This document shows positions 1 through 64,000 of a stretch of DNA of 64,000 bases, piece by piece. The translations under genes and the position numbers were made by a program. How positions within the stretch are numbered: position 1 is the first letter of the stretch; each line of letters begins with the position of its first letter. Origin of the DNA: Chitinophagaceae bacterium (GTDB taxonomy: Bacteria > Bacteroidota > Bacteroidia > Chitinophagales > Chitinophagaceae); contig SAIW01000006.1 of NCBI GenBank assembly GCA_004028795.1, positions 613,541 to 677,540 of the forward strand. Direction: 5' to 3'. The notes beneath the pieces were generated by a model. The model saw only the letters and a program-made list of their open reading frames with translations, ran no database searches and was not told where the DNA came from.

Positions 1-1667
1 CACACAGAATGGGCTTGTATTCCATTAAAACAGAAATGGAAGATTTAGCAATGAAATACTTAGAGCCTGAAGCTTATAAAGGCATTGCAAAAAAATTAGC
101 AGAAACAAGAAGAGAACGCAGCAGGTATATTAATGAATTCATCAAACCTTTAAAAGAAAAACTTTCGGCAGCCGGTTTTGATTTTGAAATTTATGGCAGG
201 CCAAAAAGCATTCACTCCATCTGGAATAAAATAAAAAATAAAGGTGTGGCCTTTGAAGAAGTATACGATTTATTTGCCATACGTGTTATTTTGAATTCTC
301 CTCCTGAAAAAGAAAAAGAAGATTGCTGGAAAGTGTATTCAATGATTACTGATGAATACCTCCCTTCAACAGAAAGATTAAGAGATTGGTTAAGTAACCC
401 CAAAAGTAACGGTTATGAAGCATTGCATACAACAGTTATGGGGCCGCAGGGCAAATGGGTTGAAGTACAGATTCGTTCTAAACGTATGAATGAAATTGCA
501 GAGAAAGGCTTGGCTGCACATTATAAATACAAAGAAGGTAATAATGATGAAGACCGCTTTGATAAATGGTTCGGGCAGATAAGAGAAGTATTGGCAACAC
601 AAGAAACAGACAGTGTGGATTTTCTTCAGGATTTTAAAACATCTTTTCTTGCTGAAGACATTTATGTTTATACTCCTAAAGGTGATGTAAAAATGTTGCC
701 TAAAGGCAGCAGTGCGTTAGACTTTGCTTTCTCAGTACACTCTGCTATCGGCAGTAAATGTATCGGTGCTAAAGTGAATCATAAATTAGTGCCGATCAGC
801 CATAAACTACGCAGCGGAGACCAGATTGAAATTATTACAAGCAGTAAACAAAAACCAACAGAAGATTGGTTGAATTTTGTTGTAACCGCTAAAGCCAAAA
901 CAAAAATTAAAGATGCTTTACGCGAAGAAAAAAGATTAATTGCCGATGATGGTAAATATGTGTTGCAAAGAAAGCTGGAAGGAATGGGTGCAGCTTTTAC
1001 ACCGGGTAATATTGAAGAAGTAATGCACTTTTATAAGTTATCTTCTCAGTTAGACTTATTATATAAAATTGCTATAAAAAGTATTGACTTAAAAGAGCTA
1101 AACGACTTTCAGGTTTTAGGTGATAGATTAGAAGCTCCCAAACCAAAAGTTACACATGTTGTTGACCATACAACAGAGCAAAAACAGATTTCTAAAAAAG
1201 ATAGTGAGTTAATTATTTTCGGAGAAAGCAGTGATAAAATTGTTTATCAATTAGCGAAATGTTGTAACCCCATTCCCGGAGATACTGTTTTTGGTTTTGT
1301 TACAACAGGCAAAGGTTTGGTAATTCACAGAACTAATTGCCCTAATGCTGCACAGTTAATGGCTAATTACGGACATAGAGTGGTAAAAACAAAATGGGCA
1401 AAGAATAAAGAAATTTCTTTCTTAACAGGATTGAAGATTATTGGTATGGATGATGTTGGTGTAATTAATAAAATTACCAACGTAATTAGCGGTGAAATGA
1501 GAATTAATATTGCTGCTTTAACTATTGAAAGTGAAGAAGGTATTTTCAGAGGAACTGTAAAAGTTTTTGTTCATGATAAAGAAGAATTGGAAGAATTGGT
1601 TGACAGATTAAAAAAACTGAACGGTATTCAAACGGTTGACAGATTTGATACCGAGGATATCAAGTAA
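1..1667 (+). CDS. rel: RelA/SpoT-family (p)ppGpp synthetase/hydrolase, C-terminal part (gene starts upstream of window)
   Basis: Reading frame is open from base 3, so the 5' end is truncated. The translation covers the synthetase region (EALHTTVMGPQGKWVEVQIRS), a TGS-like segment and a C-terminal ACT-like segment. Confidence 0.85.
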   Translation, partial: HRMGLYSIKTEMEDLAMKYLEPEAYKGIAKKLAETRRERSRYINEFIKPLKEKLSAAGFDFEIYGRPKSIHSIWNKIKNKGVAFEEVYDLFAIRVILNSPPEKEKEDCWKVYSMITDEYLPSTERLRDWLSNPKSNGYEALHTTVMGPQGKWVEVQIRSKRMNEIAEKGLAAHYKYKEGNNDEDRFDKWFGQIREVLATQETDSVDFLQDFKTSFLAEDIYVYTPKGDVKMLPKGSSALDFAFSVHSAIGSKCIGAKVNHKLVPISHKLRSGDQIEIITSSKQKPTEDWLNFVVTAKAKTKIKDALREEKRLIADDGKYVLQRKLEGMGAAFTPGNIEEVMHFYKLSSQLDLLYKIAIKSIDLKELNDFQVLGDRLEAPKPKVTHVVDHTTEQKQISKKDSELIIFGESSDKIVYQLAKCCNPIPGDTVFGFVTTGKGLVIHRTNCPNAAQLMANYGHRVVKTKWAKNKEISFLTGLKIIGMDDVGVINKITNVISGEMRINIAALTIESEEGIFRGTVKVFVHDKEELEELVDRLKKLNGIQTVDRFDTEDIK

Positions 1668-1669
1668 AA

Positions 1670-2329
1670 TTACAAAACAACAATTCCGTTTTTTATTGCA
1701 TAGAGAACTAAGCCAACCCTTGTATTAAGATTTAGTTTTTTAAACAAAGCATCTCGGTAACCATCAATGGTTCTTTCACTAACAAACATTTCTTTAGCTA
1801 TTTGAGCATAACTTTTTTCGCTGCATGCCAATTGAAGAAATGTCAATTCACGTTCACTCAATTTCAATAATTTATTTACGCTGCTGTCTTCATCAACCAA
1901 TAAATTTATTGAGTTTAAAATTTTTCTCGATACCAATTCATTATAAAAAAAACCTTTGCTTAATACTTCATTAAATGCCAGTTTCAATTCATCCGGCTCT
2001 GCATCTTTTAAAACGTAACCTTTAGCTCCGCATTTAATCATTTTAATAATGGCAGTATCAGCATCCATTGTACTCAGAGCTATTACTTTTATTTCAGGGT
2101 GCTTATTTTTTAACCAAACAGTTGTATCGTAGCCATCCATTTCAGGCATTGAAATATCCATTAAAACAATATCCGGCAAATCATTTTCCTTCAGTTTATG
2201 TATAAAGTCTTTACCATTTTCAGCATCAAATAAAATTGTATAATTAGCAAACATGTTAATAAGCATACAAAGCCCTTTTCTGAACATGGCATGGTCATCT
2301 ACAACCACAATTTTCTTTTCGTTATTCAT
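1670..2329 (-). CDS. Two-component response regulator, NarL/FixJ (LuxR HTH) family
   Basis: N-terminal receiver domain (VVVDDHAMFRKGL, phospho-acceptor Asp region LMDISMPEMDG) and C-terminal LuxR-type HTH (LSERELTFLQLACSEKSYAQIAKEMFVSERTIDGYR). Confidence 0.85.
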   Translation of the reverse strand: MNNEKKIVVVDDHAMFRKGLCMLINMFANYTILFDAENGKDFIHKLKENDLPDIVLMDISMPEMDGYDTTVWLKNKHPEIKVIALSTMDADTAIIKMIKCGAKGYVLKDAEPDELKLAFNEVLSKGFFYNELVSRKILNSINLLVDEDSSVNKLLKLSERELTFLQLACSEKSYAQIAKEMFVSERTIDGYRDALFKKLNLNTRVGLVLYAIKNGIVVL

Positions 2330-3101
2330 AAGGTATATTTAGATTAATTGTTGTACCGTTATTTATTTCACTTTCTATAGACGCATTACCGCCGATTAAT
2401 GAAGCACGTTTGATGATATTTTGCAAGCCAAGCCCTGTGTGGTTTTCATCTGTTAAGTTAAAGCCTTTACCGTTATCTATAATCTGAATTGCCAACTCAG
2501 TTTCCTGAAACACTAATGCTAAATTTATTTTGCTTGCATAAGCATGTTTTAAAACATTATTCAAAGCTTCCTGCACTATACGAAAAACGATTAGTTTTTT
2601 CTTACTATCAATTTTTTGAACAGCACCGATAACGTTTATTGAACAAAGATTGGCTTTTGTTTTATTTAATCTGTCAACCTCATGTTGCAATGCCTGTAAA
2701 ATATCAAACTGCTCAATTCTTTCTGTACTCAAGCCTTTGGCAATATCCCGCAAATCATTCATTGCCCTGCTGATGTTTTCTTTAGTGTCTTTTAATATTG
2801 CCGGAGGGTTAACTAATTGTTCTTCTAAAATATTCATCTGCACTTTTGCCAAACTTAATATTTGCCCCACATTATCGTGTATTTCCTGGCTAATAATATT
2901 GAAAGTTTGTTCTTGAATTTCAAGTTGGGATTGGAGTGTTTGTTTTTCGAATTCTTGAATTAATTCAATCTTTTCTTGTATGTATTTATTTTTTCGTTTT
3001 CTATAAGTTAAGAAAATTAAAATAATAAAAGCACCTAATAAAGCTGAAATAATTGAAAATAGAAAAATAGCTAATTCAATATTTATTATACCTGTTTGCA
3101 T
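2322..3101 (-). CDS. Sensor histidine kinase, HisKA_3/NarX-LiaS type
   Basis: Single N-terminal TM helix, coiled coil, H-box EIHDNVGQILS, HATPase_c G-boxes (NGKGF, GLGLQNI). Overlaps the downstream regulator gene by 8 nt. Confidence 0.8.
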   Translation of the reverse strand: MQTGIINIELAIFLFSIISALLGAFIILIFLTYRKRKNKYIQEKIELIQEFEKQTLQSQLEIQEQTFNIISQEIHDNVGQILSLAKVQMNILEEQLVNPPAILKDTKENISRAMNDLRDIAKGLSTERIEQFDILQALQHEVDRLNKTKANLCSINVIGAVQKIDSKKKLIVFRIVQEALNNVLKHAYASKINLALVFQETELAIQIIDNGKGFNLTDENHTGLGLQNIIKRASLIGGNASIESEINNGTTINLNIPYE

Positions 3102-3718
3102 TTTATAAAACCTATTGAAAAAAAAGAATATAAAATTAGATTCAAATTATTATTTATAATCCTAAAAATTTTACCCCCTAAAGAGATATTTGTATCTCTT
3201 AAATAGCTTTGAAACAAACTATCAACGATATCCCCGCTATAAAATAAAATTATTCCTGAGCTTATCCAAAACATGGTATCTTCTGATAATTTAATTGTTT
3301 CGTTGCTTTCAAATTTTTCAAATAAAAAAAGAAAAGAAGTAACAAGTAAAATTATTGAACAGCTAATCAATGAATAATAATGAAAAATATTTATACTTTT
3401 TAAGTAAAAAAAATTACCAACTACAACTAAATCTTGCACTAGATAACTATATTTTATTACTATCTTAAAAGTATTACGGTTGGTATGGTTTAAATAAATA
3501 AATAGATAAAACACAAATTCTATGTTAATGAAAATATTATACAACCAAGTGTTATTATGATACCTTAGAGCTAACCACTTACCCAAAAATTCAACAGCTA
3601 CAGTTAATCCTAAAAAAAATGTAAACCAGTTAAGTTTGGATAGTTTTAGCTTACGATAACAGATTAAACTTGTAATAAAAGCAACCAACTCAAATATATT
3701 GTGCACTGCTATTTGCAT
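3086..3718 (-). CDS. Polytopic membrane protein (about 6 TM helices), possibly the sensor module for the adjacent kinase
   Basis: Highly hydrophobic 210-aa product. Overlaps the kinase start by 16 nt in a different frame. Confidence 0.5.
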   Translation of the reverse strand: MQIAVHNIFELVAFITSLICYRKLKLSKLNWFTFFLGLTVAVEFLGKWLALRYHNNTWLYNIFINIEFVFYLFIYLNHTNRNTFKIVIKYSYLVQDLVVVGNFFYLKSINIFHYYSLISCSIILLVTSFLFLFEKFESNETIKLSEDTMFWISSGIILFYSGDIVDSLFQSYLRDTNISLGGKIFRIINNNLNLILYSFFSIGFIKCKQV

Positions 3719-3726
3719 TGGTTGTA

Positions 3727-4410
3727 CTAATTTTCACCCGGAGGGCAATTGGTCGGACATAGGTCGCCATGATTAAGTGCCCCATCCTGAAATTTTTTTA
3801 AAAGTAATGCCTCTTTTTTTGACCCATCTAGTAATGATAGAAAATATTTGTTTACGACAGTAAAATCATTTTCTCGAATACCTTTTTGATTAATTTTTGT
3901 TGGAACAAAAAACAGAGTTGCTTGTTGATCATATTTTTGATGAATGGTAGTATTATGCATTGTTGTGTTATAAGCTCCGAAATAGATATTGACACCGTTC
4001 AATCCGAATTTTGGGTCTTGTAACAAGTCAGATAAATATTTAATAACATCTTTATCAAACCATACTAATGTTGATAACTTACCATTTAATCTCGGGTCTG
4101 TAGATCCATTCTCTGTATTAATATTTGGTGCATTATCATCTGCATCAATTGGAGTATGAGTTGAAATTCCAGCAATTGGTATAACTTGTCCTGAGTTGTT
4201 GTATAATGCAGGATGTCGGTGAAATCTATCGAAATTATGCCTCATTTCAAAAGCCTCTTTTTTGGTTATGAATGCATTTCCAGCTCCATAAAGTGTTGCT
4301 AATTTTTCTGGGTCTAATTTTTCTTTGCTTTTTAGCTTAACAATTATAATTGCTTGAGCAATCGCTAATCCTACAAAAACAATGAGTGCAAAAACTAAAA
4401 ATTTTGTCAT
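3727..4410 (-). CDS. Secreted hypothetical protein
   Basis: Signal peptide MTKFLVFALIVFVGLAIAQA; no recognisable motif. Confidence 0.5.
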   Translation of the reverse strand: MTKFLVFALIVFVGLAIAQAIIIVKLKSKEKLDPEKLATLYGAGNAFITKKEAFEMRHNFDRFHRHPALYNNSGQVIPIAGISTHTPIDADDNAPNINTENGSTDPRLNGKLSTLVWFDKDVIKYLSDLLQDPKFGLNGVNIYFGAYNTTMHNTTIHQKYDQQATLFFVPTKINQKGIRENDFTVVNKYFLSLLDGSKKEALLLKKFQDGALNHGDLCPTNCPPGEN

Positions 4411-4639
4411 AAAACAGTTTTTAAAGGTTTAAAATAATTTAATTAAATACAATATTGCAATAATTATTAACAATTACAAATGTGTTAACCACTATTTAAT
4501 ACGGGGTTAAAACACGGTACCAAAAACGGGTAAGGCACACATTTAAATTTCTTCAACTACTTTCTACGTTTACACTGCAAACCAAAACCCGTAAGCCGAA
4601 AAGGGTATTATAGAGTAGGCAGAAAATGAAAAAATAATT

Positions 4640-5653
4640 ATGAAGAAGCATTTCTTTATTCTGTTAATAATCTTATATTTTACTAAAATCAATGCACAAA
4701 ATTTAATTCCTTCAAAAAATTTTTCGGCACAAAAAAATTTTTCACCAGAAAAAATTTATAAAGAATTTACATCAGGTGAACAAGAATCTTCCCCTAAGGA
4801 AACAGATGATTTTGAAACACTAGTTAAATATTATAATCGAAATAAAAAAGATGATTTGCATAAAACTGAGTGTGAAAACGCATTAAAATTTATTAAAAAT
4901 AAACTTATGGATAGTTCAAGAAAACAAAGCCCTTTTAAATTATTAGGAAATGCAGGAGCAGGAAATATAACAGCGGATAATTTACAAAAAACTATTGGTA
5001 GTATGTCAATTGGTTGCCAAGTTAGAATAGGCCCTTATTATTTGTCGGAAAGTGAGAGCTATGTAAATTCTTGGTATATATATGCATTATGGAATACCAA
5101 AATTGGCACATCTTCAGATAGCTCCATATTACAAAAAAATGTTTTGTTCCCTGAAATCGGGAAGAGAGATTTTGTCATAGGGCTACTTTTTAATAAAACA
5201 AACTTGAAATTTGAATGGAATGCTGTTCCATTTATAGAGATTGCACTGAATAGTTATATTGATACAAGTGCTTCAGCAAAAAAAAATAATACAAACTATA
5301 GTTTTAAAACTATCAGCTTTTTAGCAGGCGAAAAGTTTATTAAAAATTTTTCATTAACAGCATTAGATAAGAGGGTTAATGGAAGTTTTACAATACAGCC
5401 TTACTATCAAATAATTTCCATAGACCCCAAATACTCCCTTGGCTATACAACTCTTACTAAAGAAAGTAATGCTTACCCTACAATACATAGTTTAGGTGTA
5501 AATACTATATTGGAATTAGGAAATTTAGCCATTTTTTGTAACACTAAATATATTCTCAATAAAAGTTCTGATGACCCTAAAAGCGATAAGTATATAGCGA
5601 GTAGCGACTTTAAAAGGTTGGTTTATTCTATCGGCACTTTAATAAGTTTATAA
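4640..5653 (+). CDS. Secreted hypothetical protein (possible outer-membrane beta-barrel)
   Basis: Signal peptide MKKHFFILLIILYFTKINAQ; alternating amphipathic stretches; no catalytic motif. Confidence 0.5.
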   Translation: MKKHFFILLIILYFTKINAQNLIPSKNFSAQKNFSPEKIYKEFTSGEQESSPKETDDFETLVKYYNRNKKDDLHKTECENALKFIKNKLMDSSRKQSPFKLLGNAGAGNITADNLQKTIGSMSIGCQVRIGPYYLSESESYVNSWYIYALWNTKIGTSSDSSILQKNVLFPEIGKRDFVIGLLFNKTNLKFEWNAVPFIEIALNSYIDTSASAKKNNTNYSFKTISFLAGEKFIKNFSLTALDKRVNGSFTIQPYYQIISIDPKYSLGYTTLTKESNAYPTIHSLGVNTILELGNLAIFCNTKYILNKSSDDPKSDKYIASSDFKRLVYSIGTLISL

Positions 5654-5699
5654 AAATAATTTCTTAAAGCTTTTTGATAAATTTTAAATAAAACAAACA

Positions 5700-6002
5700 A
5701 TGCAAAAAATTGAAATCGGTAATCAGGTAATTGTTTATGGTACAGAACCCATGCAAATACCAACAGCAGCACATGTAAGGCAACTAACCATTACTATACC
5801 ATTCTTATTTAAAGAAAAGCCTACCGTTAATGCAACAATTTCAGGTGATGGCCCCGGTGGCGGTTTTGTCATTTGGAATATTATCATCGCACCAACAGGC
5901 ACCAGTACTATTATTAAATTCAGTGCTAATAATATTGTTATCGGTCAACCGGATAAGGCTAATTACGAGTGTGCTTATACTGTAATTGGTCAAAAAAAAT
6001 GA
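5700..6002 (+). CDS. Small hypothetical protein
   Basis: 100-aa ORF followed by a clean terminator hairpin. Confidence 0.4.
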   Translation: MQKIEIGNQVIVYGTEPMQIPTAAHVRQLTITIPFLFKEKPTVNATISGDGPGGGFVIWNIIIAPTGTSTIIKFSANNIVIGQPDKANYECAYTVIGQKK

Positions 6003-6080
6003 TAAGAGATATATTCTACAGTAATCACAGCTTACTAACTCATTAAATATAACTTGTCATCTTCCTATAGTATGTATTAA

Positions 6081-6105
6081 AGAGAGCTTTCCAGCTCTCT
6101 TTTTT
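6081..6105 (+). terminator. Rho-independent terminator
   Basis: Perfect 8-bp stem AGAGAGCT/AGCTCTCT, 4-nt loop, then TTTTT. Confidence 0.7.
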
Positions 6106-6162
6106 GTTCAAAACAATTGCCCCAACTTCTCAAAGCCATCCCCTACATTTGCTCCAATTTAA

Positions 6163-7434
<1,272 letters not shown>

Positions 7435-7474
7435 TTGATGCAGTTATTTGATGCTATGAATTACAGCAGTATAA

Positions 7475-7488
7475 GTGTGCGACGCAAC
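7475..7488 (+). repeat. Copy a of dispersed intergenic repeat (core GTGTGCGACGCAAC)
   Basis: Exact 14-mer core; extended match TAAGTGTGCGACGCAAC. Overlaps the hairpin GCAACAA...TTGTTGC. Confidence 0.8.
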
Positions 7489-7606
7489 AAATGATGCACA
7501 AAGTTGTTGCAGTTTGTAACAAAAAAATTAAGAAAAAAAGTTGTACTTTTTTTTGGTTACTATTTATTTGCATTGAAATTTTACAGTATTAAAACTTATT
7601 GGAAAT

Positions 7607-8038
7607 ATGGCAACCTCTGATAAGGGTAAGAAACCTTCACCCAAGAAAACAACAGACGAAGAAGTAGAAAAAAAACCATCTACCAAAAGCAAAAAGCAAT
7701 TGGATGATGACGATAATGATTTAGAAGATGATGATGACGATGTAAAGCCAGCTAAAAAAGGGGCTAAGGCTGCATCAAAGAAAACGAAGGATGATGATGA
7801 CGACGATGATGATGACGTAGAAGAGGAAGATGATGATTGGAATAAAGCCGATGAAGATGATAGCTGGGACCCTGATTTTGATGAGTTTGATGTGCCTAAA
7901 TCTAAAGGTAAAAAAACTGCGGGCGGTGCAAAGAAAAAAGGTGAGGATGACGATGACTTTAAGTTGGATGAAGACTTTAAAGAGTTTGATATGTTTGATG
8001 ATAAAGATGAATTTGGTGATGATGACGATGATTTTTAA
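7607..8038 (+). CDS. Highly acidic low-complexity protein (Lys-rich N-terminus, poly-Asp/Glu body)
   Basis: 143-aa ORF, K-rich first 40 aa, then runs such as DDDDDDDDDVEEEDDD. The antisense ORFs are hydrophobic artefacts of the GAT repeats. Confidence 0.5.
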   Translation: MATSDKGKKPSPKKTTDEEVEKKPSTKSKKQLDDDDNDLEDDDDDVKPAKKGAKAASKKTKDDDDDDDDDVEEEDDDWNKADEDDSWDPDFDEFDVPKSKGKKTAGGAKKKGEDDDDFKLDEDFKEFDMFDDKDEFGDDDDDF

Positions 8039-8053
8039 ATTATCATCTTTTGT

Positions 8054-9328
8054 GTGAATAGAAACATAAAGACATTTACAGTAATTGATTTTAATAAATT
8101 TAAAATGCAAATGTTGGGCTGGGCAAACCGGTTCAACATTTGTGCTTTTTTAGATAACCATCAATACAGTTCCACTTATCATACTGTTGAATGTTTGTTG
8201 GCTGTTGATGCTGTACAAGGTTTTCATCATACATCTTCGCTGAAAGATTTTTTACAAAATGAAAATGATTGGTTATTCGGCAGTATTGGTTACGATTTAA
8301 AAAATGAAATTCATAACCTTAGTTCCACTCATTTTGATGGTATTGATTTTCCTGATTTATTTTTCTTTCAACCTGAAACTGTTATTGAGTTAACTGATAA
8401 TGAAGTTATCATAAGCTGTATAACTGTTGAACCTGAAAAAGTTTTTGAAAGTATTTCCGGTTTTGCAACTCACAACCCACAGCTCACAACTCACGGCTCA
8501 ATTCATTTACAGCAAAGGATTTCAAAAGAAGAATATATTGAAACAGTTGAGCAGATTCGCCAACACATTTTACGAGGCGATTGTTATGAGTTGAATTATT
8601 GTATGGAGTTTTTTGCTGAAGATGTTAGCTTGGATACAATAACTATCTATGAAAAATTAGTAAGCCTCTCCCCTGTTCCTTTTGCTGCTTATTATAAATT
8701 GAATGATAAATTTTTATTATGTGCCAGTCCTGAAAGATATGTGCAGAAGAAAAACAACACTATTATTTCTCAACCCATAAAAGGCACCTATAAAAGAGAT
8801 TTACAGAATGCATTACATGATAAAGATTTAAAGTATCAACTGCAACAAAGTGAAAAAGATAAAACTGAGAATGTAATGGTTGTTGATTTGGTTAGAAATG
8901 ATTTGAGCAGAATTTGTACAGAAGGTTCTGTTATTGCCGATGAATTGTTTGGCGTTTATACATTTCCGCAAGTGCATCAATTAATATCAACTGTAAAAGG
9001 AGCATTAAAACCAAATATTGATTTTGTTGACGTGCTGAAAGCTACATTCCCAATGGGTTCTATGACGGGAGCACCCAAATTAAAAGTAATGCAGTTAACA
9101 GAACAATACGAAAAAAGTAAGCGGGGTTTATACAGCGGCAGTATCGGTTATATAAAACCTAATAAAGACTTTGATTGTAATGTAGTAATAAGAAGTATGC
9201 TGTACAACGAAACCAATAAATACTTATCGTTTCATGTTGGTGGCGGAATAACCTTTAATAGTAACGCAGAAGAAGAATATGAAGAGTGTTTATTAAAAGC
9301 TTCAGCAATAATGCAGGTATTGCAGTAA
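8054..9328 (+). CDS. Chorismate-binding enzyme, aminodeoxychorismate synthase component I-like
   Basis: C-terminal chorismate-binding signature PMGSMTGAPKLKVMQL...RGLYSGSIGY. Confidence 0.8.
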   Translation: MNRNIKTFTVIDFNKFKMQMLGWANRFNICAFLDNHQYSSTYHTVECLLAVDAVQGFHHTSSLKDFLQNENDWLFGSIGYDLKNEIHNLSSTHFDGIDFPDLFFFQPETVIELTDNEVIISCITVEPEKVFESISGFATHNPQLTTHGSIHLQQRISKEEYIETVEQIRQHILRGDCYELNYCMEFFAEDVSLDTITIYEKLVSLSPVPFAAYYKLNDKFLLCASPERYVQKKNNTIISQPIKGTYKRDLQNALHDKDLKYQLQQSEKDKTENVMVVDLVRNDLSRICTEGSVIADELFGVYTFPQVHQLISTVKGALKPNIDFVDVLKATFPMGSMTGAPKLKVMQLTEQYEKSKRGLYSGSIGYIKPNKDFDCNVVIRSMLYNETNKYLSFHVGGGITFNSNAEEEYEECLLKASAIMQVLQ

Positions 9329-10342
9329 CTAACGGTTTGTAGTATTTCCTTCTAATAAAGTTTTTACACTAAGTAAGAGAATATCATTTTTTCTTCCTTC
9401 AAAAATAAACATACGCTCCTTGGGTAAGCGAAGCAGGTACTTATTACCTTCTGCCAATTTTTTATCAAACGCAGGGTTTAGTTTATTAAACTCACTGATA
9501 TCCATTACTAAATAATTAGCAACAACAACACTTAAATACCTGCCGCTAATTTCTTTTATTGCTGTATTGGCAATAGTTGCTTCATCTAAACCAACTTCAG
9601 TTTTTTGGGCTGCCAGGTATTGTTTGGTTTCTTCGGCAGTCATAGTTGTTAAACCACCGTCTCCTTCAAAAACATAATGTGTAGCGATAAATTTTTTTAC
9701 ATGTGTTCTCGTTTCTTCGGGCAATAAAAACTGCAACTTCCAGAAATCCCTGCTGCCACTTTTAGCAATCGCATTTTTAACCCTGCCTGCACCGCCGTTA
9801 TAAGCAGCAACTACTAATAACCAATCACCAAATTGTTCGTATAGTTCTTTCAACAATTTGGCAGCTACATGGGTGCTTTTATAATAATCCATTCTTTCAT
9901 CGCCATAACCATGTACATGCAAACCAAATCGTTTTCCTTCATAATCCATTAATTGCCACGGACCAACAGCACCCGCCCAGGAAACTAAACCGCTTTGCAA
10001 ATGGCTTTCAATCACACTTAAATATTTCATTTCTTTCGGCACACCATATTGTTGCAAAACAATATCATACATATCAAAATACGGTTTGCCCCATGTCTTC
10101 ATCCGTTCTAATTCTTTACCCTGTTTACGTTTATATTCCTGCACAAAAGAAACAGCCATCGGGTGTAAGGGTACATTACTTACTTTACCCGTGACCATAT
10201 TTTTTTCAACCAATAAACTTTTAAAAACAGATTTATCATCTAAGGTATCAGATGCAATATCTGTTCGCTGTGCCTGTAAAACAGAACACAACAAAACTGT
10301 AATAAGAAGAAGAAGTGTTTTATTATTGAAAAAACAGCACAT
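9329..10342 (-). CDS. Lytic murein transglycosylase (SLT domain) with C-terminal LysM-like segment
   Basis: Signal peptide; SLT motifs VIESHLQSGLVS...GPWQLM and AAYNGGAGRV. Confidence 0.8.
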   Translation of the reverse strand: MCCFFNNKTLLLLITVLLCSVLQAQRTDIASDTLDDKSVFKSLLVEKNMVTGKVSNVPLHPMAVSFVQEYKRKQGKELERMKTWGKPYFDMYDIVLQQYGVPKEMKYLSVIESHLQSGLVSWAGAVGPWQLMDYEGKRFGLHVHGYGDERMDYYKSTHVAAKLLKELYEQFGDWLLVVAAYNGGAGRVKNAIAKSGSRDFWKLQFLLPEETRTHVKKFIATHYVFEGDGGLTTMTAEETKQYLAAQKTEVGLDEATIANTAIKEISGRYLSVVVANYLVMDISEFNKLNPAFDKKLAEGNKYLLRLPKERMFIFEGRKNDILLLSVKTLLEGNTTNR

Positions 10343-11775
10343 TATTGTAACTCCATCATTCTTTTTGAAAGAGAGAGCAAATTTAGTTCATTGAAGTGAG
10401 CGGTCATTACCTGCAACCCGAAAGGCATGCCATTGCTGTGTTTGAAGAGCGGGATTGATATTCCCGGAATACCGACAAGGTTGGCAAAAACAGTATAAAT
10501 ATCTGCCAGGAACATTTCAACAGGGTCGCTGCCTGCACTGCCAATCGGGAATGCTGTTGACGGAACTGTTGGAGCAATAACAGCATCGAAGTGTTTAAAA
10601 ACTTCATTTGTTTTATTGTACAAAATTTTTCTTACCTGTTGTGCTTTGGTGAAATAAGCATCGTAATAACCGGCACTTAAAACGAAGGTGCCGAGCATGA
10701 TTCTGCGTTGTACTTCTTTACCAAAACCTTTACTGCGTGTTTGCTTATATAAATCAGTTAAATCGTTAGTTGATGTTTCTGAACGATAACCGTATTTAAT
10801 ACCATCAAAGCGGGAAAGGTTGCTGCTTGCTTCTGCTGTAGTTAAAACATAATAAGCGGGAACAATATATTTCAACAAATCAAAATCTACTGCTTCTACT
10901 TCATGCCCGTCATTTTTTAATTGCTGAATATATAGTTGAATGGAGGTTTTTATTTCACTATCCAAAGCATCATGCTCTAACATTTCTTTAAAATAAGCAA
11001 GCTTATATTTTTTATTAGCTGATGAATGTAAGTTTGAATAGGCTTCAACAGGTAATGTAGAAACTGTACTGTCAAACTCATCTTTACCTGCAATAACTTC
11101 CAATACCAATGCAGCATCTTCTACATTATTTGCAAAAATGCCTATCTGATCAAACGATGAAGCATAGGCAATTAATCCATAACGTGAAATTCTTCCGTAA
11201 GTAGGTTTTAAGCCTACCACACCACAAAAATCTGCAGGCTGCCTAACACTTCCACCCGTATCACTTCCTAAACTAATCATACACAAACCGGCCTGCACAG
11301 CTACAGCACTACCGCCTGAAGAACCGCCGGGTACAAGGTTTTCATTCAATGCATTTTTTACAGCACCAAATGCAGAGTTTTCATTGCTGCTGCCCATTGC
11401 AAATTCATCGCAGTTATTTCTGCCAATGATAATGGCATCTTCCTGTAAGAACTTTTCAATGGCTGTAGCATTATATACAGCCGTATAATTTTTTAAAATC
11501 TTAGATGCTGCAGTAACCTTATGGCCTTTATAACACAACACATCTTTAATAGCCACTATTACACCATGCAGTTTACCCAATGGCTTTCCTTGTTTTCGTT
11601 TTTCATCTAATGCCAATGCTTGCTGCAAAGCATCTTCTTCAAACACTTCTAAATAAGCATTGAGGTGTTGATTCTGTTTAATGGCAGTTAAATACGCATT
11701 TACTGCAACAGTACATCCATCAGCATTGAATGCAAGAAATTGATGATAATCTTTTATAGAAGTGAATGAAAACAA
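10342..11775 (-). CDS. gatA: Glu-tRNA(Gln)/Asp-tRNA(Asn) amidotransferase subunit A
   Basis: Amidase signature GGSSGGSAVAVQAGLCMISLGSDTGGSVRQPA. Confidence 0.9.
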   Translation of the reverse strand: MFSFTSIKDYHQFLAFNADGCTVAVNAYLTAIKQNQHLNAYLEVFEEDALQQALALDEKRKQGKPLGKLHGVIVAIKDVLCYKGHKVTAASKILKNYTAVYNATAIEKFLQEDAIIIGRNNCDEFAMGSSNENSAFGAVKNALNENLVPGGSSGGSAVAVQAGLCMISLGSDTGGSVRQPADFCGVVGLKPTYGRISRYGLIAYASSFDQIGIFANNVEDAALVLEVIAGKDEFDSTVSTLPVEAYSNLHSSANKKYKLAYFKEMLEHDALDSEIKTSIQLYIQQLKNDGHEVEAVDFDLLKYIVPAYYVLTTAEASSNLSRFDGIKYGYRSETSTNDLTDLYKQTRSKGFGKEVQRRIMLGTFVLSAGYYDAYFTKAQQVRKILYNKTNEVFKHFDAVIAPTVPSTAFPIGSAGSDPVEMFLADIYTVFANLVGIPGISIPLFKHSNGMPFGLQVMTAHFNELNLLSLSKRMMELQ

Positions 11776-11806
11776 TGCGATGAATTGTATTTAAAATGAT
11801 ATGATT

Positions 11807-12655
11807 TTATTCCCATTCCTGCACCACTTTCAGGTTCTTTTTCTTTTCAACCCTTTTACAGAGAAAAATACTTATTTCGTAAAGAAACACTAAAGGAATA
11901 CTGCATATAATAGTGCTTAACATATCAGGTGGTGTAATAATAGAAACTGCAATTACAATAACAACAATGGAATGTTTGCGGTATTTTTTTAGGAATGCAG
12001 ATGATACTACATCAATCTTTGCTAAAAAATATAAAACCAACGGAAGCTGAAAAGCTAAGCCTGAGCCAAGTATCAGCGGAACCATAGTATTGAAATAGCT
12101 GGCAATCGTCCATATATTTTCAATATTATCATCCAAAGAAAAATTAGCAAAAAAGTTAATGGTATAAGGTGCTATAATAAAATAGCCAAACAAAACGCCG
12201 ATAAAAAAAAGTAATGATACCCAGAATATAACGCCTCTCGTTCCTTTTAACTCATTTCTTTTTAAAGCAGGTTTTACAAACTTCCAGAACTGCCAGAATA
12301 CGTAAGGAAAGGCAATAATAAAACCACCGATTAGGATAATATTTAAATACACGCTAAACTGTCCTGCAACTGCATTGCTTTGCATTTTTACGTTAATCTT
12401 ATTTAAGCAAAGCTTATTGCCCAAGCCTAAAGCATTACCAAGTTTGCACAGGTATGTATAAGTAACAAAATCACCATGTGTTGGCCCCATTAAAATCCGC
12501 TTCACAATAAAATTATTGTATACTGCCATTACTATGGCACCAACAACAACCGCAATAGCACCGCGAAATAAATGCTTACGCAGTTCATCAATATGCTCTA
12601 TAAAAGACATTTCCGCTTTTGTATCGGAACTTGAATTTTTTTTGAATAAAGCCAT
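11807..12655 (-). CDS. tatC: Twin-arginine translocase subunit TatC
   Basis: N-terminal MSFIEHIDELRKHL and six TM helices. Confidence 0.9.
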   Translation of the reverse strand: MALFKKNSSSDTKAEMSFIEHIDELRKHLFRGAIAVVVGAIVMAVYNNFIVKRILMGPTHGDFVTYTYLCKLGNALGLGNKLCLNKINVKMQSNAVAGQFSVYLNIILIGGFIIAFPYVFWQFWKFVKPALKRNELKGTRGVIFWVSLLFFIGVLFGYFIIAPYTINFFANFSLDDNIENIWTIASYFNTMVPLILGSGLAFQLPLVLYFLAKIDVVSSAFLKKYRKHSIVVIVIAVSIITPPDMLSTIICSIPLVFLYEISIFLCKRVEKKKNLKVVQEWE

Positions 12656-12681
12656 TAACAGTGAGTGAGCTATAATGTAAA

Positions 12682-12710
12682 TAAAAAATGCCTGCCTTAA
12701 AGAGCAGGCA
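12682..12710 (-). terminator. Rho-independent terminator after tatA
   Basis: On the minus strand, stem TGCCTGC/GCAGGCA followed by a T run. Confidence 0.55.
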
Positions 12711-12727
12711 ATTAATAAAAATAAATC

Positions 12728-12937
12728 CTAAGAATTTTTTTGTGAAGTAGTATTTGAAGAAGAATCATCATTAATATGGCCTTCAATCTCTCTTTTTACA
12801 TTGTCTTTGGCATCTTTAAATTCTCTGATGCCTTTTCCTAATCCACGCATTAATTCAGGTATTTTTTTACCCCCGAAGAAAATTAAAACAATCAACAAAA
12901 TCAATATCAAGTGTTGAGGTGCAAATAAATCTCCCAT
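12728..12937 (-). CDS. tatA: Twin-arginine translocase subunit TatA/E
   Basis: TM helix then amphipathic helix; [23 protein letters not shown]. Confidence 0.9.
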
Positions 12938-13051
12938 AATAAATAATTTAGAACCTGCAAGGTAATTGAAAAATTACGATTTACCGCTTAATTCAAATAA
13001 AAAAGCGACAGTTTAACAACTATCGCTTTCTTGATTATTTCAGCAAAAAAA

Positions 13052-13402
13052 TTAGAATCTTTTTTCTTTAATTCTTGCACTTTTACCGCTTCTTTCACGT
13101 AAGTAAAACAATTTAGCACGGCGTACTTTACCGGATTTGTTTAATACAATTGAATCAATATTTGGTGAAAAGAAAGGAAATAAACGTTCAACACCAACCC
13201 CATCAGAAATTTTACGAACTGTAAAGCTGGCTGTAGCACCGTTTCCCTGTAATTTAAGCACATCTCCGCGGAAACTTTGAATACGCTCTTTACCACCTTC
13301 TACAATTTTATAATTGACAGTGATATTGTCACCGCTTTTAAACTTCGGGAATTCTTTTTTTGCAGTCAATTGCTCGTGTACAAATTTTACGGCTGCGTTC
13401 AT
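13052..13402 (-). CDS. rplS: 50S ribosomal protein L19
   Basis: Full-length L19 (FKSGDNITVNYKIVEGGKERIQSFRG...). Confidence 0.95.
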   Translation of the reverse strand: MNAAVKFVHEQLTAKKEFPKFKSGDNITVNYKIVEGGKERIQSFRGDVLKLQGNGATASFTVRKISDGVGVERLFPFFSPNIDSIVLNKSGKVRRAKLFYLRERSGKSARIKEKRF

Positions 13403-13573
13403 AACTTACATTTTTTAGGACGGCAAAAGTAGGGGAAAGTTTTTAGTTATTCAGCAATAACAGCATTTTTTTTAGAAATTTATAATTCCTGTGCTTTAAT
13501 TAACCTGATATCGCTCAAACATAAAAACTCAATTGTATTAACTTTAGCCCACACTAATTAAATTAAATGCTCT

Positions 13574-14116
13574 ATGTATGGAATTGTAAATAAAGCTATT
13601 GAAGATTTGGTAATTGAAAATTTTGGAGCGGAAAAATGGGATGCAGTAAAGCTAAGAAGTGGTGTAGATATAGACTTTTTTATTAGTAATGAACCCTATG
13701 ACGACGATGTAACATTTAAACTTGCTTCAGCTGTTTCTGAGGAATTGAATATTACTTTAAGTGAAGTTTTAATTGCTTTTGGCGAATATTGGGTACTGAA
13801 AACAGGCAAAGAAAAATATGGAAGTTTGATGGAAGCAGGCGGCAGCAACCTGAAAGAGTTTCTTGTTAATCTACCCAATTTTCACAACAGAATTATGTTA
13901 ATGTTTCCCAAGCTTACACCCCCTGAATTTAAAGTTAGTAATTTGGAGGAAAGAAGTATTCATGTGCATTATATTTCTAAAAGAGAAGGTTTACAGGATT
14001 TTACAAAAGGCTTACTGCAAGGTTTAGGCAAATTATATAACACTGCTGTTACAATAGAATTGCTTGAGGACAGAGCTTCCGGCAGCCATCATGAAATATT
14101 TAAAGTTTCCTGGTAA
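13574..14116 (+). CDS. H-NOX (haem nitric oxide/oxygen binding) sensor protein
   Basis: Starts MYGIVNKAIEDLV; proximal His104 in NFHNR; Pro112; Y133-x-S135-x-R137 haem-propionate motif; 180 aa stand-alone. Confidence 0.85.
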   Translation: MYGIVNKAIEDLVIENFGAEKWDAVKLRSGVDIDFFISNEPYDDDVTFKLASAVSEELNITLSEVLIAFGEYWVLKTGKEKYGSLMEAGGSNLKEFLVNLPNFHNRIMLMFPKLTPPEFKVSNLEERSIHVHYISKREGLQDFTKGLLQGLGKLYNTAVTIELLEDRASGSHHEIFKVSW

Positions 14117-14117
14117 A

Positions 14118-17100
14118 ATGGAAATGCTTCAATTTAATAGCGAACAATTTAACAGCCTTTTTCCTTTTTATTTTTTGTTGAATAATAAAATGCAAATAAT
14201 AAAAACTGGAAACTCTTTGGCTAAACTGATTGTTATCAACAGAAACGAACCTTTTTCTGAAGTCTTTGCTATCCAAAGACCGGTTTTAGAAACAGTTGCA
14301 GATTTTAAGAGCTCAGTTAACCTGTGTAATCAGCTTATTTCCATCAAATGTTTAAAAAAAGAAAATATCTCGTTAAGAGGTCAGTTCCAATACTTACAAC
14401 AGGCCGATAAGATTCTTTTCATTGGCTCTCCCTGGTTCTCCAGTGTTGAAGAAATTAAAGAAAATAATTTAAAGCTAAACGATTTTGCCGTACACGACCC
14501 GGTGATAGATTTATTGCATTTACTTAAAACACAGGAAATTGTTACGGATGAAGTAAAGGTTTTATTAAATACCATCAACAAGCAGAAATCAGATTTAAAA
14601 AGACTATCACTCTTAGCACAGGAAACAGTTAACGGCGTTGTTATAACTGATGCTTCAGGAAAGATTGAATGGATTAACAAAGGCTTTGAAAAAATAACAG
14701 GCTATTCTTTAGAAGAAATAAAAAATAAAACTCCGGGTAGCATATTGCAAGGCAAAGATTCATCAGCAGAAACAATTAATTATTTAAAACAACAAATTTT
14801 AAATAAACAACCTTTTGTTTGCGAGATTATCAATTATAAAAAGAACGGTCAGCAATATTGGGTTAGAATAAATGGCCAGCCTTTATTTGATAATAAGAAT
14901 ATGCTTACCGGCTTTTTTGCCATTGAAGAAGATATAACACAGGAAAAAGAAAACGAATTAAATCTTCAGCATTATGAAGAGAGATTCAGAATTGCTTTAG
15001 AAAAAATTGGTGATAATGTTTGGATACATGATTTTGAAAGCAATACCACAGAATTCTCAAAAAATGATACAGACTTTTTAGGCTTTGATTTATCTAAAAC
15101 TAAAATTAATCCGCAGCTATGGTGGAACTGTGTACACCCTGATGATAAATGGATGTTAAATAAAAATAATGCAGCTTATCTGGCAGGAGAAATAGACCAT
15201 CATAATTTAGAATACAGAATTATTCATAAGACCGGACAAGTAAAATGGGTACTCGACAGAGGTATTGTGTTCGAGAAAAAAAATAACCTCCCTCTCAGAA
15301 TTATAGGTACACATACAGATATTACCAAGCTGAAAGAAGCAGAAGCCACTATCAATACTCAAAAACAGTTTTACGAAACCATTTTAAATAATATCCCTTC
15401 AGATATTGCAGTTTTTGATAATACACACAAATATCTTTTTGTAAACCCAAAAGGTATTAAAGATGAAAATATAAGAAAATGGATTATAGGAAAAAGGGAT
15501 GAGGATTATATTAAATTCAGAAACAAACCATCCTATATATTAGAAGGAAGAAGAAAGCTTTTTAATGAAGTTTTAAAATCAAAAAAAATTAAAAGCTGGG
15601 AAGAAGAAGTAATTAAGCCGGATGGAAGCCGTGAATACATTATCAGAAATATGTATCCATACGTAAATGAAAAAGGTATAGTTGAATTGATTATTGGCTA
15701 CGGAGTTGATATTACCGAAAGAATAAAAATAGAGCAGCAGCTTAAAATAGCCCAACAGGAAACACAGGAAGCTGCACTTGCTAAAGAACGTTTTTTAGCT
15801 AATATGAGCCATGAAATTAGAACGCCGATGAATGGCATCTTAGGCATAACAGGCTTTTTAGAGAAAACACATTTACTTCCTAAGCAAAAAGAATATGTTC
15901 ATTTAATTAAAGAATCAACAAGTAATTTATTGGTAATTCTTAATGATGTTTTGGATCTCGAAAAAATTATTGCAGGCAAATTAGAATTAGAGAAAACACC
16001 CTTCAATGTTTCACAAAAAATAAAAGCCGCTGCAGAATCTTTCAGGCACAAAGCAGAAGAAAAGTATTTAACCATTAAATACAAAAACAATTTGCCTGAA
16101 AATTTATTTGTTGAAGGAGACCCCTACAGGCTTAGCCAGGTATTACTTAACTTAATAAGCAATGCCATAAAATTTACTGAGAAAGGTACCATAACAATTG
16201 GTGCAGATATTAAACAACAAAGCAAGAATACCATTGAAATTTCTTTTTTTATAGCAGATACCGGTGTTGGTATTGCCAAAAATAAATTAACACAAATCTT
16301 TGATCCTTACGTTCAGGCAAAGGCGGATATTTCGAGAAAATATGGTGGTACTGGTTTAGGGCTTTCTATATGTAAAAACCTTGTTGAAATACAAAACGGA
16401 AATATTACAGTAGAAAGTAAAGAAGGTAAAGGTTCTACTTTCAACTTTACTATTACTTATAAAAAAGCTAAACAAACAACCGAACCAAAACCTATTGTAT
16501 TAAACTTTAAAGGATTAAAAAATAAAAACATACTTGTTGCAGAAGACGTAGAAGTAAATCAATACGTTATAGAAAATATGCTTAAAAACTGGGGCTGTAA
16601 AACTACCATTGTAGATACCGGTAAGAAAGCAGTACAGGCAGTTAAAAGCAAAAGCTTCGATTTAATATTAATGGATGTACAAATGCCTGAAATGAATGGC
16701 TTTGAAGCAACAGAAGCCATAAGAAAATTAAGCAATAAACAAAAAGCAAATTTGCCTGTAATAGCTGTAACTGCTAACTCTATGAAGGGTATAAGCAGCA
16801 GATATAAAAGTTCGGGCATGAATGATTATATCTTAAAGCCTTTTGATGAAGCGAGTTTATTTGCAGTAATGGAAAAGTTTCTATTAAGTAAGTACCCTTC
16901 AAAAAAAATTGGTGTGAAAAAAGCTATGGTTTACGACGCAGCTAAAATAAAAGCATTGGCAAAAGGAGATGATGCTTTCATAAAAAAACTTAGTGAAATT
17001 TTTACCAGAACTTCACCTCAAATATTTAAAGCATTGCAGGAAGCCATTGCAGAAAAAAACTGGCAGCAGGCAGGCAAAGAAGCCCATAAACTAAAGTCTT

Positions 17101-17264
17101 CTATAAACTCACTCGGAATTAGCGATGGTAAAAAGTTAATTGAAGATATTGAGCAACGATGCAAAACAAAAAAACAGTTAAGCACCGTTGCATTATTATG
17201 CAATAAGTTCAAAATAGTTTTGGATAAAAGCATTGAACAATTAACGAATAATTTTTTAAACTAA
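14118..17264 (+). CDS. Hybrid sensor histidine kinase: HNOBA-like domain, PAS repeats, HisKA, HATPase_c, receiver, HPt
   Basis: ATG sits 2 nt after the H-NOX stop. LFPFYFLLNNKMQIIKTGNS resembles the sGC-type HNOBA domain. H-box MSHEIRTPMNGILG, G2-box GGTGLGLSI, receiver with DVQMPEMNG, C-terminal HPt-like helix bundle (AHKLKSSINSLG). Confidence 0.85.
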   Translation: MEMLQFNSEQFNSLFPFYFLLNNKMQIIKTGNSLAKLIVINRNEPFSEVFAIQRPVLETVADFKSSVNLCNQLISIKCLKKENISLRGQFQYLQQADKILFIGSPWFSSVEEIKENNLKLNDFAVHDPVIDLLHLLKTQEIVTDEVKVLLNTINKQKSDLKRLSLLAQETVNGVVITDASGKIEWINKGFEKITGYSLEEIKNKTPGSILQGKDSSAETINYLKQQILNKQPFVCEIINYKKNGQQYWVRINGQPLFDNKNMLTGFFAIEEDITQEKENELNLQHYEERFRIALEKIGDNVWIHDFESNTTEFSKNDTDFLGFDLSKTKINPQLWWNCVHPDDKWMLNKNNAAYLAGEIDHHNLEYRIIHKTGQVKWVLDRGIVFEKKNNLPLRIIGTHTDITKLKEAEATINTQKQFYETILNNIPSDIAVFDNTHKYLFVNPKGIKDENIRKWIIGKRDEDYIKFRNKPSYILEGRRKLFNEVLKSKKIKSWEEEVIKPDGSREYIIRNMYPYVNEKGIVELIIGYGVDITERIKIEQQLKIAQQETQEAALAKERFLANMSHEIRTPMNGILGITGFLEKTHLLPKQKEYVHLIKESTSNLLVILNDVLDLEKIIAGKLELEKTPFNVSQKIKAAAESFRHKAEEKYLTIKYKNNLPENLFVEGDPYRLSQVLLNLISNAIKFTEKGTITIGADIKQQSKNTIEISFFIADTGVGIAKNKLTQIFDPYVQAKADISRKYGGTGLGLSICKNLVEIQNGNITVESKEGKGSTFNFTITYKKAKQTTEPKPIVLNFKGLKNKNILVAEDVEVNQYVIENMLKNWGCKTTIVDTGKKAVQAVKSKSFDLILMDVQMPEMNGFEATEAIRKLSNKQKANLPVIAVTANSMKGISSRYKSSGMNDYILKPFDEASLFAVMEKFLLSKYPSKKIGVKKAMVYDAAKIKALAKGDDAFIKKLSEIFTRTSPQIFKALQEAIAEKNWQQAGKEAHKLKSSINSLGISDGKKLIEDIEQRCKTKKQLSTVALLCNKFKIVLDKSIEQLTNNFLN

Positions 17265-17266
17265 TT

Positions 17267-17983
17267 TTGTTGTTAATGATTGATGGTGCAAAATATAATG
17301 CATTGATTGTTGAAGATGATGAGCTATCTGTTGCTTTGGTTGAAAGAAATTTTTCTTTTTTTCCTGATTATACAATCAGCCATATTGCTGCTACAATAAA
17401 AGATGCAGTTAAGTATCTTTCTGTTAATCATGTTGATGTAATTTTCTTAGATATAGATTTACCCGACGGTGAGGGTTTTAGTGTTATTCCTTATTTAACA
17501 GGTAATCCCGCGGTTGTGGTACTAACAGCAAATGAGCAATATGCATTTACTGCATTTGAAAACGGTGTTCTCGACTTTTTAAAAAAGCCTGTTACACCCG
17601 CACGTTTTAAAAAAAGTATTGAGAAAATAAACAATCATTTAAACCCGGCTTCTAAAACTTTAAATGAAACTGAAAAGCCCTTCTTATTTGTAAAAGCTGG
17701 TAATAAACATGTTAAAGTAAACATTCACGAATTAATGTATGTTGAAGCAGTAAATGATTATGCCAAGCTACACCTTACAACAGGTAAAACAGTATTGATA
17801 AATATTTCTTTGAAGGAAGTTTTACAACGCTTATTAAAATACCAGTTTACACAGGTTCACCGTTCTTATGCTATTAACATGCAACACATAGAATTAATTG
17901 ATGATAATACAATTTTTATTAAAGAACATCAGATTCCCATAGGCAAAACTTACAAATCAACTGTTTCTAAACTACTCAAATAG
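17267..17983 (+). CDS. LytTR-family response regulator (REC + LytTR DNA-binding domain)
   Basis: Receiver domain (IFLDIDLPDGEG) plus LytTR domain (HELMYVEAVNDYAKLHLTTGKTVLINISLKEV...VHRSYAIN). The ORF tool starts at TTG 17267; the ATG at 17276 is more likely. Confidence 0.85.
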   Translation: MLLMIDGAKYNALIVEDDELSVALVERNFSFFPDYTISHIAATIKDAVKYLSVNHVDVIFLDIDLPDGEGFSVIPYLTGNPAVVVLTANEQYAFTAFENGVLDFLKKPVTPARFKKSIEKINNHLNPASKTLNETEKPFLFVKAGNKHVKVNIHELMYVEAVNDYAKLHLTTGKTVLINISLKEVLQRLLKYQFTQVHRSYAINMQHIELIDDNTIFIKEHQIPIGKTYKSTVSKLLK

Positions 17984-18215
17984 GTTTTTAACAACCATTT
18001 CCCCTCTACGTATTCCATTCACAGGAAAAAACACTCCTTTCACAGGCTAAGCATTTGCAGGCTTCTGTAATCATTTCATATTTGCACTCGCAAAATAAAA
18101 ATTGCTGAATCCAATAATCCTTCCAATAATCCTAAAGACCCGGTTTGCTAACCAAAAAACATTTTTGTTAATGCGAAACCCTTTATAAGTGTAAACCGAA
18201 AATCCTTATCCTAAA

Positions 18216-18250
18216 ACCAAAAAGCCCCGTAATCTTACAGGGCTTTTTTA
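18216..18250. terminator. Bidirectional terminator between convergent genes
   Basis: AAAAAGCCCCG...CAGGGCTTTTTT hairpin with an A-tract on one side and a T-tract on the other. Confidence 0.6.
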
Positions 18251-18273
18251 ATTTTATAATTGCCGTAAAGTTA

Positions 18274-19839
18274 TTATCTCGCTACATTAACTGCTCTCTT
18301 TTCTCTGATAACAGTTACTTTAATCTGGCCGGGATAAGTCATTTCAGTTTGAATTTTCTGAGCAATTTCAAAACTTAGCTTATCGCTTTCATTATCTGTT
18401 ACTTTATCGGCTTCTACAATCACACGCAACTCACGACCCGCCTGAATTGCATAGGCTTTTTCAACACCTTGATATGCCTGAGCCAGATTTTCTAAATCTT
18501 TAATACGCTGCAAATATTGTTGCATAATTTCTCTTCTTGCTCCCGGTCTTGCACCACTGATGGCATCGCAAGCCTGAATAATCGGAGAAATTACATATTG
18601 CATTTCCATTTCATCGTGGTGAGCACCAATGGCATTTACTACGGCAGGATTCTCACCATATTTTTCAGCCAATTTCGCACCTAATAAAGCATGGCTTAAT
18701 TCTGTTTCTTCATCTGGTACTTTACCAATATCATGCAATAAACCGGCACGTTTAGCCAACTTTACATTCAAACCTAACTCGGCAGCCATTACCGCACAAA
18801 GATTGGCAGTTTCACGGCTGTGCATTAATAAATTCTGACCATAAGAAGAACGGAAACGCATTCTTCCCACCATTCTTACCAATTCTTTATGTAAACCGTG
18901 AATACCTAATTCAATTACTGTTCTTTCACCGATTTCCATTACCTGTTCTTCTAACTGGCGACGGGTTTTATCAACCACTTCTTCAATTCTAGCAGGGTGA
19001 ATTCTTCCATCTGCAACTAAGCGTTGTAAACTTAAACGGGCTATTTCTCTTCTCAAAGGGTCGAATGAAGAAAGTAAGATAGCTTCCGGTGTGTCATCAA
19101 CAATCAAATCCACCCCTGTGGCAGCTTCTATGGCACGGATATTTCTTCCTTCCCTACCGATAATCTGTCCTTTAATTTCATCACTTTCCAGATTAAAAAC
19201 TGTCACTGTGTTTTCAATAGTTTGCTCTGCAGCCGTACGTTGTATGGTTTGAATTACAATTTTACGAGCTTCTTTATTAGCCTTTTGTTTAGCATCTTCA
19301 ATAATTTCCTGTTGAAGACTTAATGCCTGCGTTTGAGCTTCATGTTTTAAACTTTCAATTAACTGAGCCTTAGCTTCATCGGCAGTTAAATTGGAAATTT
19401 TTTCAAGCCTGCGGATATGCTCTTCCTGATGCTTTTCAAGCTCAGTACGTTTTTGATTTACTACTTCAATCTGGCGATTGAGATTTTCTTTAATGGCTTC
19501 ATTTTCTTTAATCTGCTTATCTAAAGCAGCTTCTTTCTGGTTGGCAGAAACTTCTTTTTGTTTAATGCGGTTTTCGGCTTCGTTAATTTTACGATTACGC
19601 TCTAAAACCTCTTTATCATGGTCTGCTTTTAACTGTACAAACTTTTCTTTGGCTTCAAGCAGCTTTTCTTTTTTAATGGTTTCAGCTCTTAATTCTGCCT
19701 CTTTTAAAATAGTTTGCGACTGTAATTCTGCTTCTTCAACTTGTTTTTTTGTGTTTTTAGCAAAGATTAATTTACCCGCTATAACACCCGCAATTAGTGA
19801 TACTGCACCAATTATAATTGATAGGACTGTCGGCTCCAT
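18274..19839 (-). CDS. rny: Ribonuclease Y
   Basis: N-terminal TM helix, long coiled coil, KH domain ([22 protein letters not shown]), HD domain (LLHDIGK). Confidence 0.9.
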
Positions 19840-19957
19840 GGTTTGTCTTATGTTTTAAATAATTCAAAATCAGCTTATTTGGCTCACGCATAATCGTTAT
19901 GAATAGGTGAGAAAGTGGACGAAGATAACTAAAATATAATGTGCAGGAAATTGAAAA

Positions 19958-20257
19958 TTAAGGCGTTATTAATAAAGCCTTATCAATTTGATTTTCCATA
20001 GTTTTTAAAGCCTCTTCTGCCTGCTGTTGTTGCACTAAATAGGCTCCTCCCGTTTTGTTTTGTTCGGTGGCAAACCATAATAAAACCATTGAAACATAAT
20101 CCTGCATATCCTTTCCGGCAAAATTGGTTTTAAACTCCACAATTTTATCATTAATGATTTTAGTGGTTTTACGCACTAATTCTTCATCTTCCGAAGCCAG
20201 CTTTAAACGGTAAGTTCTGTCGGCAATAACAATATTTACAGGTATCAAATCAGCCAT
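19958..20257 (-). CDS. zapA: Cell division protein ZapA-like
   Basis: 99 aa, LIPVNIVIADRTYRLKL...; sits downstream of a small coiled-coil gene with an 8-nt overlap. Confidence 0.7.
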   Translation of the reverse strand: MADLIPVNIVIADRTYRLKLASEDEELVRKTTKIINDKIVEFKTNFAGKDMQDYVSMVLLWFATEQNKTGGAYLVQQQQAEEALKTMENQIDKALLITP

Positions 20258-20549
20258 TTTGTTCGGTATGTAAAAGAGATAAACATTTGTCTATTTCTTT
20301 AAGGTAACTGTTTATTTTTTGGTTGAGTTCTTTTTTATCTGCCTCACTTAAACTTTGATTGCTCAATTGAGCAGCCTGCAACTTTTGTTGTAAAGCATTT
20401 ATTTTTTCTTGCTGCGATTGGTTGTTTTTTGAATGAACGGCAATATCTTTTTTTAAAGATTCATTCTCTTTCTGCAATTGTTTATACTGCTGCAACAGCT
20501 GCTGCAATTTGCTTTGAAGCGATTGTATTTGATGATTGATGTTTGCCAA
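20250..20549 (-). CDS. Small coiled-coil protein (ZapB-like partner)
   Basis: Q/L/K-rich heptad repeats over the whole length. Confidence 0.6.
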   Translation of the reverse strand: MANINHQIQSLQSKLQQLLQQYKQLQKENESLKKDIAVHSKNNQSQQEKINALQQKLQAAQLSNQSLSEADKKELNQKINSYLKEIDKCLSLLHTEQNG

Positions 20550-20550
20550 T

Positions 20551-22965
20551 TTATTTTCTTATTTCAGCATTTAATTCTTTGGTAAACCCTTCCATCAATT
20601 TATTCATCATACTATCAATTTCTTTATCTGTTAATGTTTTTTCTTCGTCTAAAAAGGTAAAATTAATTGCCATCGATTTTTTTCCTGCTCCTAATTTATC
20701 GCTTTCAAATACATCAAACAATCTGGTGTTTTGTAGTTTATGTAGCTTTTGCTTTTTGATGATTGATTGAACAATATCGTAAGTTACTGCCTTATCAATT
20801 ACAATAGCCAGATCTCTTTCAACAGCGGGGAATTTAGCTACTTCTTTATACACAATTTTTTGTTTTGAAACAGTATTTAATAAAGCTTCAAAATCTATAT
20901 CAATAAATAAAACCGATTGTTTAATTCCAAAATTACTTAACTCAGTTTTTCTGATTTCTTTTAACTGTGCCAGTTCTTTTTTATTGCTTACAAGCTGTAA
21001 TGCGTTTTCATGTTGCACAAACTCAACATTGGTTATACCGCTAAGCTGTAATACAGCGACAGCAATACCTTTAGCAACATATACATCATTAGGTTGTGCT
21101 TTTTCTTTCCACTCATCTTCATGATTATTGCCCGTAATGTATAAAGCCAAATGTTCTTTTTCCGCATACTTACCTGCATTGGTAACACTATAAGTTTTAC
21201 CGAATTCAAAGAATTTAAGATTATTATTTTTACGATTAATATTATAAGCAATTGTTTCCAGACCGGTTTCTAAAATAGATGGTCTCATAACGTTCAACTC
21301 TTCGCTTAAATTATTAATCATTTTAACTGTTGTAGTCAACACCTCTTCACCATAATATTTACTGTTGGTAATTGAGTTAGTGAAGATTTCATTGAAGCCT
21401 AAACCTGTTAAATAGTTAGCAATTTTTTCTTTTAATGTTTCTTTTGCATTCAATGTTTCAACAGAAGGAGAAATAGTAATTGAAGTTGGAATATCAATAT
21501 TATCCAGACCATCAATTCTTAAAACTTCTTCAACAATATCTGCGGGTAAACTGATATCAGGTTTACTGTAAGGAACAGATACAGTTAATGCATCAATACT
21601 TTCTTTTGCCACTTCAAAACCCAATGCTGTTAATATTCTTTTTACTGCATCAGGATGATAGTTCTTTCCGCTTAATTTTTTTAAGTAATGATATTTAATA
21701 GCAACCGTTACTTTTTCTTTCGGTGCCGGATACACATCAACAACATCACTTGTCATTTTACCACCACTTACTTCTTTTATTAATAATGCTGCCCGTTTCA
21801 ATACATTAACACAATTAGAAATATCAACCCCCTTTTCAAATCTTGTTGCAGCATCTGTACGTAAACCATGTGCTACAGATGTTTTGCGAATACCTGTTGC
21901 ACTAAAGCAGGCACTTTCTAAGAAAATATTTTTAGTTGTATTGCTTACCCCACTTTTCAATCCACCAAAAACACCACCTATACACATGGGTTCTTCTTTA
22001 CCATTACAAATCATTAAATCAAATGCATTCAGTTTTCTTTCCTTTTCATCTAACGTGGTAAAGTTGGTTCCTTCAGGTAATTTCTTAACAATAATCTGAT
22101 TGTTTGTAATTGCTTCAACATCGTAAGCATGTAAGGGCTGGCCTGTTTCGTGCAAAATAAAATTGGTTACATCCACTACATTATTAATGCTTCTTACACC
22201 AATAGCTGTTAATTTATCTTTCAGCCATTGCGGAGAATCTGCAACGGTAATATTGCTAATGGTTAAGCCACTGAAACGCGGACAAGCATCCACATCTTCA
22301 ACGGTAACTTTTATGTTTAAGGAAGCTTCATCAACTTTAAAAGAATTATCAAAAGGAGGTTTCGATTTGATGTCTTTATTATTATGATGCGATAAATAAG
22401 CACATACATCTTTGGCAACACCTAAATGACTCATAGCATCCATTCTGTTGGGTGTTAAGCCGATTTCATAAATAAAGTCTGTGTATGGTTTGAAATACGC
22501 TGATGCCGGCGAACCAACCACCACATCATTCGGTAAAATCATAATACCGGCGTGATTGGTGCTTAAACCAATTTCATCTTCGGCACAAATCATTCCGTAA
22601 CTTTCTACGCCACGAATCTTGGCAACCTTCATTGTTAAAGGCTCGCCCGTTGAAGGGTAAATGGTTGTTCCAACCGTTGCTACCACTACTTTTTGTCCGG
22701 CTGCCACATTGGGAGCACCGCATACAATCTGCAACGGTTCGGCAGCACCGATATTTACTTTGGTTTGTTTTAATTTATCTGCGTTGGGGTGTTGTTCACA
22801 TGCCAATACTTCACCAATAACCAATCCTTCTAAACCGCCTTTAATACTTTCAAATTTTTCAAGGCTTTCCACTTCCAAACCAATTGAAGTTAAAATCTTT
22901 GAAAGCCTTTCGGGTTCAATAGTTTCAGGTAAATAATTGTGCAGCCAGTTGTAACTTATCGTCAT
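20551..22965 (-). CDS. pheT: Phenylalanine--tRNA ligase beta subunit
   Basis: N-terminal MTISYNWLHNYLP; 804 aa; tRNA-binding, B3/B4, B5 and FDX-ACB regions recognisable. Confidence 0.9.
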   Translation of the reverse strand: MTISYNWLHNYLPETIEPERLSKILTSIGLEVESLEKFESIKGGLEGLVIGEVLACEQHPNADKLKQTKVNIGAAEPLQIVCGAPNVAAGQKVVVATVGTTIYPSTGEPLTMKVAKIRGVESYGMICAEDEIGLSTNHAGIMILPNDVVVGSPASAYFKPYTDFIYEIGLTPNRMDAMSHLGVAKDVCAYLSHHNNKDIKSKPPFDNSFKVDEASLNIKVTVEDVDACPRFSGLTISNITVADSPQWLKDKLTAIGVRSINNVVDVTNFILHETGQPLHAYDVEAITNNQIIVKKLPEGTNFTTLDEKERKLNAFDLMICNGKEEPMCIGGVFGGLKSGVSNTTKNIFLESACFSATGIRKTSVAHGLRTDAATRFEKGVDISNCVNVLKRAALLIKEVSGGKMTSDVVDVYPAPKEKVTVAIKYHYLKKLSGKNYHPDAVKRILTALGFEVAKESIDALTVSVPYSKPDISLPADIVEEVLRIDGLDNIDIPTSITISPSVETLNAKETLKEKIANYLTGLGFNEIFTNSITNSKYYGEEVLTTTVKMINNLSEELNVMRPSILETGLETIAYNINRKNNNLKFFEFGKTYSVTNAGKYAEKEHLALYITGNNHEDEWKEKAQPNDVYVAKGIAVAVLQLSGITNVEFVQHENALQLVSNKKELAQLKEIRKTELSNFGIKQSVLFIDIDFEALLNTVSKQKIVYKEVAKFPAVERDLAIVIDKAVTYDIVQSIIKKQKLHKLQNTRLFDVFESDKLGAGKKSMAINFTFLDEEKTLTDKEIDSMMNKLMEGFTKELNAEIRK

Positions 22966-23455
22966 TTAAAAATTGCTTATTAGCCGCAAATATAATTGAT
23001 TGAATTTTTAAGCTTTTTAATGTTGGTTATCATTGCCACAAATGCACTGATAAATCTCGATTATTCATATTGATACATGTATGGCAACACTTAGAAATTG
23101 AGATTTTAATAAATAATTCATCAATGCATTCCTGCAAAACATTAAAATTTTACCCAATGCAGTTACACAATAAACGTTTTGATAGTTAGGTTTTGCAAAA
23201 AAATCTTTCTGCACATAAAATGTGTATTTGTTTGTGGAAAGCAGCGTATAACTTTTGTAAATTGTGAAGAAGCTAATAATTTCTGTTAGTATACTATAAA
23301 TACCTGTTGATAGTTTTGTGAAATGATGTGGAAGAAAATTGAAAGAAAAAAATTTTTAAGTGCTGAATTTCTACCCCATATTCGTTTCCCTTTCTTTCTA
23401 AGTAACAATTTCTTAATAAAGGGCTGTTGCTTTTAAAGAAGGTAAGTGAAAACAA

Positions 23456-25045
23456 TTGCTAACCCCGTGTTCAACCAGAATAATGGAAATAACTAATTTA
23501 AATAGAGATAAAAAAAGAAGAAAAAGCAGTATTGATGTAAGCACTTTGGTTTATGGAAAAATACCACCGCAGGCAAAGGAATTGGAAGAAGCAGTATTGG
23601 GTGCAGTAATGCTTGAAAAAAGTGCATTTGACAGTTTAATTGATACCAACTTAAAACCGGAATGCTTTTATGTAGAAGCTCATCAATTGATATTTAAAGC
23701 CATGCAGGACATGCAGCAGCGTGGCATTCCCATTGATATTTTAACGGTTGTTGAAGAATTAAAGCGAAAGGAACAATTGGATGTTGTTGGTGGCCCTTAC
23801 TATGTAACAAAACTTACCAACACCGTTGTAAGTACCGCACATATTGATGCTCATGCAAGAATTATATTACAAAAATTTATTCAGCGTGAACTGATAAGAA
23901 TCAGCGGAGAAATTATAGGTGATGCTTATGAAGACAGTACCGATGTTTTTGATTTGTTAGATGACAGTGAAACAAAAATGTTCAACATTACCAATAACTA
24001 CTTAAAGAAAAACTTTGAAGACATTGGTAACGTATTAGCAAAAACAATCAATCGTATTGATGAATTAAGAACGAAAGAAGAAGACATAAGCGGTGTACCC
24101 AGTGGTTTTACAAGCTTAGACAGAATTACGTACGGATGGCAACCAACCGATTTAATTATTCTGGCAGCAAGACCATCTGTAGGTAAAACAGCCTTTGCAT
24201 TAAACCTTGCACGTAATGCAGCATTAAACCCTGTAAAGCCTACCGGCGTTGGTTTCTTTAGCTTAGAAATGAGTGCCAGCCAATTAGTACAACGTATTTT
24301 AAGTGCAGAAAGTGAAATATTATTAGAAAAAATTTCGAGGGGGAAATTAGAAGAACACGAATACCAGCAATTACATGCTAAAGGTATTAAGCGTTTAGAA
24401 ACTGCTCCTTTATATATTGATGATACTGCAGCTTTAAACATTTTTGAGTTCAGAGCCAAAGCAAGAAGGTTAGTTAATAAACACAATGTTGGCTTGATAA
24501 TTATAGACTATTTACAATTAATGAGTGGCAGCGGAGATAGAAACAGCAACCGTGAGCAGGAAATAAGTAATATATCAAGAAACCTGAAAGCATTGGCAAA
24601 AGAGTTGAGCATTCCGATTATAGCTCTATCTCAATTAAGCCGTGCCGTTGAAACACGTAAAGAAAGCAAGATGCCTCAGTTGAGTGATTTACGTGAATCC
24701 GGTGCTATTGAACAGGATGCAGACATGGTAATGTTTATTTATCGCCCTGAGTATTATGAAATAGGTGCTAATGAAATGGGTGAAAGTACAAAAGGTGAAA
24801 CACATATTCGTATTGCCAAACACAGAAACGGTAGTTTAGATACTATTAAACTGAGAGCTCAACTACAAATTCAAAGATTTGAAGATGATGGTGATAGCAA
24901 CATCAGCGGTTTAATGGGTGGCGGTAATTGGAAGCCTGTTGGCCCTGCACCAATGCCCGGCAATGAAGGCGGAAGGTTTTTTGTTCAAGGCAGTAAAATG
25001 AATGGCGGCGATTTTGATGAAGGCTTTAATGAACAACCGTTTTAA
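23456..25045 (+). CDS. dnaB: Replicative DNA helicase DnaB
   Basis: DnaB N-terminal domain, Walker A GARPSVGKTAFALN, Walker B IIIDYLQLM. Start probably at the internal ATG 23483. Confidence 0.9.
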   Translation: MLTPCSTRIMEITNLNRDKKRRKSSIDVSTLVYGKIPPQAKELEEAVLGAVMLEKSAFDSLIDTNLKPECFYVEAHQLIFKAMQDMQQRGIPIDILTVVEELKRKEQLDVVGGPYYVTKLTNTVVSTAHIDAHARIILQKFIQRELIRISGEIIGDAYEDSTDVFDLLDDSETKMFNITNNYLKKNFEDIGNVLAKTINRIDELRTKEEDISGVPSGFTSLDRITYGWQPTDLIILAARPSVGKTAFALNLARNAALNPVKPTGVGFFSLEMSASQLVQRILSAESEILLEKISRGKLEEHEYQQLHAKGIKRLETAPLYIDDTAALNIFEFRAKARRLVNKHNVGLIIIDYLQLMSGSGDRNSNREQEISNISRNLKALAKELSIPIIALSQLSRAVETRKESKMPQLSDLRESGAIEQDADMVMFIYRPEYYEIGANEMGESTKGETHIRIAKHRNGSLDTIKLRAQLQIQRFEDDGDSNISGLMGGGNWKPVGPAPMPGNEGGRFFVQGSKMNGGDFDEGFNEQPF

Positions 25046-25072
25046 TACACCGCCAATCATCATCAATTAATT

Positions 25073-25771
25073 TTACTTCTTAGTCTTTAAAAAGTAAGCA
25101 ACTGTAAAACTAAAAACAGAGTTTACTATATCGGTAGAACCCGATGTAAATACTTTACTGCTTCCTTTACTATAAGTAGCTTTTAATTGAAATTTTTTCC
25201 ATTCAGTACCAAGAAAAAAGTTATAACCAAAGTCAACAGGTTTAACAGTTGTGGTATTGGTGGCTGTTGAACCTGTATTGGTAAAACTTACTTTGTTATC
25301 AACAGGGCTTACTGTTCCGCTAGTGGATTCATAAGAACCCTTGTCCGTTCCTTTTAAACCGGCTGCCAGATAAAAACCGGTACCGGCAAAGAGTTGTACG
25401 CCTTTCGTTCCTACATTAAACTGATATTTTAAATTGGCAGGTAATTGCAAATACTAAAGCTTGGTAGTTGTTGTAGAACCGCTTAATGCAAAATCTGTTG
25501 TGGCCCGGTAAGCACCTTTTTCAATGCCATACAATCCTGTTTGAAAAATAACATGCTTACTCAAATTCATATCACTTACAAAACCTAACTGAGCTGTATT
25601 GATACTTGAAATATTTATGTAATTGTTATTGCTCTCATCAATAAAAGTTGAAAGGTTATAACCACCTTCAATACCTAATTTTATCTGTGCGTTTGTACTG
25701 TTAGAAATAATTGTAAATGAGCATACTAAAATGAATACTTTGAAAATAGCGTTTGCGTTGTTGTAGTTCAT
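25073..25771 (-). pseudogene. Outer-membrane beta-barrel protein interrupted by a single in-frame amber codon
   Basis: ORFs 25454..25771 (signal peptide plus barrel N-half) and 25073..25450 share one frame, separated only by TAG (plus-strand CTA at 25454-25456) and one Tyr codon. Confidence 0.6.
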
Positions 25772-25960
25772 AATAAATTTGATTTTCAGTTAATGCTGCA
25801 AAAGACATTAGTATTGAATGAAACAATGCTATAAAACCGTTAAAACAAGTTGTACTGAACTATAAAATCGGTTAATGATTCTTTTTTAAGGATTGATAAA
25901 ACAATAACAACGCAGCAGTGGTATTTTATTTCATTTCAATAAATTAATAACTTCGAAAAA

Positions 25961-26212
25961 ATGTTTGTTATGAGTATTGCTGAATTAAAACAAAGCCTGC
26001 ATAATAAAATTGATGCTATTAATGATGAAATTTTATTGGAAGAAGTGAATAAAGCTATTGAAGAATTACATTATGATAATAATGAACTTGAACCTAATCC
26101 TGAGGTGATAAATATTTTAAGAGAAAGAAGACAGCAGTTTATACAAAATCCTGAAAACAGGTTAAGTTTAAATGCGTTTCAACAAAAAATAAAAGCTAAA
26201 TATGGCGTTTAA
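25961..26212 (+). CDS. Type II antitoxin (putative addiction-module component)
   Basis: 83-aa acidic helical protein that overlaps the downstream toxin by 11 nt. Confidence 0.6.
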   Translation: MFVMSIAELKQSLHNKIDAINDEILLEEVNKAIEELHYDNNELEPNPEVINILRERRQQFIQNPENRLSLNAFQQKIKAKYGV

Positions 26213-26516
26213 AATTGAACTTCATTTTAGTGTATATGATGATGTAAGCAACATTGCAGATTGGTACGAACAAAGACAAGCATTTTTAAGTAACCGCTTT
26301 TTAAATGAATTAAATTTATTCTTCGCTAAAATTGAAACTCATCCTTACTCTTTTCATTATTATATGGATAATATCCGAATTGCAGTCTTGAAAACATTTC
26401 CATATTGCATTATGTATGAAATTATTGAAAGTGAAAATCTAATTGCCATTTTAGCGGTAATACACTCTAAAAGAAGTCCGTACTTTATTTTAAAAACTAT
26501 TGAACAACGAGTTTAA
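26202..26516 (+). CDS. ParE/RelE-superfamily toxin
   Basis: 104 aa with the C-terminal ...LIAILAVIHSKRSP pattern typical of plasmid-stabilisation (ParE-like) toxins. Confidence 0.65.
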   Translation: MAFKIELHFSVYDDVSNIADWYEQRQAFLSNRFLNELNLFFAKIETHPYSFHYYMDNIRIAVLKTFPYCIMYEIIESENLIAILAVIHSKRSPYFILKTIEQRV

Positions 26517-26518
26517 CA

Positions 26519-27217
26519 ATGCAGCTACCTTATTTCTACGAACCTACCATTACTTATTCTTCTTTATTTACATTAAGTGAAGAAACAAGTAAACATTGTA
26601 TTCAGGTTTTAAGAATGAAGGAAGGAGAATTCATCAACTTAACGGATGGCAAAGGCAATTTATTTACCGCAGCTATTAAACAGGCAGATAAAAAAAACTC
26701 AGTTGTCAGTATTCAATCCAATCAATACAGCCCAATGCCGGAAAGGGTTATATCGTTAGCAGTTTCATTGGTTAAAAACACTGCAAGGTTTGAATGGCTG
26801 TTGGAAAAAGCAACTGAAATTGGTGTGAGTGAAATTATTCCATTGCTCTGTAAAAGAACGGAACGGCAACATTTTCGTTTTGACAGAATGAACAGTATTA
26901 TAATATCAGCCATGTTACAAAGCAGACAAACATGGCTACCTATTTTACATGAGCCAATTGCTATTCAACAAATAATTCAATCATCTTCTTACCAACAAAA
27001 ATTAATTGCACATTGTACTGAAGATGATAAAACAAGCATTACACAATTATCACTTGCTGATAACATTCAAATATTGATTGGACCCGAAGGAGATTTTACT
27101 GAAGAAGAAATTCAATTAGCTAAACAACATCATTATCTTCCTGTAACTTTAGGTAATACCAGATTAAGAACTGAAACAGCAGGCATGGTTGCTGCAACAC
27201 TGCTTATGAACTGCTGA
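26519..27217 (+). CDS. rsmE: 16S rRNA (uracil1498-N3)-methyltransferase RsmE
   Basis: PUA-like N-terminus and SPOUT C-terminus (IGPEGDFTEEEI...TLGNTRLRTETAG). Confidence 0.85.
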   Translation: MQLPYFYEPTITYSSLFTLSEETSKHCIQVLRMKEGEFINLTDGKGNLFTAAIKQADKKNSVVSIQSNQYSPMPERVISLAVSLVKNTARFEWLLEKATEIGVSEIIPLLCKRTERQHFRFDRMNSIIISAMLQSRQTWLPILHEPIAIQQIIQSSSYQQKLIAHCTEDDKTSITQLSLADNIQILIGPEGDFTEEEIQLAKQHHYLPVTLGNTRLRTETAGMVAATLLMNC

Positions 27218-27220
27218 AAT

Positions 27221-28846
27221 ATGTGTTCACCAAAATATTCTTACATGAAAAGAATTTTCTACTTAGTCCTTACAGTAACAATTATTGCCATTGCCTGCAA
27301 AAATTTTAAGAGCAGAAAAAATATTGATAGAGATACTACCATTAACAACACTACCTCTTTCAACAATTTATTTTTAGACAGTATGGAAGTTGAAAAATTT
27401 TTGGCTGAACATGAAAATTTTAAACCTTACGAAAACCAATACCTTGACTTTTATAAGCAACGTAATTATGAATATGCATGGTTTGATACAAGCGGTATAG
27501 CAGAACAATCTCATAATTTTTTAAACTTGTTAGATAATACCATCAATACTTTACAGGATAGCAGTTTGTATAACGAGCAGCTTATTAAAACTTATAACAA
27601 AATAGCAGAGACAGATAAAAAATCAATTTCAAAAAAAGAAATAGAGCAAGCAGAACTAAGTTTAACAGGTCAGTTCTTTGCTTATGCAGCAAAGGTTTAC
27701 AAAGGCAGTGATATTGATGCAAGTGAATTGGGTTGGTTTATTCCCAGAAAAAAAGTTGACTTAACTGCATTATTAGATTCGGCTTTAAAAACAAAAGCGA
27801 AAGAAACTGAAATATATGCTCCGTTAAATGCACAATACAATCAACTACAACAATACCTTACTAAATATTTTGAGTTAGATAAAATTATAGCAGATACTAT
27901 CCCAAGGCTTGCAAAGCCTTTAAAGAAGGGTGTTCACACAGATTCTTTAATTCCCGTTAAAGAAAGATTATTTGTGTTGGGAGATTTAGCAATGAAAGAC
28001 ACAACCAATTTTTTTGATTCTTCCTTATTCGCAGCGGTAAAAAAATTTCAGAGAAGAACGGGCTTAACTGTTGATGGAAGCATTGGTAATAAAATGATTG
28101 AAGAACTGAATATTCCTGTTAAACAACGTATAAGCCAGATATTGATTAATATGGAACGGATGCGTTGGTTGCCTGCTGAAAAAGACACTAACTATATTGT
28201 TGTAAATATTCCTGAATATAAAATGCATGTGTACGATAGCGGCAAATTACAATATGATATGAATGTTATTGTGGGTAAAGAAACCAACAGCACGGTAATA
28301 TTTACAGGCAATTTAAAATACATTGTATTCAGTCCTTTCTGGAATGTACCACCGAGTATCGTAGAAAAAGAAGTGGTTCCCGGTATTAAGAAAGATGCAA
28401 ACTATTTAGCAAAAAACAATATGGAGATAACAGGCAAAAGCAATGGTTTACCTGTTGTGCGTCAAAAACCCGGACCGAATAATTCACTCGGCTTGGTAAA
28501 ATTTTTATTTCCCAACAGTTATGATATTTATTTTCATGATACACCCAATCATGATTTATTTTCTGCTACCAACAGAAGTTTCAGCCACGGTTGCATAAGA
28601 TTATCAGAGCCGAAAAAATTTGCTCAATATTTATTAAGAAGAGATACGGCAACAGTTTGGAAAGAAAAAGTTATTGATAGCTGCATGCATTTACCAAAAG
28701 AAAAATGGGTAACACTTGATAAAACTATTCCTGTATCATTAGTGTATTTTACTGCATGGGTAGATAAGAACGGGCTATTAAATTTTAGAAAAGATATTTA
28801 CGGCCACGATGCTAAAATGAGCGAGAAATTATTTGTGAAGAAGTAA
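27221..28846 (+). CDS. L,D-transpeptidase (YkuD domain) with PG_binding_1 domain
   Basis: Peptidoglycan-binding motif FQRRTGLTVDGSIG; catalytic HDTPNHDLF...SHGCIRL. Confidence 0.85.
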   Translation: MCSPKYSYMKRIFYLVLTVTIIAIACKNFKSRKNIDRDTTINNTTSFNNLFLDSMEVEKFLAEHENFKPYENQYLDFYKQRNYEYAWFDTSGIAEQSHNFLNLLDNTINTLQDSSLYNEQLIKTYNKIAETDKKSISKKEIEQAELSLTGQFFAYAAKVYKGSDIDASELGWFIPRKKVDLTALLDSALKTKAKETEIYAPLNAQYNQLQQYLTKYFELDKIIADTIPRLAKPLKKGVHTDSLIPVKERLFVLGDLAMKDTTNFFDSSLFAAVKKFQRRTGLTVDGSIGNKMIEELNIPVKQRISQILINMERMRWLPAEKDTNYIVVNIPEYKMHVYDSGKLQYDMNVIVGKETNSTVIFTGNLKYIVFSPFWNVPPSIVEKEVVPGIKKDANYLAKNNMEITGKSNGLPVVRQKPGPNNSLGLVKFLFPNSYDIYFHDTPNHDLFSATNRSFSHGCIRLSEPKKFAQYLLRRDTATVWKEKVIDSCMHLPKEKWVTLDKTIPVSLVYFTAWVDKNGLLNFRKDIYGHDAKMSEKLFVKK

Positions 28847-28850
28847 AAAA

Positions 28851-28890
28851 ATACAGTCATTACTACTTATGATAGCAGTAATGACTGTAT
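28851..28890. terminator. Bidirectional terminator, perfect 14-bp stem
   Basis: ATACAGTCATTACT / AGTAATGACTGTAT around a 12-nt loop, between convergent genes, A/T-flanked. Confidence 0.75.
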
Positions 28891-28895
28891 AATAA

Positions 28896-30359
28896 TTACT
28901 CACCAACTATTTCATTACGTTTTCTGTTATATTGTTTAGAGCTGTCACCACACATCTTCACAATCTTTGGTGTAAACTTTCCCACAATATCAACCAATGA
29001 AGTTTGGCTCTGCATAACAGCATTAATGTCTTTATATGCAAAAGGAGCTTCATCTAAACCACCGCCTAATAATTTCACTCCATGTTTATTCAATTCATCG
29101 TGCAATGCTTTATGGGTAATATTATTTAATGCTTGTGTTCTGCTCATCTTTCTTCCTGCACCATGACTTGCAGAATTTACAGATGCAGCTTCACCTTTAC
29201 CTTTTACAATAAAACCATCTGCAGTCATGCTTCCCGGAATAATACCCAATACATTTTTACCTGCAGGTGTAGCACCTTTTCTGTGTACAATTACTTCTTC
29301 ACCATTACATCCTTCGACTCCGCTCAGGACTTCTTTCCAGGCAAAATTGTGATGGTTTTCTACCATCTTTATTGGCTTTCTTCCTAATTGTTTTGCAATT
29401 TTTGCATGAATAATATGGTGACAGGCACTTGCATAATCGCCGGCTAAATTCATTGCTAACCAATATTCTTGTCCTTCAGTTTCATTCAAATCTAACCACG
29501 CTAAATTTTTTGCTTCCTGTGGTAATCTTCTTTTATTGATAGCAATTTTGGTATAATGATTCGCAATGTTGGCACCCAATGCCCTGCTTCCTGAGTGGCT
29601 TAATAAACCAACATATAAGCCTGGTTCAATTCCTAACACTTCATCTTTTTCGGTAATGGTTACAGCACCAAATTCAACAAAGTGATTACCACTGCCACTT
29701 GTACCCAATTGCTTCCAGGCTCTGCTTTGTAACCCTTGCAATAAAGGTATTTCGAAGAATAAAGGGTTATCCATTACTGCATGATCTGCTGCCTGTTTAA
29801 ACATGGCACCGCTGCCAAACAAAGTAGCTTCATTAATTTCTCTTGCAAAAAATTGTTCTCTGTTAGTTAATTCTTTTGCATCAATATCAAATACACTTAA
29901 ACACATTCTGCAACCAATATCTACACCAACGCCATAAGGTATTACAGCATTCTTTGTTGCCAATACACCACCTATCGGTAAGCCATAACCATGATGTGCA
30001 TCGGGCATTAAAGCACCGGCTACACTAACAGGTAACTTAGCTGCGGTGTTCATTTGATGAAATGCACCTTGCTCAATATGCTCTGCACCAAAAGTGTTGA
30101 ATGGAATGCCTGTATCTTTCAAAGAAATCTCAGGTTCATTTACATCTTCTTTTGGTAATAATTTTTCTGCTATCATTCCTAATATTGCATCATGCTTATA
30201 TTCTATGGGAGATGCCAATACCGCTTTAAAAATTTCCATTACTTCCTCCTTTGTATTGTGTTTATAATGCTTCTCTGCAACACTCATTGTTACAGGTATA
30301 ACAGGGCTTTCAGGAAAACCAATTGCCCTTAATTCTTTTGCTGTTATTTTTTGTTTCAT
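28896..30359 (-). CDS. rtcB: RNA-splicing ligase RtcB
   Basis: RtcB active-site motifs (GNHF, HGAGR), 487 aa. Confidence 0.9.
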   Translation of the reverse strand: MKQKITAKELRAIGFPESPVIPVTMSVAEKHYKHNTKEEVMEIFKAVLASPIEYKHDAILGMIAEKLLPKEDVNEPEISLKDTGIPFNTFGAEHIEQGAFHQMNTAAKLPVSVAGALMPDAHHGYGLPIGGVLATKNAVIPYGVGVDIGCRMCLSVFDIDAKELTNREQFFAREINEATLFGSGAMFKQAADHAVMDNPLFFEIPLLQGLQSRAWKQLGTSGSGNHFVEFGAVTITEKDEVLGIEPGLYVGLLSHSGSRALGANIANHYTKIAINKRRLPQEAKNLAWLDLNETEGQEYWLAMNLAGDYASACHHIIHAKIAKQLGRKPIKMVENHHNFAWKEVLSGVEGCNGEEVIVHRKGATPAGKNVLGIIPGSMTADGFIVKGKGEAASVNSASHGAGRKMSRTQALNNITHKALHDELNKHGVKLLGGGLDEAPFAYKDINAVMQSQTSLVDIVGKFTPKIVKMCGDSSKQYNRKRNEIVGE

Positions 30360-30374
30360 TTTTTTAATTTTTTA

Positions 30375-30460
30375 CCCAATAGGCACAAAGGTTTTCACTA
30401 AGTACACCATACTTTGTGCACCTTGTGTTGCTTAACCTTGTGAACTTTGTGGTTTTATTT
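30375..30460. promoter_or_regulatory. CACAAAG/CTTTGTG array element, copy A, 5' of rtcB
   Basis: AGGCACAAAGGTTTTCAC...ACTTTGTGCACCTTGTG...CCTTGTGAACTTTGTGG; about 75 percent identical to the element at 44225-44300. Confidence 0.6.
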
Positions 30461-30495
30461 TTTGTTACCGGCAACTGAATAACTATTAAGCTACA

Positions 30496-30509
30496 GTTGC
30501 GTCGCACAC
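30496..30509 (-). repeat. Copy b of dispersed intergenic repeat (minus orientation)
   Basis: Plus strand reads GTTGCGTCGCACAC; extended match about 30 nt. Confidence 0.8.
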
Positions 30510-30534
30510 TTGTACTGTTGTACACTAATGATAA

Positions 30535-39158: not shown

Positions 39159-40445
39159 ATGATTCATCCTTACAATTATGTTTCGCCCGAGCAGGCATTA
39201 GCATTAATAAAAAGCGGCAATAGAATTTTTGTGCAGGGCAGTGCTTGTACGCCATTGTTTTTATTAAGAGAATTAGCCAAACAGAAACACAGGCTTCTGA
39301 ATGTTGAAGTTATTTCCATCACTTTACAAGGTCATGTTGAAATAGCTGAGCCCGGTTATGAAAATTCATTTCATATTAATTCTTTATTTGTTTCAGAGCC
39401 TATAAGGCAGGCAGTGAAAGAAGGAAGAGCAGATTTTATTCCTGCTTTTTTAAGTGATATACCTGATATGATTAAAACCGTATTACCTGTAGATGTAGCA
39501 TTGGTGCAGGTTTCACCGCCTGATGCACACGGCTATTGTTCTTTAGGTTTAAGTGTTGATGTGGCACGTACCGCTGTTAACTATGCCAAATATGTTATTG
39601 CACAAATCAATCCGCAAATGCCGAGAACATTAGGCGATGCTATGATTCATACGGATAGATTTACTGCAATGGTTTTTCATGATGAACCATTACCGCAGGT
39701 TGATTATGGTGCTAAAGTTTCTGATATTGAATTAAAGGTTGGCAGGAATGTAGCTTCTTTAATTGAAGACGGCAGCACCTTACAGGTTGGTATAGGAACC
39801 ATACCTGATGCTGTTTTAAAAGCATTACACAATCATAAAAATTTAGGATTACATACAGAAATGTTCAGCGATGGTATTATTCCTTTATTTGAAAAAGACA
39901 TCATCAACAACACTAAAAAAAGAATTCACCCTAATAAAATTGTTACCGCATTTGCATTAGGTACCAATAAGTTGTACAACTATGTAAATGATAATCCTGC
40001 TATTGCATTTTTAGATATTGATTATGTAAACGACCCGCATGTTATTCGCCGCAACCCTAAAGTAGTGGCAATTAACAGTGCCGTGGAAGTGGATGTTACC
40101 GGGCAGATTTGTGCAGACAGTATCGGTACTTATCAATACAGCGGCATCGGCGGACAAATGGATTTCATGCGTGGTGCAGCCTTGAGTGAAGGCGGAAAAC
40201 CTATTATTGCCATAACCAGCAGAACCAATAAAGGGGTACCACGCATTGTTCCTTTTTTACAACAGGGTGCAGGTGTGGTAACTACCAGAGGGCATATACA
40301 TTATGTGGTATCAGAATATGGTGTGGCTTATTTGTATGGGAAAAACTTACGTCAACGTGCCCACGCTTTAATAGAAATTGCTCATCCTGATGACAGAGAA
40401 TTACTTACCAAACAATGCTATGAAAGGTTTAAACAGTTTTTGTAA
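39159..40445 (+). CDS. Acetyl-CoA hydrolase/transferase family protein
   Basis: C-terminal domain signature GIGGQMDFMRGAALSEGGKPIIAITS. Confidence 0.8.
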   Translation: MIHPYNYVSPEQALALIKSGNRIFVQGSACTPLFLLRELAKQKHRLLNVEVISITLQGHVEIAEPGYENSFHINSLFVSEPIRQAVKEGRADFIPAFLSDIPDMIKTVLPVDVALVQVSPPDAHGYCSLGLSVDVARTAVNYAKYVIAQINPQMPRTLGDAMIHTDRFTAMVFHDEPLPQVDYGAKVSDIELKVGRNVASLIEDGSTLQVGIGTIPDAVLKALHNHKNLGLHTEMFSDGIIPLFEKDIINNTKKRIHPNKIVTAFALGTNKLYNYVNDNPAIAFLDIDYVNDPHVIRRNPKVVAINSAVEVDVTGQICADSIGTYQYSGIGGQMDFMRGAALSEGGKPIIAITSRTNKGVPRIVPFLQQGAGVVTTRGHIHYVVSEYGVAYLYGKNLRQRAHALIEIAHPDDRELLTKQCYERFKQFL

Positions 40446-40480
40446 ACAGCAGTGCTTTCATAATAATCTTCAAACAAAAA

Positions 40481-41497
40481 ATGTACTTGCTTTGTTATAA
40501 CTTCAAACGCAAATACACACTTATGAGAAAATTAGGTTTAGCTCTCTTACTGTTCCCTTTTGTAAGCAATGCACAGGTATTTAAAACCAAAGAACCTTTA
40601 GTACATACTTTTTCAATAGTTGCCAGAGATGAAGCCACCGGCGAAATGGCTGTTGGTGTACAAAGCCATTGGTTTAGTGTGGGTACTGCCGTGCCTTGGG
40701 CTGAAGCAGGTGTAGGTGCTGTAGCCACACAAAGTTTTGTAGATAAAAGTTATGGACCGAAAGCATTGGCTTTATTAAAGCAGGGCTATACTGCACAACA
40801 GGCAATGGATAGTTTAACCAAAGCAGATGCAGGAAGAGAGGTAAGACAGGTAGCTATTATTGATACCAAAGGCAATGTTGCCACACATACAGGAGCGAAA
40901 TGTATTGAATATGCCCGCCATATTAAAGGCATTAATTTTAGTGTGCAAAGCAATATGATGTTGGGCAGTAAAGTGTGCGACAGTATGCAGATTGCATTTG
41001 AAAGAAGTAAAGGAAAGCCTTTAGCAGAAAGGGTTTTATTGGCATTAGAAGCAGCACAGCGTGCAGGCGGTGATATACGCGGTATGCAGAGTGCAGCTTT
41101 AAAAGTAGTACCCGGAAAAACTACTGAAGTATGGAATAATACTACTGTTGATGTACGTGTAGATGATAGCCCGCAACCTTTAAAAGAGTTAAGAAGATTA
41201 TACAATACACATTTAGCTTATGAACACATGAACAACGGAGATTTAGCTGTTGAAAAAAACGATATGGCTTTGGCAATGAAAGAATACAATGCTGCCATGA
41301 AAATGTTTCCTGACAATTTAGAAATGAAATACTGGACTGCGATAACCTTAGCCAATAACAAACAGGTTGATAAAGCAGCAACTATATTACAAGCCATTTA
41401 TGTGAAAGATAAAAACTGGAGAGAACTTACCAAACGCTTACCACCTGTGGGTTTGCTGACAGTATCAGCAACTGAGTTAAAGAAGTTGGTAGAGTGA
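40481..41497 (+). CDS. Secreted DUF1028-like (Ntn-hydrolase fold) protein with C-terminal TPR-like repeats
   Basis: Signal peptide starts at internal M (MRKLGLALLLFP); TFSIVARDEATGEMAVGVQS is typical of DUF1028. Confidence 0.65.
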   Translation: MYLLCYNFKRKYTLMRKLGLALLLFPFVSNAQVFKTKEPLVHTFSIVARDEATGEMAVGVQSHWFSVGTAVPWAEAGVGAVATQSFVDKSYGPKALALLKQGYTAQQAMDSLTKADAGREVRQVAIIDTKGNVATHTGAKCIEYARHIKGINFSVQSNMMLGSKVCDSMQIAFERSKGKPLAERVLLALEAAQRAGGDIRGMQSAALKVVPGKTTEVWNNTTVDVRVDDSPQPLKELRRLYNTHLAYEHMNNGDLAVEKNDMALAMKEYNAAMKMFPDNLEMKYWTAITLANNKQVDKAATILQAIYVKDKNWRELTKRLPPVGLLTVSATELKKLVE

Positions 41498-41499
41498 TT

Positions 41500-42216
41500 T
41501 TATAAGTTTACTGTATAAGGCATTTCGCTATAAGTATTACCGGCAAGGCTTCTGCCGGTTTTCTTTTTATTTACACCGCCCCATTGTTTAAAGAAAAAAG
41601 CAACTTCTTGTTCAATACATTGTTGTTTGATATCCCATACCCAAATTTCATTCATAGGTCTCGCTTTTCTACCGCTTTCACCACCTACAATAACCCAATC
41701 AATATTTGAAAGATTAAGATTGTACAAAGGGCCAATCAATGGCTCACAAGAAAGAAACTTAACCTTAGCATTTGTTTCTCTTAAAAAATCAATCCTGTCA
41801 ATTACACGTTCATCTTCTACAGAAACACCCATCCAGATATTATTAGTCCAGTTAAGTTTATGATGCAACTCATATAATCTATCTGCTCTTTTAGTTAATA
41901 CCTGATAAGTATGTTGCGGTGTTTTATTCATTACATCAAATACTTTTTGAATAAACTCAACGGGAATATCTTTATGAAACAAATCGCTCATAGAATTTAC
42001 AAATACAACTTTAGAGTGTTTCCACGAAAAAGGAATTTGTAAAGCATCTTCATGTATTCTTAATTCAAAACCGTCTTTGTATTTATCAATACCCATTGCC
42101 TGCAACCTTCTTGCCATTACTTCTGCATAACAATGCTTACAGCCTGCTGAAATTTTATTACAACCTGTTGTAGGGTTCCAAGTCATTTCTGTCCACTCGA
42201 TTGATGATTGTGCCAT
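41500..42216 (-). CDS. Three-Cys-motif protein of the phage Gp37/Gp68 (DUF5131) family
   Basis: N-terminus MAQSSIEWTEMTWNPTTGCNKISAGCKHCYA shows the family-defining IEWT...TWNP...GC..GCxxCYA pattern. Confidence 0.75.
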   Translation of the reverse strand: MAQSSIEWTEMTWNPTTGCNKISAGCKHCYAEVMARRLQAMGIDKYKDGFELRIHEDALQIPFSWKHSKVVFVNSMSDLFHKDIPVEFIQKVFDVMNKTPQHTYQVLTKRADRLYELHHKLNWTNNIWMGVSVEDERVIDRIDFLRETNAKVKFLSCEPLIGPLYNLNLSNIDWVIVGGESGRKARPMNEIWVWDIKQQCIEQEVAFFFKQWGGVNKKKTGRSLAGNTYSEMPYTVNL

Positions 42217-42218
42217 AA

Positions 42219-43052
42219 TTAATCTTTATACTTTTTTATAACATCATTAGCAATTTTAAATGCCGCAGAATTGTTTGAAGCCATCATGAAATGATACATA
42301 ATAGAACCAGTAGAGTTTTTAAGTTCTAATGGATTCGAAACGAACTTAAAAACTTCATTAAGTTTTTTCTTATACAATTCTCCTGCTTTTTGAATAGCAT
42401 TTTGCTCTTTGTTGACAAATGTTTCCTCCCCAAATAATGTTTGAACAGTTGTGGATTTATAAAAATAGGCTTTAATTTCATCAGCTGTCATTCCTAATAC
42501 TTCTTCAAGTTTATTCAACCAAGCCTCGCTTATTTCTCCATTTCGTTTTAGTAATCGATTAATCCCAATTCCGGTAGGAACTAAAATCCATAAATCAATG
42601 CCAAGATCTTTTAAAGACATTATTGATGACCATTTGACTGACATACCATAAGGATCAATAAAAGCTAATGTTCTAACCAAAGGATTCGCCTTTAGATAAT
42701 CAGCCATTTTAATCATCCGATTGTTGCAATCATCGCAAACGACATGAGTCTTCTTTTCTGGAGCAATTTGTTTAATTGAGGCTTCTAACTGTAACTTATT
42801 AGCTTCATCTAATTCAACAAAATAATAAATGTCAAATGATTTTGGGTCATTAATTTCTATAATTCTAATAGCTGCACCTTTTATAATATCAATATCAATT
42901 AAATTGTTATTATAAATATTCCCAGAACCTGCAAACCCATCAAAGTAAAGGCACTTGAATTGATAGGATTTCATTATTGTTAAATATGCTTTAGCATAGT
43001 CATATACAATCTCAATTTTTCGTTGCGTCCAATCACCACCAAACTGATTCAT
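42219..43052 (-). CDS. TcmP-like partner protein with methyltransferase-like motif I
   Basis: Lies 3 nt upstream of the three-Cys gene; FDGFAGSG resembles SAM-binding motif I. Confidence 0.6.
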   Translation of the reverse strand: MNQFGGDWTQRKIEIVYDYAKAYLTIMKSYQFKCLYFDGFAGSGNIYNNNLIDIDIIKGAAIRIIEINDPKSFDIYYFVELDEANKLQLEASIKQIAPEKKTHVVCDDCNNRMIKMADYLKANPLVRTLAFIDPYGMSVKWSSIMSLKDLGIDLWILVPTGIGINRLLKRNGEISEAWLNKLEEVLGMTADEIKAYFYKSTTVQTLFGEETFVNKEQNAIQKAGELYKKKLNEVFKFVSNPLELKNSTGSIMYHFMMASNNSAAFKIANDVIKKYKD

Positions 43053-43102
43053 AAATAATAGAATTTATTATTAACATAACGAAATAATTCTATTTATATT
43101 AT

Positions 43103-44257
43103 TCAAAACAATCTCAAACTCTCTCCAGGTCTTCTGAATTGCGTAGTGTCTAAGTCCCAGCGTTCGGCATTTAAGCCATAGAGTTTATTATACTTTATAT
43201 ATTGCTGTCGTACCAAATCGCTTACAGGGCCTTCGCCACGCATACGTTTACCAAAGCGGCTGTCGTTCACCTGCCCGCCATGTGCAGTTTCAATTAAATG
43301 CCAAACCTTATCTGCCCTGTCGGGAAAGTTTTTATACAACCAATCATGAAACATAATTTTTATAGCACCATTCAAGCGTATAAAAGTATAGGCAGAAAAA
43401 GTAGCACCGTTTTCACTGGCCGCTTTCATTATACGTTGCATTTCATGTTCGTTTAAACCGGGAATCATAGGCCCGAGCATAACGCCCATTCTTACACCGG
43501 CTTCACTTAATTCTTTTATTGTTCGTAAACGCTGTGTAGCAGTAGTAGTGCGGGGTTCCATGGCCCTGCGTAAATCTTCATTAAAACTTGTAATACTTAC
43601 CAATATACTTACAAGTTTCTTCTTTGCCATTTCCTGCAATAAATCTTTATCACGCAACATGCCTGCATTTTTGGTAATCATGCCGACCGGTTGATTAAAC
43701 TCATTACATACTTCCAATAAACCTCTTGTTAACTTAAATTTTTTTTCTGCGGGTTGATAGCAATCTGTATTACCGCTTAAACTTATCGGCACACATTCCC
43801 ATTTTTTATTCATTAAAAATTTACGCAATAATTCAGGGGCGTTTTTCTTTACAATTATTTTTCTTTCAAAATCAAGTCCTGCACTGTAACCCCAGTATTC
43901 ATGGGCATTACGGGCATAGCAATAAATACAACCATGCTCACAACCCTGGTATGGATTCATACTGTAAAACATACCTACATCAGGGCTTTCAACCTTATTC
44001 ACAATACTCTTTGCATTGTCTTCCAAATAAACAGTAGCATCGTTTGTTTCACTCCAATCATCAATAGCTTCAATATGCTCCTTTACTTTTTGATTGGTTA
44101 AGAACCTGTTCTTGGTATTGATTTGTGCACCCCTGCCTTTTAAATAAGTATCCGCAACTTCATCAGGCTTTGGTTTGGCGTTGGGGTTATCATTAATGTT
44201 TTGCATGGGGCGTTGATTGTTGCACCACAAAGGCACAAAGGCTTTCACAAAGAACAC
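43103..44257 (-). CDS. Radical SAM enzyme, SplB/DNA-repair-photolyase-like (COG1533 type)
   Basis: CEHGCIYCY (CxxxCxxC) near the N-terminus of the core. The ORF as listed runs into the upstream element; the likely true start is the ATG at 44206. Confidence 0.75.
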   Translation of the reverse strand: MFFVKAFVPLWCNNQRPMQNINDNPNAKPKPDEVADTYLKGRGAQINTKNRFLTNQKVKEHIEAIDDWSETNDATVYLEDNAKSIVNKVESPDVGMFYSMNPYQGCEHGCIYCYARNAHEYWGYSAGLDFERKIIVKKNAPELLRKFLMNKKWECVPISLSGNTDCYQPAEKKFKLTRGLLEVCNEFNQPVGMITKNAGMLRDKDLLQEMAKKKLVSILVSITSFNEDLRRAMEPRTTTATQRLRTIKELSEAGVRMGVMLGPMIPGLNEHEMQRIMKAASENGATFSAYTFIRLNGAIKIMFHDWLYKNFPDRADKVWHLIETAHGGQVNDSRFGKRMRGEGPVSDLVRQQYIKYNKLYGLNAERWDLDTTQFRRPGESLRLF

Positions 44258-44300
44258 AAAGTAGATTTTGTGAACCTTGTGTTTTCTTTGTGTTCATTGT
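44225..44300. promoter_or_regulatory. CACAAAG/CTTTGTG array element, copy B, 5' of radical-SAM cluster
   Basis: Four forward CACAAAG units, then four CTTTGTG-type units; AGGCACAAAGGCTTTCAC shared with copy A. Confidence 0.6.
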
Positions 44301-44306
44301 GGTTAA

Positions 44307-44948
44307 TTAAGAAAAAAGTGTTTCCTGCTTAACTGTAGGAATGGATTTATTTAATAAAGAAAATTTGGCAATGTTGGTATAACCTTTTCCTTCTAATGGT
44401 CTTCTTAACAGCAATACTTCATTTACCATAAAACCTGTTTTAAAATCTGCATGTTCATATTCCAACCAACCTTTTTCGTATTGAAAGGGTAAGAGTTTGC
44501 GGGCAATAGTTATATGCGGTTCTGTTATAAAATGCCCTCTGTTCCATTTGTCTAACTTAACCAAAGGTTGCAGCGGTCTTAATGATTTTACCAAATCGAT
44601 AATATTATTTTTTGTGGCAACATTGGCATAAATAGTATGCGATGGAAAGCTGCCGAAACCATTAACCGTTATCTGAAATGCAGCCGCAGCCTGAATTAGG
44701 GGCAATAGTTTATTAATAATTTTTCTTTCCTGCATTTCTATTTGTACAAAGCGAAGCAAGGTGATATGCGGCTTGCTGGGCAATGCAGCTGGGCATTCAA
44801 ACTTTTCTGCAAATGCTTTTTTTATTGCCATTATTTTTTGCTGCACATCCTGCGACGGAGCGATAATCAATAAATAATCATGCAGATTTAATTGCTGTTT
44901 ACTGAACGATTGTGTTACTGCTTCATTATCTAAAAACGGATGCTGCAC
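44307..44948 (-). CDS. 2H phosphoesterase (LigT/ThpR-like RNA 2',3'-cyclic phosphodiesterase)
   Basis: Two H-x-T-x motifs: KPHITLLRF and EPHITIARK. Confidence 0.75.
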   Translation of the reverse strand: MQHPFLDNEAVTQSFSKQQLNLHDYLLIIAPSQDVQQKIMAIKKAFAEKFECPAALPSKPHITLLRFVQIEMQERKIINKLLPLIQAAAAFQITVNGFGSFPSHTIYANVATKNNIIDLVKSLRPLQPLVKLDKWNRGHFITEPHITIARKLLPFQYEKGWLEYEHADFKTGFMVNEVLLLRRPLEGKGYTNIAKFSLLNKSIPTVKQETLFS

Positions 44949-44956
44949 TGCTTTCT

Positions 44957-45313
44957 CTATAATAAAATTCTGTTGATTAATTTTTCTTCTCCTCCTGCAT
45001 TGGCTTTATATAAACACACAGAACTCAACTGTTCTTTTATATAATACTGATTAACGTAATTCAATACCTGTACAGCGGGGATGTTTAAGGCTGTTTGCCA
45101 TTGCTGCATCATGCTGCGTAATAAAGCATGTGTATCGCTAAGGCTTCCATCGCTTTGTACGCAAAGGTTTTGCAAGTGCCTGAACAAAGTATTTTCTGCC
45201 TGTTCTTCGGCACAAAAACCTGCTAATGCCAATGTTGTTTTTGCATTGCTGCACTCGGCTACAATTTTGTATTGTTTGTGTGTGTTGCCACAGTTTAATA
45301 AAATAGTATGCAT
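44957..45313 (-). CDS. Hypothetical protein (first gene of the LigT-like operon)
   Basis: 118-aa ORF; its stop lies 9 nt from the LigT-like start. Confidence 0.45.
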   Translation of the reverse strand: MHTILLNCGNTHKQYKIVAECSNAKTTLALAGFCAEEQAENTLFRHLQNLCVQSDGSLSDTHALLRSMMQQWQTALNIPAVQVLNYVNQYYIKEQLSSVCLYKANAGGEEKLINRILL

Positions 45314-45385
45314 AGTATAAAATTTTAAAACTAAATTTTGTAGTGTGAAAATACTAATTAATTTAGCATTATAAAATTAAATTTT

Positions 45386-45895
45386 ATGGATAGGGATAGT
45401 TTTTATAACAGTGCTTATAAAGGCACTAAATCTTTTAAACAACAGGAAGTAATTACTGCCAATGCTACAGGTTTTGGTGCTGCTGCTGATGATTTTATGG
45501 AACGCGGTATTGATTTGAACGAACAGTTAATTATGAATAAGCCTGCTACTTTTTTCTTTCGCATGAACAGTGATGCTATGGAAGGTGCATGCATACATGC
45601 CGGCGATATTTTAATAGTTGACAGAAGTATTAAAGCTGCTAATGGAAAAATTATTGTAGCCATTATTAACGGAGAGTTAATGGTACGCCGCTATGAACAT
45701 AGTTTTAATAAGGCAACGCTCTGTGCAGAGAATAAACGTTTTAAAGATATTGCTATTGAAGAGTTTTCACAGTTTCATTGTTGGGGTGTTGTTACCTGTG
45801 TGATACATATGATAGAACCGGCGTTAATGAGTTATCACAAAAAAGCATCTGCCGAGCAAGAAAAAAGTGTTGCTGAAAAGTATATACGCTGGTAA
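45386..45895 (+). CDS. umuD: UmuD-like S24 peptidase (translesion polymerase accessory subunit)
   Basis: S24 LexA/UmuD C-terminal domain (MNSDAMEGACIHAGDILIVDRS...GELMVRRY). Confidence 0.8.
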   Translation: MDRDSFYNSAYKGTKSFKQQEVITANATGFGAAADDFMERGIDLNEQLIMNKPATFFFRMNSDAMEGACIHAGDILIVDRSIKAANGKIIVAIINGELMVRRYEHSFNKATLCAENKRFKDIAIEEFSQFHCWGVVTCVIHMIEPALMSYHKKASAEQEKSVAEKYIRW

Positions 45896-45914
45896 TCTTT
45901 TCAAAAATTAAAAA

Positions 45915-47195
45915 ATGAAAGCCATTGTAGATTGTAACAGTTTTTATTGTTCCTGCGAAAGGCTCTTCAGACCTGAGCTGGAAGGCAAACCCGTTATTGT
46001 ATTAAGCAATAACGATGGTTGTATTATTTCACGCAGCGATGAAGCGAAAAAGTTAGGAGTTGAAATGGCCGGCCCCTATTTTAAAGCAAAGCCCATTATT
46101 GAAAAACATAACGTAACAACATTTTCATCCAATTATAATTTGTACGGAGATTTAAGCTGGCGTGTTATGGAAACTTTACGCATGATGTTCGGTAAAGAAA
46201 ATGTAGAAGTGTACAGTGTTGATGAAGCTTTTGTAAATCTTGATTTTATTCCCAAAGAAAAAATAAATGAAGTTGCTTTTAAAATAAGAGAAATCGTTGA
46301 AATGTGGACGGGCATTAAAGTTTCAGTAGGTGTGGCTCCAACAAAAGTATTGGCAAAAGCAGCCAACCGTTTGGCTAAAAAAAATAAAGAAGCTACACAA
46401 TGTGTTTTGGTTTTAGATACTAAGAAAAAAATAGAGAAAGCATTAGAAAAAACTAAGGTTGATGATGTATGGGGTATTGGCTATCAATATGCAGAAAAGT
46501 TAAACCACTTCGGCATTACCAACGCTTTACAATTAAGTATGAAGACTCCTGAGTTTGCCAAAAAACATTTAGGAGGCATAGTGGGTTTACGTTTATTAAG
46601 AGAACTACAAGGTTATGTAAGCATACAAATGGATGACGAACTGATAAACAAAAAAATGATTATGACAACACGTATGTTCGGCGAGCCTGTTAACGATTTT
46701 AAAAGTATTCGTGAAGCTGTTGCCACTTATACTTCCCGTGCAGCAGAAAAATTAAGAAGGCAAAGCGGTGCTGCTAAACACATTGGTGTTTTTATTGTTG
46801 CCAAAGAAGAAAATCATAATGTTAGTTATAAACGCGGTGCAACAATAAGCAGCTACACAACATTGCCAATGGCAACCTCATTAACACAGGAATTAATTAA
46901 ACCTGCAGTAGCCATTGCAGAACGTTTGTATGAAAAAGGAAGAAGCTATAAAAAAGCCGGTGTTATGCTAAGCCATATTGTTCCTGATACTTCTGTGCAG
47001 GGAAATTTGTTTATGAGTGATAATAAAAACAGAAGTAAGTTATTAATGGATATGATTGATAACATCAACTTCAGTCAACGCGATGATATTTTAAAATTTG
47101 CTTCCAGCGGGTTAGAACGTAACTGGAAGATGCAGCAAAATTTTCGAAGTCCGAAATATACCAGCCGTTGGGAAGAGTTATGCAAAGTAGGTTAA
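45915..47195 (+). CDS. umuC: Y-family DNA polymerase (UmuC/Pol V catalytic subunit)
   Basis: N-terminal IVDCNSFYCSCERLFRPELEGKPVIVLSNNDGC. Confidence 0.85.
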   Translation: MKAIVDCNSFYCSCERLFRPELEGKPVIVLSNNDGCIISRSDEAKKLGVEMAGPYFKAKPIIEKHNVTTFSSNYNLYGDLSWRVMETLRMMFGKENVEVYSVDEAFVNLDFIPKEKINEVAFKIREIVEMWTGIKVSVGVAPTKVLAKAANRLAKKNKEATQCVLVLDTKKKIEKALEKTKVDDVWGIGYQYAEKLNHFGITNALQLSMKTPEFAKKHLGGIVGLRLLRELQGYVSIQMDDELINKKMIMTTRMFGEPVNDFKSIREAVATYTSRAAEKLRRQSGAAKHIGVFIVAKEENHNVSYKRGATISSYTTLPMATSLTQELIKPAVAIAERLYEKGRSYKKAGVMLSHIVPDTSVQGNLFMSDNKNRSKLLMDMIDNINFSQRDDILKFASSGLERNWKMQQNFRSPKYTSRWEELCKVG

Positions 47196-47300
47196 TACTT
47201 TTGCAGCATGGAATTAAAACTTTTCGGAAAAGAAGTTGTTCCGTTGTTAAAGCAACTATTGTATAGTTTTTGTTGAAACATAGCCTTAAAAAATTTTATT

Positions 47301-48014
47301 ATGAATAAATTAGAAAATAAAGTAGCCTATATAACAGGTGGCAGTAAAGGAATTGGTTTGGGCATTGCACAAAGCTTATTGAACGAAGGAATGAAGGTTG
47401 CCATTACAGGAAGAAATATACAAGCAGTGCAGGAAGCTGCTAAAGCTTTAGATGCAGGCGGGGAAAGGGTTTTAGCTATTCAATCTGAAGTGAGCGTTGC
47501 AGCAGATGAAGTAAAAGCCATACAACAAACAATTGAGCATTTCGGGCAGGTAGATGTAGTTATTGCCAATGCAGGTGTAGGCATTTTCGGTTCTATTGAA
47601 GACTTAACGGAAGAGCAATGGAAACAAACAATTGATACGAATTTAACAGGTGTATTCAATACCATTAAAGCAAGTATTGATGCATTAAAACAAACAAAGG
47701 GTTACATTATAACGATTGCAAGTTTAGCAGGTACTAATTTTTTTGAAAAAGCAAGTGCCTACAATGCAAGTAAGTTCGGATTGGTTGGTTTTACACAAGC
47801 TGTTATGTTAGACTTAAGAAAGTATGGAATTAAAGTAAGTACTATAATGCCCGGTTCTGTTACATCGTACTTTAATAATCATATTCCGAATGATGCAGAT
47901 GCATGGAAAATTCAACCGGAAGATATTGGTGAAATAGTTGTTGGACTTTTAAAAATGCATCCGAGAACATTGCCAAGTAAAATTGAAGTGAGGCCATCCA
48001 TGCCTGGTAAATAA
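47301..48014 (+). CDS. SDR-family oxidoreductase
   Basis: TGGSKGIGLG Rossmann motif; YNASK catalytic motif. Confidence 0.85.
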   Translation: MNKLENKVAYITGGSKGIGLGIAQSLLNEGMKVAITGRNIQAVQEAAKALDAGGERVLAIQSEVSVAADEVKAIQQTIEHFGQVDVVIANAGVGIFGSIEDLTEEQWKQTIDTNLTGVFNTIKASIDALKQTKGYIITIASLAGTNFFEKASAYNASKFGLVGFTQAVMLDLRKYGIKVSTIMPGSVTSYFNNHIPNDADAWKIQPEDIGEIVVGLLKMHPRTLPSKIEVRPSMPGK

Positions 48015-48019
48015 ATTCC

Positions 48020-48095
48020 TTATGTTGTCATTGCGAAGATTTTAGCCTGAAGCAATCTATTATATAGAATGATTGCTTCGTTCCTCGCAATGACA
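48020..48095. terminator. Long nested inverted repeat between convergent genes
   Basis: Outer arms TGTCATTGCGAAG / CGCAATGACA; inner arms AGCAATC / GATTGCT. Confidence 0.5.
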
Positions 48096-48099
48096 TAAT

Positions 48100-49077
48100 T
48101 TAATCAAATAAGCTTTTCTGCTTTTTTTCTGAAGTATCAACAAACTTTGGTTTAATTAAATCAAGGTTGCATGCTTCATTCATTTTATCAACCAAGTAAA
48201 CAGTCAATTCAGGTGATGTTGCTTCATCATGCATGTGCATAAAGAAATATAATTCTTCTAAACCCTTATCCAGCCAATGTTTCATTCGTTTAATCCATTC
48301 ATCAATTCTGGTATAATCAGTTTTATGTAAACTATTACCAACATACCTTATAAATGTTTTAGGAACAGTTAAATGCATATGAGCACATTCTCTTCTGCCT
48401 GCTGTGTCTGTAATAACAATGCCTATATTATTATCTTTTAAAAAACTATACAGTTCATTAGCAAGTTCATCTTTCAAAAACCAATCGGGGTGTCTTACCT
48501 CTAAAAAGAATTGCAAATCTTTTGGTAGCGATTTTAAATATGTAAATAATTCTTCTTTTCTTTTTGGTGAAAAACTATCGCTTACCTGCACGAATATTGG
48601 GCCCAAGTTTTCTTTAAAGGCAACAACACCTCTTAAGAATTCATCACTTAAAAATTTCTTATTTCCCAAACCACCAAAATGTGTTACACCTTTATACATT
48701 TTAGGGCAAAACTTAAAATCTTTTGCTACTGCTTTTTCCTTCCATTTTTCAATGGCTTTTTCGCCATATACTTTATAATGTGTTGCATTTAATTCTATGC
48801 AGTTATAATGTTGTACATAGTGTTGTAAAAAATCTTTCTCTTTTGTTTTTAAAGGATAAATTTTGCCCACCCATTCTTCTCTTCCCCATTTAGCACAGCC
48901 AACATAAACCTTTGCGTTTTTATTCTTTTTACCGCTTAGTATTTGTTTGTTGAATGATGGTTCTTTTGGCAATGAAAAGTCTATATTATCTAATTCATTT
49001 TCCGGTACTCTTCCGAATTCCATAGCAATAACATTTAATTTTTCGAATGTAAGATGAATAAAGAACAGAACGTTCAA
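48100..49077 (-). CDS. DUF72-family protein
   Basis: YVGCAKWGREEWVGKIYP pattern. Likely start at internal Met (MEFGRVP); the listed start abuts the repeat copy. Confidence 0.6.
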   Translation of the reverse strand: MNVLFFIHLTFEKLNVIAMEFGRVPENELDNIDFSLPKEPSFNKQILSGKKNKNAKVYVGCAKWGREEWVGKIYPLKTKEKDFLQHYVQHYNCIELNATHYKVYGEKAIEKWKEKAVAKDFKFCPKMYKGVTHFGGLGNKKFLSDEFLRGVVAFKENLGPIFVQVSDSFSPKRKEELFTYLKSLPKDLQFFLEVRHPDWFLKDELANELYSFLKDNNIGIVITDTAGRRECAHMHLTVPKTFIRYVGNSLHKTDYTRIDEWIKRMKHWLDKGLEELYFFMHMHDEATSPELTVYLVDKMNEACNLDLIKPKFVDTSEKKQKSLFD

Positions 49078-49091
49078 GTGTGCGACGCAAC
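49078..49091 (+). repeat. Copy d of dispersed intergenic repeat
   Basis: TCAAGTGTGCGACGCAACCACAGTTGAAT. Confidence 0.8.
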
Positions 49092-49265
49092 CACAGTTGA
49101 ATAAAGAGTTAAAAGCTTATTACCACTTAAAAACTATACCATAAGAACAAAAGCCTGTTAATATCCCGTTTAAGCTGTAAAAATCGCATGTGTTTTGCTT
49201 TGTTAATTCAGTTAATTTCGTTCACCTTTGCCACATTCACAAAAAATCTTAGGAATTAAAGTATA

Positions 49266-50291
49266 ATGGCACTATTTAATTTTTTAACACAGGAAATAGC
49301 AATGGATTTGGGCACTGCTAACACCCTGATTATACATGACGATGAAATTGTAGTTAACGAGCCCAGTATTGTTGCCCTGAACCGCAACAACCCGAAAGAA
49401 GTGCTTGCCGTAGGGAAAAAAGCTTTATTAATGCACGAAAAAACGCATGAAAGCATAAGAACGGTAAGGCCTTTAAAAGACGGGGTAATTGCAGATTTTA
49501 ATGCTGCCGAGTTAATGATTCGTGAGTTGATTAAGTTGGTTTATCCTAAAAAACCATTGTTTCCGCCAAGCTGGAGAATGGTAATTTGTATCCCTTCGTC
49601 TATTACAGAGGTTGAAAAACGTGCCGTAAGAGATAGTGCCGAACAAGCCGGAGCCAAAGAAGTGTATATGATTCATGAACCGATGGCTGCAGCTTTAGGT
49701 ATTGGTATTGATGTGGAAGAGCCTGTTGGTAATATGATTATTGATATTGGTGGTGGTACAACCGGTATTACCGTTATTGCATTGGCAGGTATTGTGTGCG
49801 ACCAAAGTATACGTATTGCGGGTGATGAATTTACTGCAGATATTATGGAAGCTCTTCGCCGTTACCATAGCTTATTAATTGGTGAACGTACTGCAGAACA
49901 GATTAAAATTAATGTGGGTGCTGCTATGAAAGATTTGGATAACCCACCGGATGATATACCTGTTAATGGTCGAGATTTGGTTACCGGTATTCCTAAACAG
50001 ATTATGGTAAGTTATCAGGAAATTGCCGAAGCTTTAGATAAAAGTATTTTTAAAATTGAAGAAGCTATATTAAAAGCTTTAGAAACTACTCCTCCTGAAT
50101 TAGCTGCAGATATTTACAGAAGAGGTTTATATTTAACAGGCGGCGGTGCATTGTTAAGAGGCTTAGATAAAAGGTTAAGTGCAAAAATTAAATTACCTGT
50201 ACATATTGCTGATGATCCATTAAAAAGTGTTGTTCGCGGTACAGGTTTAGCTTTAAAGAACTATCAGCGTTTTCCATTCATAATGAAATAA
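49266..50291 (+). CDS. mreB: Rod shape-determining protein MreB
   Basis: Actin-like ATPase motifs DLGTANTLI and DIGGGTT. Confidence 0.95.
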   Translation: MALFNFLTQEIAMDLGTANTLIIHDDEIVVNEPSIVALNRNNPKEVLAVGKKALLMHEKTHESIRTVRPLKDGVIADFNAAELMIRELIKLVYPKKPLFPPSWRMVICIPSSITEVEKRAVRDSAEQAGAKEVYMIHEPMAAALGIGIDVEEPVGNMIIDIGGGTTGITVIALAGIVCDQSIRIAGDEFTADIMEALRRYHSLLIGERTAEQIKINVGAAMKDLDNPPDDIPVNGRDLVTGIPKQIMVSYQEIAEALDKSIFKIEEAILKALETTPPELAADIYRRGLYLTGGGALLRGLDKRLSAKIKLPVHIADDPLKSVVRGTGLALKNYQRFPFIMK

Positions 50292-50342
50292 AAGTTTAAG
50301 ATACAAGCGTAAGGCTACAAGTTTTTTGCTGTGAAGAAAATA

Positions 50343-50368
50343 ACTTGAAACTTGAAACTTGAAACTTG
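50343..50368. repeat. 7-bp tandem repeat (AACTTGA) about 3.7 units
   Basis: AACTTGAAACTTGAAACTTGAAACTTG immediately 5' of the mreC start. Confidence 0.8.
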
Positions 50369-51229
50369 TTTGGTGTGAAGAACATTTTTCTGTTCATACG
50401 GCGTTTTTTTATTTTCATCTGCTTTATTGTATTGCAGATACTTTGCATTATTATGCTTGCCAAAAGCAGCAAAACACATGAAGCTTTTTTTGCAACTGCT
50501 ACCAACGAAGTAGTAGGTAAAGTTGATAAACAATATGCAGGCATTCACTCCTATTTTCATTTAAAAGAAATCAACCAGCAGTTAAGTGAAGAAAACGCAA
50601 GGTTGAATAACGCTTTGCGTGAAAACATTGCAGCACCCGACAGTACTAAGAAGTTTGTTATTGATACCACTACTATAGATAGTTTACGCAGGTACAGAAA
50701 ATTTTCCTATCTACCAGCTGCCGTTGTTGGTAATACAGTAACCTTTCAGAATAATTATCTTACATTAGAAAGAGGTGCAAAGCAAGGTGTTAAAAAAGGT
50801 ATGGCAGTAGTAAGTCCGCAAGGTATTGCCGGTGTTGTATTAGATGTAAGTGAAAATTATTGCAGGGTAATGAGCTTATTGCACAGAAACAGTAAGGTAA
50901 GTGCCATGCTTAAAAGAGATAATAATTTCGGAAGTGTAGAGTGGGATGGAAAAGACCCATCATTTCTTACATTAAGAAATATTTCAAAAGGTGCGAAGGT
51001 AGCTAAAGGAGATACGGTTGTTACCAGCACTTATTCAGCCAATTTCCCACCCAATATTATGATAGGAACTGTTGATGCTATTACCAGCGATCCTGCATCT
51101 AACTTCTATACATTAAAAATTAAAACTGCTACCAACTTCTTTACCATACAATATGTAAATATTATTGCCAATGCAAGGTTTACCGAACAAAATTTATTAG
51201 AAAGCTCTAAACCAAAAGGCAATGAGTAA
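50366..51229 (+). CDS. mreC: Rod shape-determining protein MreC
   Basis: N-terminal TM helix, coiled coil, beta-rich C-domain. Start is probably GTG 50375 or TTG 50366 (no ATG precedes the TM). Confidence 0.8.
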   Translation: MFGVKNIFLFIRRFFIFICFIVLQILCIIMLAKSSKTHEAFFATATNEVVGKVDKQYAGIHSYFHLKEINQQLSEENARLNNALRENIAAPDSTKKFVIDTTTIDSLRRYRKFSYLPAAVVGNTVTFQNNYLTLERGAKQGVKKGMAVVSPQGIAGVVLDVSENYCRVMSLLHRNSKVSAMLKRDNNFGSVEWDGKDPSFLTLRNISKGAKVAKGDTVVTSTYSANFPPNIMIGTVDAITSDPASNFYTLKIKTATNFFTIQYVNIIANARFTEQNLLESSKPKGNE

Positions 51230-51755
51230 TGTAGTAAAAAACATATTAAGGTTTATTTTGTTTTTATTAATGCAGATTTTTGTATTAAATAAAGTACCGC
51301 CATTACATCAATTTATTGTACCATATTTATATTTTTTATTTATTCTTTGGCTGCCTTTCAGCATTAACCGTTTTGCATTGTTACTTGTTTCATTTGTATT
51401 TGGTTTAACCTTAGACTATTTTACAGGAACTTACGGTTTGCATGCTGCCTGCTGTAGCTTAATAGCCTACATAAGGCCTTTTTTATTAAACCTTTTAATT
51501 CCGCAGGAAACAACAGAACAGAGTTACATAGAACCATCCATAAGAAGCATGGGCGGAGCACCATACAGCCTGTATGTGGTATTGCTTACATTTATTCACC
51601 ATTTTTATTTGGTATTAATAGAATGGCTGCAATTTGGCAATTTTGTTTTCTTTCTGGGCAAAGTAGCTGCTACAACAGGTATTAGTTTGCTACTCATTTT
51701 CGCAACTGAAATGTTTTTCTTCCGCAAAGCAAAATACCGTACTAACGCAGCATAA
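51222..51755 (+). CDS. mreD: Rod shape-determining protein MreD
   Basis: Small polytopic membrane protein that overlaps mreC by 8 nt. Confidence 0.75.
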   Translation: MSNVVKNILRFILFLLMQIFVLNKVPPLHQFIVPYLYFLFILWLPFSINRFALLLVSFVFGLTLDYFTGTYGLHAACCSLIAYIRPFLLNLLIPQETTEQSYIEPSIRSMGGAPYSLYVVLLTFIHHFYLVLIEWLQFGNFVFFLGKVAATTGISLLLIFATEMFFFRKAKYRTNAA

Positions 51756-51800
51756 TTTTTTGTTTACCGGCTTTCTGTTTTTCATGGCCTCGTTCCTTGC

Positions 51801-51838
51801 GTCGCACCTGCCTACCGGCAGGCAGGCACTTGTACAAA
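51801..51838 (-). repeat. Copy f of dispersed repeat, split by a 20-bp GC-rich palindromic insert
   Basis: TTGCGTCGCA, then CCTGCCTACCGGCAGGCAGG, then CACTTGTA (minus orientation). Confidence 0.65.
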
Positions 51839-51982
51839 AGCTTTTCATGGCAGCAAGCTTCATTCACATTACTGAATAACTTTTCGTAACATAAAAATGC
51901 AGCATATCAATGCAATGCATCAATTTTGTAGCAAGTGTTATTTTAAGTTTTACTTCAACGTTTTAGCCTTTACCTGTAAATT

Positions 51983-54073
51983 ATGTCTGTATTCAATCAA
52001 AGCCGCAGCAGAGTTATTCAAATCATATTCCTTACTGTATTCATCATTATTACTGTACAGTTAGTGCATTTGCAGGTTTTTTCGTCTAAATATAAAATGG
52101 CGGCAGAAAGCAATGCTATATTCAGAAAAGTTGTTTACCCGGATAGAGGTATCATCTTCGACAGAAAAAGAAGAGCCTTACTTCAAAATAATATCTCATT
52201 CGATTTAGTAGTAACGCCCGTTGAAACAAAAGGGTTAGATACTGTAGCACTATGTAATCTGTTAGGTATTGATACAGCAGAATATCGTAAAAGAATTAAA
52301 GAAATCATCTTTAAAAACACCGCTGTTCGTCCAAGCACTTTTGAAGCATTATTATCAGATGAAATGTATGCAAGGTTAAATGAAAACATGTACAAGTTTC
52401 CCGGCTTTATTTTAACTGAAAGAAAAGCAAGAACATATCCTTATAATATCGGTGCAAATATTCTCGGTTATATTGATGAAGTAGATACGGGCTTTTTAAG
52501 AAGACATAAAGATGAAGGTTATGAAAGCGGCGATTATGCAGGCAGAACAGGCTTAGAACGCTCATACGAAAAAATTTTAATGGGTCAACGTGGTGTAAAA
52601 AGATTTATTAAAGATAATAAAAGCCGTATTCAGGGTTCATATGAAAACGGTATGTATGATACCAATGCTGTTGCAGGCAAAAATCTATACACCAGTATAG
52701 ATGTGGATTTACAGGCAATGGGAGAAAAATTAATGACAAATAAAGTAGGTGCTATTGTTGCCATTAACCCCAAAACCGGCGGCATACTTTGTATGGTAAG
52801 TGCACCAACTTATAATCCCAATTATTTAACAGGTAGTGCAAGAAAAAAACATTGGGCAGATTTAGCGTTAGACCCTCGCTTACCTTTTAATAACAGGCCA
52901 TTAGGCAATATGTATTCGCCAGGTTCTACGTTTAAAACAGTATCAGGTATTATCGGTTTAACAGAAGGCGTAATAGATGAAAGAACAACCATTTCTTGCC
53001 CCGGTTATTTTACAGGTTGCGGTACAGGTAAACCCAAATGCTTAGATAAAGGCACATTCAGTTTTACGAGTGCTATTGCACATAGTGACAATACTTATTT
53101 TTCAACTGTATATAAAAGGTTATTAGATCAATCAAAATATGGTAGTGCAGATAGTGCACTATCCGCTTTTAATGAATATGCTTACACATTTGGCTTAGGG
53201 CATAAATTAGGCGTTGATTTGCCTTCGGAAAAAAACGGTAATCTTCCTGTAGGTAAACATTACAGAAAAATATTCGGCCCTAAATGGTATTCATGCAATG
53301 TTATTTCAAATGCAATCGGTCAGGGGGAAGTACAAACAACTTTACTTCAATTAGCCAATGTTATGGCTATCATTTCAAATAAAGGTTGGTATTATACACC
53401 CCATATTGTTGATTCAATTGAAGGTGGCGATGAATACGATATGTTAGCATCTTACAAAACAAAACACTATACAGATAAAAGAATACATGATTCCATTTAT
53501 GATGCGGTGCAGGATGGAATGCAAGCAGTAGTTGAATATGGCACTGCTGTTCGTTCAAAAATTCCGGGTATCATTATGTGTGGCAAAACAGGAACAGTAG
53601 AAAATTACGACCACGGAGTAAAACAACAAGATCATTCATTTTTTGGTGCATTTGCCCCGCGGGATAATCCGCAGATTGCCATTGCAGTAATGTGTGAAAA
53701 TGCAGGGCAGGGTGCATGGGCAGCGGCTCCTATTGCCAGTTTATTAGTTGAAAAATATTTAAGAGATTCTATTGCTGGACCTGAACGGCAAGCTATGCTG
53801 AAAGAGTTTGAAAATAAAAACCTTATCCCCCTACAAATGCGTTTAGCAATGGCAACCAGAGATTCTATCAAACAGGTGAAAGAAGCACAAAAAAGATTAC
53901 AGGAGAAAATCAATAAAGAAGCAATTGATTCAACAGATGATGAAGAAATTGCTCCTGAAATAAAGAATACCATTCCGGTAAAACCTGTTAAAGATTCCTC
54001 ACAAAAAAAGAAATCTACTGCAGTGGCAGCTATTTTAAATGATGAAGAAAAGAAAAAGAAACAAAAAGCATGA
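51983..54073 (+). CDS. mrdA: Penicillin-binding protein 2 (elongasome transpeptidase)
   Basis: STFK, SDN (HSDNTYF) and KTGT motifs; lysine-rich C-terminal tail. Confidence 0.9.
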   Translation: MSVFNQSRSRVIQIIFLTVFIIITVQLVHLQVFSSKYKMAAESNAIFRKVVYPDRGIIFDRKRRALLQNNISFDLVVTPVETKGLDTVALCNLLGIDTAEYRKRIKEIIFKNTAVRPSTFEALLSDEMYARLNENMYKFPGFILTERKARTYPYNIGANILGYIDEVDTGFLRRHKDEGYESGDYAGRTGLERSYEKILMGQRGVKRFIKDNKSRIQGSYENGMYDTNAVAGKNLYTSIDVDLQAMGEKLMTNKVGAIVAINPKTGGILCMVSAPTYNPNYLTGSARKKHWADLALDPRLPFNNRPLGNMYSPGSTFKTVSGIIGLTEGVIDERTTISCPGYFTGCGTGKPKCLDKGTFSFTSAIAHSDNTYFSTVYKRLLDQSKYGSADSALSAFNEYAYTFGLGHKLGVDLPSEKNGNLPVGKHYRKIFGPKWYSCNVISNAIGQGEVQTTLLQLANVMAIISNKGWYYTPHIVDSIEGGDEYDMLASYKTKHYTDKRIHDSIYDAVQDGMQAVVEYGTAVRSKIPGIIMCGKTGTVENYDHGVKQQDHSFFGAFAPRDNPQIAIAVMCENAGQGAWAAAPIASLLVEKYLRDSIAGPERQAMLKEFENKNLIPLQMRLAMATRDSIKQVKEAQKRLQEKINKEAIDSTDDEEIAPEIKNTIPVKPVKDSSQKKKSTAVAAILNDEEKKKKQKA

Positions 54074-55404
54074 GCAATAAAAGTAATGTATCGCAAGGTG
54101 TAGATTGGTTGCTCGTTTTAATGTACGCCTTATTATTGGGCACCGGTTTGCTTTGCATATTTATGGTTGAATATAAGCCTGACACAGATTGGATTGCATC
54201 ATTCTTAGGTGGTAAAACCAATTATAGCAAACAATTAATTTTTGTTGGTATTTGTGCAGTTGTTGCCACTTTTATTTTATTGGCAGACAGTAAATTGTTT
54301 ACCGCATTTGCCAACTTATTGTATGTTTTTGGTATACTCTTAATGATTTTAACTTTTTTTATTGGTAAAAACGTTAACGGTTCTAAAAGCTGGATTCCTT
54401 TGGGCGGTGGTTTTAACTTACAACCTGCAGAGCTTTGTAAAATTTTTACTGCATTGGCGTTGGCTAAATTTCTTTCTATGCAGGAAACAGATTTTACAAA
54501 ATTTAAATCGCAGTTAATCGGAGGGGCTATTGCATTAGCACCTGCCATGCTTTCTATCATGCAGAATGAAACAGGTTTAGCTTTGGTATACTTTTCTTTT
54601 TTTATTGTAATGTACAGAGAAGGTTTGCCACCCGGTTTACTTATTATTGGTTTTTCATTCGGCGTTTTAGTTGTTGCCACTTTAGTTGTTGAACCTAACC
54701 TGCTTGCCATTATACTTAGTGCTATTGCCGTTTTAATTATTTATTTATTAAGAAGACAGATTAAACGAAACAAAGCCGGCCTGTATGTTATTGTTGCTGT
54801 TTGGGCTGTATGTGTTGGTGTACAAAGATTTGCTGTGCCCTATATTTTTAATAATGTTTTTAAATGCTATCAAAGTACACGTATTTACAGCATGGTGGGT
54901 AAAGATTATGATTGCAGTTTAAACAAACATCAATCAAGCAAGAATGATAAACCTGCTAAAAAGCCCGATGATTATAATGTTCGCCAGAGTGAAATAGCTA
55001 TTGGTTCGGGAGGTATTTTAGGGAACGGATTTTTAAAAGGAACACAAACAAGAGGAAAATTTGTTCCTGCACAATCAACCGATTTTATTTTTACTTCGTT
55101 GGGCGATGCTTTCGGCTTTGCAGGTTGTTTTTTATTTCTGGCATTATATCTTTTAATGTTGTTCAGAATTATTCGTGTTGCAGAAAGGCAACGAAGTGTT
55201 TTCAGTCGTGTTTATGCGTACAGTGTTGCCAGTATTATTTTCTTTCATATAACAGTGAATGTTTGTATGACGATTGGATTATTTCCTATTATCGGTATTC
55301 CGTTGCCACTGATAAGTTATGGAGGTTCATCTCTATTAACATTTACCATTCTTATTTTTATTTTAATTCGCTTAGATGCTGACAGGCAAATGGTTTTACG
55401 ATGA
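54070..55404 (+). CDS. rodA: Rod shape-determining protein RodA (SEDS family)
   Basis: Ten TM segments; SEDS motifs (AIGSGGILGNGFLKGTQT, PLISYGGSS). Confidence 0.85.
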   Translation: MSNKSNVSQGVDWLLVLMYALLLGTGLLCIFMVEYKPDTDWIASFLGGKTNYSKQLIFVGICAVVATFILLADSKLFTAFANLLYVFGILLMILTFFIGKNVNGSKSWIPLGGGFNLQPAELCKIFTALALAKFLSMQETDFTKFKSQLIGGAIALAPAMLSIMQNETGLALVYFSFFIVMYREGLPPGLLIIGFSFGVLVVATLVVEPNLLAIILSAIAVLIIYLLRRQIKRNKAGLYVIVAVWAVCVGVQRFAVPYIFNNVFKCYQSTRIYSMVGKDYDCSLNKHQSSKNDKPAKKPDDYNVRQSEIAIGSGGILGNGFLKGTQTRGKFVPAQSTDFIFTSLGDAFGFAGCFLFLALYLLMLFRIIRVAERQRSVFSRVYAYSVASIIFFHITVNVCMTIGLFPIIGIPLPLISYGGSSLLTFTILIFILIRLDADRQMVLR

Positions 55405-55437
55405 TTTACAGTTGTTGCATAAAGCACAAAACGTACA

Positions 55438-55451
55438 AGAGTGCGACGCAA
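55438..55451 (+). repeat. Copy e of dispersed intergenic repeat (1 mismatch)
   Basis: TACAAGAGTGCGACGCAACGAAAGCTTAAT. Confidence 0.75.
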
Positions 55452-55510
55452 CGAAAGCTTAATAGCAGCACAAAAGCCGGTAACATAAATTTTATTCATT
55501 ACTTCGCAGC

Positions 55511-56251
55511 ATGAAAATTATTCCGCTTTCAGAGGGTGCTTTTACTATAGATAAAACAAAAATTTTTGTTCCGTTTAATTTAGAAAATGATGAACTGCAA
55601 GAGCGACCAGTTGGAAGTTTATTAGTTGAAGTGCAGCCTTTTATTGTTATAACACAAAAAGATATTTTATTAATTGATGCGGGTTTAGGTTTTACAAAAA
55701 ATAATGAATTACAAATTCATCAAAATTTAAAAGCAATTGGGTTACAACCTAAAGAGGTAACCAAAGTTTTAATGAGCCATTTACATAAAGACCATGCGGG
55801 TGGTATTAGCAAAAAAGACAGATTGGGTAATTATGAATTGGCTTTTATCAATGCCACTTATTATGTTCAGCAAAAGGAGTTTGAGTTTGCAACGGACAAG
55901 GGCTTTCCCAGTTATATGACCGAAGAAATTGCTGCATTACAAAACAATAAACAGGTGCAATGGCTAACAGATAATGAAGGTGTAATTGATGATTATATTC
56001 ATTATCAAATTACTGGTGCACACAGTCCGTTTCATCAGGTATTTTGGATTAAAGAAGAAAATGAAATTATTTTTTTTGGTGGCGATGATGCACCGCAATT
56101 GCAACAAATGAAAAATAAATTTATTGCCAAGTATGATTATGATGGTAAGAAATGTATGGAACTGAGACAGCAATGGTGGCAACAGGGGAAGGAAGAAGAC
56201 TGGCAGTTTTTATTTTATCATGACATTAAAACGCCTGTATTTAAACAATAA
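55511..56251 (+). CDS. MBL-fold metallo-hydrolase
   Basis: HLHKDHAGG metal-binding motif. Confidence 0.8.
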   Translation: MKIIPLSEGAFTIDKTKIFVPFNLENDELQERPVGSLLVEVQPFIVITQKDILLIDAGLGFTKNNELQIHQNLKAIGLQPKEVTKVLMSHLHKDHAGGISKKDRLGNYELAFINATYYVQQKEFEFATDKGFPSYMTEEIAALQNNKQVQWLTDNEGVIDDYIHYQITGAHSPFHQVFWIKEENEIIFFGGDDAPQLQQMKNKFIAKYDYDGKKCMELRQQWWQQGKEEDWQFLFYHDIKTPVFKQ

Positions 56252-56270
56252 GAATTTATGTAATTATTTA

Positions 56271-56663
56271 TTAGTGCTTGGCCTGCCTTTTTTCTAATTC
56301 TTTTTTTACTTCGGCTGCAAAATCTCTTTCTATTGTAAATACTTTATTTGCTCTTGCATCGGAGCCAAGAATTTTCTTAAACTCAATCAGATATCTTTTC
56401 TTAACGCCTAATACAGCTTCATCAGAAGCAATATCATTGTCTTTATTGTTTTGCCTTGCTGCCCTTAAATCATCAATATAATCGTAGTAAACAGGCCAAA
56501 ATTTTTGAGCCTCGGCCGGAGATAAATCTAATTCCTTCGTTATGTAAGCAATTTTTAACCCTTGCAGATTACTCATTCGTTGCGGAGGTTGCTCTGTTAC
56601 AGGCTGTTGTGCAAATGAGTTTACAAATACGCTAATAAATAATATGGTAAAAAGTTTCTTCAT
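56271..56663 (-). CDS. Secreted small hypothetical protein (last gene of ECF sigma operon)
   Basis: Signal peptide MKKLFTILFISVFVNSFAQ. Confidence 0.5.
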   Translation of the reverse strand: MKKLFTILFISVFVNSFAQQPVTEQPPQRMSNLQGLKIAYITKELDLSPAEAQKFWPVYYDYIDDLRAARQNNKDNDIASDEAVLGVKKRYLIEFKKILGSDARANKVFTIERDFAAEVKKELEKRQAKH

Positions 56664-56672
56664 CTAAATTAA

Positions 56673-57389
56673 TTAACTACCAACATTTAATTGTTGTTGA
56701 TCTGTATTTTTCTGGGTTTCATAGTTCTCATTAATATATTCCTGTAATTCTTCATCAGAAACAAATTGCATCTCTTGTTTTACATCTAAAGTTTCCGGAG
56801 CATTAATGTTGCTTGTAGTTTCTTCATTTGCTACTGCGGCAGGGTGTGCAATACTTAAACTTAAATAGTTCTGTAATTCTTCATCACTCACTTTATTTAT
56901 TTCATTAGTCAAATCAAAATTGCCTTTATGATTTGTGTACATATATGCTCCTGTAATTAAAACTCCCGTTATTACAGCTGCGGCAGCATAACTAATCCAT
57001 TTACTAACGAAACGAGTTGAAATACTTTTCACTTTATTTTCAACCTTAACAGCTTCTAAACTTTGTAACGAATTAAAGTAGTGTTGAGGAATTTTATAAA
57101 CGTTTTCTTTACTGAGTTTAGCCAAAAAAGGAGAAATTTCCTGTAGCTCTTCACTCACTTTTTGCTGATTGATTTTTCTTAATACTCTATCGGCAAAAGT
57201 GTTAAAATAATCGGCAGAAATTGTAAAAGTAGTACCACTAATCATAGCTAAAAATGCTTCAACAGAAATATTATCAGGTAAATTATCAAAATAATTTTCG
57301 GGCGTTTTGTACGGCATTTCACTTGAAATTGCTGCCAAAACGGGTGCAAAACCTTCTAACTCTTTCAATATCGTAGCTCTATTTTCCAT
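56673..57389 (-). CDS. Putative anti-sigma factor (single TM)
   Basis: Lies directly downstream of the ECF sigma gene; one TM helix (WISYAAAAVITGVLITGAYMY). Confidence 0.55.
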   Translation of the reverse strand: MENRATILKELEGFAPVLAAISSEMPYKTPENYFDNLPDNISVEAFLAMISGTTFTISADYFNTFADRVLRKINQQKVSEELQEISPFLAKLSKENVYKIPQHYFNSLQSLEAVKVENKVKSISTRFVSKWISYAAAAVITGVLITGAYMYTNHKGNFDLTNEINKVSDEELQNYLSLSIAHPAAVANEETTSNINAPETLDVKQEMQFVSDEELQEYINENYETQKNTDQQQLNVGS

Positions 57390-57434
57390 TTAAACTCTTA
57401 TAGACAGGCTTTTTACTGCTTCGTTTAATTATTT

Positions 57435-57980
57435 TTAATTGCTTTTAATAAAATCTTCAATTTTTTTTGCTGCATGATGGTAGCTTGCTTTTAAAGCCCC
57501 CTCACTGGTTTCAAGTATTTTACTCATTTCTTCATAAGGCATTTCATCGTAATAACGCAGGTTAAAAACCAACCGTTGTTTTTCGGGCAATTGCTGAATG
57601 GCTAATTGTAATTTCCATTCTAATTTGTTACTATTAAAATTATCATCTGCTTTTACCTTATTGCTTAAACCTGCTTCAACATCGCTTAAACTAACAGAAG
57701 ATTTCTTTTTCTGTTGTTCTAAGAAAGTTAAACATTCGTTGGTAGCTATCCTGTACATCCATGTATACAACTGACTATCTTCTCTAAAATTTTCCAGTCC
57801 TTTCCACACTTTAATAAAAACATTCTGTAACACATCATCTGCATCATCATGCACTACAACCATTCTTCTTATATGCCAGTACAATTTTTCCTGGTATTTT
57901 TTTATAATAAGAGTAAAGGCTTTTTCTTTTGTGGCAGGCTGTCGGAATTCGAACAATAATTCTTTATCGTCAATTAACAT
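57435..57980 (-). CDS. ECF-type RNA polymerase sigma-70 factor
   Basis: Region 2 (VFIKVWKGLENF...YTWMYRIATNECL) and region 4 motifs. Confidence 0.85.
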   Translation of the reverse strand: MLIDDKELLFEFRQPATKEKAFTLIIKKYQEKLYWHIRRMVVVHDDADDVLQNVFIKVWKGLENFREDSQLYTWMYRIATNECLTFLEQQKKKSSVSLSDVEAGLSNKVKADDNFNSNKLEWKLQLAIQQLPEKQRLVFNLRYYDEMPYEEMSKILETSEGALKASYHHAAKKIEDFIKSN

Positions 57981-58138
57981 GCAGGGAAATTAAATAATAA
58001 ACGCAAATGTAAGACTTAGTAATTCCTGAAAAGTTTAAACTCTTAAAGAAAACAAAAAACTTACCGGATTTTAAACTACTACACTAACAAAACATCAATT
58101 ATTGAAATAAATTTTTGACAATTTAAAAATGTAACGCC

Positions 58139-58570
58139 ATGAAAAAGTTTCTACTTGTTGCTGCTTTATTATCAGCAACATTTATCAGCTCACAAGCTCA
58201 AACAACTACATCAACTGATAAGAAAGAAGACATGAAAGACCTTCGAAAGGACATTAAGGACAGAAGAAAAGACAAAAAAGACATTAACGCAGATAAGAAA
58301 GATATCAGTGGTGATGTAAAGGATATCAAAGCACTGCAACAGCAACGTAAAGCTGAACTTGCTGCGGGAGATAAAGCCGGAGCAGCCGCTACTACCGCTG
58401 CAATTAAAAAAGAAAAGCAAGATGTAAATGCTGATAAAAAAGATGTAAATGCCGACAGAAAGGATATTCATGAAGACAACAAAGACATTCATAAAGATGT
58501 GAAGGATGCTAAAGCAGACGGTATTAAGCACCCTCATGAAAGAGCTGTTAGACAAATAAGAAAACACTAA
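58139..58570 (+). CDS. Secreted repetitive K/D-rich protein
   Basis: Signal peptide, then iterated (K/R)D(I/V)(K/N)xDKKD units. Confidence 0.55.
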   Translation: MKKFLLVAALLSATFISSQAQTTTSTDKKEDMKDLRKDIKDRRKDKKDINADKKDISGDVKDIKALQQQRKAELAAGDKAGAAATTAAIKKEKQDVNADKKDVNADRKDIHEDNKDIHKDVKDAKADGIKHPHERAVRQIRKH

Positions 58571-58600
58571 TTATTTTTTCGGGGATGATGTTCTGACATA

Positions 58601-58629
58601 GAAGCCTCAACTATTGAGGCTTCTTTTTT
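58601..58629. terminator. Bidirectional terminator, 10-bp stem, overlaps the last codons of the glycosylase gene
   Basis: GAAGCCTCAA-CTA-TTGAGGCTTC then TTTTTTG. Confidence 0.75.
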
Positions 58630-59231
58630 GTATCAGGTACATTATCTTTCCAATGCCATAAATACAAACAGGCATAAGTTCTGTATGGGGCCCACTTTGC
58701 AGACAAGGTTATCATTTTTTCTTTCAGCAATTTTTTATTGGTTTTGTCTAATTTATAAATGCCAATCATGGCATTCTGAATACCTAAATCATCAACAGAA
58801 AAAATATCTTCTCTACCTAAGCTAAACATTAAAAGCATTTCAACAGTCCATTGCCCAACCCCTTTTATTTGAGTGAGTAAGGCTATAATTTCTTCATTAC
58901 TCATTTTCATTAATCGCTTATCAGTTATTTTATGTTCAATACAAAATGCTGCTACATTTTGTATATAAGTAACCTTTGAATTACTTAAGCCAACAGCTCT
59001 TAATTTCTCAAAAGGCATAGCCAAAACCTGCTGTGGCTTTGGTTCTTTACCATTAAATAAATTTATAAAACGGCTATAAATTACGGCTGCTACTTTTGTG
59101 TTTAATTGCTGGCTCATAATACTTGCCATTAAACGCAAAGGAATATTTTTATGCAGCTTAATTGTTCTTATGGGCAAGTGTAAAAGCTTAGCTAACTTTT
59201 TATCTTTTTGTAAATGTTCAATATGCTTCAT
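58611..59231 (-). CDS. HhH-GPD DNA glycosylase (AlkA-like 3-methyladenine glycosylase II)
   Basis: Helix-hairpin-helix GVGQWTVEMLLMF and catalytic Asp region SVDDLGIQNAM. Confidence 0.8.
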   Translation of the reverse strand: MKHIEHLQKDKKLAKLLHLPIRTIKLHKNIPLRLMASIMSQQLNTKVAAVIYSRFINLFNGKEPKPQQVLAMPFEKLRAVGLSNSKVTYIQNVAAFCIEHKITDKRLMKMSNEEIIALLTQIKGVGQWTVEMLLMFSLGREDIFSVDDLGIQNAMIGIYKLDKTNKKLLKEKMITLSAKWAPYRTYACLYLWHWKDNVPDTKKKPQ

Positions 59232-59257
59232 TAAAACAAATTAGCAATTTTGAGTGA

Positions 59258-59917
59258 ATGAAGAGAGAAATTCTGATAACGAAAGATGGCAGCCAAACCA
59301 TTGCTATAGCCGAAATGAATGTTACTTACCATAGCATTCATGGTGCAATGCAGGAAAGTAAACATGTTTTTATTGAAACAGGTTTAATGCCTTTTATTCA
59401 ATTACAAGAGTATGCTGTTATCAGTATTTTTGAAATGGGCTTGGGTACCGGTTTAAATGCTTTACTTACTTATGAAGCAGCCGAACAATTAAAACAAAAG
59501 ATTGATTATACTTCAATAGAATTATTTCCTCTGCAGGTTGAAGAATACCAAAATTTACAATATGCAAATAAAAAAATGCTTCAACAATTACATGCATACA
59601 AATGGGAGCGGGATATTATGTTGAGTGATTATTTTTCACTGCATAAAACCAATCAATCATTACTCAGTTTTTCAACTGATAAAAAATTCAACTTAATTTA
59701 TTATGATGCTTTTGCACCTGCAGCACAGCCTGAACTGTGGACGGAAACCATTTTCAAAAAACTATTCTCTATGCTTGCCGCAAACGGCGTATTAGTAACT
59801 TATTGCAGTAAAAGTATTGTACAAAAAGCTATGAAAGCAGCAGGTTTTATTATTGAAAAAAAAGCAGGCCCACCCGGTAAAAGAGAAATTATCAAAGCCA
59901 TAAAAACTATTACTTAA
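59258..59917 (+). CDS. MnmD-like SAM-dependent methyltransferase (tRNA mnm5s2U34 biosynthesis, stand-alone MnmC C-domain homologue)
   Basis: GLGTGLN motif I and overall DUF752-like pattern. Confidence 0.6.
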   Translation: MKREILITKDGSQTIAIAEMNVTYHSIHGAMQESKHVFIETGLMPFIQLQEYAVISIFEMGLGTGLNALLTYEAAEQLKQKIDYTSIELFPLQVEEYQNLQYANKKMLQQLHAYKWERDIMLSDYFSLHKTNQSLLSFSTDKKFNLIYYDAFAPAAQPELWTETIFKKLFSMLAANGVLVTYCSKSIVQKAMKAAGFIIEKKAGPPGKREIIKAIKTIT

Positions 59918-59966
59918 TTTTTATGAGGGCATATTAAATTTATGTAGCTTCAATAAAAATTAACCT

Positions 59967-60392
59967 ATGCATAAGCTGATATTTTCTTCATTTATTTTAT
60001 TAATATGCTATACTGCAACTGCTCAAAATGCAGATGAAAAAGCCATCAGAGCTACTTTAGACAAACAACAAAAAGCATGGAATGAAGGAGATTTAGACAA
60101 ATTTATGATTGGCTATTGGAATAACGATAGCTTGATGTTCATTGGCAGTAACGGCCCTACTTATGGTTATGCTAAAACATTAGCCAATTATAAAAAGGGT
60201 TATCCGGATACAGCACACATGGGTAAGTTTACTTCAACCATCATCAGTATAAAAAAACTATCTGCCAAATATTATTTTGTTACAGGTAAATGGTATTTGA
60301 AAAGAACTGTAGGAGATGCAAGCGGGTATTATACTTTACTTTTCAAAAAAATTAATGGTAACTGGGTAATTATTGCAGACCACAGCAGCTAA
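59967..60392 (+). CDS. Secreted NTF2-like/SnoaL-like (DUF4440-type) protein
   Basis: Signal peptide; ATLDKQQKAWNEGDLDKFM pattern. Confidence 0.6.
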   Translation: MHKLIFSSFILLICYTATAQNADEKAIRATLDKQQKAWNEGDLDKFMIGYWNNDSLMFIGSNGPTYGYAKTLANYKKGYPDTAHMGKFTSTIISIKKLSAKYYFVTGKWYLKRTVGDASGYYTLLFKKINGNWVIIADHSS

Positions 60393-60443
60393 ATTTTTTA
60401 CTTTATAAAACATATCACCCTATTCACTTTATAAACTACACTT

Positions 60444-61346
60444 ATGGCACTCATCATTATTGGTATTATCATTTTTATTTTAGGTATAGCTTTAAAACGT
60501 TTCAGTAATCCTTTACCTAATTACGCTAAAACCATTACAGGCATTGGCATTGGCGTTGTATTGCTTGGCTTTCTTACATCTTGCATTAAACAGATTGGTG
60601 CAGGAGAAATTGGTGTAAAAAGTTTATTCGGAAAAGTACAGGACGATGTTTTAACCAGCGGGTTAAATGTTGTAAACCCTTTGGTTGAGGTAAAATCTGT
60701 TGACATTAAAACGCAGAACTATACCATGAGCGGCGTACACGATGAAGGAGATAAAGCAGGCGATGATGCGATAAGAGCCTTAACTGCAGACGGTTTAGAA
60801 GTGGTGATAGATTTAACTGTTTTATACAGAGTAGTTGCTGCCGAAGTACCCAGAATTGTAAAAGAAACAGGTCTTGATTACAAAGATAAAATTGTACGCC
60901 CTATAACCAGAACCAAAATACGTGATAATGCTGTGTACTATACTGCTGTTGATTTGTATTCAACTAAAAGAGATGAATTTCAAACTAAAATTTTTAAAGC
61001 TATTGAAGCAGATTTTAAACAACGTGGTTTTATGTTAGAACAATTATTGGTTAGAAATATTTCATTGCCTGCAACAGTTAAAGCATCCATAGAAGAAAAA
61101 ATTAAGGCTGAACAGGAAGCACAAAAAATGGAGTTTGTTTTGCAGAAAGAAAAGCAGGAAGCAGAACGCAAACGTGTAGAGGCACAAGGTATTGCAGACT
61201 ATCAACGTATTATCAGTTCCGGTTTAACAGATAAGCAATTGCAATATGAACAAATAAAAGCAATGAAAGAAATTGCCACATCGCCCAATGCCAAAACAAT
61301 TATTATGGGTAAAGGCTCTCCTGTTATTTTAGATGGTAAGAATTAG
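60444..61346 (+). CDS. SPFH/band-7 (prohibitin/HflC-like) protein
   Basis: N-terminal TM helix, SPFH core, C-terminal coiled coil. Confidence 0.8.
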   Translation: MALIIIGIIIFILGIALKRFSNPLPNYAKTITGIGIGVVLLGFLTSCIKQIGAGEIGVKSLFGKVQDDVLTSGLNVVNPLVEVKSVDIKTQNYTMSGVHDEGDKAGDDAIRALTADGLEVVIDLTVLYRVVAAEVPRIVKETGLDYKDKIVRPITRTKIRDNAVYYTAVDLYSTKRDEFQTKIFKAIEADFKQRGFMLEQLLVRNISLPATVKASIEEKIKAEQEAQKMEFVLQKEKQEAERKRVEAQGIADYQRIISSGLTDKQLQYEQIKAMKEIATSPNAKTIIMGKGSPVILDGKN

Positions 61347-61383
61347 TCTTTGAATAAATAAACTAACTTTAGAAAAAGTTTTT

Positions 61384-61605
61384 ATGAGCATTGCCGAACA
61401 AAAAGAGGATATTAAAAGGCTGATTGATGCTACTGAAAATGAAACATTGTTAATGCATTGGAAGCAGCAATTGGAGTGGGATGTAGAACATGAAAAAGAA
61501 TTTGTTCTTAGTAATGAAGAATTGCAGCTACTACAAAACAGTTTAGAAGCTTATGAAAAAGATAATACCATTTCATTAGCCGAGTTCATCGGTAAAAGAA
61601 AATGA
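61384..61605 (+). CDS. Small hypothetical protein
   Basis: 73-aa ORF 37 nt downstream of the SPFH gene. Confidence 0.4.
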   Translation: MSIAEQKEDIKRLIDATENETLLMHWKQQLEWDVEHEKEFVLSNEELQLLQNSLEAYEKDNTISLAEFIGKRK

Positions 61606-61657
61606 AAACCAACTTATAGCCAGATACTCTCTTTAAAAGCAGATGAAGGTGAAGCAG

Positions 61658-61906
61658 CTACCTTTCATTATACACATCATCTTCAAAGTTTAAAGGCTTA
61701 CTCCATAGTTTTATAATGTAGCGTAAATAAGCGGCAAGGCTTACTAAAAAGAAAAAGTAAAAAATAATATTACCCAGCTTAATCTTGTTTTCAATAAAAG
61801 CATAACTGTACATAATGCCGAAGGTTGAGTTAAGTATCATCCACAACAAACCCAACGATAAAGTGCGTACAATTCTTATTAAATATGCTTTTACGGCGGG
61901 TTCCAT
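61658..61906 (-). CDS. Small membrane protein
   Basis: Two predicted TM helices; lies 26 nt downstream of the M23 peptidase gene. Confidence 0.45.
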   Translation of the reverse strand: MEPAVKAYLIRIVRTLSLGLLWMILNSTFGIMYSYAFIENKIKLGNIIFYFFFLVSLAAYLRYIIKLWSKPLNFEDDVYNER

Positions 61907-61932
61907 AATACTGTATTATAGCTGCATAACAA

Positions 61933-62910
61933 CTAATCTAAACTTTGGTTGGCGGTAGCAGCCAATTTTAAAATTCTGTCAAACTGAGCCGGTGATAAAT
62001 CGTTGTAGAAATAATATATCGGGTCTACCGGTACACCGCTTCTGTGTACTTCATAATGGCAATGTGGCCCCGTGCTTTTACCCGTATTACCTACATAACC
62101 AATTACCTCTCCTCTTTTTATTGTTTGCCCCTGCCTTGCTTTAACTCGGTACATATGCCCGTATAAAGTTTGGTAACCATACCCATGATTAATCACTACT
62201 TTATTACCATAACCATCAGGCGAAAAGCCTGCTGCAGTAACGGTTCCATCTGCAGTGGCATAAACAGGCGTTCCTACTGAAGCCGTAAAATCGAGCCCCG
62301 CATGAAACTTTCTGACTTTATAAACCGGGTCAATACGGTTACCGAAACCACTCGCAATTCTGTTCAAGTCTTTATTGCTTACCGGTTGTATAGCAGGAAT
62401 GGCGAGTAATAGTTTCTCTTTATTCTTCACCATATTATCAATATCGTCGTAGCTGTTTTTTTCAAAAGCCAATCGCAGGCTTAAGTTATTCAACTGTGAA
62501 GTCATGCTTTTAACTAATTGGTCTTCAGTCATTGTTTGTACTAATTGTACTTCTTTCTTTACTTCATTATCTTTTACTCTGGCACTATCAGGTATGGGCG
62601 TTGCTTCAAATACAACCCGATAAACATTGTTATCCCTGTTCTCTAACTCATCCATCTGTAATTCCAACTGTTTAATACGTTCCTGCAATACAGCATAGTT
62701 TTCTTTCAAATCATTATTCTGTTGCCTTAACAGTTTTTCATTAGGGCTGCCGAGGTAATGAAAAATAACTAACACAATTATCAGCCCCGTAACAATGGAA
62801 GAAGCTATAAAACCAAATACCTGCAATAACCTAACCCTTAATTTGGTTTCAACTTTTTCATACCGCAGCGTATGTGTGTTATAGTAGTATTTTACTTTTT
62901 TTAAGGCCAT
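61933..62910 (-). CDS. M23-family metallopeptidase with N-terminal TM and coiled coil (EnvC-like)
   Basis: HAGLDF...GNTGKSTGPHCHYEV zinc-binding motifs. Confidence 0.85.
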   Translation of the reverse strand: MALKKVKYYYNTHTLRYEKVETKLRVRLLQVFGFIASSIVTGLIIVLVIFHYLGSPNEKLLRQQNNDLKENYAVLQERIKQLELQMDELENRDNNVYRVVFEATPIPDSARVKDNEVKKEVQLVQTMTEDQLVKSMTSQLNNLSLRLAFEKNSYDDIDNMVKNKEKLLLAIPAIQPVSNKDLNRIASGFGNRIDPVYKVRKFHAGLDFTASVGTPVYATADGTVTAAGFSPDGYGNKVVINHGYGYQTLYGHMYRVKARQGQTIKRGEVIGYVGNTGKSTGPHCHYEVHRSGVPVDPIYYFYNDLSPAQFDRILKLAATANQSLD

Positions 62911-63147
62911 TCAGATGTACGATATACGATGTGTTGTTGACGATTTAGCTACTCAAGTTCTACTTTCCATTTCCAATTTTCTATTTTCCATTTTCGACTC
63001 CCCATTCACCTTCCCCGCTTATCTTTGTCCACTTCTTGTTTAAAGAATTTCAAAGATACTTTTTACTGAACGATTATTGGTATAAAACAGTTTTGTTATG
63101 ATGACTTCGGGCGAAACGCAAGTTCTGCCAGACCAAAATAAAATAAC

Positions 63148-64000
63148 TATGACATCTGGCGAAATAAGGCAAACATTTTTAGATTTTTTTAAAAGCAAAG
63201 GACACACCATTGTGCCCTCTGCTCCTATTGTTGTAAAAAACGATCCTACGCTATTGTTTACCAATGCCGGCATGAATCAGTTTAAAGATTATTTTCTCGG
63301 CAATCAGCAATCTGCCCATACCCGTATTGCTGATACACAAAAATGTTTACGTGTTAGCGGTAAGCATAATGATTTAGAGGAAGTAGGGGTTGATACCTAT
63401 CACCATACCATGTTTGAAATGCTGGGCAACTGGAGTTTTGGCGATTATTTTAAAGCAGAAGCCATTGCATGGAGTTGGGAATTATTAACCGAACATTATA
63501 AGCTTGATAAGAGCAGATTATACGTTACCATTTTTGAAGGCGATGAAAAAGAAGGTTTATCGAAAGATGAAGAAGCCTTTAACGAATGGAAAAAAGTAAT
63601 TGATGAAGACAGAATTTTATTAGGCAATAAAAAAGATAATTTCTGGGAAATGGGCGATACAGGCCCATGCGGACCATGTACAGAAATACATTACGATTGC
63701 AGAATTAGTGAAGAAGAAAGAAAGTCAGTACCCGGCAATACCTTAGTAAATAGAGATCATCCGCAGGTAATTGAAATATGGAATAATGTGTTCATGCAGT
63801 TTAACCGTTTAAAAGACGGTACGCTGCAACCCTTACCGGCAAAGCATGTTGATACAGGTATGGGTTTTGAGCGTTTGGTACGTGTTATTCAAAACAAACA
63901 AAGCAATTATGATACGGATGTTTTTACGGGAACTATTGATGTAATAAGTAAAATAGTAGGTAAAGTTTATACAGCAGGTGATGATAAGCAAAGTGTTGCT
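63148..64000 (+). CDS. alaS: Alanine--tRNA ligase, N-terminal part (runs past the window end)
   Basis: [28 protein letters not shown]...; the HxxxH region is not yet reached. Alternative in-frame ATGs at 63098 and 63101. Confidence 0.85.

Follow-up and report, generated by a model that had tools for sequence, protein, structure and literature searches.

A three-gene operon of H-NOX, HNOBA hybrid kinase and LytTR regulator in a Chitinophaga-like bacterium and its probable role as a nitric-oxide-responsive phosphorelay

The window, by which we mean the whole 64,000-nt stretch of DNA that was analysed, comes from a Chitinophaga-like member of the Bacteroidota and contains a chromosomal operon. 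An ORF check found three tightly packed genes (13574-17983, plus strand) encoding an H-NOX protein, a hybrid histidine kinase and a REC-LytTR regulator, as the sequence-only reading had described them. The features of the locus are the following:

13403-13573, plus strand: spacer between the minus-strand gene rplS and the H-NOX gene, where the operon promoter is presumed to lie
13574-14116, plus strand: stand-alone H-NOX haem sensor, 180 aa (Pfam HNOB, PDB match, AlphaFold model)
14118-17264, plus strand: hybrid sensor histidine kinase, 1048 aa, with HNOBA, three PAS, HisKA, HATPase_c, REC and Hpt domains (Pfam)
14118-14600, plus strand: HNOBA (H-NOXA, PAS-like) domain and start of the helical linker, aa 1-161 (Pfam, phmmer)
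14601-15722, plus strand: three PAS domains, about aa 162-276, 300-399 and 423-535 (Pfam, segment scans)
15780-16457, plus strand: HisKA (aa 555-619; phospho-His565 at nt 15810) and HATPase_c (aa 667-780) (Pfam, residues)
16530-16868, plus strand: receiver domain of the kinase, aa 805-917, Asp853 at nt 16674 (Pfam, residues)
16989-17243, plus strand: Hpt domain, aa 958-1042, His990 at nt 17085 (Pfam Hpt 35.1 bits, residue)
17276-17983, plus strand: REC-LytTR response regulator, 235 aa, phospho-Asp59 at nt 17450 (Pfam, residues)
18014-18043, plus strand: direct repeat TCCATTCAC-12 nt-TCCTTTCAC (9-12-9), candidate site of the LytTR regulator
18054-18084, plus strand: promoter-like sequence, TTTG (18054-18057), 19 nt, CATATTTG (18077-18084) (consensus match)
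18085-18218, plus strand: conserved non-coding spacer (alignment A1, fold, ORF check)
18219-18256, no strand assigned: hairpin between an A-run and a T-run (inverted repeat I1)

The intergenic gaps are 1 nt (H-NOX/kinase) and 11 nt (kinase/regulator), and a consensus scan found no terminator-like site inside the operon; for these reasons we regard the packing as operon-like. The kinase ATG had been placed 2 nt behind the H-NOX stop; a single base (A, 14117) lies between the TAA (14114-14116) and the ATG at 14118. The kinase, previously given as 1049 aa, is 1048 aa long, 1049 being the number of codons when the stop is counted. In the region upstream of the H-NOX gene (13403-13573) a scan did not find a convincing operon promoter. 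The exact Bacteroidetes -7 motif TAnnTTTG was absent from this region, the sole near match being TAACTTTA at 13539, and the region is poorly kept in syntenic relatives (55% column identity, alignment A2). Neither the operon nor the 5 kb or so around it contains a c-di-GMP enzyme or HnoB/C/D-type gene, in agreement with the sequence-only reading, and no sigma54 regulator or FIST gene lies within the 64,000-nt window.

Pfam supported every domain that had been named for the three proteins. The H-NOX protein scored 163.6 bits with HNOB (cut-off 25.5), matched Nostoc Alr2278 in a PDB search (E 1.9e-49; 44-46% identity) and also matched sGC beta1 (E 8e-28). Its AlphaFold model (pLDDT 87.5) superimposes on the Nostoc H-NOX structure 2O09 with a TM score of 0.92 and an rmsd of 1.8 Å. 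All residues proposed earlier as the haem signature (M1-Y2-G3, the proximal H104, P112 and Y133-S135-R137) are present, but the residue that aligns with the canonical haem-distorting proline (Tt P115, sGC P118) is P117, not P112. P117 is invariant, whereas P112 is only about 90% conserved. A distal tyrosine had been sought at the position of Tyr140 of Tt H-NOX; this position is occupied by Phe143, and by phenylalanine in 120/120 family members, while the position of Tt N74 is Trp73 (the Tt sequence used for mapping was confirmed against 1U4H). The distal pocket is non-polar and sGC/Nostoc-like. Because Phe replaces the distal Tyr, the protein is predicted to sense NO (or CO) rather than O2, which narrows the earlier proposal of 'NO or O2' towards NO or CO. 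Biochemical evidence on this protein or its Bacteroidota relatives was not found in the literature searched.

The sensor part of the kinase gave 84.6 bits with HNOBA (cut-off 23.4), 84.8 with PAS_9 and 84.7 with PAS_3, and the output part 66.8 with HisKA, 93.4 with HATPase_c, 90.3 with Response_reg and 35.1 with Hpt. The proposed PAS repeats proved to be three domains: the whole-protein search placed PAS_9/PAS at aa 163-275 and PAS_3 at aa 319-399, and segment scans of the PAS region gave PAS_3 (55.3 bits) and PAS_4 (27.1 bits). The suggested resemblance of the N-terminus to soluble guanylate cyclase was confirmed by phmmer, which matched the HNOBA region to residues 281-429 of sGC alpha1 (E 5.4e-9) and to 2P04, the H-NOXA domain of a Nostoc punctiforme kinase (E 4.2e-7). 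The kinase segment LFPFYFLLNN... aligns with the FPFHF that opens the PAS-like H-NOXA of human sGC alpha1 and 2P04. The H-box His565, the N/G1/G2 boxes, the REC Asp853 and the Hpt His990 were all found, and all phospho-acceptor residues of kinase and regulator are in place. An NCBIfam scan of the kinase yielded no equivalog at its cut-off; the kinase core scored 196.8 bits with the NahK/ErcS family model (cut-off 400).

The next gene encodes a LytTR-type regulator, as had been stated (Response_reg 59.3 bits; LytTR 55.0 bits, cut-off 22.6). Its start is most likely ATG 17276 rather than the alternative TTG 17267, because gene callers picked that start on identical contigs. In NCBIfam it came closest to BtsR and LytR, without reaching the cut-off of either. 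A literature search found no paper linking LytTR to H-NOX.

The direct repeat starts thirty nucleotides past the regulator gene and is kept in the syntenic relatives L084 (21-bp period) and L085 and L086 (20-bp period). Its geometry agrees with the LytTR sites tabulated in PMC6193735, the 9-12-9 arrangement being typical of the family (PMC6193735; PMC4227749). Such repeats are not significant window-wide (3 vs 1.8 ± 1.4 expected), and this one may be a target of the regulator. Ten nucleotides further begins the promoter-like sequence, which is one mismatch away from the Bacteroidetes -33/-7 consensus (PMC2483708) and may act as a promoter; its CATATTTG box is kept in L084 and weak in L085. The spacer that follows contains a tandem TCCAATAATCCT x2 (18110-18133) and the block CCGGTTTGCTAACC, and shows 76% column identity vs 55% for the region upstream of the operon. 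It has no ORF over 28 aa and no Rfam family at threshold, its plus strand has a fold z of -3.7, and it may be the body of a small RNA or the 3′ UTR of the operon. The hairpin at 18219-18256, with 14-nt arms that are 93% complementary and 2 nt apart, folds on both strands and is kept in L084 and L085; it probably works as an intrinsic terminator in both directions, for the operon (plus strand) and rny (minus strand). The consensus terminator scan did not pick it up.

In 80/80 Bacteroidota genome loci, from many families, an HNOBA kinase directly follows the H-NOX gene, and the same order was found in two cyanobacterial loci. The pairing is very common and has been described in the literature before, so that it is not unusual. 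Of the 60 related loci whose flanks were complete, 28 had a sigma54-type regulator, 8 a LytTR and 4 a LuxR-type one, and the gene run of the other 20 contained none; a Nostocales relative carries a REC-PP2C phosphatase in its place. In many relatives the operon also encodes a FIST protein; these proteins score only 67.5 bits with the NosP model (cut-off 450). Orthologues of the regulator (58-73% identity) always come immediately after the orthologous kinase, a pairing that recurs in three distinct chromosomal settings (L085, L111, L009/L115, L112/L116). In L111, a single metagenomic contig, the H-NOX gene is missing from the syntenic site, and the HNOBA region of the kinase is only 36% identical to that of the window vs 69-72% for the remainder, a ratio of 0.51 compared with 0.76-0.81 where H-NOX is retained. 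In L113 kinase and regulator are adjacent without H-NOX and HNOBA, which shows that the two can function in the absence of H-NOX; H-NOX is therefore an accessory input. In evolution H-NOX is strictly linked to the HNOBA kinase, and the kinase to this regulator lineage.

The H-NOX/HNOBA-kinase pair is of the Nostoc type (PDB 2O09, 2P04): in the Alr2278 system, too, an sGC-like stand-alone H-NOX is directly followed by a kinase with an HNOBA/PAS-like N-terminus. In a Nostocales relative the order is identical (H-NOX, then HNOBA...HisKA-HATPase-REC-Hpt), but the kinase has GAF domains in its middle instead of PAS, and next comes a REC-SpoIIE (PP2C) regulator beside STAS/anti-sigma genes instead of a DNA-binding LytTR regulator. 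In Leptolyngbya the HNOBA kinase is short and non-hybrid. To our knowledge, neither cyanobacterial H-NOX pathway (Nostoc, Leptolyngbya) has been functionally tested. Animal sGC (beta1 H-NOX, PAS/H-NOXA, coiled coil, cyclase) has the same first three modules in the same order and a non-polar distal pocket, and the HNOBA region of the window matches sGC alpha1/beta1 (E 5e-9 to 8e-7); in the window, by contrast, two separate polypeptides carry these modules, and a histidine kinase takes the place of the nucleotide cyclase as output.

In published H-NOX/kinase systems NO-bound H-NOX controls the neighbouring kinase (review PMC8738867). In the HnoX-HnoK-HnoB/C/D network of Shewanella oneidensis and Vibrio cholerae a stand-alone H-NOX responds to NO by acting in trans on the histidine kinase whose gene adjoins its own, one output, HnoC, being a transcription factor (PMC8738867). 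The H-NOX proteins of this network are only 17-19% identical to that of the window, and its main outputs in the literature consulted are c-di-GMP enzymes, none of which lie near the operon. As far as we know, HnoK lacks an HNOBA domain and is not built as a REC-Hpt hybrid. In the H-NOX-HqsK-LuxU-LuxO pathway of Vibrio harveyi and V. parahaemolyticus an H-NOX-governed hybrid kinase acts through an Hpt step on a transcription regulator (PMC8738867). This pathway parallels the sigma54 regulators of many relatives of the locus, but its Hpt is separate (LuxU), its regulator is of sigma54 type, and it merges with quorum sensing. We know of no HNOBA domain in it. In NosP-NahK, too, the gene of a hybrid kinase adjoins that of an accessory haem NO sensor, there a FIST-domain protein, but the window locus lacks a FIST gene. 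LytTR regulators such as AgrA, BtsR/YpdB, LytR and those with HdrR/BrsR-type sites share the REC + LytTR architecture; their sensors are peptide- or metabolite-sensing membrane kinases, in contrast to the haem gas sensor and hybrid kinase of the window, and the repeat TCCWTTCAC differs from published consensus sequences.

The domain assignments, the catalytic and phospho-acceptor residues, the fold of the H-NOX protein, the operon-like packing and the strict evolutionary linkages stand as observed; reading the sequence further, we propose with a probability of about 0.7 that the operon encodes a nitric-oxide-responsive multistep phosphorelay. The stand-alone H-NOX, whose distal pocket is non-polar (Phe143, Trp73), would coordinate a b-type haem through His104 and would bind NO and perhaps CO as well, but no O2. 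It would dock in trans on the N-terminal PAS-like HNOBA domain and helical linker of the kinase, a contact that the same two modules make in cis in animal sGC. Ligand binding would alter kinase autophosphorylation at His565, in one direction or the other (the studied proteobacterial systems show inhibition). The phosphoryl group would pass from His565 to Asp853, to the Hpt His990 and to Asp59 of the regulator, which would bind paired direct repeats and change transcription of putative target genes. The three PAS domains would probably add further signals to the same kinase; that they could dominate its input is a point against the phosphorelay reading, as are the persistence of the kinase-regulator pair without H-NOX in L113 and the failure to find a convincing promoter in front of the H-NOX gene.

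A module switched by oxygen, CO or cellular redox state seems unlikely. Anaerobes have O2-binding H-NOX proteins (Tt H-NOX, PDB 1U4H), Nostoc-type structures with other ligands exist, the sequence is compatible with CO binding, and the PAS fold, present three times in the kinase, frequently serves to sense redox state or O2. The distal tyrosine needed for O2 is, however, Phe here and in all 120 family members, its Asn74 partner is swapped for Trp73 in an sGC/Nostoc-like pocket, and the thiol/zinc redox switch reported for some proteobacterial H-NOX proteins is not possible in a protein without any cysteine. That the H-NOX gene merely adjoins the kinase without a functional link is very unlikely, given the adjacency in all 80 Bacteroidota loci and in cyanobacteria, the 1-nt gap and the presence in the kinase of the domain that partners H-NOX in sGC.

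We also give little credence to the kinase chiefly feeding an unlinked regulator (e.g. a sigma54 activator) or acting mainly as a phosphatase or phosphate sink. The tally of regulators and the Nostocales phosphatase speak for it, and Hpt-bearing hybrid kinases can serve several receivers; that a kinase with its own Hpt can do so, and that 20/60 loci have no DNA-binding regulator, are points against the phosphorelay reading. Against a different main output are the absence of a sigma54 regulator or FIST gene from the window, the 11 nt between kinase stop and regulator gene, and the constant position of the regulator orthologues behind the kinase.

The locus encodes a predicted haem gas sensor whose ligand is most likely nitric oxide, a large relay kinase probably under its control and a DNA-binding regulator. 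The sensor-kinase family is already widespread in Bacteroidota and cyanobacteria, and the H-NOX/HNOBA-kinase pair is not new. LytTR, found in 8/60 loci vs 28/60 for the sigma54 type and for that reason a minority output, is one of several interchangeable outputs among these loci.

Three forward-strand open reading frames fill 13574-17983 of the window, and Pfam searches identified in them the H-NOX protein, the HNOBA hybrid kinase and the LytTR regulator that the sequence-only reading had named:

13574-14116, forward strand: H-NOX gene, stop codon TAA.
ATG at 14118, stop at 17262-17264, forward strand: hybrid kinase gene.
ATG at 17276 to 17983, forward strand: REC-LytTR regulator gene, with the start as gene callers set it on identical contigs.

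ATG 17276 is the most likely start of the regulator. The H-NOX and kinase genes nearly abut, as had been described, the spacing being one base (TAA, then ATG 14118) rather than the two counted before. No terminator-like site was found inside the three genes by a sigma70 and terminator consensus scan, which is uninformative for Bacteroidota and overlooked the hairpin at 18219-18248. Housekeeping genes on the opposite strand flank the operon, rplS, tatA, tatC and amidase upstream and rny, zapA and pheT downstream; these and SLT make up the gene content of the flanks of about 5 kb. A database protein identical to this H-NOX bears the name 'MAG: heme NO-binding protein [Chitinophaga sp.]' and occurs on 77 contigs, the largest of 3.5 Mb, therefore the window (G+C about 33%) comes from the chromosome of a Bacteroidota bacterium resembling Chitinophaga.

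Elsewhere in the window, the reverse strand carries at 1670-4410 a separate two-component pair of NarL/LuxR type (regulator 1670-2329, HisKA_3 kinase 2322-3101); ahead of it stand two ORFs that Pfam did not match (3086-3718 and 3727-4410). The Rfam DUF805b RNA motif was found at 4586-4621 on the forward strand with 42 bits (gathering score 35.6). It lies 18 nt 5' of an ORF of 337 aa (4640-5653), also without a Pfam match. Rfam also located tRNA clusters on the reverse strand, five genes at 34942-35435 and two at 32833-32961, the latter with weak scores (33.7 and 29.1 bits; gathering score 29).

The HNOB domain expected in the first protein was found with 163.6 bits (cut-off 25.5), and the match takes in positions 1-162 of the 163 in the profile. 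The haem signature was mapped by aligning 120 relatives with the H-NOX proteins of Nostoc and Tt, the O2-binding H-NOX, whose sequence used here is identical to PDB 1U4H. Residues H104, P117, Y133, S135 and R137 correspond to Tt H102, P115, Y131, S133 and R135, and are invariant in the 120 relatives and in an alignment of 47 H-NOX sequences. His104 and the Y133-S135-R137 motif had thus been read correctly; Pro112, which had been taken for the signature proline, is conserved, but the canonical proline is P117.

The sequence-only reading had left the gas as NO or O2 and had pointed to the position of Tt Y140 as the place to look for a distal tyrosine. The tyrosine is absent: the position is Phe143, as in 120/120 relatives, and that of Tt N74 is Trp73 in the window protein. 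By alignment, the distal pocket is of the sGC/Nostoc type, non-polar and lacking an H-bonding tyrosine (sGC: animal soluble guanylate cyclase). Because of the missing tyrosine and the pocket type, the ligand is likely to be NO (or CO), which keeps the NO side of the earlier proposal, whereas the O2 side was rejected on Phe143 and Trp73. Thiol/zinc redox sensing was likewise rejected: the protein contains no cysteine, therefore it has no thiol-based redox switch.

The closest solved relatives are the Alr2278 H-NOX structures of Nostoc sp. PCC 7120 (E 1.9e-49), followed by animal sGC beta1 (E 8e-28), Tt H-NOX (E 4e-8) and Shewanella proteins (E 1e-4). An AlphaFold model built from 47 homologues (pLDDT 87.5) matched the Alr2278 structure 2O09 in Foldseek with a TM score of 0.92 and an rmsd of 1.8 Å over 180 columns. 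The K. algicida H-NOX structures (PDB 6BDD/6BDE) are only 21-22% identical to the window protein (13574-14113). We take K. algicida to be the flavobacterium Kordia algicida; if so, Bacteroidota have at least two distant H-NOX lineages.

The resemblance of the kinase N-terminus to the animal cyclase, proposed earlier from the sequence, was borne out. Pfam HNOBA scored 84.6 bits (cut-off 23.4), and residues 7-150 matched the H-NOXA PAS-like domain of human sGC alpha1 (E 5.4e-9), that of beta1, and 2P04, a crystallised fragment of a Nostoc punctiforme signal-transduction histidine kinase (E 4.2e-7). Since the two sGC subunits and 2P04 align with this segment, the HNOBA assignment is sound. The helical stretch at about residues 135-165 would lie at the place of the sGC coiled coil. 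Every other domain that had been named was also found by Pfam, giving the order HNOBA, three PAS, HisKA, HATPase_c, receiver and Hpt. The phosphorelay residues are present (H565 in the H-box, D853 in the receiver, H990 in Hpt), as are the N, G1 and G2 ATP-binding boxes (N678, DTGVGI and GGTGLGL). This architecture resembles that of the multistep hybrid kinases ArcB, BarA and TorS, but the protein itself is not BarA, TorS, ArcB or LuxQ, as it scored below the cut-off for every named equivalog. An NCBIfam equivalog cut-off was reached by none of the three operon proteins, therefore none of them is a named orthologue. In the third protein Pfam detected a receiver (Response_reg, 59.3 bits) and the LytTR domain that had been predicted (55.0 bits, cut-off 22.6); the receiver has D13/D14, the phospho-acceptor D59, T84 and K104.

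The residues and domains support the interpretation of the operon as a gas-responsive H-NOX/kinase/LytTR phosphorelay. In the proposed mechanism NO would occupy the H-NOX haem, the contact of H-NOX with the HNOBA/linker module would then shift, and autophosphorylation of the kinase at His565 would be altered. Phosphate would pass from His565 to Asp853, then to His990 and finally to Asp59 of the regulator. One model for this proposal is sGC, the other the studied H-NOX/kinase pairs (PMC8738867); in the proteobacterial systems the kinase is inhibited by NO-bound H-NOX.

A protein search with the window H-NOX returned 2013 clusters at E ≤ 1e-10, and the best 120 of these were 71-100% identical to it. 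Scanning of genomes yielded 130 stretches encoding an H-NOX relative; the best 80, which were retained, came from Chitinophagaceae, Saprospiraceae, Flavobacterium, Lutibacter, Sediminibacterium, Lacibacter, Cyclobacteriaceae and others. In all of these best 80 Bacteroidota loci (80/80) a gene with an HNOBA domain lies directly 3' of the H-NOX gene, and the same order of H-NOX and HNOBA kinase occurs in one Nostocales genome and in Leptolyngbya. H-NOX is the best-conserved component, with 72-81% identity where the HisKA/HATPase region has 39-75%. The pair of H-NOX and HNOBA kinase is therefore a conserved and very common core; it is the Nostoc-type arrangement, known before from structural work, and the window module is an uncharacterised member of the Nostoc-type H-NOX/HNOBA-kinase two-component systems.

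Output partners were counted in the same-strand gene run of 60 loci with complete flanks. The DNA-binding regulator was of the sigma54 (NtrC-like) type in 28/60 loci, REC-LytTR in 8/60 and LuxR-type in 4/60; in 20/60 the run contained none. FIST_N/FIST_C proteins were present in 27/60, a small cupin in 6/60 and a catalase-peroxidase (KatG) in 4/60. Because the partners vary among the 60 loci, with LytTR in 8, the LytTR output is a minority variant and not a separate system. A literature search found no report linking H-NOX with a LytTR regulator.

The statement that no c-di-GMP enzyme or HnoB/C/D regulator accompanies the operon was confirmed: REC-LytTR is its sole regulator, and the flanks of about 5 kb contain none of these. 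The window operon thus differs from the Hno network of the Shewanella/Vibrio type (HnoK with HnoB/HnoD), which has EAL/HD-GYP regulators. It also differs from NosP/FIST-associated NO signalling, where a gene for FIST_N and FIST_C, the fold of the NO sensor NosP, accompanies the kinase. The possibility that the window encodes a FIST/NosP or sigma54 partner at another place was dropped, as the 64 kb contain no FIST homologue or sigma54 gene.

Other neighbourhoods of the family have features of their own. In 27-28 of the 60 Bacteroidota loci (among them L006, L007, L012, L021, L023, L024, L026-L028, L032, L033, L035 and L036) genes for a sigma54-type response regulator, a FIST_N/FIST_C protein of about 379 aa, H-NOX and the HNOBA kinase follow each other in that order, with the first two immediately 5' of H-NOX (at 8001). 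Although NosP-like, the FIST protein scores only 67.5 bits against the NosP cut-off of 450. Two distinct putative NO sensors beside one kinase seem not to be described in the literature searched. Directly 3' of the kinase, four Sediminibacterium-type loci have a KatG-like catalase-peroxidase of 735 aa (L029:12188-14395, L034, L039, L041), which hints that the sensor is tied to oxidative or nitrosative stress defence. The same place is taken in L026, L033, L035, L048, L067 and L069 by a small cupin with a domain like the C-terminal one of mannose-6-phosphate isomerase (129 aa in L048, 164 aa in the other five). In the Nostocales locus L117 (13332-14555 and 14947-17140) the H-NOX/HNOBA-GAF kinase is followed by REC-SpoIIE (PP2C), STAS and anti-sigma-kinase genes, so that this locus ends in a partner-switching module and not in a DNA-binding one.

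Orthologues of the window regulator (58-73% identity) always lie directly behind an orthologous kinase, in three chromosomal contexts: between rplS and rny (the window, L084, L085 and L111), in an ABC-F context (L009 and L115) and in a TPR context (L112 and L116). In L113 a regulator of 52% identity stands behind a homologous PAS-HisKA-REC kinase with no HNOBA domain and no H-NOX gene beside it. From these comparisons kinase and regulator seem to be the more ancient pair, to which H-NOX with HNOBA would have been added as an input module. L111 keeps rplS, kinase, regulator and rny, but rplS and the kinase lie only 325 nt apart (L111:2134-2458), and tblastn found no H-NOX at the locus. Its HNOBA region (2459-2935) is 36% identical to that of the window, against 69-72% over the PAS, kinase and receiver parts; the ratio of HNOBA identity to that of the rest is 0.51, against 0.76-0.81 in loci keeping H-NOX. 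Because HNOBA diverged while the rest of the kinase was kept, this locus, a single contig, agrees with H-NOX and HNOBA being functionally coupled. In the closest non-identical relative, L084:8616-12402, H-NOX is 91% identical, and kinase and regulator are annotated as a large number of short genes. As the DNA can be aligned over the whole length, the breaks probably come from frameshift errors in the assembly and do not mark real pseudogenes.

The spacer between the convergent regulator and rny genes was considered as a candidate target of the regulator. It is 290 nt long and has 76% column identity in the syntenic relatives, against 55% for the region upstream of H-NOX, in a comparison of only three independent sequences of clade 1 (the loci in the rplS/rny context). 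It contains the following elements:

18014-18043, forward strand: 9-12-9 direct repeat TCCATTCAC-12 nt-TCCTTTCAC, kept in syntenic relatives.
18054-18084, forward strand: promoter-like TTTG, 19 nt, CATATTTG; TTTG begins ten nt after the repeat.
18085-18218, forward strand: conserved body with a tandem TCCAATAATCCT (two copies) at 18110-18133.
18219-18256, both strands: hairpin (18219-18248) and T-run resembling a bidirectional intrinsic terminator.

Published LytTR sites are 9-base direct repeats 12 bp apart that precede the -35 element by 4-10 bp (PMC6193735), and the CATATTTG promoter-like sequence departs at a single position from the Bacteroidetes -33/-7 consensus TTTG/TAnnTTTG (PMC2483708). 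The repeat is kept at a 21-bp period in L084 and at a 20-bp period in L085 and L086; the promoter boxes are weak in L085. Repeats of equal quality number 3 in the window against 1.8 expected, about 0.008 when scaled to the 290-nt region. As the repeat alone is not significant window-wide, its weight rests on position and conservation. L111, which has no H-NOX, also lacks the conserved spacer, its regulator and rny lying 88 nt apart. That the LytTR regulator directly drives a non-coding transcription unit of about 170 nt behind its own gene, composed of repeat, promoter, body and terminator, is a reading we regard as improbable. The spacer, for which Rfam found no family in searches of the whole window and of the spacer itself, may alternatively be a 3' UTR element.

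Clade 2 (L009, L115, L112 and L116) has an invariant repeat TCCAATATC-11 nt-TyCAATATC with a 20-bp period upstream of H-NOX, followed after about 115 nt by a terminator-like hairpin. The repeat regions (L009:4330-4500, L115:2050-2230, L112:2030-2200, L116:2020-2210) lie between H-NOX and a conserved gene of about 300 aa that precedes the operon and has no Pfam or NCBIfam match. The similarity of this layout to that of the window spacer hints at a recurrent circuit in Bacteroidota leading from H-NOX through LytTR to a small RNA. If the small-transcript reading were true, NO would control a small RNA, much as AgrA drives RNAIII.

The repeat pattern TTCACAGGAAAAAAN{4,9}TTCACAG matched 24 metagenome loci, in which no homologue of H-NOX, the kinase or LytTR occurred, and a merged two-clade motif, TCCAWTNWC at 20-22 bp spacing, was rejected as unspecific, half of its 16 matches in 2.5 Mb being unrelated. 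The metagenome scan also brought up an unrelated repeated element, TAGGGACCAACCnAATTCACAGGAAAAAATGCATGATTTCACAG...TTTCACGGAAAATTCACGG, on many contigs (L088, L089, L095, L096, L098, L099, L101, L102, L105 and L108). A relaxed search of the window for further repeat sites found only a 3-mismatch match at 23318-23347 (reverse strand) between pheT and dnaB, which is not significant (0.18 expected; at least two matches in 2/100 shuffles).

To our knowledge H-NOX signalling has been dissected almost solely in Proteobacteria, where we know of no HNOBA domain in the kinase partner. Among the outputs there, c-di-GMP enzymes predominate. The lineage of the window locus, in Bacteroidota and cyanobacteria, is very large, with at least 2000 protein clusters (E below 1e-10) and 130 genome stretches. 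As the LytTR ending is only a minor variation, the value lies in the family and not in the single locus. Because H-NOX and the sGC-type HNOBA/PAS module are on separate polypeptides in this lineage, it would offer a simple bacterial model, with an easy phosphorylation or transcription read-out, for the communication from H-NOX to the PAS/coiled-coil module, which is still under study in animal guanylate cyclase, and a first way into NO sensing by environmental Bacteroidota.

Follow-up and report, generated by a model that had tools for sequence, protein, structure and literature searches.

The window analysed here, a 64-kb stretch of DNA, carries on its minus strand three reading frames that the original prediction had described as tightly packed. 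In the order of transcription, these are a PA0069-family (COG1533, SplB-like) radical SAM gene, hereafter rSAM (43103-44209, minus strand), the gene for TcmP, a three-Cys-motif partner protein of 277 aa (42219-43052, minus strand), and a gene for a radical-SAM-like DUF5131 (Gp37/Gp68) protein of 238 aa (41500-42216, minus strand). The ORF coordinates agree with this packing and with a gap of 50 nt between TcmP and rSAM; the gap between DUF5131 and TcmP measures 2 nt and not 3 nt as given before. Profile searches bore out all three family assignments (PF07505, TIGR04474, PF04055, and NF033668), and LigT-like and umuDC genes were found to adjoin the trio as predicted, with ORF coordinates and profile matches in agreement. 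The transcription unit, however, is larger than the reported trio. It reaches upstream via a LigT-like gene (44307-44948, minus strand) and orf118 (44957-45313, minus strand) to a promoter divergent from umuD. The result is a five-gene string, transcribed in the order orf118, LigT-like, rSAM, TcmP, and DUF5131, and divergent from umuD (45386-45895, plus strand) and umuC (45915-47195, plus strand).

The first gene past the promoter, orf118, encodes a small Cys-rich protein without a match in Pfam or NCBIfam. Proteins with 55-68% identity and invariant cysteines occupy the same position in two other loci (L058 and L069). The LigT-like protein is a 2H phosphoesterase by its two H-x-T motifs (KPHITL and EPHITI) and by its matches to PF13563 (E = 4.6e-14; 53.2 bits vs. 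a cut-off of 27) and PF02834 (1.7e-10). With TIGR02258 it scored 37.6 against a cut-off of 65.7, which excludes it from the canonical ThpR/LigT equivalog. Nearly all rSAM-type loci have between one and three LigT-like copies beside the cluster, and locus L028 has a LigT gene without an rSAM gene. The umuDC genes were identified by NF007621 (128.8 bits; cut-off 110), PF00817, PF11799, and PF13438.

The 72-nt spacer between umuD and orf118 contains a predicted LexA operator, CTAATTAATTTAG (CTAA-N5-TTAG; 45354-45366, no strand assigned), located 41 nt before the ATG of orf118 and 20 nt before that of umuD. It is the sole exact match in the 64-kb window, compared with 1.96 expected by chance. Since a single box per window corresponds to the chance level, the argument for LexA rests on the position and the conservation of the box. 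Experiments support CTAA-N5-TTAG as the operator bound by the non-canonical LexA of Bacteroidota, and the published Bacteroidetes SOS regulon with this motif includes umuDC and COG1533 "splB", the latter reported as a core SOS gene (PMC8565304). The supplements of the same study mention neither COG4422 nor PF07505 nor LigT. The box was present at the divergent promoter in 27 of 30 assessable orthologous loci. Among the 46 loci that contain the TcmP-DUF5131 pair only, an exact box was located at -17 to -42 of the tcmP ATG in 12, and a further three showed a box with one mismatch at the equivalent place, where approximately 0.04 would be expected by chance. About 29 of the 46 pair-only loci had no recognisable LexA box, and the alternative LexA motif GGA-N5-TCC was not found before the pair in the loci scanned, apart from one distant match. 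We conclude from the sequence that the conserved control element is the Bacteroidota LexA box at the umuD/orf118 divergent promoter, a predicted operator that provides this promoter region with the CTAA-N5-TTAG signature of the Bacteroidota SOS regulon.

The operon had previously been placed behind a CACAAAG element in common with rtcB. The imperfect CACAAAG/CTTTGTG hairpin repeat (44224-44303, minus strand) is instead internal to the operon, in the spacer that separates the LigT stop codon from the start of rSAM. A second cluster of CACAA(A)G/CTTTGTG units (30384-30451, minus strand) lies immediately upstream of rtcB (28896-30359), the identity of which is given by a match to PF01139 at 2.4e-81. 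The bare heptamer is not enriched in the window, with 15 copies vs. 12.2 expected. Clusters of CACAA/TTGTG are enriched, with exactly two (44226-44297 and 30384-30447) vs. 0.42 per shuffled window. The operon hairpin has a minimum free energy of -31.7 kcal/mol (z = -4.9), and none of 200 shuffled sequences folded equally well; the rtcB-side cluster folds less strongly (z = -2.3). As it lacks a T-run, the operon hairpin is not an intrinsic terminator, and no Rfam family matched the repeat. A similar heptamer hairpin occurs in L061 between unrelated genes (acyltransferase-like and permease), and in four other genomes (L019, L037, L038, and L049) related hairpins flank GxxExxY (TIGR04256) genes inserted into the orthologous LigT-rSAM spacer. 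In the window and in Ferruginibacter alike, rtcB and rSAM are each preceded by this type of repeat, which is missing from most of the rtcB upstream regions examined. The CACAAAG element is a dispersed hairpin repeat and not a common operator. We rejected a shared operator of rtcB and the operon as the main reading on account of the L061 hairpin, the flanking of GxxExxY genes, and the lack of the repeat in most rtcB upstream regions. The observation that rSAM and rtcB have the same element ahead of them is confirmed, the window having exactly two clusters, one at each gene.

The rSAM protein matched NF033668, the PA0069 family, with 476.9 bits against a cut-off of 360 (E = 3.3e-143; profile positions 1-340 of 348). 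Its match to PF04055 (1.6e-19; 71.1 bits vs. 29.5) and the CxxxCxxC cluster motif, present as CEHGCIYC (CEHGCIYCY in the translation), place it in the radical SAM superfamily and corroborate the predicted COG1533-type enzyme. The most likely start codon is the ATG at 44209 (MQNINDN...) and not the listed GTG at 44257, because the GTG lies inside the repeat and the ATG precedes the region covered by the NF033668 match and by the homologue alignment. The NCBIfam matches of rSAM and DUF5131 include no model of spore photoproduct lyase (SPL), a DNA lyase, so that neither qualifies as an SPL family member, and a PDB sequence search with the two proteins found no SPL chain. In published regulons, PA0069-family genes are LexA-regulated in Bacteroidetes, Verrucomicrobia, and M. 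tuberculosis. In the latter, a LexA ChIP site and RecA-dependent induction are on record for Rv2578c, a member of the PA0069-related family (PMC3381160).

The product of the third gene proved to be a Gp37/Gp68 protein with three cysteines, as predicted. It matched PF07505 over the full profile (E = 4e-100; 334.8 bits vs. a gathering threshold of 28.9; positions 1-243 of 243) and carries the N-terminal motif C19-x6-C26-x2-C29 (SIEWTEMTWNPTTGCNKISAGCKHCY), the cysteines of which are invariant in alignments of 20 and 33 sequences. The family is large, with at least 8000 scored candidates in the homologue search, and 178 phage genomes encode a member. Its alignment with the PA0069 family extends over the Cys motif (E = 8e-5). 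Structurally, the DUF5131 model, which is of moderate quality (pLDDT 74), came closest to SPL, a likeness at the level of the fold with ~9% identity in the structural alignment. Foldseek with this model gave no significant PDB match. The PA0069, DUF5131, and TcmP families have no known substrate, and a PDB search detected no solved structure for them by sequence.

TcmP is encoded 2 nt from the PF07505 gene and matched TIGR04474 (E = 1.4e-40; 139.9 bits vs. 53; profile positions 1-262 of 263). It had no Pfam match, and a link to RlmJ was undetectable by sequence. The AF2 model (pLDDT 95.4) retrieved RlmJ/DUF519, Trm1, EgtD, and RsmD as Foldseek relatives, with many methyltransferases at a probability of 1.00. 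D38, G42, and D133 are invariant in 82 TcmP sequences. The conserved residues D38/G42/G44, E80, and D133-P134 correspond to motif I, the acidic residue after strand 2, and the motif after strand 4 of class I SAM-dependent methyltransferases, the fold of which is seen in the model. Where amino-methyltransferases carry (D/N)PP(Y/F), TcmP has D-P-Y-G. The partner that had been noted for its SAM-binding-like FDGFAGSG motif is, as judged from the TIGR04474 match and the model, a methyltransferase-fold protein with intact SAM-binding motifs.

The genes for TcmP and DUF5131 are adjacent in every assessable one of 80 loci, which confirms that their pairing is recurrent. The order rSAM-TcmP-DUF5131 is kept in 32 of ~75 related Bacteroidota loci, nearly always with LigT and umuDC, and the expected conservation of the trio in related genomes, SplB-like gene included, was thereby found. 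The 32 loci have gaps of tens of bases and a TcmP identity of 57-76%, and the order persists where umuD, umuC, and LigT have changed places. The arrangement umuC-umuD <-> LigT(x1-2)-rSAM-TcmP-DUF5131 occurs in independent Chitinophagaceae genomes with differing flanks; L007, L008, and L072 have the same promoter with shuffled genes (umuC-LigT-LigT <-> umuD-rSAM-TcmP-DUF5131). In 46-47 of ~80 related loci, and also beyond the phylum, the pair is present but a PA0069 rSAM gene is not. In L028, two LexA boxes are followed by DinB, LigT, RecQ, TcmP, DUF5131, and DnaE2, and L031 and L047 show the order DinB-TcmP-DUF5131-DnaE2. A gene for an HTH_3+S24 repressor is the divergent neighbour in L057, L059, and L078, and in some loci the pair lies next to lexA. 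Several genomes have rtcB within 5-7 kb, and in L011 it immediately follows the DUF5131 gene, a proximity that is inconsistent across genomes.

Outside Bacteroidota, the pair is carried by phage, conjugative plasmids, a Tn7-like element, and actinobacterial chromosomes. The contexts examined there (Tn7-like, plasmid, prophage immunity, and actinobacterial chromosomes) were mobile or variable and without SOS neighbours. In Gordonia phage Angelique, the pair resides in the immunity region beside repressor and integrase genes. A tblastn search of TcmP against phages gave no match; the search is too insensitive, since an HMM identifies Angelique gp43 as TcmP. The label "phage-derived" holds insofar as phages carry the pair, but plasmids, the Tn7-like element, and chromosomes do so as well. 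Rv2734 of M. tuberculosis is named a gp37 homologue in a GenBank note of the phiE125 record; it is mitomycin C-induced and clustered with recA and recX (PMC5057432). A homologue search from an actinophage TcmP returned no M. tuberculosis protein, and recA was absent from both actinobacterial pair contexts examined. Confirmation of Rv2734/Rv2735c as a DUF5131/TcmP pair next to recA-recX thus failed, the link consisting of the GenBank note and one transcriptome paper (PMC5057432).

We consider it fairly probable that in this Chitinophaga-like bacterium the genes form an SOS-induced, LexA-controlled operon for the processing of nucleic-acid lesions, with a LexA operator in common with umuDC. The general idea of the original prediction, an uncharacterised nucleic-acid repair or modification system, is supported. 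Motif and conservation suggest that DNA damage would activate RecA, whereupon the CI-like LexA would cleave itself and leave the box, allowing umuDC and the operon to be expressed. The CTAA-N5-TTAG motif of this release step has been tested by others (PMC8565304). Judged by homology and fold, rSAM (CxxxCxxC) and DUF5131 (Cx6CxxC) may bind [4Fe-4S] clusters and cleave SAM to a 5'-deoxyadenosyl radical, which would act on a damaged base or cross-link and so directly reverse or process replication-blocking lesions. TcmP, the obligate partner of DUF5131, probably binds nucleic acid and flips out or methylates the target base; its role is a guess, since SPL needs no methyltransferase partner. On a more speculative note, the LigT-like enzyme might trim 2',3'-cyclic or 2'-phosphate ends that result from processing or occur at ribonucleotides in damaged nucleic acid. 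The substrate may be DNA or RNA; LigT, the nearby rtcB, and the RlmJ-like fold hint at the latter. TcmP-DUF5131 represents a mobile two-gene module that has been recruited repeatedly into Bacteroidota SOS operons beside translesion polymerases. Tentatively, this module may act as a two-component direct-reversal repair system, in which an SPL-like radical-SAM lyase is guided by a base-flipping partner of methyltransferase fold, spread by mobile elements, recruited to the SOS response, and combined in Chitinophagaceae with the PA0069 enzyme and LigT-type end-healing.

The rSAM gene and TcmP-DUF5131 might also be independent SOS genes at one promoter region, the trio being a regulatory neighbourhood and not a system. 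The many loci of the pair without PA0069 rSAM, within and outside the phylum, would fit this, as would the splB-type genes without the pair in published SOS regulons. We regard it as rather doubtful: the rSAM-TcmP-DUF5131 order has been kept in 32 loci despite the rearrangement around it, and a catalogued pairing of DUF5131-like and SplB-like proteins exists (TIGR04471/TIGR04470), which the window proteins match weakly.

The chief rival of the lesion-processing reading is an SOS-induced system of defence or modification, the PADLOC candidate PDC-M41. Anti-phage defence or abortive infection would assign to TcmP-DUF5131, alone or together with the second radical SAM enzyme, the modification or damage of phage or host nucleic acid, or the formation of a viperin-like antiviral nucleotide. 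SOS control would trigger the module on prophage induction or infection damage to DNA, and the LigT-like enzyme would limit or reverse self-damage. TcmP and its neighbour correspond to the two-component HMM definition of the PADLOC candidate PDC-M41 (TcmP to PDC-M41A at 2e-122, with PDC-M41B at 6.8e-130; overall about 1e-122 to 1e-130), and PDC-M30B was matched as well. Carriage in the Angelique immunity region, beside Tn7-like transposition genes, and on conjugative plasmids, together with the abundance of DUF5131 in phage genomes, points in the same direction. The PDC entries, however, are candidates only, and we found no experimental report of phage protection by PDC-M41 in the literature. 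In Bacteroidota, the pair shares operons with translesion polymerases, RecQ, and DnaE2 and is not located in defence islands, and the flanks of five Chitinophagaceae loci were free of defence genes except for one PIN/DUF433 pair. Mobile carriage combined with SOS control is typical also of genes for damage tolerance, among them the umuDC homologues of plasmids. We regard defence as unlikely.

Quite improbable, finally, is modification instead of repair, with TcmP methylating an rRNA, tRNA, or DNA base, DUF5131 and rSAM adding a radical-SAM modification as RlmN, Cfr, and MiaB do, translation being re-tuned or DNA marked during SOS, and LigT and RtcB taking part in one RNA-centred response. In its favour, TcmP has its nearest structural relatives among RNA methyltransferases (RlmJ, Trm1, and RsmD), no companion of the pair is as constant as the LigT-like genes, rtcB lies near in several genomes, one repeat type stands ahead of rtcB and rSAM in the window and in Ferruginibacter, and phage Che9c encodes a Dcm-like methyltransferase three genes upstream of its DUF5131 gene. 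Against it, the operon partners UmuDC, DinB, DnaE2, and RecQ are DNA enzymes, DUF5131 is structurally most like a DNA lyase, the proximity of rtcB varies among genomes, and the common repeat is a dispersed element.

If the direct-reversal reading is true, the module would provide the first radical-SAM DNA repair chemistry beyond SPL and a function for two large "unknown" families. If the genes serve the DNA-damage response, they would add a new enzymatic route to SOS in bacteria and explain why phages and plasmids carry them. Repeatedly, the TcmP-DUF5131 pair stands behind a LexA box and within operons of umuDC, dinB, and dnaE2, which turns a defence candidate into a DNA-damage-response hypothesis. 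PA0069/Rv2578c genes recur in SOS regulons from Bacteroidota to M. tuberculosis.

We found no description of the LigT-rSAM-TcmP-DUF5131 arrangement in the searchable literature. The system resembles SPL in the partial TIM barrel of radical SAM enzymes, in the membership of the PA0069 family in the same COG1533 group, and in the DNA-damage context; RadicalSAM.org places SPL, DUF5131, and MJ0683-like proteins in one megacluster. It differs in that DUF5131 has a Cx6CxxC instead of a CxxxCxxC motif and depends on a methyltransferase-like partner, which SPL does not, that structural-alignment identity is low and neither window protein reaches an SPL model, and that the host is not a spore former. 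With PA0069/Rv2578c, the window rSAM shares family membership, but its gene has a set place in an operon, with LigT on one side and TcmP-DUF5131 on the other. Both TcmP and DUF5131 are members of the catalogued TcmP/three-Cys pairs (PDC-M41 and PDC-M30), which are defined by adjacency. These pairs have been listed only as of unknown function or as defence candidates, whereas in Bacteroidota they lie under a LexA box within translesion-polymerase operons. The radical SAM mobile pair A/B (TIGR04471/TIGR04470) likewise joins a DUF5131-like and an SplB-like protein on mobile DNA. DUF5131 matched A at 5.7e-24 and rSAM matched B at 1e-25, but with 84.8 vs. 355 and 90.7 vs. 410 bits they are not members, and the TcmP gene separates the two genes here. 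RlmJ, the 23S rRNA m6A2030 methyltransferase (DUF519), is the best structural relative of TcmP (TM ~0.5), with a class I fold, motif I, and an acidic-Pro motif after strand 4, whereas TcmP has D-P-Y-G in place of DPPY, an extra beta-hairpin, and additional C-terminal elements. With umuDC and the imuB/dinB-dnaE2 cassettes, the operon has the operator and promoter region in common, and the pair even lies between dinB and dnaE2 in L028, L031, and L047; its proteins, however, are accessory enzymes and not polymerases.

We rate the locus at 41500-45313 as a putative SOS repair or tolerance operon. On the minus strand of this region, five open reading frames are tightly spaced. The first gene after a predicted LexA box is orf118 (44957-45313, minus strand, 118 aa), followed after 8 nt by a LigT-like gene (44307-44948, minus strand; PF13563/PF02834) with both H-x-T motifs. 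Then come the PA0069-family, SplB-like radical SAM gene (rSAM; 43103-44209, minus strand; PF04055; NF033668 with 476.9 bits versus a cut-off of 360), the gene for the three-Cys-motif partner TcmP (42219-43052, minus strand; 50-nt gap from rSAM; TIGR04474 with 139.9 bits versus a cut-off of 53) and, after 2 nt, the DUF5131 gene (41500-42216, minus strand; PF07505, E = 4e-100). Divergent from orf118, across a spacer of 72 nt, lie umuD (45386-45895, plus strand; Peptidase_S24/UmuD) and umuC (45915-47195, plus strand; IMS/UmuC). Each family call of the original prediction (Gp37/Gp68, TcmP, radical SAM, LigT-like and umuDC) was thus borne out by Pfam/NCBIfam profile searches. The listed start of rSAM is a GTG at 44257; both the NF033668 hit and the alignment of the family agree with an ATG at 44209. 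A protein identical to TcmP is recorded in a Chitinophaga sp. MAG.

The product of orf118 is a small, Cys-rich conserved protein with invariant C8, C21, C34, C51 and C100 and the conserved stretches LALAGFCAEEQ and EEKLINRI, for which profile searches gave no family match. Its gene occupies the position where a second LigT-like gene stands in other genomes. A DUF72 gene (48100-49077, minus strand) lies near umuC, separated from it by a single SDR gene; in another locus (L003, 3145-4065) a DUF72 gene directly adjoins umuC. DUF72 may be one more gene that recurs next to the SOS island.

The gene order was compared across Bacteroidota. TcmP relatives with 64-73% identity were found at five loci in four genomes, all five with the order LigT(x1-2)-rSAM-TcmP-DUF5131; the divergent umuD-umuC pair was present in three of the four genomes as well. 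The outer flanks of these loci were unrelated to each other. A scan of 185,579 species genomes yielded 469 TcmP relatives, the best 80 of which were analyzed by ORF extraction and phmmer; all 80 loci belonged to Bacteroidota save one bin labelled Ignavibacteriae. Among these best 80, TcmP and DUF5131 were adjacent in every locus where the contig permits, and a PA0069 rSAM gene stood directly upstream of the pair in 32, mostly from Chitinophagaceae (TcmP identity 57-76%). The trio of the original prediction is therefore syntenic in related genomes, the order rSAM-TcmP-DUF5131 being kept in 32 loci. LigT-like genes and umuDC accompany nearly all of them. In three loci (L007, L008 and L072, the last from Foetidibacter luteolus), the genes are redistributed round the same promoter as umuC-LigT-LigT and, divergently, umuD-rSAM-TcmP-DUF5131.

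The SOS repressor of Bacteroidota, a CI-like HTH-S24 protein, recognises CTAA-N5-TTAG; umuDC and splB/COG1533 are among the reported core members of its regulon (PMC8565304). The 64-kb window contains a single match to this operator, CTAATTAATTTAG at 45354-45366. It falls in the spacer that separates umuD from orf118, 20 nt ahead of the ATG of umuD and 41 nt ahead of that of orf118. Because the count alone matches chance expectation (1.96 expected per 64-kb window, 1 observed), the weight of this predicted LexA box comes from its position and conservation. Of the rSAM-type loci, 30 extend far enough upstream to be judged, and 27 of these have an exact box at the divergent promoter. At L002/L018, which has no umuDC, two boxes stand immediately before LigT. 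The predicted box points to LexA control of the operon. The operon had been thought to lie behind a CACAAAG element, which was not borne out; the conserved candidate control element is the LexA box at the umuD/orf118 promoter.

The pair was also found without a PA0069 rSAM gene, for instance in Chitinophaga oryziterrae (L042). At 12 of 46 such loci, from Mucilaginibacter, Pedobacter, other Sphingobacteriales and some Chitinophagaceae, an exact LexA box lies 17-42 nt before the tcmP ATG, and in 3 others a box with one mismatch occupies this position; with the window background, chance would supply about 0.04 exact boxes across these tcmP-upstream positions. Judged by these predicted boxes, the pair would be an SOS unit in its own right. 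Elsewhere it lies within operons of polymerase genes. One locus of an uncultured bacterium (L028, 3080-11382) comprises two LexA boxes and genes for DinB, a LigT-like protein, RecQ (with RQC, HRDC and HTH_40 domains), TcmP, DUF5131 and a DnaE2-like Pol III alpha subunit, all on one strand with short gaps, and represents a putative SOS operon. L031 and L047 show the order DinB-TcmP-DUF5131-DnaE2 with gaps of 13-103 nt, and at L057, L059 and L078 the divergent neighbour of the pair is an HTH_3+Peptidase_S24 gene of the non-canonical LexA type. Since the remaining neighbours do not recur, the two genes behave together as an insertable unit.

The bare CACAAAG heptamer is not enriched in the window, which has only two dense CACAA/TTGTG clusters, one at 44226-44297 and one (30384-30447) immediately preceding rtcB. 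The prediction that the same element precedes rtcB and rSAM thus stands. The cluster at 44226-44297 gives an imperfect hairpin of four segments (-31.7 kcal/mol, z = -4.9) with no T-tail; the fold of the other is less convincing (z = -2.3). CTT(T/C/A)GTG arrays were also seen in the orthologous LigT-rSAM spacers of other genomes. Four of these spacers (L019, 5353-5766; L037; L038, 5265-5591; L049) contain an inserted GxxExxY-family gene (TIGR04256) bracketed by CACAAAG/CACAGAG ... CTTTGTG/CTCTGTG arrays, and at L061 a similar hairpin lies between unrelated genes. We therefore favour a dispersed REP- or MITE-type hairpin repeat over an operator; the bracketing of the GxxExxY genes suggests the carrier or remnant of a small mobile element. 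A Ferruginibacter sp. (L012) again has heptamer arrays before both rSAM and rtcB (5308-5358 and 13346-13502), with the unit TTCGTG versus TTTGTG in the window. The spacers of both genomes may be preferred sites of one dispersed repeat, or the arrays may represent a cis-element that co-evolves and links rtcB with the radical-SAM operon.

The AlphaFold model of TcmP (pLDDT 95.4) adopts a class I SAM-dependent methyltransferase fold, with the DUF519/RlmJ family (TM ~0.5), Trm1, EgtD and RsmD as the best structural matches. In 82 family members, the conserved residues coincide with methyltransferase motif positions: D38 and G42 of motif I (FDGFAGSG) and D133 are invariant, and E80 (after strand 2, conserved in a 22-sequence alignment), P134 and G136 nearly so. 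After strand 4, at the site of the (D/N)PP(Y/F) motif of amino-methyltransferases, TcmP has D133-P134-Y-G. A profile-profile comparison matched the stretch NPxxGC-x6-CxxCYA in DUF5131 to NPYxGC-x3-CxxCYA in the PA0069 family (61% probability, E = 8e-5), and RadicalSAM.org places DUF5131 alongside SPL in Megacluster-5 (PMC9477430). For neither family was a solved structure detectable by sequence found. DUF5131 and rSAM both gave weak hits, far under the cut-off, to models A and B of the 'radical SAM mobile pair', so that the pairing of a DUF5131-like with an SplB-like protein has independent precedent.

Outside Bacteroidota, 178 of 50,697 phage records (Mycobacterium, Gordonia, Burkholderia phages and others) contain DUF5131. 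In Gordonia phage Angelique, DUF5131 is convergent with a gene annotated 'methyltransferase', which is TcmP (TIGR04474, 3.8e-36), in the immunity region beside repressor and integrase. The pair also occurs ~0.8-5 kb from TniB and a TnsB-like transposase in a Sulfitobacter MAG, on an Acetobacter conjugative plasmid and, convergently and in variable contexts, in two actinobacterial chromosomes. PADLOC lists it as the candidate defence systems PDC-M41 and PDC-M30. Some phages have DUF5131 without a recognisable TcmP neighbour: in Che9c (L091, 890-4059) the longer gp68 (386 aa) lies three genes downstream of a Dcm-like cytosine methyltransferase, and in phiE125 (L092) gp37 follows a 350-aa gp38 without family assignment and is located near an SOS-response-associated peptidase gene. 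A note in the GenBank record of phiE125 describes this gp37 as resembling M. tuberculosis Rv2734, a putative relationship. In M. tuberculosis, the cluster Rv2734-Rv2735c-recX-recA is induced by mitomycin C (PMC5057432), and Rv2578c has a LexA ChIP peak and RecA-dependent induction (PMC3381160).

Owing to the repeated embedding among UmuDC, DinB, DnaE2, RecQ and lexA, a DNA-damage role is the best-supported reading, and we consider it probable. Radical-SAM chemistry would then act on a nucleic-acid lesion, with TcmP as a base-binding or methylating partner and the LigT-like protein as an end-processing enzyme. The specific chemistry goes beyond the genes, families, conserved order, conserved box and predicted folds observed here and is a guess. 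A defence role appears unlikely, and a modification role slightly more so. Both readings draw on the spread of the genes with mobile elements, on their PADLOC listing, on the RlmJ-like fold and on the proximity of LigT and RtcB.

Further elements were seen in the window. The 18-nt motif TGCGTCGCACNCTTGTAC has five copies in the window (0.03 expected): 7469-7486 (minus), 30498-30515 (plus), 31349-31366 (minus), 49072-49089 (minus) and 55433-55450 (minus). Four are intergenic; the copy at 49072-49089 directly borders the DUF72 ORF at its listed start. A 260-aa gene upstream of rtcB has a copy on either side, LigT-rSAM spacers contain several, and the orientation relative to flanking genes varies. 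The motif recurs at L001/L012, L002/L018, L022, L024, L030, L032, L038 and L061. Its 9-nt core GCGTCGCAC is invariant in nine aligned copies, four other Chitinophagaceae genomes included, its centre TGCG-T-CGCA is a 9-bp palindrome, and the longer GCGTCGCACNCTTGTAC is found in 10 of the loci compared. An Rfam DUF805b RNA motif lies at 4586-4621 (plus; 42 bits, gathering score 35.6). At 32833-32961 (minus), two tRNA-like elements (Rfam tRNA, 33.7 and 29.1 bits; no ARAGORN call) overlap a partial hit to the Y-RNA-like family YrlA, which at 36 bits falls short of its gathering score of 69. They are located within the rtcB cluster of AAA ATPase, RNaseH_like PF04308, Band_7, the 260-aa ORF and RtcB. 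With these elements the cluster resembles the rsr-yrlBA-rtcBA arrangement of Salmonella.

In the literature searched, we found no paper tying PF07505, TcmP or LigT to the SOS regulon, and no description of consistent LexA-box control of TcmP-DUF5131, of its insertion into translesion-polymerase operons or of the fixed LigT-rSAM-TcmP-DUF5131 string of Chitinophagaceae. Already known are the families and the pair, which are catalogued, and the SOS control of splB-like genes, which is published.
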